This document shows positions 1 to 32,000 of a stretch of 32,000 bases of DNA, in pieces. The notes beneath the pieces are model-generated. The model did no database searches. It worked only from the letters and a program-made list of their open reading frames with translations, and had not been told where the DNA came from. The translations under genes and the position numbers were made by a program. The DNA is from Copranaerobaculum intestinale (GTDB taxonomy: Bacteria > Bacillota_I > Bacilli_A > Erysipelotrichales > Erysipelotrichaceae), in contig NZ_WUUQ01000002.1 in NCBI RefSeq assembly GCF_009831105.1, forward strand, positions 540,001 through 572,000, in the 5' to 3' direction. The stretch's first letter is position 1. Every line of letters starts with the position of its first letter.

Positions 1-166
1 CATGGGTCAAAACGATGGCGTCAACAATCCCCTTCGCTGATTCGATATGTTCCCTCACCGCAGGATTCTTGCTTCCGGGATCAACAATCATTACATGATG
101 ATCTTCCCAAAGCAGATAACAGTTTGCCTGGATCGGGCCCAATACTAATGTTTCATACTTTTTCAT
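1..166 (-). CDS. MBL-fold metallo-hydrolase, N-terminal part (gene continues past the window start)
   Basis: The minus-strand translation from the ATG at 166 reads MKKYETLVLGPIQANCYLLWEDHHVMIVDPGSKNPAVREHIESAKGIVDAIVLTH. This is a typical beta-lactamase-fold N-terminus that ends at the start of the HxHxDH motif. No clear SD is visible. Confidence 0.6.
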   Translation of the reverse strand, partial: MKKYETLVLGPIQANCYLLWEDHHVMIVDPGSKNPAVREHIESAKGIVDAIVLTH

Positions 167-180
167 ATTTGTCTGTCAAT

Positions 181-203
181 AAAAAAGACCGCAAAGGTCT
201 CTT
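181..203 (-). terminator. Rho-independent terminator after rpmG
   Basis: The minus strand reads GAGACC-TTTGC-GGTCTT followed by TTTTTT. The stem is short (5-6 bp) and lies directly after the rpmG stop. Confidence 0.55.
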
Positions 204-353
204 CTATTTTTTCTCCTTATGTGCAGTCTTTTTGTTACAACGCGGGCAAAATTTATTGATTTGCATACGTTCTGGATGTTTACGTTTATTACGTGTTCCG
301 ATGTAGTTCTCTTCGTTACATTCTGAACATTTGAAAGTAATACGATCTCTCAT
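204..353 (-). CDS. rpmG: 50S ribosomal protein L33
   Basis: This ORF is not in the supplied track because it is under 60 aa. Hand translation gives MRDRITFKCSECNEENYIGTRNKRKHPERMQINKFCPRCNKKTAHKEKK, with the CxxC...CxxC zinc ribbon typical of L33. A GGAGGG SD lies about 7 nt upstream. Confidence 0.9.
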   Translation of the reverse strand: MRDRITFKCSECNEENYIGTRNKRKHPERMQINKFCPRCNKKTAHKEKK

Positions 354-380
354 AGTGTCCCTCCTCGTACATGCGTTAAG

Positions 381-410
381 ATTATATCATATAACATATG
401 AAATTGCTAA
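381..410 (-). promoter_or_regulatory. Candidate sigma-A promoter for rpmG
   Basis: The minus strand shows TTAGCA (410-405), an 18-nt spacer and an extended -10 TGaTATAAT (389-381). Confidence 0.45.
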
Positions 411-439
411 TCTTTTTTATAAAAGTATAAAATGTCTGA

Positions 440-2545
440 TTAATTCGCACTTTTTGCCAAATCCGGGTAGTATTTGTAGAACTCTTTCAGGACTCTTGGC
501 ATAATATCGTTACTGCAGCTGTTTGACTGGATGTTATCACTGTAAGACGAATTCGGCGCAACACAGGCAAAAGCCAAATTAGGATTCTCATACGGTGCAA
601 ATCCAATCAAGGATGCATGGGATGCTTGAATCAGCGTACCGTTCTCATAGAACGGATTCTCGGCAGTACCGGTTTTTGCAGATACTTCATACGGCGTTGC
701 AAGATCTGTTACACCACCGCACCAACCGGTTGACACACAGGTGCGGAACCCCAGCCGGGAACGTTCTAAATTATTATTTTTATCATTTAGCACCGACAAT
801 ACCTCAGCCTTATTTTCATAAACCAATGAAGATTTATCATTGACTTCATAGGCGCCGGATACGATTCGCGGCTTCACACGCTTACCGCCGTTGGCTACTG
901 TGGATGCGTACTGTGCTAACTGCATCGGCGTATACGTATCAAGCTGTCCGATTGCAAAGTCTAATAACAGACCTGCCTGTCGGCTTAAACCGACATAACC
1001 GGTTTCCTCCTGCGGTACATCCACACCGGTTTTTATACCGAGACCGAACATCGAATAATACCGCCGCATCAGATCAAACGTAGACAGATTCAAATTCAGC
1101 GGACCATATGGTGTATAAGTGCCACCGCCTAGCTTAATCGCGATATTGAACATATAAACATTACTGGATTTTTGGAGAGCCCCGATTTCATCCAGCGGTC
1201 CGTAATTTCGATAAGATGCTTTTTTCGTACCTCCCTGAAAATACATCGGAGCGTCATTGAATACCGTGTTTTTGGTAATTGCACCCTCATTGAGTCCCAT
1301 GAATACAGTAGCACCTTTGACGATTGATCCCGGCGTATTCGCATTGAGATACGTACCGGAAGCGTACGGATATAGATTTCCGGCATCATCTGTATTGATT
1401 CCGGACATGGCGTATACTTTGCCATCCTGAGGATTCATCAGTACTACAAATGCGTTCTTATAGTATTTACGATACTGATTCGATTTTGCGTTCTGCAAAA
1501 CTTCGGTGAGAATCGCATCTATGGACTTCTGCAGCTCTATGTTAATATTCAACTGCAGATCATAGCCTTTTTTCCCAGCTTTCACCTCATTGAAGGTTGC
1601 TTCGCCATCCTTATTGTATTTGATTTCCTTAACGTTACGAGTTCCGCTCAGCAAAGCTTCATACTCCTGTTCCAAGCCGCTGGTACCCACTTGATCGTTT
1701 AACGGATAGCCGAGTGCCTGGTAATGAAGCCGGTCCTGAGACTGAATCGTACCAATGTTACCCAATACATCTTTTAATGTTTTATCATACGGATATTCCC
1801 GCTTCCACCCACTGGTAACTTCAAATCCGCGAAATTCATTTTGATGTTCACTCAGATAACTGACCTGCTCATCGCTCACGTTGGACAAAATCGTTTTACT
1901 TTCATTTTCCGAAACGCTCTGCATCAGCAGCCAGGTCGGATACGCCTCCCGATAATCCTGTGGCAGATCATCAATATCGGCCTGCTTGATTCGTTTCATT
2001 TTCAGCTTATCGGCCTTTTCACTGGATATTTCACCCTTCAAAGCCTGCTGCAGCTCATTCTTTGTCAACAGATGATTTCCCTGATCTTTTTTACCGCTGC
2101 TGTCGACTGATAAAATAAGATAGAGCTTTTTCCACTCATCATCAGTTGGTTCATATTTACTTTTTCCGAATTGCTTGGTAAATTGAATTGCCAGCTCCCA
2201 TTCTTCGTCATTTGATACATCCTCATTGGGATAATAGGTAATATTCATCGATTGAATCGTATTGGCAATGATTTTACCGTTGGCATCGTACATCACACCT
2301 CGCGGGGTAGAAGAAGTCTGCTTCCTCGAAGCATAGTTATCCAATTTCACTTTATATTCATCGTTTTCCCGATACTGCAGATTGACCAGTCGAAAACTGA
2401 TACATCCAAATATTATTAAAATTACCAAGCCGCCGATTCGGACTCTCTGATTGATAACTTTATTCATATCCTTTGGTTTTTTCAGCACATCGGAACTGCG
2501 GCGCATTTCTTCATGATCTAGCTTTTGAAACGGATTACGAAACAT
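440..2545 (-). CDS. Class B penicillin-binding protein (PBP2/FtsI-type transpeptidase)
   Basis: It has an N-terminal TM helix (GGLVILIIFGCISF) and the transpeptidase motifs SIVK (SxxK), SSN (SxN) and KTGTA (KTG). I chose the ATG at 2545 (MFRNPF...) because GGAGGTGAGG lies just upstream. The track ORF extends to 2578. Confidence 0.85.
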   Translation of the reverse strand: MFRNPFQKLDHEEMRRSSDVLKKPKDMNKVINQRVRIGGLVILIIFGCISFRLVNLQYRENDEYKVKLDNYASRKQTSSTPRGVMYDANGKIIANTIQSMNITYYPNEDVSNDEEWELAIQFTKQFGKSKYEPTDDEWKKLYLILSVDSSGKKDQGNHLLTKNELQQALKGEISSEKADKLKMKRIKQADIDDLPQDYREAYPTWLLMQSVSENESKTILSNVSDEQVSYLSEHQNEFRGFEVTSGWKREYPYDKTLKDVLGNIGTIQSQDRLHYQALGYPLNDQVGTSGLEQEYEALLSGTRNVKEIKYNKDGEATFNEVKAGKKGYDLQLNINIELQKSIDAILTEVLQNAKSNQYRKYYKNAFVVLMNPQDGKVYAMSGINTDDAGNLYPYASGTYLNANTPGSIVKGATVFMGLNEGAITKNTVFNDAPMYFQGGTKKASYRNYGPLDEIGALQKSSNVYMFNIAIKLGGGTYTPYGPLNLNLSTFDLMRRYYSMFGLGIKTGVDVPQEETGYVGLSRQAGLLLDFAIGQLDTYTPMQLAQYASTVANGGKRVKPRIVSGAYEVNDKSSLVYENKAEVLSVLNDKNNNLERSRLGFRTCVSTGWCGGVTDLATPYEVSAKTGTAENPFYENGTLIQASHASLIGFAPYENPNLAFACVAPNSSYSDNIQSNSCSNDIMPRVLKEFYKYYPDLAKSAN

Positions 2546-2672
2546 GCACCTCACCTCCATACGCATTATTATAACCATTTTTTTATAAAATTACTACCTG
2601 CGATTCGGATTTCACACACTTGTATTTGTACTTCATTACAGTTTTGTTTATAATGTGGTTGAGGTGAAAAGA

Positions 2673-3749
2673 ATGAAACGTACAGAAACAAGAGCGGTTC
2701 AGATCGGCAGCCTGCAGTTGGGCCATCAAAACCGTGTTATTATACAATCCATGTGCAATACCCGCACCAGTGATACAGCAGCCACAATATCACAAATTTT
2801 ACAGCTGGAGAAGATGGGCTGTGAAATGGTTCGCTTAGCAATCATTGATGAGGACGATGCAAAGGCGATCTCTGAAATCAAGCAGCAGGTGCATATTCCA
2901 CTGGTGGCAGATATTCACTATGACTATCGTATTGCGGTGCTTGCGGCAGAAAACGGTATTGATAAAATCCGCATCAATCCCGGTAATATCGGTGCAAAAG
3001 AAAATGTTGAAGCAGTTGTAAGCATCTGTAAGGAAAAGCATATACCAATCCGCATTGGCATTAACAGCGGTTCTTTGGAAAAAGACATTCATGAGCGTGA
3101 CGGTAAACCGACCGCTGCGGGCATGATCGAAAGCGCTCAGCGTCATGTGAAAATTCTAACTGATTTGAATTTCCATGACATCTGTCTGTCCTTCAAGTCA
3201 AGTGATCCCAATTTGTGCATAGAAGCTTATCGACTGGCGGCAGAAACATTCCCTTACCCGCTGCATCTTGGCGTTACTGAGGCAGGAACGGTTATGACCA
3301 GTGCCGTGAAATCTACATATGCGCTGGGCACATTGCTACAGGAAGGGATCGGCGATACGATTCGGGTTTCGGTAAATGGCGATCCCTGCAAAGAAATTCC
3401 TATTGTGAAATCTATTCTGCATTGTGCCGGGCTGCTGAAACGAGTGCCTAATCTGGTAGCCTGTCCAACCTGCGGCAGAACGCAATTTGATATCGGGCCC
3501 GTCGTTGATGAAATAGAGCAGTTTTTACAAGGTATATCGGCAGATATTACGGTGGCGATCATGGGCTGTGCGGTGAATGGTCCGGGAGAAGCAAAGCATG
3601 CGGATATTGCCATTGCCGGCGGCCGCAATGAAGGCTTGCTGATCAAAAAAGGAAACATCATGGAAAAACTGCCGCAGGATCAAATGGTTTCGCGGCTGAA
3701 AACAGAAATCATAAAAATGGCAGAAGCGCAAAAAAATCAGGAAGCTTAA
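2673..3749 (+). CDS. ispG: 4-hydroxy-3-methylbut-2-en-1-yl diphosphate synthase (MEP pathway)
   Basis: The sequence is full-length GcpE-like: RTETRAVQIGSLQLGHQNRVIIQSMCNT, INPGNIG, and C-terminal Fe-S cysteines in ACPTCGR and GCAVNGPGE. The ATG at 2673 is preceded by GAGGTGA. The track start at 2655 is a GTG. Confidence 0.9.
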   Translation: MKRTETRAVQIGSLQLGHQNRVIIQSMCNTRTSDTAATISQILQLEKMGCEMVRLAIIDEDDAKAISEIKQQVHIPLVADIHYDYRIAVLAAENGIDKIRINPGNIGAKENVEAVVSICKEKHIPIRIGINSGSLEKDIHERDGKPTAAGMIESAQRHVKILTDLNFHDICLSFKSSDPNLCIEAYRLAAETFPYPLHLGVTEAGTVMTSAVKSTYALGTLLQEGIGDTIRVSVNGDPCKEIPIVKSILHCAGLLKRVPNLVACPTCGRTQFDIGPVVDEIEQFLQGISADITVAIMGCAVNGPGEAKHADIAIAGGRNEGLLIKKGNIMEKLPQDQMVSRLKTEIIKMAEAQKNQEA

Positions 3750-3763
3750 CTCCTGATTTTTTT
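3735..3763 (+). terminator. Rho-independent terminator of ispG
   Basis: AATCAGGA (3735-3742) pairs with TCCTGATT (3751-3758) and is followed by a T-run. The ispG stop codon lies in the loop. Confidence 0.7.
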
Positions 3764-3840
3764 ATCGATGATCATTGTATATCAATCAGATACATTGTCT
3801 CAAATCAAGCAGACAGCGGATTTATGAATAACTGCGCTTT

Positions 3841-4719
3841 TTATTCCCTTTTGATTTTATCTAACAGCTGCTCGTCAAATTGTCCGCTTTTCAGCATTGC
3901 AATTTCATATTTATAGGGAGCATGGCCTTCTACATATGGTGTCTCTAATATTTTTACTACATGCTCAACCCTTGGATTATGAACAATTTTATGTAGTGCT
4001 TCAAAACCAATTTCGCCAAATCCGATATTCGCGTGACGATCTTTACGAGCTCCTCTGATATTCTTTGAATCGTTGACATGGATGCAGGATAGGCGGGATA
4101 AGCCTATTTTCTGATCAAACTCATCTAAGATGCGATCAAAGTCGGTCAGATCAAATCCGGCATCATGTAAATGGCAGGTGTCCATGCATACACCCAAATG
4201 CTCTGCGAATTTGCAGTGATCGATCAAATAGCGGATATGGTCAAAGTGATATCCGATTTCACTGCCCTTACCGGCCATTGTTTCAATCGCAACGGTCACA
4301 TGATCAGCATTTGCTAATGCCAGATCAAGCCCCTCAACGATTCGCTGCAATCCAACGTCTTCTCCCGCCTGTACATGACTTCCCGGATGAAGCACAAGGA
4401 TTGTCGCCTGTAAAGCTTTTACACGATCAATTTCTTTTGTCAAAAATTCTACACCGAGATCAAAGGTTTCTGGCTTTGTACAATTTGCCAGATTGATGAT
4501 ATAGGGAGCATGAACAATCAGACTGCTCTTTTCAATCGCGTTATTTTCCATCAGCTGAAGCGCTTCCTCAACCTTTAGTTCACCCATCGCTTTGCGCCGG
4601 GTATTCTGCGGTGCTCCGGTATACAGCATGAGTGCATTTGCATCATAGGATAACGCTTCTTTAACTGCTCCCAATACATAGTCTGGGGCACTCATAGATA
4701 CATGAGATCCAATTTTCAT
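3841..4719 (-). CDS. nfo: Endonuclease IV (AP endonuclease, TIM-barrel)
   Basis: The Nfo-like sequence runs through MKIGSHVS...LHPGSH...ETMAGKGSE...CMDTCHLHDAG...HVNDSKN...DRHANIG. Its start overlaps the helicase stop by 1 nt. Confidence 0.9.
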   Translation of the reverse strand: MKIGSHVSMSAPDYVLGAVKEALSYDANALMLYTGAPQNTRRKAMGELKVEEALQLMENNAIEKSSLIVHAPYIINLANCTKPETFDLGVEFLTKEIDRVKALQATILVLHPGSHVQAGEDVGLQRIVEGLDLALANADHVTVAIETMAGKGSEIGYHFDHIRYLIDHCKFAEHLGVCMDTCHLHDAGFDLTDFDRILDEFDQKIGLSRLSCIHVNDSKNIRGARKDRHANIGFGEIGFEALHKIVHNPRVEHVVKILETPYVEGHAPYKYEIAMLKSGQFDEQLLDKIKRE

Positions 4720-6086
4720 TAATTTTCACCCTCCTGTTTCGCCTGCTGGTACTGCTTAGCACGCTCTTTCTTCTGACGGCGAATATCATTTTGAATCAGC
4801 TGGCGCTTCGCTCTTCTGCGCATTTTTTCAATTTCCTGCTTCTGTTTTACTTTATAGCCAGGCTTCACCTTGGTTTTGCGATGCTTCACCTGCTTGGCAA
4901 TTTCCGCCTGCAGCGGATCAGCTTTGCGAACCCTTCCCGATTCAAATAACGGCTTTAAATCATTCCATCGCTGATTCTTATAGGAACGATGCGCAAAGTG
5001 AATGCCTCGCTGCTTCAAATTACGGATTGCGGCTTCGTCCTGTTTCTGGTACAGCGCATAGCAAATACCGTCGTGACCGGCTCTTCCGGTACGACCGCTG
5101 CGGTGGATATAAAAATCAAGTTCACTTGGAAAGCCCAGTGATACAACATGACTGACTCCTTCAATGTCAATGCCACGGGCTGCAATATCGGTCGCTACAA
5201 CAAATGATTTTCGTGAATCGGCCAGTTCCTTCATCGCCTTGTTACGTTCCCGCGGGGTCAAATCACCATGGAGCTCAATAACACCGTAATTATGGTCCCG
5301 CAATGTCTGGGCAGTTTTTGCGGCTTCCTGACGGGTATTCGCAAAAATCAGACAGATATAAGGCTGAAAGCCGGGCAGGATATCGAGTAAAGCTTCTTCA
5401 TAACTCTTATGACGGCACGGTACTAATATGTGTTCAATTTGCGGCTCAAAAGAATCAGTATCCTGTATGCGGATAATTTCCGGATGTTTCATATATTTTT
5501 TCAAAAAGAGCTGAAGCTCCTGCGGAATTGTAGCGGAAAAACTCATCATTTGCAGATCCTTGCGCATTCTGCCGGCAATGGCATCCACATCCTTCAGAAA
5601 GCCGAATTCCAGTGTCATGTCCGCTTCATCAACCACCATGATTTTCGCACTGTCGACGCGAAGCGCCAGATCATTTAAAAACAGATCCTTGATTCGTCCC
5701 GGTGTACCAATGACGATATGCGGCTGTTCTTTCAGAGATTCGATCATGCGGCTCTTTTCAAGTCCGCCGATGATCAGCTTGATGCGAAGGGACGGGCAGA
5801 CTTCATTCATGATCTGACAGCGCTGATACAGTTGAATCGCCAGTTCTCGGGTCGGCGCGGTTATTACTGCCTGAACCTGGCTGCTTTCAATATTGATGCG
5901 CTCCAACAGCGGGATTAAAAATGCATGTGTTTTTCCGGTTCCGGTTTTAGAAATACCGATGATATCCCGACCTTTACAGGCAGGTGGTATCACCGCTTTT
6001 TGAATTGGAGTCGGCGCTTGGAAATTGTTATGTTTAATAAAGGCTCGTGTATAATCCTTTAATTGATAATCTTGATAACTGCTCAT
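4719..6086 (-). CDS. cshB: DEAD-box ATP-dependent RNA helicase with a basic C-terminal tail
   Basis: It carries a Q-motif (FQAPTPIQ), motif I (SKTGTGKT), DEAD (VVDEAD), SAT and HRSGRTGRAG, plus a Lys/Arg-rich tail. The symbol is assigned from its position next to nfo, as in Bacillus. Confidence 0.8.
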   Translation of the reverse strand: MSSYQDYQLKDYTRAFIKHNNFQAPTPIQKAVIPPACKGRDIIGISKTGTGKTHAFLIPLLERINIESSQVQAVITAPTRELAIQLYQRCQIMNEVCPSLRIKLIIGGLEKSRMIESLKEQPHIVIGTPGRIKDLFLNDLALRVDSAKIMVVDEADMTLEFGFLKDVDAIAGRMRKDLQMMSFSATIPQELQLFLKKYMKHPEIIRIQDTDSFEPQIEHILVPCRHKSYEEALLDILPGFQPYICLIFANTRQEAAKTAQTLRDHNYGVIELHGDLTPRERNKAMKELADSRKSFVVATDIAARGIDIEGVSHVVSLGFPSELDFYIHRSGRTGRAGHDGICYALYQKQDEAAIRNLKQRGIHFAHRSYKNQRWNDLKPLFESGRVRKADPLQAEIAKQVKHRKTKVKPGYKVKQKQEIEKMRRRAKRQLIQNDIRRQKKERAKQYQQAKQEGEN

Positions 6087-6225
6087 ATATTTTCACCCTT
6101 TCAAAGTGATTTCACTTAGTAACGTATTTTATTATACCATAGGTTACGATATTCAATAAGAATTAGCATACTGGAATTTTAAAAAAAAAGCAGTATAATG
6201 GAATTCATAGGACAAGGAGGCAGCC

Positions 6226-7128
6226 ATGGAGATTATAAAAGTAACCCCCCGCGGCTACTGCAAAGGTGTCGTAAGGGCCATTTCAATGGCCAAAGAGGCG
6301 GTGCAGAAATATCCCGATACACCTATTTATGTGTTGGGAATGCTGGTTCATAACCGCTATATTGTAGATGCACTGAAACACATGGGTATTCATACGCTGG
6401 AAAGCGATACCAAAAGTAAAATACTACTGCTGGATGATATCGAAGAGGGTGTCGTGATTTTCACCGCTCACGGCATAGACCCGAAATGCATCGAAAAGGC
6501 AAAAGCAAAGGGATTAATCGTCATAGATGCTTCCTGCCCCGATGTTTTAAAAACCCAGGAGCTGGTCAAAGAAAGATTAAAACAGGGATATGAGATACTA
6601 TATATCGGTAAAGCAGGTCATCCTGAGGCAACAGCCGTATGCTCATTGAGCGATCATATCCACCTGCTGACATCCCTTGCGGATCTGAAATCAGTGAAGC
6701 CGGCGGACAAGGTCTTTGTAACAAATCAAACTACCATGTCCTTTCAGGATATTGAACAGTTCTTCCGACAAATTCACAAGCGGATACCGCAAGCTGAATT
6801 TTCGCAGGAAATCTGTAATGCGACAAGAATCCGTCAAGAAGCGGTAGCAGCCCTAAAAAATATCGATCTATTATATGTAGTCGGAGATAAAGCTTCCAAC
6901 AATTCAAACCGACTTGCGGAAATTGCCCAGGCAAACGACGAAATTCGACAGGTATGTCTGATTGAGAACGCCTTAGATATCGGTTTGGATCAGCTCGCGG
7001 ATGTCAAGCGCGTTGCGGTTACCAGCGGCGCTTCAACCCCAACCTATCTGACCGCTCAGGTCATCACATTTCTGGAACAGCAGGAAAAGCATATTTATCC
7101 AATAATCGATATAAATAAAATGCTGTAA
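6226..7128 (+). CDS. ispH: 4-hydroxy-3-methylbut-2-enyl diphosphate reductase (MEP pathway)
   Basis: It has a LytB-type N-terminus (PRGYCKGVVRAI), the conserved motifs AHG, DASCP and NQTT, and a AAGGAGG SD upstream. Confidence 0.9.
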   Translation: MEIIKVTPRGYCKGVVRAISMAKEAVQKYPDTPIYVLGMLVHNRYIVDALKHMGIHTLESDTKSKILLLDDIEEGVVIFTAHGIDPKCIEKAKAKGLIVIDASCPDVLKTQELVKERLKQGYEILYIGKAGHPEATAVCSLSDHIHLLTSLADLKSVKPADKVFVTNQTTMSFQDIEQFFRQIHKRIPQAEFSQEICNATRIRQEAVAALKNIDLLYVVGDKASNNSNRLAEIAQANDEIRQVCLIENALDIGLDQLADVKRVAVTSGASTPTYLTAQVITFLEQQEKHIYPIIDINKML

Positions 7129-7157
7129 GAAAAAAGGAGTGCTAACTCCTTTTTCTT
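7127..7157. terminator. Bidirectional terminator between convergent ispH and trmK
   Basis: AAGAAAAAAGGAGT-GCTA-ACTCCTTTTTCTT forms a near-perfect hairpin flanked by an A-run and a T-run. It overlaps both stop codons. Confidence 0.7.
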
Positions 7158-7819
7158 ACGTCTGCAAGTTTATTTCGAATGCTGATCAGCTGCTGCTGAT
7201 AATCAAAATACTTTGGATGATTGATTGGCATTTGCTGTAGGATGGTTTCCAGTTTCGTCAAACGAAACTGCCAATATGGCAGAAAGCTTGCCTGCTGATC
7301 CAGGCCGCATCCAAAGCAAATTTCTGCTTCACTCAGCGGTTCATGCGCGGCTGTATTCATATCGATCATCGTATAGAAATGGCCGTCCTTCACAAGCCGC
7401 TCCTGGATAATTGTAAAGTGATGATCACTGATCCACCGCCGCAGCTCTTCGACGCCGGTATTGGCTTGCAGAATAATGTGACGAAATTGATAAAGCTTTG
7501 ATAAATTCTCTTCCAGAATCATTTTGATCGTATCAAATCCCATACCGGCGATAATCGCCGTATCAGCATCCTCAGGCACCTTGGAAAGACCGCCGCCAAG
7601 AATAGCAGTGATCTGATCCTGCAGTCCCTGTTCCTGAATCAATGCTTTTGCACGATCTAATGGACCAACTGCAATATCACACGCATACGCTTTGGTAATG
7701 ATCTGATTTTGAACAAGAAAAGCCGGAAGCAGTGCATGGTCAGTTCCGATATCGGCCACAATGCTTCCCGGCTGGATCATATCAGCAAGCGTTTGCAGCC
7801 GAAGACTGAGTTTACTCAT
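7142..7819 (-). CDS. trmK: tRNA (adenine22-N1)-methyltransferase
   Basis: The N-terminus LSLRLQTLADMIQPGSIVADIGTDHALLPAFL is TrmK/YqfN-like. The gene lies directly downstream of sigA. Confidence 0.8.
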   Translation of the reverse strand: MSKLSLRLQTLADMIQPGSIVADIGTDHALLPAFLVQNQIITKAYACDIAVGPLDRAKALIQEQGLQDQITAILGGGLSKVPEDADTAIIAGMGFDTIKMILEENLSKLYQFRHIILQANTGVEELRRWISDHHFTIIQERLVKDGHFYTMIDMNTAAHEPLSEAEICFGCGLDQQASFLPYWQFRLTKLETILQQMPINHPKYFDYQQQLISIRNKLADVRKRS

Positions 7820-8994
7820 TATGGCTTATCCACAAAATCCTTCAAACGCTTAGAGCGAGTCGGATGCTTCAGCTTACGCAGTGCTTTTGCTTCAATCTGA
7901 CGAATTCGCTCACGTGTTACGTTAAATTCTTTTCCTACTTCTTCTAATGTCCGGGTACGTCCGTCATATAATCCAAAACGCAGGCGCAGCACTTTCTCCT
8001 CACGCTCTGTAAGTCCCTGCAGCACGGTGTTAATCTCATCCTTCAGCAGCTGATTGTTGGCATATTCATCCGGAGATAATGCTTCCTTATCCTCAATAAA
8101 ATCACCTAAATGGGAATCGTCTTCCTCACCGATCGGGGTTTCCAAAGAAACCGGTTCCAAAGCGATCTTCTGAATTTCTCGTACTTTCTCCGGAGAGATG
8201 TTTTCCATTTTCGCAGCAATTTCCTCTGCCGTAGGATCACGGCCCAGATCCTGAACCAGCTGACGCTGAATCCGAGTTAGTTTGTTGATGGTCTCAACCA
8301 TATGGACAGGAATCCGTATCGTTCTGGCCTGATCGGCAATCGCTCTGGTGATCGCTTGACGAATCCACCAAGTTGCGTAGGTTGAAAATTTGAAGCCTTT
8401 GGTGTAATCGAATTTTTCAACTGCTTTGACCAAGCCCATATTTCCTTCCTGGATCAAATCCAGAAACAACATGCCCCGTCCAACATATTTTTTTGCGATG
8501 GAAACAACCAGACGCAGATTGGCTGCGATCAGCTTCCGCTTAGCTTCTTCATCCCCAGCCTGAATCCGTCGCGCAATCTCCGGCTCATCAGCCGGATCCA
8601 ACAGATCGACCCGTCCGATCTCTTTCAGATACATTTTGACCGGATCGTTGATTTTTGTATGAGCCGCATTGGCGAAGGACTGCTCCAGTGTTTCAATATC
8701 GCTGGCAAGCGCGTTAAAATCACTGTCTTCCGTTTCCTCCTCTACGTCAATATCATCATCAAACAATTCCAGGTCGGCATTAATATGCTCAGCATCGGGA
8801 ATGTTGGAATCATCTTCATCATCCGTAATGCTGATATTGTTTTGGGCGAACCACAGCAGCAGATCTTCACTCTCCTGATCGTTTAGATCCAGGTGTTCAA
8901 TCGCATCATCAATATCTTTTTGATTTAAGAATCCGTTGATTTTATAAGATTCTTGCAGTTCGGTTTTTACATCATCCAAGGATTTAAATTCCAT
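7819..8994 (-). CDS. sigA: Primary RNA polymerase sigma factor (sigma-70/SigA)
   Basis: It has an acidic region 1.1, region 2 ([27 protein letters not shown]) and region 4 ([30 protein letters not shown]). I prefer the start at 8994 (MEFKSL) because AAAAAAGGAGA lies upstream. The track start at 9033 would overlap dnaG by 17 nt. Confidence 0.93.
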
Positions 8995-9016
8995 TGAGGT
9001 CTCCTTTTTTGAATTC

Positions 9017-10786
9017 TTATCGGTTTTCTTCATTCAGTATACCCCCTCTTTCGCGAATCAGTCGGTTTTTTTCATCCGCAAGTACAGCTTTTTGTATCGG
9101 ATCGTGCATTTGTTGAATCTGATCATTCAATTTTTTGATCTTGTTGTCTATCAAACTGGATTTGCATCGTTTGATGTCATCACGGAGAACGTTCATATCG
9201 ATCTCTTCCCGCGCCAGTTCCCAGTTTGCGATTTCCAACAGCAGATCCTTTACTTTTTCTTCTTTGATCAGATCAAGCAAGTCTGCCACGATCAATTCCG
9301 TATGTGTACGATAGTAATCAATTATATAAATAGCCAGTTGATTACAAGTGTCGTCTTCCATAAATCCAAGTTCATCCCGATAGATATTGCTGGCGGCGAC
9401 ACCGCACAGCATCTGCGACAGAATCTCATGCTGCGCCCGCAGTGCTCCGTCTTTGGGGTATGTCAGATAGTTTCTTCGGGCAGCTGCCCGCTTTCTGGGT
9501 GCATGTGATACCTGAGCTTCGTTTACTGTTTGACGCATATCGAAACCGGTCAGCTGCAACAGCCGCATATAATGATTCGCTTTTTCAAAATCATCCGGCA
9601 TGGAAGCAATGGCATCCGCCATCTCCTGCGCAAATGCTTTTTTCTGCGAGTAATTTTCAAGGTTATACTTTTCACTTAGATACTGAAACAGAAAATCGAT
9701 CCAGGAAATCGTCCGTTCACTCATCTTTTTCAGTTCATCCAAGCCGTATACTTCAATAATTTCATCGGGGTCGAGTCCCACTTTGTTTTCTACAATTTCA
9801 AAGCGAAACAGATTATTGATCAGCATACCGAGCTTATAGGTTGCACTCTGCCCTGCCTGGTCTCCATCATAACATATTACCACCGGCACATTCAGCCGTT
9901 TCATCAGCTTCAGCTGCGCTTTTGTACATGCAGTACCCAATGTGGCTATCGCGTTATGCATACCTGCCTTCTCAAAGGCCAGCACATCCATGGCGCCTTC
10001 TACTAAAATTGCTTTCCCGCTTTTTTTGCATTCCGGCTTGGCCCGATGATAGTTAAAGATCAAATTACCCTTTGTGTATATCTTGGTTTCCGAGGTGTTT
10101 ATGTATTTCGCATCATCGTTATCTTTGATACGGCGAGCAGAGAAGCCAACCGGTTTGCCGTTTTCATCATGAATCGGAATGGTAATACGGTTGGTGAACA
10201 CATCATACATGCCCATGCTTCCCATCCGTGCGACATTCGCCGCAATCAGGTCTTCATCCGCGTGCTTTTTCGCATGCAGGAAATGATAGACCTCGTTATC
10301 CGGAGGGTTATATCCAAGTTCGAATTTCTTAATGATCTCATCACTGAGCCCACGCTTATGCAGATAATCCTTTACCGGACCTGCTCGGGGTGCATCCAGC
10401 TCATAGCAGGTAAATTCAATCATATCCTGATGAATTTTATGCAGCTTGGCGGCATAGGGATCAATCGGTCTGGACGTATTTTCCAGGCGGCTATGATCAA
10501 ACACAACACCGGCATAATCTGCTACTTTCGCGACAGCCTCAATAAAGCTAATCTGTTCATAACGCTGCACAAACGAAAATACATTACCCCCGGCACCGCA
10601 TACAAAGCATTTAAAAATCTGTTTATCTTCATTGACGGACATAGAAGGATCATGGTCATCATGAAAAGGACAAGTACACCAATAATTCTTGCCCTTCCGC
10701 GTCAGCGGCTCGTAGCGAGATATCACATCAACGATATCCGCCTGCGATCTGATTTCATTGATTTCCTGTTCACTTAATCGCGTCAA
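9017..10786 (-). CDS. dnaG: DNA primase
   Basis: It has the zinc finger ([13 protein letters not shown]...[13 protein letters not shown]) and a TOPRIM domain ([18 protein letters not shown]). The start is a TTG preceded by GAGGTGA. Confidence 0.95.
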
Positions 10787-10798
10787 AGAATCACCTCA

Positions 10799-12172
10799 TT
10801 AAAAGCGGATACGTTTTGCCAGATAGTCCTGCAGCTCGTTGATAGCAACCCGTTCCTGTTCCATCGTATCGCGATGACGCACGGTTACGCAGCCATCGTT
10901 CTCTGTTTCAAAATCCACCGTGATGCAAAACGGTGTACCGATTGCATCCTGACGGCGATAGCGCTTGCCGATACTGCCGGATTCATCATATTCACATGCT
11001 CCAATAGGAGCTGCGATATGGAAGACCTCCATTGCCTTTTCGCTCAGTTTTTTGGAAAGCGGCATGATGCAGGCTTTTACCGGCGCTAAAAACGGATGGA
11101 AATGCATAACGACGCGGGTATCGTTTTCAAGCTGCTCTTCTTCATAGGCGTCACACATGAAGGCTAACATTAAACGCTCTACCCCAACCGCCGGTTCTAC
11201 GCAGTAAGGGAGAAATTTCTCACCCGTTTCCTGATCGAAATATTCCAGATTTTGCTTGCTGGTATTTTGATGACAGGTTAGATCATAGTCGGTACGATCA
11301 GCGATGCCCCACAGTTCGCCCCAGCCGAAAGAGAATTTATATTCAATATCGCTGGTACCAGTTGAATAATGAGAAAGCTCTTCCTGAGTGTGTTCACGAA
11401 TTCTGAGGTTTTCGGAAGCAACGCCCAGGTCAGTGAGAAATTTCATACAGAAGTTTTTATAATATTCATACCATTTCATATCTTCGCCAGGACGCGTAAA
11501 GAATTCCAGTTCCATCTGTTCAAATTCACGGGTACGGAAGATAAAGTTACCCGGCGTGATCTCATTACGGAAGCTCTTTCCGATCTGACCGATGCCGAAC
11601 GGCAGTTTCCTGCGGGTTGTACGAGATACATTTTTAAAGTTCACGAACATTCCCTGAGCCGTTTCAGGACGCAGATATATAGTATTTTTGGAATCCTCGA
11701 CCACTCCCTGGAAGGTTTTAAACATCAGATTAAACTGACGGATATCAGTAAAGTCATGACTGCCGCAGTCTGGACAGGCAATTTTATGTTCACGGATATA
11801 CTCCATCATTTTTTCATTGGTCCAGCCCCCAGGGTTCACTTCTCCATGACTGTCATCTTCAATCAGTTTATCCGCACGATGACGGGTATGACAGTTTTTG
11901 CAATCCATCAGCGGGTCACTGAAGCCGCCGACATGGCCGCTGGCCACCCATACCTGAGGATTCATCAAAATCGCTGACTGAATGCCGACATTATTTGGAC
12001 TTTCCTGGATGAATTTCTGCCACCAGGCCTTTTTGATATTGTCTTTCAACTCTACCCCAAGCGGTCCAAAATCCCAGGTATTGGATAAACCGCCGTAGAT
12101 TTCCGAGCCTTGATATACAAATCCGCTGTTTTTCGCATGTGCTACAACAGTTTCAAACAATTTCTCGTTCAT
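10799..12172 (-). CDS. glyQS: Glycine--tRNA ligase, single-chain alpha2 (GlyQS) type
   Basis: The full-length class II GlyRS sequence includes [47 protein letters not shown] and GVERL. Confidence 0.95.
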
Positions 12173-12189
12173 TTTGCATCCTTTCCGAA

Positions 12190-12211
12190 GAAAAAATCAC
12201 CATCAGGTGAT
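12190..12211 (-). terminator. Short hairpin plus U-tract in the glyQS leader (possible attenuator or weak terminator)
   Basis: The minus strand reads ATCACC-TGAT-GGTGAT followed by TTTTTT. It ends about 18 nt before the glyQS ATG and lies downstream of the candidate promoter. Confidence 0.35.
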
Positions 12212-12254
12212 GACTTCTGTAACTTCTTAATTTTATATATAAATATACAGTATA

Positions 12255-12284
12255 TTTATACCATTTTTGATTACGCATTGTCAA
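12255..12284 (-). promoter_or_regulatory. Candidate sigma-A promoter for glyQS
   Basis: The minus strand shows TTGACA (12284-12279), an 18-nt spacer containing an extended TGg, and TATAAA (12260-12255). Confidence 0.5.
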
Positions 12285-12346
12285 TAAAAAATCCAGCTGT
12301 ATGCGATGTTTTTTCAGAAAGTAAATGAAAATAAATCACAGCTGGT

Positions 12347-13087
12347 TCAGTACGTGAATTTTGATATATTCTTTAAAAATACTGCACTTTTCAAAGCGGC
12401 ATTGCCATATTCAGAAAGCAGTGATAACAGGATATCAGCATCCTCATAATCCCATGATGCACTGTCATCGATGATCGACAGATGTTCGATTGCCGCATGA
12501 TTGATCAGACGAAATTTCTTCAGCTGTTCCTTCGTGCGTTTTCGATCATCTTCACAGCGATAGCAGCTGTGACAGACAAAGCCTCCATCACAAATAGAGA
12601 TGCCCTGAATATGCTCCCGGCTGCCGCAGCGTACACATCCCTCCACTTCCGGATAAATTCCCTGCATGCGCAAATGCAGAGCCAGAAATAAACAGAGCAC
12701 ACCATAAGGCTGCGTTCCCTTTTCCAAAGCGTCCAAGCAGGTATCTACGATTTTAAAATATTCGCTGCCCTCATCCATCGTCTGCGAAACGACAATTTCA
12801 CAAATCAGCGAAGCAATCGCCGATAGCAGCAAATGTTCACGAAGGTGCCGCCGGCTTTTCAGTCCCTGTGCGGTTTTCAGCGTATACAGTGATCGCTGTT
12901 CATGAGCATTGTATAAAATGCGCGCCAAACTGTACGGCTGTATCGCACCGGCATTTTTACTGTTTCCCTTATTGGCGCCGCGGGCAATCAGGTTGATTTT
13001 TCCCTGTTCACTTAAACCGCAGATCAGCGCGTCGTGCTCACGGTACTCCTTATAACTTAAAACAAGCATATCACATTGCTCATTCAT
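12347..13087 (-). CDS. recO: DNA repair protein RecO
   Basis: It has an OB-fold N-terminus and the zinc motif CVRCGS...CHSC, and it sits downstream of era. The start at 13087 (MNEQCDMLVL) overlaps the era stop by 8 nt. The longer track ORF would lie inside era. Confidence 0.8.
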   Translation of the reverse strand: MNEQCDMLVLSYKEYREHDALICGLSEQGKINLIARGANKGNSKNAGAIQPYSLARILYNAHEQRSLYTLKTAQGLKSRRHLREHLLLSAIASLICEIVVSQTMDEGSEYFKIVDTCLDALEKGTQPYGVLCLFLALHLRMQGIYPEVEGCVRCGSREHIQGISICDGGFVCHSCYRCEDDRKRTKEQLKKFRLINHAAIEHLSIIDDSASWDYEDADILLSLLSEYGNAALKSAVFLKNISKFTY

Positions 13088-13970
13088 ACTCGTCTTCCTT
13101 ATATCCAAACTGCTGCAGCTTATTGGTGCGGTTGCGCCAGTTGTGCTCGACGCGAACATACAATTCCAAATCAACCCGCTTATGAAACAGCTTTTTCAGA
13201 TCTTTCTGAGCAGCCATACGAATTGCTTTGATCATCGCTGCCTGTTTCCCGATGATGATTGCTTTTTGTGAATCACGTTCGACGATCACCAGGGCTCGGA
13301 TGTAGCATTTGGTTTCCTGTTCATCAATTTCCTCACAAAGTACAGCGATGGAATGAGGTATCTCTTCTTCGGTTTTATACAAAATTTTTTCTCGGATGAT
13401 CTCCTGCACCTGGAACGTCCGTCCGTGATCACTCACCTGATCCTCGGGATAAAACATGGGACCTTCTTCCAAGTACGGTAATGTTGTTTTTAGCAGCTCC
13501 TCCAGATTATCTGCCTGTAGAGCGCTGATCGGAATGATCTCCTGAAAATTGTAGCGTTTCTGCCATTCCGTAAGATTTATCAGAACTTCTTCCTTTTTCA
13601 GACGATCAATTTTGTTTAGCAGTAAAAAACATGGTGCATCACTGTTTTTGATCCTTTCCAATAGAAATTCATCACCACTGCCGAAGGGCTGCGAAGCATC
13701 CACAATCAAATACACCACATCCACGTCCTGAAGTGCGGTAAAAGCATTCTTATTCAGCGTGCGTCCCAGCTCATGGTGCGGCTTATGAACGCCCGGCGTA
13801 TCAATAAAGACATACTGTGCTTCTGCGGTTGTCAGAATCCCTTGAATATTATTACGGGTTGTCTGCGGTTTGGGGGATATGATCGATACCTTTTGTTTCA
13901 GTAAGGCATTTAACAGCGTACTCTTGCCGGCATTGGGACGTCCGATGATACTGATAAAGCCAGTTTTCAT
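13080..13970 (-). CDS. era: GTPase Era
   Basis: It carries G1 (GRPNAGKSTL), G3 (DTPG), G4 (NKID) and a C-terminal KH domain. The start MKTGFISIIG at 13970 forms an ATGA overlap with the cdd stop. Confidence 0.95.
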   Translation of the reverse strand: MKTGFISIIGRPNAGKSTLLNALLKQKVSIISPKPQTTRNNIQGILTTAEAQYVFIDTPGVHKPHHELGRTLNKNAFTALQDVDVVYLIVDASQPFGSGDEFLLERIKNSDAPCFLLLNKIDRLKKEEVLINLTEWQKRYNFQEIIPISALQADNLEELLKTTLPYLEEGPMFYPEDQVSDHGRTFQVQEIIREKILYKTEEEIPHSIAVLCEEIDEQETKCYIRALVIVERDSQKAIIIGKQAAMIKAIRMAAQKDLKKLFHKRVDLELYVRVEHNWRNRTNKLQQFGYKEDEYE

Positions 13971-14368
13971 ACGTTCAGATCCTCCTGTCCAAACGCAAAG
14001 GGAAGCAATTCTCGAATGGTTGTATCCATCTCGGATTCTCGATTGCTTAATATGATCGGCGTTTCCTCCTCCAGCAGTTCGCTCAATACCTGCCGGCAGG
14101 AACCGCACGGTGTACCGATTCGCTCTCCATCACTGACGATCGCCAGCGCTTCAATATCCGCTTTGCGATATCCTTGCGAATATGCAGAAAAAACAGCGTT
14201 GCGCTCCGCACAGATTGAGGATCCGTACGCTGCATTTTCAATATTGGCTCCCAGTATATAATTGCCGTCCTTGGTTGCGACACAGGCTCCTACATGGTAA
14301 TTGGAATAAGGCGCATAGGCATGATCCATCGCCTCAAATGCTTTCGATAACAACAATTCACGATTCAT
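13967..14368 (-). CDS. cdd: Cytidine deaminase
   Basis: The zinc-binding motifs CAERNA and PCGSCRQ are present. At 133 aa it matches the homotetrameric type. Confidence 0.9.
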   Translation of the reverse strand: MNRELLLSKAFEAMDHAYAPYSNYHVGACVATKDGNYILGANIENAAYGSSICAERNAVFSAYSQGYRKADIEALAIVSDGERIGTPCGSCRQVLSELLEEETPIILSNRESEMDTTIRELLPFAFGQEDLNV

Positions 14369-14724
14369 AAAATTTTTCCTCCAATAATCAATAAGCCGAC
14401 CAGCAGAGCCCCGATCGAAACGATCAGCACCGCTGCTGCGGCATAGTCTTTAATTCGTTTTGATGCTTCGTTTATATGGGGTGCACTCAGATCGCACAGC
14501 CGTTCGATGGAACTGTTCACAAATTCCATGGCAATAACCAGTGCGATTACCAGGATCAATATCATCCATTCCATAACCGTAAAGCGAAACAGGATACCCG
14601 CCGCTGCCGCCAGCAATGCAAAGCCGCATTGGATACGAATACTGGAATCGTGACAAATACCGTGAAATAAGCCCTCAAAAGCATAGCGGAATTTTGCAGC
14701 CAGTCTATTTACGAACGATTTCAT
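14365..14724 (-). CDS. dgkA: Diacylglycerol/undecaprenol kinase (DgkA family)
   Basis: This 119-aa protein has three TM helices and the motifs RIQ, EFVNSSIE and KDYAAAAVL. It sits between ybeY and cdd, as in Bacillus. Confidence 0.85.
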   Translation of the reverse strand: MKSFVNRLAAKFRYAFEGLFHGICHDSSIRIQCGFALLAAAAGILFRFTVMEWMILILVIALVIAMEFVNSSIERLCDLSAPHINEASKRIKDYAAAAVLIVSIGALLVGLLIIGGKIL

Positions 14725-15160
14725 CCAATATCACATCCTGTAAATGGAACATCGCTTTTTCCTGTGCTTCCTCCATATGATCATAGCCCAGAAGATGCAG
14801 CATACCATGGGTAAACAGAAAACAGCATTCTCGTTCAATGCTGTGACCGTATTCTTCAGCTTGATCCCGAATCGCCTGAACATTGATAAATATGTCCCCT
14901 AACTCCTTTTCCTCGCCCATCATTTCATACGTTTCTTCAGCATCCTGCAAAGCGAAGCTGATGACATCCGTAGGATGGTCGATCTGCCGATAGTCACGGT
15001 TGATTTCATGAATTGCCTGCGGTGTAACAAAAATAATCGACAAGCTGTAATCATCAGCCAGTTTCAATACCGATTCGGCTCGTTTTGCGATTGTCTCAAA
15101 GCGGGAGGTATACTCCTCCCAGCACGCTTCCTCACTTTGATTGATGATATTGATTTCCAT
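14705..15160 (-). CDS. ybeY: rRNA maturation endoribonuclease YbeY
   Basis: The metal-binding motif HGMLHLLGYDH is present and a GAGGG SD lies 7 nt upstream. Confidence 0.9.
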   Translation of the reverse strand: MEINIINQSEEACWEEYTSRFETIAKRAESVLKLADDYSLSIIFVTPQAIHEINRDYRQIDHPTDVISFALQDAEETYEMMGEEKELGDIFINVQAIRDQAEEYGHSIERECCFLFTHGMLHLLGYDHMEEAQEKAMFHLQDVILDEIVRK

Positions 15161-15191
15161 ATATCTGCCCTCATATCTTACTTACAGTGCC

Positions 15192-15221
15192 ATTATACCA
15201 CAGTTCGTTTATGCTATCTAA
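15192..15221 (-). promoter_or_regulatory. Candidate sigma-A promoter for the ybeY-dgkA-cdd-era-recO unit
   Basis: The minus strand shows TTAGAT (15221-15216), an 18-nt spacer and an extended -10 TGgTATAAT (15200-15192), about 30 nt upstream of the ybeY ATG. Confidence 0.55.
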
Positions 15222-15341
15222 TTTTTATACACAACCATTTTTCAGTTTTCTTTTTTTACAAAAATGTAATTTTTCTATATAAGAATTACTTGTTTAATGG
15301 TAAAATAACATCGTATCGTAAGATTTAAGGGAGGCACATCC

Positions 15342-17018
15342 ATGTTACCTGTCGCAACAGCAACAATGTCCTGGTCGTCCATTCACTGGGATTTGATTAT
15401 CGGGGGCTTTGCCCTGTTTTTATTCGGAATCCAGTATATGGGAGACGGATTAAAGAGCATAGCCGGTGATAAATTACGCGATTACATAGACAAATATACA
15501 TCAAAACCCTGGATGGGAATCATCATCGGGGCTGGTATTACTACCTTTATCCAGTCAAGTTCGGCTACCACAGCCATCGCGATCGGATTTGTAAGAGCCG
15601 GATTAATGCGCCTGGATCAGGCGATCGGTGTGATCATGGGCGCCAACATCGGTACCACGATCACCGCATTCTTAATTGGTATGAAGGTGGAAAAATTCGC
15701 TTTGTACTTTGTTTTCATCGGCGTGCTGATCGTCGTATTCTCCAAGCGCAAGAAGGTCACCTATCTCGGCGAGATTATTTTGGGTTTTGGCATCCTGTTC
15801 TTCGGCCTGAAGCTGATGGGCGAAGAATTAGGAGTCTTCGGTCAGCTGCCGCAGTTTAATGATTTTGCGGAGGTCATGGCCAAACAGCCGATCCTGGGCT
15901 TATTAGCCGGTACCTTGATGACCGGCTTGGTTCAATCCTCAAGCGCCGTGATCGGGATTACCCAGAAGCTATATGAATCCGGTGCTATAACGATGGTTGC
16001 GGCCCTGCCATTTGTATTCGGTTCCAATATTGGAACGACGATCACCGCGATCTTTGCGGCGTTAGGAGGTTCGCTTGCTTCAAAGCGGGCGGCGGGCGTT
16101 CACGTTATGTTTAACGTCTTAGGAACCCTGATTTTTATGATCTTCCTATATCCGTTCGCAAAGCTTATTACTTCGATATCAGCATCGATGAATTTAGCTC
16201 CGATGATGCAAATTGCCTTAGCGCATATCATCTTCAACGGCATCACGACGATTGCCGCCTATCCGATGATTCCATTTATGGTAAAAACCATCAAACGCAT
16301 TATTCCGGGTAAAGAAACAGAACGTATTGAAGTAAAGCTGGACGATTTGGATCCTCGTCTGGTCAATTCACTGCCGGCCGGAGCGCTGGGCATCTCCAAG
16401 CAGGCCACGATCAAAATGGGAGAGCTGGCAATCGATGCGATCAAAGAGTCCCAGGAATACTTCAATACCCGCTCTGGAAAACACAACGAAGCAGCTCGGC
16501 AGTTTGAAGACGCAATCAATTCATTGGATTTAAAGATTACCAAATACCTGATGGAAATCGCTCATAACAGCTTGGGTGAACATGATATGGATCAATTTAT
16601 CGATAACCTGCAGGTTATTAAAAATATCGAGCGAATCGGTGATATTACGATGAATCTGAATGAATTTTATGAGCTTGCCTATGAAGAAAAGGATAAATTC
16701 TCCAAAGGTGCCAGTGAGGATATCAACGAAATGTATGAAACGGTGCTGGAAATGGTCAACCTATCCCTGCAGTTCTTTGATACCCGGGAAGAAAACATCG
16801 TTGCGGTACTCAATGATAAAGAAAACTATTTGGATCTGATTGAAGAAAAATCCCGTCAGCGTCATTTCAAACGCATGGCAAAGGATGAATGTACAGCAGC
16901 TATCGCAGCCAGTGTTTACATCGATATTCTGAGTAATTTGGAACGTCTTGGCGATCATACCGTAAATATTATAAAAGTTATTGATAAAGATATTCCGATG
17001 CATACCAATGCAATTTAA
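15342..17018 (+). CDS. Na+/phosphate cotransporter (NptA family) with a C-terminal PhoU-like domain
   Basis: It has duplicated Na/Pi symporter repeats (QSSSATTAI, QSSSAVIGI) and a soluble C-terminal half with two ERIGD/ERLGD PhoU-type repeats. A GGGAGG SD lies upstream. Confidence 0.85.
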   Translation: MLPVATATMSWSSIHWDLIIGGFALFLFGIQYMGDGLKSIAGDKLRDYIDKYTSKPWMGIIIGAGITTFIQSSSATTAIAIGFVRAGLMRLDQAIGVIMGANIGTTITAFLIGMKVEKFALYFVFIGVLIVVFSKRKKVTYLGEIILGFGILFFGLKLMGEELGVFGQLPQFNDFAEVMAKQPILGLLAGTLMTGLVQSSSAVIGITQKLYESGAITMVAALPFVFGSNIGTTITAIFAALGGSLASKRAAGVHVMFNVLGTLIFMIFLYPFAKLITSISASMNLAPMMQIALAHIIFNGITTIAAYPMIPFMVKTIKRIIPGKETERIEVKLDDLDPRLVNSLPAGALGISKQATIKMGELAIDAIKESQEYFNTRSGKHNEAARQFEDAINSLDLKITKYLMEIAHNSLGEHDMDQFIDNLQVIKNIERIGDITMNLNEFYELAYEEKDKFSKGASEDINEMYETVLEMVNLSLQFFDTREENIVAVLNDKENYLDLIEEKSRQRHFKRMAKDECTAAIAASVYIDILSNLERLGDHTVNIIKVIDKDIPMHTNAI

Positions 17019-17042
17019 AAGGACTTTGAAGTCCTTTTTTTA
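17017..17042. terminator. Terminator between the convergent Na/Pi transporter and GT2 genes
   Basis: AAAGGACT (17018-17025) pairs with AGTCCTTT (17030-17037) around a TTGA loop and is followed by a T-run. Confidence 0.75.
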
Positions 17043-17048
17043 TATGGA

Positions 17049-17987
17049 TTAGTATTGGCGGCGGTTGGTCTCTTTAATGATATACAGCGGTCGATGTCTG
17101 GCCTCGGCTACATTTTTCGCAAGGTATTCACCAAAAATACCGGTGAACAACATCTGCATACCACCGATAAAAAACAGCAGACAGATGATTAGGAATACCT
17201 TATCAAATCGAAAAAACAGGATATACAATAAAATGATAAATCCCACCAGGCAGAAAATCAATCCAAAGACGGCTGCCAGCAGCAGCGGTACATTGGAAAA
17301 AGCAGTAATTCCCTCCAGCGCATATAGAAAAAGTGAGCGCATTGACCACTTACTGGTTCCCTCCTGCCGGTTCACATTTTCATAATCAATCCAGATCGTT
17401 TGAAATCCGATATAGGAAAACAATCCTTTTGAGTAACGGTTTACTTCATGGAAGGACAATAGGCTGTCAACCATCTGACGGCTCATCATGCGATAATCGC
17501 CTGCTCCATCATCCATTTTCACACAGCAGATCGCATTAATGAGCTGATAGAACTTACGCGAACAAAAATTGCGCAGGCTGCCTTCTCCGGTGCGATCCAC
17601 CCGATGTGCCGCTGCACAGTCTGCTCCGCTTTCCTGCAGGCGTTCATACATTGTTTTTAAAAGCTTTGGGGGATGCTGGAGATCGGCATCCATAATTACC
17701 ACATAATTCCCTCGGGAAGCTTTTAACCCGGCATACATGGCTGCTTCTTTACCGAAGTTGCGGGAGAAAGAATCATAATAGACATGGGGATCCTGATTAG
17801 ACAGTTGGTGGAGAATTTCAAGCGTTCCATCGGTACTGCCGTCATTGACAAAATGAAATTCATACTGAATCGGCATATCCTGTACAACCTCGCTGACCGC
17901 GGTATAAAAATGCGGCAGTGCCGCTTCTTCATTAAAACAGGGAACCACAATGGTTACTATGTCCTTACAAGCATCAAACACATCCAT
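17049..17987 (-). CDS. GT2-family polyprenyl-phosphate glycosyltransferase (GtrB/CsbB-like)
   Basis: It has a GT-A N-terminus (VPCFNEEAALPHF...FVNDGSTDGT...IMDADLQHPP) and two C-terminal TM helices. The GGAGG directly abuts the ATG at 17987, so the in-frame GTG at 17981 may be the true start. Confidence 0.8.
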   Translation of the reverse strand: MDVFDACKDIVTIVVPCFNEEAALPHFYTAVSEVVQDMPIQYEFHFVNDGSTDGTLEILHQLSNQDPHVYYDSFSRNFGKEAAMYAGLKASRGNYVVIMDADLQHPPKLLKTMYERLQESGADCAAAHRVDRTGEGSLRNFCSRKFYQLINAICCVKMDDGAGDYRMMSRQMVDSLLSFHEVNRYSKGLFSYIGFQTIWIDYENVNRQEGTSKWSMRSLFLYALEGITAFSNVPLLLAAVFGLIFCLVGFIILLYILFFRFDKVFLIICLLFFIGGMQMLFTGIFGEYLAKNVAEARHRPLYIIKETNRRQY

Positions 17988-18038
17988 CCTCCATTCATGA
18001 CTAGTATGTCCGAACGCTGCTTTCTTTATCAGAATTTA

Positions 18039-18070
18039 TAAAAAAACAGACGTTAAGTACTTCCGTCTGC
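18039..18070 (-). terminator. Rho-independent terminator of the pst-phoU operon
   Basis: The minus strand reads CAGACG, an 11-nt loop, CGTCTG and then TTTTTTT, about 17 nt after the phoU stop. Confidence 0.7.
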
Positions 18071-18086
18071 ATTTTAATTGATTTCT

Positions 18087-18725
18087 TTATCCAAAGTCGT
18101 AATGCTGTCCCTTGATCAAGAATATAGTATGTTCACATATGTTGATGATATGATCCTCACTGCGTTCGATGTTGCGAAGCATTGCTGAAATGGAGAACAG
18201 ATGACGATATGTTTCAATATCCTCTTTTTCCAGCAGCTTTGTTTTCAATTCATTCAGCAGAATCTTGTTTTTGCGATCATCCTGCGGTAAAGCAAAAGCA
18301 GCTTCGACATCACGTTTTTCATAGCTCTCTAACGCATTTTCCAGCATGCTGATATTCTGTCTTTCCATTTCTACAGCATATTCACATACAGAGGAGTCAA
18401 TCGCATCATGACAGATCATATAGGAAGCAATGCCTTTGGCATAGTCTCCAATGCGTTCAAGCTCGGTAGCAATTTTAATTGCGGTGATGATGCGCCGCAG
18501 ATCGGATGCAACCGGGGCAAGCAGGGCCAGTGCAGATATCGCCTGATCGTTTACTTCTTCTTCCAATTTATTAATATATTCATCGGACTGTATGACTGCC
18601 AGCGCGTTGTCGCGATTATTCTCCTCAAACAATGTCATCGCCTTTTCATGCATTCTGATAACTCGGCATCCCATTTTCATAAGGGTTGCTTCCATACAGT
18701 CAAGTTCCTGATCAATTTTTACCAT
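18087..18725 (-). CDS. phoU: Phosphate signalling/transport accessory protein PhoU
   Basis: This 212-aa protein has two PhoU repeats (ELERIGDYA and NIERSEDHI) and sits directly after pstB. Confidence 0.9.
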   Translation of the reverse strand: MVKIDQELDCMEATLMKMGCRVIRMHEKAMTLFEENNRDNALAVIQSDEYINKLEEEVNDQAISALALLAPVASDLRRIITAIKIATELERIGDYAKGIASYMICHDAIDSSVCEYAVEMERQNISMLENALESYEKRDVEAAFALPQDDRKNKILLNELKTKLLEKEDIETYRHLFSISAMLRNIERSEDHIINICEHTIFLIKGQHYDFG

Positions 18726-18736
18726 ATCGGTACCTC

Positions 18737-19492
18737 CTATCCAAATCGTCCGGTGATATAGTCTTCCGTGCGCTTATCAGCCGGATTTTGAAAAATATCT
18801 TGAGTCGTATTGAATTCCACTATTTCACCTAGTAGAAAGAATGCAGTATCATCACTTACCCGTGATGCCTGCTGCATCGAATGCGTGACAATGACGATTG
18901 TATATTCCTGCTTCAGTTCCTCGATCAATTCCTCGATCTTTGCGGTAGCGATCGGATCCAAGGCGCTGGTTGGTTCATCCATCAAAATGACCTCCGGTTC
19001 CATCGCAATCGTTCTGGCGATACACAGACGCTGCTGCTGTCCGCCGGATAAAGCCATCGCACTTTCATGAAGCCGATCATGAACCTCATCCCATAGGGCT
19101 GCCTGTTTCAAAGAACGCTCTACGATCTCACTCAGCAGCTTTTTATTTTTAATGCCCTGACAACGCGGCCCATAAGCAATATTATCAAAGATGGACATCG
19201 GGAACGGATTCGGCTTCTGAAAGACCATACCGACTTTTGTCCGCAGCTCGACGACATTGACCTGACGATCAAAGATATTCTCGTTGTCCATCATCACTTT
19301 GCCCTCTATGCGGCAGCCTTCAATCAGATCATTCATTCGGTTCAGACAGCGAAGAAAGGTGGATTTACCACAGCCGCTGGGGCCGATCAGCGCAGTGACA
19401 TGATGCTTACGGATATCGAGATTGAGCGATTTCAGCGCCTGCTTCGCTCCATAATATAAGTTCAGGTTTTCTACTTTAAAAATTGTTTCCAT
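18737..19492 (-). CDS. pstB: Phosphate ABC transporter ATP-binding protein
   Basis: It has Walker A (GPSGCGKST), the signature LSGGQQQR, Walker B ([11 protein letters not shown]) and a PstB-type C-terminus (DYITGRFG). Confidence 0.95.
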
Positions 19493-19501
19493 AAGTCCTC
19501 C

Positions 19502-20734
19502 TTAATGCCATTCCTTCTGCAGCCGGCGGCTGATCCATTTTACTCCGATATTCAGCAGGAAGACAAAGATCAATAAGATAATTGAAATTGCCGATGCCAG
19601 CTCGAAATTTGGCTGTTCTCCGCTCATGATCGACCAGATGTGCACGGCCATTGATGTACCTTGGGTGAGCAGTGTCGGAGCATCGCTGATAAAGGTTCCC
19701 ATCGTATAAATGAGGGCAGCGGATTCACCAATCACCCGGCCAATGCTTAAGAGCACGCCAGACAGAATGCCCGGCACCGCACATGGTAATATGATCTTGA
19801 ATATTGTCTGAGATTGATTGGCACCCAACGCCAGAGATGCATCCCGCAGATTCTGCGGTACGACCAAAAGCGCTTCTTCGGTCGCACGGATAATGGTCGG
19901 CAGCAGTATGATCGACATCGTAATGCCGCCCAGCAATACGTTGGTCGTGGTAGCGCCAAATGCCTTGGTAATCGGGAACAGCACGGTAACGCCCATCAGT
20001 CCGTAAATAATGCTCGGTACTCCGGTCAGCATCTCAATGCCGGTACGGATCAGCTGATTGACACGATTTTTTGTCGCATACTCATTCAAATAGATGGCTG
20101 CCGCAATGCCAATCGGCAGTGCAATCAGCAACGATACCAGAATCAGATATCCAGTTGCGATAATCGAACCTCGGATCCCTCCGCCGGCAGTTTTGACATA
20201 TGCGGATGTCAACGTTTCAGCCGTTTGATCGAGATTCTTTACCACAGTTTCAGCATTTTCCGACAAAATTGTGCCAGTGATGCCAGCCGTACCGTTTTGA
20301 TCCTCAAAGTCGATTTTTTCAAGTCGCATGCCAACCTGTAAATTCAGTTCTTTCCCCTTATTCTGTCCTGCACTCCCATCCACGACTGATGCAAATGGTG
20401 ATTTCGGATCAATATATTCGATCAGCACCTGTTTTTCTTTTTCATGGGAAACATGATCCACCAGCGCAATTCCCCATCTCCTTGAGAAATAGGCCTCATG
20501 ACTTAAATCATCCGGTTTTTCATATTGGGAAGCAGTATTGTGATCTGCTGAGCTCTCAACTATATAATTTTTCGACCAGTAATCATTTTTTAATAAATCC
20601 CAATTAATCAGCGAAGAACCTTTTGAAAAGGTAAAGACAAAGACCGATAATAGAATCAGCTCACAGAGCAGGCTGGCAAGATAGGTAATGCCGTTTAAGG
20701 CCATATCGCTCTTTCTGATATTGCATTTCTTCAT
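19502..20734 (-). CDS. pstA: Phosphate ABC transporter permease PstA, with a large insertion in extracytoplasmic loop 1
   Basis: The canonical PstA core starts at about residue 182 (AGGGIRGSIIATG...) and includes the EAA-type motif ASLALGANQSQTIFKIILP. At 410 aa it is much longer than the ~295 aa of E. coli and B. subtilis PstA. See findings. Confidence 0.85.
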   Translation of the reverse strand: MKKCNIRKSDMALNGITYLASLLCELILLSVFVFTFSKGSSLINWDLLKNDYWSKNYIVESSADHNTASQYEKPDDLSHEAYFSRRWGIALVDHVSHEKEKQVLIEYIDPKSPFASVVDGSAGQNKGKELNLQVGMRLEKIDFEDQNGTAGITGTILSENAETVVKNLDQTAETLTSAYVKTAGGGIRGSIIATGYLILVSLLIALPIGIAAAIYLNEYATKNRVNQLIRTGIEMLTGVPSIIYGLMGVTVLFPITKAFGATTTNVLLGGITMSIILLPTIIRATEEALLVVPQNLRDASLALGANQSQTIFKIILPCAVPGILSGVLLSIGRVIGESAALIYTMGTFISDAPTLLTQGTSMAVHIWSIMSGEQPNFELASAISIILLIFVFLLNIGVKWISRRLQKEWH

Positions 20735-21663
20735 CCGGACACCTTCCCTATCTTTTTACGAATTGCATTCAGCAGCAGATTGGACAGCAGAATAACCACC
20801 ATCAGCACGATGCCTACGGAAAAGCGGATATCATAATCCAGCCCGGTTGTTTCCTTCAAACCGGACAGCATGGTACTGGTCAGCGTGCGGGTGATATCAA
20901 ATGGATGAAAGGTCGGACCGAACATTTTATTGCCGGCAACCATCGCAACTGCTGTCGCTTCACCAAAAGCCCGTCCGATCCCCAGAATTGCTCCGGCAAA
21001 GATACCGGATTTCGCGCTGGTCAAAACCACCTTGAAGCGCGTTTGGGTCGGCGTAGCCCCAAGAGCCAGCGATCCCAGCTCAAGATCTCGATCAACCGCC
21101 TGAATGGCTGCTATAGATAAAGAGGTTATCGTCGGTGTGATCATAATTGCCAATAACAGAATGACCGCCAGCTGTGAACTTCCTCCAGCCGTTGATAAAC
21201 CAAGACCAGCTGCCATATTCATGACCAGCTTGGTGATGACACCGGCTGCGAATACACCGTATACCACAGAAGGAATCGATGCCAGCAGTTCAATGATCGT
21301 CGTCATGAATGATGCAATCGGTTTCGGTGCAATCTTTGCGATGAACAGTGCGCTCAGCACGGATATCGGAAATGCCAGCAGCAATGCCCCAAACGATGTC
21401 AGCAGCGTATTGATAACAATATAACCGACTCCATATACACCTTGATCCTGACGCCACTGAGTTCCAAACATAAATCGAACCAGTGATACATCACCGTTAA
21501 GAAACGGCGTGATACCCTTTTGTGTTATAAAAATGACAATGATCGCAATCGCTGAGGCCGAGACCAGCGCTGCGGTAAAAAACAGTGCCTTCAATATTTT
21601 ATCCCGGCGTATTTTATGTCGATTCCTTTTTTGATTTCGATATGACTTTACATTTGTTCTCAC
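20731..21663 (-). CDS. pstC: Phosphate ABC transporter permease PstC
   Basis: It has six TM helices and the EAA motif GSLALGATPTQTRFKVVLTSAKSG. It starts at a GTG preceded by AGGTGA and overlaps pstA by 4 nt. Confidence 0.85.
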   Translation of the reverse strand: MRTNVKSYRNQKRNRHKIRRDKILKALFFTAALVSASAIAIIVIFITQKGITPFLNGDVSLVRFMFGTQWRQDQGVYGVGYIVINTLLTSFGALLLAFPISVLSALFIAKIAPKPIASFMTTIIELLASIPSVVYGVFAAGVITKLVMNMAAGLGLSTAGGSSQLAVILLLAIMITPTITSLSIAAIQAVDRDLELGSLALGATPTQTRFKVVLTSAKSGIFAGAILGIGRAFGEATAVAMVAGNKMFGPTFHPFDITRTLTSTMLSGLKETTGLDYDIRFSVGIVLMVVILLSNLLLNAIRKKIGKVSG

Positions 21664-21690
21664 TTCATCACCTGTTTTCTATAAATTCAA

Positions 21691-21712
21691 CAACAGCTCA
21701 TATGAGCTGCTG
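21691..21712 (-). other. Intercistronic stem-loop between pstS and pstC
   Basis: The minus-sense RNA reads CAGCAGCTCA-TA-TGAGCTGTTG, which pairs over 9-10 bp with one G-U. A U-rich but interrupted tract (TTGAATTTAT) follows. Confidence 0.5.
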
Positions 21713-21733
21713 TTTTTTTGTATGGCTTTGCTG

Positions 21734-22660
21734 CTACTTCACATCTTTCCAGTTTTTGATTTCACCGGTAAAGATTTGTTTGATCTGCTTTGCATTCAGT
21801 GAGGTAACCGCTGTATTCTGATTGCTGATGATCGCTACTACCGCATCGATACAGTACTGTCCGCTCATCATCGCATTCGCTGTATTTTCTTCACCCTCAA
21901 ATGCTCTTGAGGCAAAGCCGATATCCGCTTTATTCGGTCCATCCTTCTCAGCTCCCAATACCCGCTTGTAGCCATCGCTGGAACCGGATTGATTCATAGC
22001 GAATTTATAATTGCCGGCCATCGGTGAGAATGCTTCCAAAGCTCCCTTTAAGGTTTTCTCTACCGAAGTGGAGCCCGCCGTTTGAATCGTGATCGCACTG
22101 TTGTCCTGATCGACAATCGGATGATTCTTTTTCAATTCAGCCCACGGCTTGCCCTTGGATTTATCAACGATACCGCCATTTTTCTCAACTACCAGCATCC
22201 CTTCCGTGGAATTTTGCATATAGTCTAAGAAAGCCGCTACCAGCTGCTCCTTAGCATCACTTCCGAAATCACCCTTGGCACGGGTTACAAATTCAAATGG
22301 ACGCTGCAGCTTGTAAGTATTATCCAATACTGTATCCTGACTTGGCTTTACTCCATCATAGGCAAGCGGTGTAACCTTGTTTGCTTCAAAATCCGTCGAT
22401 AATGAAACATAACCGATTCCATATTTGTCAGTACCTACCTTTGTAGCCATATCTCCGTTGGAATCCACAGTAACTGCCTTTTTCGTCAGTTTTCCCTCAA
22501 AATCATTTCCCTTTTCGAATGCTTCTCGAGTACCGCTTGATGCATCACGGGAGTAAATTTGGATCTTCCCTTCAAAATCCTTACTGCCGGTTTCTTTTCC
22601 ATCATTGACACCACACCCGACTAAGAGCAGCGCCATTGCTGCGACAAGCAACTTTTTCAT
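21734..22660 (-). CDS. pstS: Phosphate-binding lipoprotein PstS (PBP_like_2 type), apparently circularly permuted
   Basis: It has a lipoprotein signal peptide with a lipobox (LLLVGC). The PstS motifs SSGT, GIGYVSL, AGSTSV, SGSSDG, DIGFASR and IFTGEIKNWKDV are all present but in non-canonical order (see findings). A AAGGAGG SD lies upstream. Confidence 0.85.
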   Translation of the reverse strand: MKKLLVAAMALLLVGCGVNDGKETGSKDFEGKIQIYSRDASSGTREAFEKGNDFEGKLTKKAVTVDSNGDMATKVGTDKYGIGYVSLSTDFEANKVTPLAYDGVKPSQDTVLDNTYKLQRPFEFVTRAKGDFGSDAKEQLVAAFLDYMQNSTEGMLVVEKNGGIVDKSKGKPWAELKKNHPIVDQDNSAITIQTAGSTSVEKTLKGALEAFSPMAGNYKFAMNQSGSSDGYKRVLGAEKDGPNKADIGFASRAFEGEENTANAMMSGQYCIDAVVAIISNQNTAVTSLNAKQIKQIFTGEIKNWKDVK

Positions 22661-22700
22661 AATCTTTCCTCCTTGATTACGGGCATATCATATCGTTGTT

Positions 22701-22742
22701 TTATTACTAAAAAATGAATGTTCTGTTAAATTCCTGTTAAAT
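22701..22742 (-). promoter_or_regulatory. Candidate Pho box and promoter of the pst operon
   Basis: The 9-bp direct repeat CTGTTAAAT occurs at 22723-22731 and 22734-22742. On the pstS-sense strand this reads TTAACA-N5-TTAACA-N5-TTCATT with 11-bp phasing, which matches the B. subtilis PhoP consensus TT(A/T/C)ACA. The proximal TTAACA lies 17 nt from a TAATAA -10 candidate (22706-22701). Confidence 0.5.
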
Positions 22743-22936
22743 CTAACCTTTATTATTTCCCTTTTAGGAAGTTTTATCAGGAAAAGCTTTTTTCGATTCA
22801 AAAAAACGGCTTCATGCAGATACTCCAAGATTAACTGTAACTTTTTCATAAATCATTCCGGATCCGCAGACATTCATTGATTTTGTCACGTTTCTTCATA
22901 GATAATATCACGGATAAATAAAGGGGTAATACATAC

Positions 22937-24100
22937 ATGAATGATAAAAACAAACGACTGGCCTTATCGCTGGTAGAAAATAAATTATTCAGCAATCCAA
23001 CACTGACGTATGCACAGATCGAAAAGCGGACAGGATATTCACGCAGACAGCTGCTCCGCTTTGCCAAAAATTTAAAAATATCCGATAAGGAAACCATGCT
23101 GCGCCACGGCAATACCGGGAAACGTCCGGCGGCTTCAGCGACAACAGATGAAATACGTTTTCTGAATGAATTTAAAAAGCTGCATCCCCAGACAACCATT
23201 GCAGAGTTCAAAGCAATCTATGAAAAAGAAGTGATTGAGAATCCCGCCTATGCGAAAGAGGTTCGCAAATATCATCTTAAATCACGCAGCTACTCTTTCT
23301 TTCAGCGTTTTTATCAGGATTATCATCACCAATCTCCAGTCGTAAGCAGTAGGAATGAGGAAATGAAAAGGGTTCTCTTCAATGAAGGGAAGGAGTATGG
23401 AAGTTGTGTCTGTATATCTTCAATGCTGTATACCTGGATTCATACTGATCAAGTATGCTGTCTGCATCTATTGTATGATGAAGTCACCAATTCCTTGTTA
23501 TGCGGCTGCTTTTCACTCCATGAGGAGGAAAACTGTTATCTGTCCTTGCTGAAACAGCTATTGGTACAGTATGGGATTCCGGAAAATCTAATTTTTATAG
23601 TCGCGGAAACATCAATCTGTAATAACCTTTGTGGTAAGCTGAAGCGTATCTGCAAACGCCTTGGAATGGAGCTGCTGATGAATCCAATTGATCATCGCAG
23701 CAACAAGGTCTTTGAACAGGTTGCCTGGCTTATAAAAAAGAATCCGCTGTATCTCGTAAATTCATCTTATGAGGAAATCAATCGCTATTTCAATGAAGCG
23801 TTCATTCCAGTTTATAATCGCTGCTATGCCCGTCCTACCCTGGCTGACAACGGCTTTGTACCGCTTCCTGATAATGTGGAACGCCCCTATCTGATCATGA
23901 AGTTTCTGCGTAAAACTGACCATCAGGGCAGATTATCCTTTCACAGTCAGCTCTACGAGCTTTATGATGAATACGGCAGTAATGTGAACCTGATCGATAC
24001 CGAAATTGTCTTACAGGAGGATATATTTAAAAATACCTTACGTGTCTACTATGGTAAACAGAAGCTGTATCCGGTTCTCTGCATGACCGTAACCCAATAA
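22937..24100 (+). CDS. Transposase-like protein (N-terminal HTH plus a degenerate integrase/DDE-like core), possibly domesticated or decaying
   Basis: The N-terminal HTH (TYAQIEKRTGYSRRQLLRFAK) is followed by HGNTGKRP. The pattern LHLLYDEVTN...YLSLLKQLLVQYGIPENLIF resembles the ISNCY-type transposases I recall (GELWQxDAS...LHxxIDDATG...YGIPxxxYSDRHTIF). See findings for the apparent catalytic-residue substitutions. Confidence 0.45.
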   Translation: MNDKNKRLALSLVENKLFSNPTLTYAQIEKRTGYSRRQLLRFAKNLKISDKETMLRHGNTGKRPAASATTDEIRFLNEFKKLHPQTTIAEFKAIYEKEVIENPAYAKEVRKYHLKSRSYSFFQRFYQDYHHQSPVVSSRNEEMKRVLFNEGKEYGSCVCISSMLYTWIHTDQVCCLHLLYDEVTNSLLCGCFSLHEEENCYLSLLKQLLVQYGIPENLIFIVAETSICNNLCGKLKRICKRLGMELLMNPIDHRSNKVFEQVAWLIKKNPLYLVNSSYEEINRYFNEAFIPVYNRCYARPTLADNGFVPLPDNVERPYLIMKFLRKTDHQGRLSFHSQLYELYDEYGSNVNLIDTEIVLQEDIFKNTLRVYYGKQKLYPVLCMTVTQ

Positions 24101-24123
24101 AAAAGACAGGTTATCACCTGTCA
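24098..24123 (-). terminator. Rho-independent terminator of phoR
   Basis: The minus strand reads GACAGGT-GATA-ACCTGTC followed by TTTTTT. The hairpin includes the phoR stop, and the T-run overlaps the stop codon of the convergent transposase-like gene. Confidence 0.7.
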
Positions 24124-25347
24124 AATGCATTTCAATTTAATATGAAAAGCGGTTCCTTGATTAACTTTGCTTTCTACCTGAATGGTTGCGCCATGGGCTT
24201 CAACAATGGATTTCACGATTGCTAAGCCAAGCCCTGAGCCACCGGTATGACGGGAACGGTCGCTGTCGACTCGATAAAAACGCTCGAAGATCCGATCAAG
24301 CTGTTGATCACTCATGCCGACGCCTTCATCCTGGATCGTTACAATGACATAATCATCATCACCCCGGGTACGAACCGTAATGGTACCGTGATCACTGTAT
24401 TTAATCGCATTAGATAATAGATTTACAAGAATCTGAGAAAATTTCTGCGGATCCAAGAAGATTTGTCCACACCAGCCAAAATCCGTCTTAAGTACCAGTT
24501 TTTTCTCCTGCGCCAGCGGTTCCATAGTTTTCACGGCGGTATTCAACAGTTCTTCCAACAATACATGATGCCGGTCAAGAATCGGATCACTGATAGACAT
24601 GCGGGATAATTCCAGCATATCCTTGACAATCAGATCCAACCGCATGATTTCTTTTTCAATCTGCTCCAGAAAATCTTTCTGTACCGCGTCATCATTAAAA
24701 TCATCACGATTCAAAATTTCGACCATGCCGCGGATCGCTGCGATCGGCGTTTTTAATTCATGCGAAGCATCCGCAATAAAACGCTTCTGCATCTTTTCCC
24801 CAAGCAATGTCCGTGTAATATCCTGTATCAGAATCAGACAGCCGCTGAATCTGTCGTGTGACAGGATCGGCACACTGACTAATTCATAATCCCGCTCACG
24901 AATCCGTTTCTGTTTGTTTAGTTCCTTCTCAAAAATAAACGCATCTTTCAAAAACTCCTGGATGGTCTTATCAAAGCCATTCTTCAAATATGTCATTCCT
25001 TTGATATCCGTTAAAGAACCAAAGGTTTCCATACGAGTATTATATAGGACGATCTTGCCAAACTGATCAAGCATCAGAATCGGATACGGCAGTGCCTGAA
25101 CCATGGTCAGCAGCTGTTTCTTCTTCATTTTGGCATCATTGGTAGTCGATCGGATCTGATTCATGAGATCCTGGCTTTCCTTTCGTCCTTCTTTTTCGAT
25201 TTTCGTTTCACTGAAAAACCAGATGGCTCCGCAGCCAATCACCAATATGGTGATTAAAACATAATCATTGATTGCAAAATACGCCTGTAAGGAAATGCCG
25301 CAGATCCAGGCAGCCAGCAGCAGTAATACTTTTGTTTCGGTTTTCAA
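24121..25347 (-). CDS. phoR: Phosphate-regulon sensor histidine kinase
   Basis: It has two N-terminal TM helices, a PAS-like segment, the H-box FIADASHELKTPI, and N, G1 and G2 boxes (LLSNAIKYS, DEGVGM, GGSGLGLAI). The symbol is assigned from context (pst, phoU and phoP adjacent). Confidence 0.8.
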   Translation of the reverse strand: MKTETKVLLLLAAWICGISLQAYFAINDYVLITILVIGCGAIWFFSETKIEKEGRKESQDLMNQIRSTTNDAKMKKKQLLTMVQALPYPILMLDQFGKIVLYNTRMETFGSLTDIKGMTYLKNGFDKTIQEFLKDAFIFEKELNKQKRIRERDYELVSVPILSHDRFSGCLILIQDITRTLLGEKMQKRFIADASHELKTPIAAIRGMVEILNRDDFNDDAVQKDFLEQIEKEIMRLDLIVKDMLELSRMSISDPILDRHHVLLEELLNTAVKTMEPLAQEKKLVLKTDFGWCGQIFLDPQKFSQILVNLLSNAIKYSDHGTITVRTRGDDDYVIVTIQDEGVGMSDQQLDRIFERFYRVDSDRSRHTGGSGLGLAIVKSIVEAHGATIQVESKVNQGTAFHIKLKCI

Positions 25348-26018
25348 TCATTCACCTCCAGTATGTAGCCTACTCCCCGTGATGAGCGTATGGCCACATC
25401 CGCCTTGCTGAGTTTGCTGCGGAGCTTAAAAATATGCACATCGACGATACGAGTATCCCCATCATAATCAAATCCCCATATATCGTTTAAAATCTGATCT
25501 CGGGACAGTACGATCCCTTGATTGCGAACCAGATATTCCAATAGATCAAATTCCTTTTTCGTACAGGTCAGCACTTCCTTATTCACGGTAATTTCCCGGC
25601 GCCGTAAAGAAATATGCACCTTCCCGGCATCTAAGCCATCCGCTTCCCGTTTGCCTAAACGCTTTACGTGTGCCTGGATACGCGCCAAAAGCTCCCGCGG
25701 TGAAAATGGTTTCGTGATATAATCATCAACCCCGGCATCAAAAGCCCGCAAAATATCGCTCTCATCATCGCGTGCTGTCAGCATGATCATAATGCTGTCA
25801 ATCCCGGCACTGCGAAATTTCTGCACCAGCGTAATGCCATCCATTCCCGGCAGCATCCAATCGATGATCATCACATCGAAATGCTCCTGCATGCCTGACC
25901 GCAGCGCTTCCTCACCGTCTCTGCACTCTACGATTTCATAATCGGCACGCAATAGATCATAAGCGATGATCTTGCGAATATTTTCTTCATCCTCAATTAA
26001 TAAAATTCTTACTGACAT
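25344..26018 (-). CDS. phoP: OmpR-family response regulator of the phosphate regulon
   Basis: It has a receiver domain (ILLIEDE, IIDWMLPGMDG, KPF) and a winged-helix output domain (LTCTKKEFDLLEYL...RGVGY). It overlaps phoR by 4 nt and phoH by 10 nt. Confidence 0.8.
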   Translation of the reverse strand: MSVRILLIEDEENIRKIIAYDLLRADYEIVECRDGEEALRSGMQEHFDVMIIDWMLPGMDGITLVQKFRSAGIDSIMIMLTARDDESDILRAFDAGVDDYITKPFSPRELLARIQAHVKRLGKREADGLDAGKVHISLRRREITVNKEVLTCTKKEFDLLEYLVRNQGIVLSRDQILNDIWGFDYDGDTRIVDVHIFKLRSKLSKADVAIRSSRGVGYILEVND

Positions 26019-26980
26019 TCATTTTCCCTGCTTTCATAACGTTCAATGATTTTTTGTACCAAGGGGTTGCGCACCACATCAAGCGAAGTCAATTCCGCAA
26101 ACGCTATGCCCTTGATTCCTTCCAAGATCGTTTTGGCGTCCATGAGTCCGCTGTCCTTTTTCTTGATTAAATCAATTTGTGTAATATCACCGGTTATTAC
26201 AATCTTGGATTGAAAACCCATTCGGGTTAAAAACATCTTCATTTGGGCACGGGTCGTATTCTGTGCTTCATCCAAGATGATAAAAGCATTATCCAGCGTA
26301 CGTCCTCTCATATATGCAAGCGGTGCAATCTCAATCACTTCTTTTTCGATCAGCCGCTCTACCCCTTCATTACCCAATACATCGTTGAGGGCATCATACA
26401 GCGGTCGTAAATACGGATCAACCTTCTCCTTTAAATCACCGGGAAGAAAACCTAAATTCTCACCGGCTTCCACTGCCGGCCGGGTCAGAATGATTTTTGA
26501 TATTTCCCCTTTTTTCAATAGGGTTGCCGCATAGACCACCGCCAAGTATGTCTTGCCGGTACCGGCAACACCGGTCGCAAATACAATTGGTTCTTTTTCC
26601 ATACAGCTGCACAGATAACGCTGACCCATGGTTTTGGGATAAATCAGCTTACCGCTCATCGTTCTTCCGACTGCCTTTTGATAAGTCGTGCAGAGCCGGT
26701 CTAACTGTCCGCGCATCGCGAGGGTTGCACAGTAGATGACATCGCGTTCATTTACAGCAATATCATGGCGCAGCATATCACAAAGCGCCCGAATGGTTTC
26801 CTGTATCTGTTTCCCCACCTCATTAGATGTTCCAATTACAATCAGTTCACCGTCACGCAGTGTTATCTCACATGCAAACAGATCTCTTAAAATCTGCAAG
26901 TAAGCATCGTTGGTGCCGCAAATCTGATGCAGCTCATCCATGCTGATATCTCCTAATTCAAAATGATATTTTTCACTCAT
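26009..26980 (-). CDS. phoH: PhoH-family ATPase
   Basis: It has Walker A (GVAGTGKTYLAV), Walker B (IILDEAQN) and the motif ITGDITQIDL. At 323 aa it matches B. subtilis PhoH/YlaK-like proteins. Confidence 0.9.
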   Translation of the reverse strand: MSEKYHFELGDISMDELHQICGTNDAYLQILRDLFACEITLRDGELIVIGTSNEVGKQIQETIRALCDMLRHDIAVNERDVIYCATLAMRGQLDRLCTTYQKAVGRTMSGKLIYPKTMGQRYLCSCMEKEPIVFATGVAGTGKTYLAVVYAATLLKKGEISKIILTRPAVEAGENLGFLPGDLKEKVDPYLRPLYDALNDVLGNEGVERLIEKEVIEIAPLAYMRGRTLDNAFIILDEAQNTTRAQMKMFLTRMGFQSKIVITGDITQIDLIKKKDSGLMDAKTILEGIKGIAFAELTSLDVVRNPLVQKIIERYESRENECQ

Positions 26981-26989
26981 GCAGTACTC

Positions 26990-27916
26990 CTATCTGGGTG
27001 TCGATATATCCTCATATACAGTATATAAAACACTTAGCCTTATTGTACCCGCATCTTCTTCGAATTGCAAAATATTTTCTTTCTGGATGCGATCCCCCTT
27101 CAGAAAGTTATCACTGATTTTGAGCCTTGCCTCAAACAACAGCTGATAGAAATCAAATGCCTTGGGAAGCCTGCTGCGAGGCATCGTTACATCAATTTGA
27201 TTCCAGGTGTACCCATAAACTTTTCCTTTTACATAGAGCTCCTGTGGTTTCTGAAAGCTGTCCGGCATGATATTAGACACCAAAATATCACCCTTTTTAA
27301 CATAATCATTGATTTTAAACATTTTATTGCCGTGCTGCAGATCAAATCCGGCTATGACCGCATCCTTACGGGCAATCAGTTCTTTATGAGATAATTCTTC
27401 GATTTCCGCAAATTCCTTTGGGGTATAATAAATCACATAACGGCTGCCCTTCTTCACGATCTCCAGCCATGCAATATCATTTTCCAGCTGTTTTTTCAGT
27501 TTTGCCTTGACATCCTTTACGCCATGATCTGTAAACGGCGGAACCTTATCCATCTTCACTAAAGTCTTACGTATCAATTCTTCACTTTCCTGTTTATCCC
27601 CGCGGATTTCCACCGCAAACACCGTTTTGGATAATCCAAACCAAAGCAGGCATGACAAAAGCAGCGCCAGTACTCGGGATGGACGACGCAGATTACGCAT
27701 AAATAAGCCGATCGCTCCGGTTGTACGGCGCAGCCGAGCCGTTTCATAGACACGCTCAATATCGTGACGCTGAAACGGTGACGCATAGAAACGAAGTTGA
27801 TGATGCTCCTCATGTACATCATAAATGACCCAGTCATGACGGTGTGCCATCTGTAAAAATCTGGTGAGTGATGTATGTATGACCCATTCATCTAACCCGA
27901 TGATCTTCTTATTCAT
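26990..27916 (-). CDS. yqfD: YqfD-like sporulation protein
   Basis: It has a single central TM helix (VLALLLSCLLWFGL) followed by VEIRG. It sits between yqfC and phoH, as in Bacillus. At 308 aa it is shorter than the ~400 aa I recall for B. subtilis YqfD. Confidence 0.6.
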   Translation of the reverse strand: MNKKIIGLDEWVIHTSLTRFLQMAHRHDWVIYDVHEEHHQLRFYASPFQRHDIERVYETARLRRTTGAIGLFMRNLRRPSRVLALLLSCLLWFGLSKTVFAVEIRGDKQESEELIRKTLVKMDKVPPFTDHGVKDVKAKLKKQLENDIAWLEIVKKGSRYVIYYTPKEFAEIEELSHKELIARKDAVIAGFDLQHGNKMFKINDYVKKGDILVSNIMPDSFQKPQELYVKGKVYGYTWNQIDVTMPRSRLPKAFDFYQLLFEARLKISDNFLKGDRIQKENILQFEEDAGTIRLSVLYTVYEDISTPR

Positions 27917-28103
27917 GAAACATCACCGCTTCAAATATTCCCCGTATTGCGATCTCATCCTTGCTCATCGCTGTGATTTCCAGCTTTTCACCGCGGATGA
28001 CAACGCGCTGCTTCTTGGTCTGAATTTCAATCTGATGACTGTCAACATTTCCGATTGCCGTGTAATTTTCAATCATGATCTTATTATACTCAATGGATAT
28101 CAC
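27909..28103 (-). CDS. yqfC: YabP/YqfC-family sporulation protein
   Basis: This 64-aa protein contains VVIRGEKLEITAMSKDEIAIRGIFEAV, which resembles the YqfC/YabP beta-rich motif. It starts at a GTG preceded by AGAGGTGA and overlaps yqfD by 8 nt. Confidence 0.55.
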   Translation of the reverse strand: MISIEYNKIMIENYTAIGNVDSHQIEIQTKKQRVVIRGEKLEITAMSKDEIAIRGIFEAVMFHE

Positions 28104-28173
28104 AACATCACCTCTCTATAAAGTACGCAGAAAGATGCTGTTTTATGATGCATCCGTTATTTTATAAAACCAA

Positions 28174-28198
28174 CAAAAAAAGCGGACATTCCGCTTTC
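28174..28198 (-). terminator. Rho-independent terminator of rpsU
   Basis: The minus strand reads AAAGCGG-AATGT-CCGCTTT followed by TTTTTGTT, immediately after the rpsU stop. Confidence 0.75.
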
Positions 28199-28378
28199 TT
28201 ATTTTCCGCGACGTGCTTTACGTGCAGCCTCTGATTTCAATTTGCGACGAACGCCCGGCTTTACGTAAAACTCTCTTTTGCGTGCCTCAGCAAGGGTTCC
28301 ATTTCTTGATACTTGTCGTTTAAATCTACGTAAAGCATCATCAAGAACTTCGTTTTCTTTCAGTACAACTTTCGGCAT
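28199..28378 (-). CDS. rpsU: 30S ribosomal protein S21
   Basis: This ORF is not in the supplied track because it is under 60 aa. Hand translation gives [69 protein letters not shown] lies upstream. Confidence 0.9.
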
Positions 28379-28410
28379 TATTTACCCTCCCTTCTGATGC
28401 AAGCACACTT

Positions 28411-28439
28411 ATTATATATAAGAATCTGGTAAAAAGCAA
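28411..28439 (-). promoter_or_regulatory. Candidate sigma-A promoter for rpsU
   Basis: The minus strand shows TTGCTT (28439-28434), a 17-nt spacer and TATAAT (28416-28411). Confidence 0.55.
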
Positions 28440-28508
28440 TAAAAATGTAAAAAGTTTCTTTATTTAAAGGCTATTTTTCACTTTCTTTGCAAATATCAAC
28501 CAAAATCT

Positions 28509-29990
28509 CTACTCTTTGTCCTCGGATTGCTCCTCAAAATCTTCTTCTATGCCCAGATAATAGCGGCGCAGTACATCATGTGCAGCGGCGTGATCCCCCA
28601 TCCAAGCTTCGGTTCCATGAAGGCGATCCATGAATACTTCATCACCTTTACCCAAAATCAGTACCGTATCATTTACATTGGCTGACTCAATGGCCTGACG
28701 GATCGCATCATAGCGATTCTCAATAAATATACAGTTTGTATCCACGACCCCGCTTTTGATCTCATTGGCAATTTCCCGCGGATCTTCATCACGCGGATCT
28801 TCTTCCGTTAAAATGATCGAATCACAATATTTACTGCTGATTTCACCGAATACTCTGCGCTTCTTTGTATCCCGTTTGCCGGCCGAGCCAAATACCGCGA
28901 TAATGCGGCGCTGCGGATCGGTAATGCTGTCAGCATACTCATATATTTTTTCAAATCCATCCGGGGTATGGGCATAATCGACGATTACATTAAATGGTTG
29001 ACCTTCATCTATGCGCTCCATACGGCCGTCTACCTGCTCGATATGATCCAAGTAAGGTATCATTGCTTCTAAAGTCATACCTGACTCACACATGCCCGCA
29101 ATTGCGGCCAGCAGGTTATAAATATTGTAGGATGCCATGAGATTGGTATGAATTTCATAGGTCTGACCATGAGCGGCCAGCACAAATTCACTGCCATTGG
29201 TTTTCAGCTTAATATCATCAGCCCGATAATCTGCATCATTGGCAATACCATAAGTCACGACCCGCGCATTGCATACCTGCCGCAGCTCATCATAGTAAGG
29301 ATCATCGACATTCAATACACATACGCCATCCTTTTTCACCATTTCAAACAATTTCTTCTTTGCATTGAAATAATTCTCCATCGTACCGTGATAGTCAAGG
29401 TGTTCATAGGTCAGATTGGTGAAGATCGCTACATCAAAATCAACGCTCAGTACCCTTCCCTGATCTAAACCATGACTTGATACTTCCAGTGATACTGCCT
29501 GCATCCCGGCATCTACCATGTCTTTCAGCGTTTTATGAATAAATATTGCATTCGGGGTCGTATGCTCCGGCTGCAGGTCTACATCTCCATAGCGGATCGC
29601 AATGGTTCCGATATAACCGGTCGGCATATAATGGTTAAACACATCACGAATCACCGTTGTTGTGGTGGATTTTCCGTTGGTGCCGGTAACGCCGAACACC
29701 TTCAAATGACGGCTGGGGTGATCAAAGAAACGGGATGCCACCTGATTCATCGTCGTCAATACATTTTCTACCTTTATGTAAACAATATCAGCCTTGGTTT
29801 TTGCCAGTGGCTTACTGTGAACTATGCATATCGCTCCGTTTCGGATTGCCTGATCGATAAAATTATGACCGTCATTGATCATGCCCTCCAAACAAAAATA
29901 CATCGCTCCCTTGCTCACATCGCGGGAATCCATGCTTAACGATTTGATATCCAGGTCTGGTGCCTGATTAAATATTTTTGACAATAACAT
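28509..29990 (-). CDS. murE: UDP-N-acetylmuramoyl-L-alanyl-D-glutamate--diamino acid ligase
   Basis: It has the Mur ligase P-loop (GVTGTNGKSTT) plus the central and C-terminal Mur domains. EDPR occupies the position of the DNPR specificity motif. The C-terminal tail is acidic. Confidence 0.9.
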   Translation of the reverse strand: MLLSKIFNQAPDLDIKSLSMDSRDVSKGAMYFCLEGMINDGHNFIDQAIRNGAICIVHSKPLAKTKADIVYIKVENVLTTMNQVASRFFDHPSRHLKVFGVTGTNGKSTTTTVIRDVFNHYMPTGYIGTIAIRYGDVDLQPEHTTPNAIFIHKTLKDMVDAGMQAVSLEVSSHGLDQGRVLSVDFDVAIFTNLTYEHLDYHGTMENYFNAKKKLFEMVKKDGVCVLNVDDPYYDELRQVCNARVVTYGIANDADYRADDIKLKTNGSEFVLAAHGQTYEIHTNLMASYNIYNLLAAIAGMCESGMTLEAMIPYLDHIEQVDGRMERIDEGQPFNVIVDYAHTPDGFEKIYEYADSITDPQRRIIAVFGSAGKRDTKKRRVFGEISSKYCDSIILTEEDPRDEDPREIANEIKSGVVDTNCIFIENRYDAIRQAIESANVNDTVLILGKGDEVFMDRLHGTEAWMGDHAAAHDVLRRYYLGIEEDFEEQSEDKE

Positions 29991-30001
29991 GAGGTTCCTC
30001 C

Positions 30002-31294
30002 TTATTCACCGATCAGCACATCATCCGCATCCAAATCGATCAGCGTGACTTGCTTCATGGTATGTAAAGCTGTTTCATCGCCCGCTACCTTCACCGGCAG
30101 ATATTCACTGGTATGACCAAACAGCCACCCTGGCTCTTTGCTTTCTTCAAGCAGTACGTCTACCGAGTGATGAATAAACTGCTGCTTATATGTATGATAG
30201 AGCGTCTTACTGAGTTCATTCAGCCGTGCCGCCCGTTGTTTCTTAGTACGGTTATCCAAATGACCGCTCATATCAGCGGCTGCGGTATGATCGCGCTTGG
30301 AATATGGGAATACATGCAGAAAAGACAGCTGCAATTGTTGAAGATTGCGGCAGGTATTTTCAAAATCCTCTTCACTTTCCTGCGGAAAACCCACGATAAC
30401 ATCCGTAGATATTGATATATCCGGCATCAGAGCACGGATGTGCTCCACCCGTCTTTGAAACCAATCCATACGATATGGACGATGCATCAGCTCCAGCACA
30501 TGATCACTGCCGGATTGAATCGGTATATGCAGATGACGAGCCAGCTTTGGCTCCTTCGCCATATACATTAGCAGTTCATCGCTTATTTCATTCATTTCAA
30601 TTGAAGAAACACGGATGCGCTCCAAACCGGAAACCTCATCTACCATTCGTTTCAGCAAGGTCAACAGATCGGTACCCAGATCCCTTCCGTAACGACCGGT
30701 ATGAATACCCGACAATACGATTTCACGATGCTGATTAGCAGTCAGATTCTTCGCCACGGCGATCGCCTGATCGATTGGCAGGCTTCGCTCAGCTCCCCGA
30801 GCAAACGGAATAATGCAATAGGAACAAAACTGATTACAGCCATCCTGAATCTTCAGATAAGCACGGGTCTGACGATGAAATCGCGATATGGGAAGTGCTT
30901 CAAAGGTTCGGAGGCTGCGGACATCATGAACGATCTTTTGCGGCTTTCGATCCTGTAGGGCTGATTGAATCAGCTGGGGCAAAAGAACCTTCTGATCCGA
31001 TCCGATCAAAATATCGATCTGTTCCGCTTTGGCTAAACGTTCACTGTCCACTTGGACATAACAGCCTACCACGGCAATGAAAGCATTCGGATTGAGTGCT
31101 TTTGCCTGATGAATCCGCTGCCGGCTTTTTGCTGAGGCAGTGTTGGTCACCGCACAGGTATTGATGATGTAGATATCCGCAATCTCCTTAAAGGACACCT
31201 CCCGATAACCACATTCCAATAAGCCCTGCACGTACCCTTCTGATTCATATGCATTAACTTTACAACCGAGCGTACTAACGGCAAAAGTAACCAT
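30002..31294 (-). CDS. mtaB: tRNA t6A37 methylthiotransferase (MtaB/YqeV type radical SAM enzyme)
   Basis: It has the UPF0004 N-domain (TLGCKVNAYESEG), a radical SAM CNQFCSYC cluster motif and a TRAM-like C-terminus. Its position matches yqeV in Bacillus. Confidence 0.85.
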   Translation of the reverse strand: MVTFAVSTLGCKVNAYESEGYVQGLLECGYREVSFKEIADIYIINTCAVTNTASAKSRQRIHQAKALNPNAFIAVVGCYVQVDSERLAKAEQIDILIGSDQKVLLPQLIQSALQDRKPQKIVHDVRSLRTFEALPISRFHRQTRAYLKIQDGCNQFCSYCIIPFARGAERSLPIDQAIAVAKNLTANQHREIVLSGIHTGRYGRDLGTDLLTLLKRMVDEVSGLERIRVSSIEMNEISDELLMYMAKEPKLARHLHIPIQSGSDHVLELMHRPYRMDWFQRRVEHIRALMPDISISTDVIVGFPQESEEDFENTCRNLQQLQLSFLHVFPYSKRDHTAAADMSGHLDNRTKKQRAARLNELSKTLYHTYKQQFIHHSVDVLLEESKEPGWLFGHTSEYLPVKVAGDETALHTMKQVTLIDLDADDVLIGE

Positions 31295-31460
31295 TCACTC
31301 ACTCCTTTTGCTAAACATTATACAACAAACAGGTATAGAAAGGAAGTGTATTTACATTCAACACACAGATAGAGCAGCTTCATCAAAATGGCTTCGATCC
31401 ATCATCGTTAGATAAAAAATGAGTTCGTCTTTAGTATACAGCGTAAACTCTATTGCATAC

Positions 31461-31491
31461 AAAAAATAACAGCAGGACGGCCGCTGTTATT
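31461..31491 (-). terminator. Rho-independent terminator after the hypothetical gene
   Basis: The minus strand reads AATAACAGC, a 9-nt GC-rich loop, GCTGTTATT and then TTTT. The stop codon lies inside the 5' arm. Confidence 0.65.
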
Positions 31492-31993
31492 TCTGCTTCT
31501 TATTTAATTTTATAATTTGCTTATTCAGCTTTTTTGCGAACTTTTCATTGACCAATTTTTGTTCGATCATGAATTCCATCATCGATTTGACATCCTCACT
31601 GACATAACATGAAATCAGAATTTGCAGCTTTCCGTCATCGACCTGACCGATACAGGAAGGATCAAGCGATATCGTATCAATGCATATTCCAGCTTTTACG
31701 ATATATAAACGATTAACCAGCGGATGATAAAGCACGGTTCCCCGCTCGCAGGTTGCAATATAACGACAGCTGCAAAAATCACTTTGATACAGGATATCCC
31801 CATAATAATCATCAGCCACGATGATATCCTTAAAGTCAGTGCGGAAGCGGCCATATTGCTTTAAATCAAAAAGCACCATCTCATCGCGGTAAACACGATT
31901 CATACGTTCATCAAAAATCGGAATATAGATATCCTGATCGTGAAAACGAAAGCTCTTTAAGGAAGTCTTTAAGCGATCAATATCAACATTCAC
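31487..31993 (-). CDS. Hypothetical protein; the 5' end is uncertain because the reading frame stays open to the window edge
   Basis: It is a 168-aa ORF from a GTG, and the two codons upstream (to position 31999) contain no stop. I recognise no family. The C-terminus is Lys-rich (KKLNKQIIKLNKKQK). Confidence 0.45.
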   Translation of the reverse strand: MNVDIDRLKTSLKSFRFHDQDIYIPIFDERMNRVYRDEMVLFDLKQYGRFRTDFKDIIVADDYYGDILYQSDFCSCRYIATCERGTVLYHPLVNRLYIVKAGICIDTISLDPSCIGQVDDGKLQILISCYVSEDVKSMMEFMIEQKLVNEKFAKKLNKQIIKLNKKQK

Positions 31994-32000
31994 CTGATGC

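Follow-up and report, generated by a model that had tools for sequence, protein, structure and literature searches.

A pst operon headed by a permuted pstS gene

The stretch of DNA analyzed here (the window, 32,000 nt in full) carries a pstS gene at 21734..22660 on the minus strand, where the earlier note had placed it, reading from an ATG start through 308 amino acids to a stop codon. We annotate its product as a permuted phosphate-binding lipoprotein on the basis of the open reading frame, matches to PF12849 and TIGR02136, and colinearity with PDB entry 4H1X. The gene is preceded by a ribosome-binding site, AAGGAGG, at 22668-22674. By our reading of the sequence, it opens with a lipoprotein signal peptide, MKKLLVAAMALLLVGC (22613..22660, minus strand), with the lipobox LLVGC and Cys16 as the lipobox cysteine; this residue is kept in at least 90% of 64 homologs. 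Residues 17-29, which have low confidence in the predicted model, probably form a flexible tether.

The genes that follow pstS on the minus strand are the permease gene pstC (20731..21663; TIGR02138, 222.9 bits against a cut-off of 196.45), the permease gene pstA (19502..20734; TIGR00974, 222.9 bits against 193.45, matched over residues 176-406 only), the ATPase gene pstB (18737..19492; TIGR00972, 430.9 bits against 343.2), and phoU (18087..18725; TIGR02135, 155.2 bits against 130.25). All four products thus score above the NCBIfam equivalog cut-offs, and the 410-aa pstA product carries an extra segment of ~130 aa after TM1. The order pstS-pstC-pstA-pstB-phoU is found in most of 83 related loci, where the flanking DNA suffices. 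A palindromic hairpin in the pstS-pstC intergenic gap, CAGCTCATATGAGCTG (21694..21709, minus strand), may serve as a partial terminator or mRNA stabilizer. A search of the 32,000-nt window for a second pstS gene found none, and a search for terminal inverted repeats around an ISNCY-like open reading frame gave nothing convincing.

Upstream of pstS lie phoH and a PhoR/PhoP-like two-component pair, also on the minus strand, consisting of a PhoR/PnpS-like histidine kinase (24121-25347; HisKA, HATPase_c) and a PhoB/PhoP-like response regulator (25344-26018; Response_reg, Trans_reg_C), whose best NCBIfam matches, PnpS and PhoB, are both below cut-off. Closer to the gene, a pattern search located a Pho-box-like triple direct repeat with an 11-bp period, TTAACA-n5-TTAACA-n5-TTCATT, at 22713..22740 (minus strand). 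It matched with 0 mismatches, the pattern having been chosen after the site was seen, and with one mismatch or fewer allowed, chance alone would give ~0.16 matches in the window; as a regulatory site, the repeat is suggestive only. A candidate -10 hexamer, TATGAT (22687..22692, minus strand), was read from the sequence 20 bp downstream of the repeats. A sigma-70 consensus scan found no promoter at the Pho-box site, and TATGAT was not paired with a -35 element; a missed sigma-70 call would suit an activator-dependent promoter, but proves nothing. From these surroundings we infer that pstS is under Pho regulation.

Family models match the protein in swapped order

In describing the canonical chain as a-b-c, we use a for the N-terminal half up to ...NWxDV, b for the R-x-x-x-S-G-T strand-loop through ...RPF, and c for the C-terminal helices and tail. 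In the present protein, module b comes first (residues 28-130; 22271..22579, minus strand): it corresponds to the start of the C-terminal half of canonical PstS, aligns with TIGR02136 from position 161 on, and contains the motifs IQIYSR38DASS42G43T44RE, GIGYVSL, and YKLQRPF. Module c follows (residues 131-187; 22100..22270, minus strand), combining the canonical C-terminal helices with a lineage-specific tail, and TIGR02136 coverage stops within it at residue 162. The canonical N-terminal half, module a, comes last (residues 188-308; 21737..22099, minus strand); it corresponds to TIGR02136 positions 34-155 and PF12849 positions 8-125 and carries ITIQTAG196S197T198S199V, SGS227SDG, DIGFAS251R252, and D272 before the C-terminus, IFTGEIKNWKDVK.

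The earlier note had read this gene as a circular permutation of PstS, and both family models bear this out, each giving two partial matches in swapped model order. PF12849 aligns residues 30-149 with profile positions 130-264 and residues 189-306 with positions 8-125, while TIGR02136 aligns residues 30-162 with model positions 161-291 and residues 185-307 with positions 34-155; there is no colinear start-to-end match to TIGR02136. The chain does stop, as had been claimed, just where the canonical protein would continue into the R-x-x-x-S-G-T strand-loop, and only about five TIGR02136 positions (156-160) are absent at the new termini. When the halves were put back into canonical order (residues 186-308 followed by 27-185), each model gave a single match, with TIGR02136 covering positions 40-291 of 295 and PF12849 positions 11-264 of 267. 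Scores rose from 141.2 to 152.8 bits for TIGR02136 and from 86.3 to 100.7 bits for PF12849. The native protein passes the gathering threshold of PF12849 (PBP_like_2, 27 bits) with an E-value of 3.8e-24 over its two stretches, but neither it nor the de-permuted construct reaches the curated TIGR02136 cut-off of 206.6 bits. As the de-permuted protein also falls short, the lineage must be divergent as well as permuted. The low TIGR02136 score fits the generic name given by NCBI to the homologs, which is only "substrate-binding domain-containing protein."

Alignment to canonical PstS proteins leads to the same conclusion. Single-copy canonical sequences gave two swapped BLASTP high-scoring pairs (HSPs) with the protein, while canonical sequences concatenated to themselves gave one continuous alignment across the junction in five of five cases, the result that the earlier note had said a permutation should produce. 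For example, the doubled form of P0132, a canonical-order metagenomic relative, aligns at positions 119-411 with residues 18-307 in one HSP (43% identity, E-value 1e-80). By this comparison of doubled and single alignments for five canonical proteins, this PstS conforms to the general definition of a natural circular permutant.

The segment at residues 166-189 had been described as a charged linker of ~24 aa. It does join the two halves, but it is not an added connector or a new insert: the segment is conserved, helical, and confidently modelled, W173 is invariant among close relatives, and the tail has its homolog at the C-terminus of P0132, which ends ...PIWENIRSNHPIVDRQ. The "linker" is therefore the pre-existing C-terminal tail of the lineage, found in its canonical-order close relatives, and its residues 166-187 in module c now bridge the old C- and N-termini. 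In the model, the helices of module c span residues 135-150, 152-160, 173-179, and 181-184, at pLDDT 97-99.

The predicted fold is colinear with a pneumococcal structure

Structure prediction, a further check put forward in the earlier note, returned a PBP fold (AlphaFold2; pLDDT 93.3, pTM 0.86). The best PDB match of this model in Foldseek, a sequential aligner, was 4H1X (E-value 2.2e-24, 289 columns), with TM-scores of 0.74 by query and 0.87 by target and an rmsd of 2.6 Å. At the sequence level, phmmer aligned residues 28-308 with 4H1X residues 6-265 in one stretch (E-value 1.7e-16). The canonical PstS structures 4GD5 and 1TWY aligned with the model over only about 90 columns. The next-best full-length colinear structures after 4H1X were those of OpuAC (2B4L, 2B4M, 5NXX, and 3CHG).

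Ligand residues, distribution, and alternative readings

The earlier note had held that all ligand-binding loops are retained despite the rearrangement, and the phosphate-ligand motifs are indeed invariant columns across 64 permuted homologs. R38, S42, G43, G196, S197, S227, S251, and D272 are invariant, and T44, T198, S199, and R252 are at least 90% conserved, so that the protein has each motif of a Pst phosphate-binding protein (G-S-T-S, G-S-S/G-D, A-S-R, and R-x-x-x-S-G-T). We take these to correspond to T10, S38, D56, R135, and S139-T141 of E. coli PstS. They also line up with their counterparts in the phosphate-bound structure 4GD5. On the strength of these residues, the protein would bind orthophosphate and serve in Pi transport.

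Relatives of the protein, searched for with a 12-sequence alignment as the query, are encoded in at least 183 species genomes, and the 80 best-matching loci belong to Erysipelotrichaceae and Clostridia. The permuted arrangement is thus clade-wide, a point that the earlier note had wished to see settled by a survey of homologs. This distribution bears on whether the gene is real. Normal pstS pieces, or two adjacent pstS genes, might have been misjoined, or the gene might be the pseudogene remnant of a tandem duplication; since relatives include tandem double pstS fusions, a truncated remnant is conceivable a priori. However, colinear homologs with 51-72% identity occur in the best 80 of the 183 species genomes, and an identical 308-aa protein is present in the same context on nine independent contigs from different projects (ENA, NCBI, and Logan), which removes the concern about misassembly raised in the earlier note. 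Moreover, the junction region is conserved as well as confidently modelled, the 4H1X crystal structure has the same arrangement, and the reading frame is intact, with its signal peptide, ribosome-binding site, and stop codon. We see practically no chance that the order is an artifact. It is also very improbable that the protein is a mosaic, in which the C-terminal half of one binding protein was fused to the N-terminal half of that of another gene. Such an origin was raised by the authors of the TpMglB-2 study for their type I protein, the permuted part of which is poorly conserved (PMC4990184). Here, by contrast, the two halves are equally near a single P0132 (44.4% and 44.4% identity), doubled P0132 aligns without interruption, ten other nearest-neighbor pairs of different order show the same pattern, and tandem fusions of near-identical units are known (P0124 and P0127).

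It might also be argued that the permuted PstS binds phosphite, phosphonate, arsenate, or another oxyanion, or acts mainly as a sensor or adhesin, as its whole-protein score is under the PstS family cut-off, PF12849 is a broad family, and NCBI gives its homologs only a generic name. Set against this are the partner genes pstC, pstA, pstB, and phoU, identified at equivalog-level thresholds, the PhoR/PhoP-like pair and phoH upstream, the TIGR02136-type phosphate motifs, which are invariant and align with those of a phosphate-bound structure, and the transport of Pi by pneumococcal Pst2. We therefore give a different ligand or role only a slim chance. Taken together, these data leave us highly confident that this pstS product is the lipid-anchored subunit that binds substrate for a Pst (PstSCAB-PhoU) ABC importer of phosphate, with a type II fold in cyclically shifted order.

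Architecture and probable origin of the permuted PstS

The protein is built as signal peptide-Cys followed by b-c-a, with the old termini linked via the lineage's own C-terminal tail. The new termini open in a loop at the surface that connects the NWKDV helix with the IQIYSRD strand; by homology with E. coli PstS, this loop would lie in lobe II, and the lipid anchor would then be on lobe II rather than on lobe I. Because all phosphate-ligand motifs are kept, phosphate would be expected in the cleft between the lobes, and its delivery to PstC/PstA would follow the usual path, under the control of PhoR/PhoP. Most likely, the b-c-a order itself arose when pstS was duplicated in tandem and the two copies were fused in frame, after which each copy lost one of its ends.

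Several features of the close relatives are relevant to this route. The three cyclic orders, a-b-c, b-c-a, and c-a-b, are all present among them at 45-70% identity; each inspected example has its own lipoprotein signal peptide, and each of the three whose contigs were examined heads a pst operon. In-frame double and triple tandem pstS fusions also occur among the relatives, in both registers, and one such fusion is the first gene of a pst operon; P0124 and P0127 are the fusions of near-identical units mentioned above. The coexistence of three cyclic orders with tandem fusions argues for repeated permutation by duplication, fusion, and truncation, and parsimony on a rotated alignment, drawn from 150 of 2369 matches, implies about 15 or more switches of order. 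We lean, if only slightly, toward the view that natural circular permutation has recurred in this Bacillota PstS lineage often enough to make it a hotspot, with the tandem fusions as the predicted intermediates. The ancestral order in the clade could be either b-c-a or a-b-c.

One candidate for a half-truncated intermediate, P0216 (416 aa, order C-N-C), was rejected: its sequence starts mid-protein where the contig ends, leaving only part of a tandem canonical fusion.

As all cyclic orders are available together with double and triple fusions, the duplication-fusion-truncation route can be reconstructed and tested. Natural circular permutations for which both permutants and the tandem-fusion intermediates survive at high identity are very few, and a recurrent permutation of PstS, if true, would offer a natural system, transparent at the sequence level, in which to test how permutation arises. 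Likewise, if the lipid anchor has moved from lobe I to lobe II, its effect on PstCA docking could be tested, with the permuted PstS as a natural experiment on tether geometry in docking. For annotation, colinear family models under-score the whole permuted group, and a permutation-aware model would correct this; the homologs with generic names are the PstS proteins of otherwise complete pst operons, many of them in gut Erysipelotrichaceae and Clostridia.

Comparison with known systems

We found no record of the PstS permutation in the literature (among open-access papers, where absence is not proof) or in any Pfam or NCBIfam model, nor any open-access paper that cites 4H1X or describes the topology of PstS2. 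As far as we found, the permutation and its recurrence are thus previously undescribed. As a molecule, however, the permuted form is already known from the apparently unpublished crystal structure 4H1X, and the present protein is a real and probably functional new member of a permuted PstS family that is structurally known but apparently undescribed.

The 4H1X structure, released in 2012, is of Streptococcus pneumoniae PstS2 (SP_2084), the substrate-binding protein of the Pst2 transporter. Like our protein, it has the order b-c-a, and the breakpoints of the two differ by no more than a few residues; 4H1X starts at ...GTIEVISRENGSGTR and ends in ...LTTWDKIK, and its gene is likewise the first in a pst operon. 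The two proteins differ in that they are only 28% identical, that the connector is shorter in 4H1X, and that 4H1X has no PW...HPIV tail; once rotated, it groups in a branch other than the query clade. The permutation gives a sequence-level reason why pneumococcal PstS1 and PstS2 look "evolutionarily distinct." Pst2, the system to which PstS2 belongs, is active in Pi transport (PMC4913102). Indirect support for Pi uptake by the protein described here comes from this pneumococcal activity only.

Canonical short PstS proteins of the TIGR02136/PF12849 type (Clostridium perfringens 4Q8R and 4GD5, and P0132) share the fold modules, ligand motifs, and operon role of the permuted protein, and P0132 also has the same C-terminal tail. 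Their order, however, is a-b-c, and canonical models match the permuted protein in two swapped pieces only. The canonical lipid anchor comes ahead of strand beta-1 in lobe I, whereas that of the permuted protein precedes the strand leading into the R-x-x-x-SGT loop.

Circular permutation has been seen before in binding proteins of ABC transporters. Among type II binding proteins, CPSARST identified a circular-permutation family in which Bacillus subtilis OpuAC (2B4L) is set against ProX (1R9L, 1SW1), ModA, and CysB (PMC2395249). This is again a natural permutation in the type II periplasmic-binding-protein fold, and the full-length colinear match of our model to OpuAC suggests that the chain orders may be similar. 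The OpuAC family has other ligands, though, and at 16-17% sequence identity it was found by structure alone between distant proteins, while the PstS permutants are orthologs with 45-70% identity. Treponema pallidum TpMglB-2 (Tp0684), a glucose-binding lipoprotein of the permuted "Type Ic / Cluster Bc" class, retains ligand binding (PMC4990184) and is likewise a natural permuted ABC-transporter binding protein, but its fold is type I, its ligand is a sugar, and its permuted segment is almost without sequence similarity to the canonical one. Since that segment barely resembles its canonical counterpart, the origin of TpMglB-2 is unclear, whereas that of the permuted PstS is transparent.

The PstS of Copranaerobaculum intestinale is circularly permuted

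The pstS gene (21734-22660, minus strand; ATG start) encodes a 308-aa protein whose halves, according to the earlier note, are swapped relative to canonical PstS. Four independent tests bear this out and agree that the protein is circularly permuted: profile coordinates, a de-permuted construct, known structures, and doubled proteins. With the whole protein as query, the best match to PF12849 (Pfam PBP_like_2) paired residues 189-306 with profile positions 8-125, and the best match to TIGR02136 (NCBIfam PstS) paired residues 29-162 with positions 160-291. Scanned singly, the halves gave the swapped partial hits that a permutation had been predicted to produce: residues 30-162 and 185-307 fell on TIGR02136 positions 161-291 and 34-155, and residues 30-149 and 189-306 on PF12849 positions 130-264 and 8-125. 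An artificial de-permuted sequence (residues 186-308 followed by 27-185) matched TIGR02136 once, over positions 40-291 of 295, at 152.8 bits versus 141.2 for the native protein, and PF12849 over positions 11-264 of 267, at 100.7 versus 86.3 bits.

Canonical PstS structures (4Q8R, 4GD5, 1TWY, 4N13, 4EXL, and 4ECF) aligned with the query as two swapped stretches. By BLASTP, single-copy canonical relatives gave two HSPs in swapped order, and head-to-tail doubles of five canonical-order relatives each gave one HSP spanning the junction. In doubled P0132, one of these relatives, query residues 18-307 aligned with 119-411 (43% identity over 297 columns; E = 1e-80). Only ~5 model positions are missing at the new termini, so the break falls within the loop that connects the ...IFTGEIKNWKDV helix to the IQIYSRDASSGTRE strand-loop; the chain does stop where a canonical chain enters the SGT strand.

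The halves are separated by a segment previously described as a ~24-aa charged linker. TIGR02136 coverage stops at residue 162. Close relatives conserve residues 166-187 (DKSKGKPWAELKKNHPIVDQDN) and all share W173; in a structural model these residues form helices at 173-179 and 181-184 (pLDDT 97-99). P0132 terminates in ...NAPIWENIRSNHPIVDRQ-stop, the same segment, and the canonical-order proteins P0160, P0172, and P0195 of this lineage have a similar C-terminal segment. Because canonical-order members carry this end segment, we infer that the connector is the lineage's own C-terminal tail, joined directly to the old N-terminus (...HPIVDQ to DNSAITIQTAGSTSV). The segment between the halves is not an added insert.

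Predicted fold and ligand site

An AlphaFold2 model built on a 64-sequence alignment reached a pLDDT of 93.3 and a pTM of 0.86, with low confidence only at the signal peptide and tether (residues 1-30). The top Foldseek match in the PDB, far ahead of the others, was 4H1X (E = 2.2e-24, target TM 0.87, rmsd 2.6 A, 289 columns, 28% identity), and phmmer aligned query residues 28-308 with 4H1X residues 6-265 in one stretch. OpuAC was the second-best full-length structural match. The canonical structures 4GD5 and 1TWY aligned over only ~90 columns (rmsd 1.2-2.4 A), as a permutation predicts for a sequential aligner.

Across 64 permuted homologues, which share 29-69% identity with the query, R38, S42, G43, G83, Y84, G196, S197, S227, S251, and D272 are invariant, and conservation reaches at least 90% at T44, R45, T198, S199, and R252. 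These columns make up the G-S-T-S, G-S-S/G-D, A-S-R, and R-x-x-x-S-G-T motifs, and they align with phosphate-bound 4GD5; we take them to correspond to T10/F11, S38, D56, R135, and S139-T141 of E. coli PstS (1IXH). The permuted protein almost certainly works as a PstS. Domain II of E. coli PstS reportedly comprises residues 77-225 and 259-321, from structures of the Quiocho laboratory. By homology, the new termini would lie inside lobe II, which would put the lipid anchor beside the lobe II R-x-x-x-SGT strand instead of beta-1 of lobe I.

The permuted gene is widespread and is not an artefact

Misassembly, which the earlier note had raised, is excluded by the presence of the identical protein in the same context on 9 contigs (ENA, NCBI GCA_902471775.1, and Logan assemblies). 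Full-length colinear homologues occur in Erysipelotrichaceae and [Clostridium] innocuum, at 62-72% identity among the 120 matches listed except the first (99%). When one genome per species was scanned, at least 183 genomes proved to encode a relative, and the best 80 loci all align colinearly over the junction. These 80 include Dielma, Holdemania, Merdibacter, Longicatena, Amedibacillus, Anaerorhabdus, Erysipelothrix, Youngiibacter, Proteiniclasticum, Fastidiosipila/Saccharofermentanales, and Helcococcus. Wherever the flanking DNA suffices, nearly all of the 83 related loci have pstC-pstA-pstB, usually with phoU, after the gene, and in about two dozen loci it is preceded by phoH, a response regulator, and a histidine kinase, as in the window. 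The permuted gene is therefore no artefact.

Three cyclic orders and tandem fusions

An exhaustive search of representative proteins returned 2369 matches at E <= 1e-3. Scored with the two query half-modules, the best 150 of these comprised 67 permuted (C-N) and 45 N-C proteins, 5 tandem permuted (~600 aa) and 8 tandem N-C proteins (~530 aa), and 1 triple (789 aa), the rest being fragments. Dividing the query into modules a (residues 188-308), b (28-130), and c (131-187) resolved a further order, c-a-b (for example P0138, P0141, P0152, P0175, P0198, P0199, P0209, P0222, P0247, and the protein at 6001-6984 of related locus L082), to which several proteins scored as N-C belong. In c-a-b proteins, the lipobox leads straight into the C-terminal helices and tail, the canonical N-terminal half comes next, and the chain stops immediately beyond ...RPFxxxTR; segment by segment, they are 40-49% identical to the query. 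Among proteins of different order, each one inspected by sequence carries a lipoprotein signal peptide of its own, and the contigs of P0132 (a-b-c), P0138 (c-a-b; a 1.7-Mb contig), and P0121 (tandem b-c-a-b-c-a) all carry pstS-pstC-pstA-pstB-phoU.

Double and triple forms are true in-frame fusions, 527-789 aa long, that carry one signal peptide and occur in both cyclic registers: C-N-C-N (P0121, P0122, P0124, P0127, P0200) and N-C-N-C (P0156, P0159, P0171, P0181, P0191, P0194, P0264, P0266), besides the triple fusion P0158 and a further double or triple fusion at 4540-6402 of locus L083. Units are joined through an acidic spacer in P0121, the first gene of its pst operon, and directly in P0122; those of P0124 and P0127 are nearly identical.

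When each unit was rotated to a-b-c (128 units, 253 columns), nearest neighbours differed in order at many places. Swapped segment pairs were 47-72% identical by BLASTP, for example between P0199 (c-a-b) and P0204 (b-c-a), P0160 (a-b-c) and P0185 (b-c-a), and P0132 and P0129. Fitch parsimony on neighbour-joining trees gave 17 order changes (15-23 over 100 bootstraps; 39-52 with shuffled labels), a rough count from simple trees and a sample biased towards the query. Several independent switches are hard to avoid. The obvious mechanism would be tandem duplication and fusion of pstS, with the outer parts then lost; both tandem registers hold every cyclic order internally.

The pst operon and candidate regulatory sites

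An AAGGAGG ribosome-binding site lies 7 nt 5' of the ATG of the gene, which encodes a lipoprotein signal (MKKLLVAAMALLLVGC) and heads a minus-strand pstS-pstC-pstA-pstB-phoU operon. The other products exceed their NCBIfam equivalog cut-offs: PstC (222.9 versus 196.45 bits), PstA (222.9 versus 193.45), PstB (430.9 versus 343.2), and PhoU (155.2 versus 130.25). PstA (19502-20734, minus strand; 410 aa) is matched by TIGR00974 only over residues 176-406; an extra hydrophilic segment of ~130 aa (residues ~45-175) follows its first transmembrane helix and may be a lineage-specific extracytoplasmic domain. PstA proteins beside a-b-c, c-a-b, and tandem PstS relatives are likewise long (399, 459, and 428 aa).

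Farther upstream, the minus strand also carries phoH and the genes for an OmpR/PhoB-type response regulator and a PnpS/PhoR-like histidine kinase; a 387-aa ORF (22937-24100, plus strand) separates them from the pstS promoter. This ORF weakly resembles ISNCY-family transposases (NF033594, E = 4.8e-17, 62 bits, below the cut-off of 250) and has no Pfam match. It is present in two of three displayed contigs with the identical PstS, the third having a truncated ORF at that position. It looks like a recent insertion, since it is missing from all 83 related loci examined, mostly of other species; a search for flanking terminal inverted repeats gave nothing convincing.

Bacillus PhoP boxes are TT(A/T/C)ACA repeats with an 11-bp period. 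A triple direct repeat ahead of pstS (TTAACA-n5-TTAACA-n5-TTCATT; 22713-22740, minus strand) resembles them, and a TATGAT hexamer (22687-22692, minus strand) lies 20 bp downstream of it. About 0.16 chance matches are expected in the window at <=1 mismatch, for a pattern written after the site was seen. More tentatively, the repeat suggests Pho regulation of pstS. A weaker match with one mismatch (24119-24146, minus strand), which overlaps the end of the histidine-kinase gene, is probably due to chance. The 70-nt pstS-pstC gap contains a perfect 16-nt palindrome (CAGCTCATATGAGCTG; 21694-21709) that could act as a partial terminator or stabiliser, letting pstS expression exceed that of pstCAB.

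Comparison with known systems

The earlier note asked whether such a permuted subfamily is already catalogued. A structure of the same order is known, but we found no record of the permutation in Pfam, NCBIfam, or the open-access literature. Neither Pfam nor NCBIfam release 20 holds a colinear model for permuted PstS, and homologues are mostly named 'substrate-binding domain-containing protein'. A full-text search of open-access papers found none citing 4H1X, and permutation goes unmentioned in two recent papers on PstS structures (PMC12421899, PMC13614923). Natural circular permutation in type II binding proteins was described with CPSARST in 2008, for OpuAC (2B4L) versus ProX, ModA, and CysB (PMC2395249). 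The PstS permutation as such appears not to have been recognised before, and above all its repeated occurrence in three registers, alongside surviving tandem intermediates, appears to be undescribed.

The earlier observation and its interpretation as a permuted PstS are correct. Among known molecules, pneumococcal PstS2 (4H1X; S. pneumoniae TIGR4 SP_2084, 'PstS 2', released 2012-10-17), which has the same order as the query, comes closest. The Pst2 transporter to which PstS2 belongs is active in Pi import and is termed 'evolutionarily distinct' from Pst1 in a paper that does not mention permutation (PMC4913102). The family of permuted proteins is widespread and has had a known structure since 2012; the C. 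intestinale gene therefore joins an existing kind of PstS rather than founding a new one.
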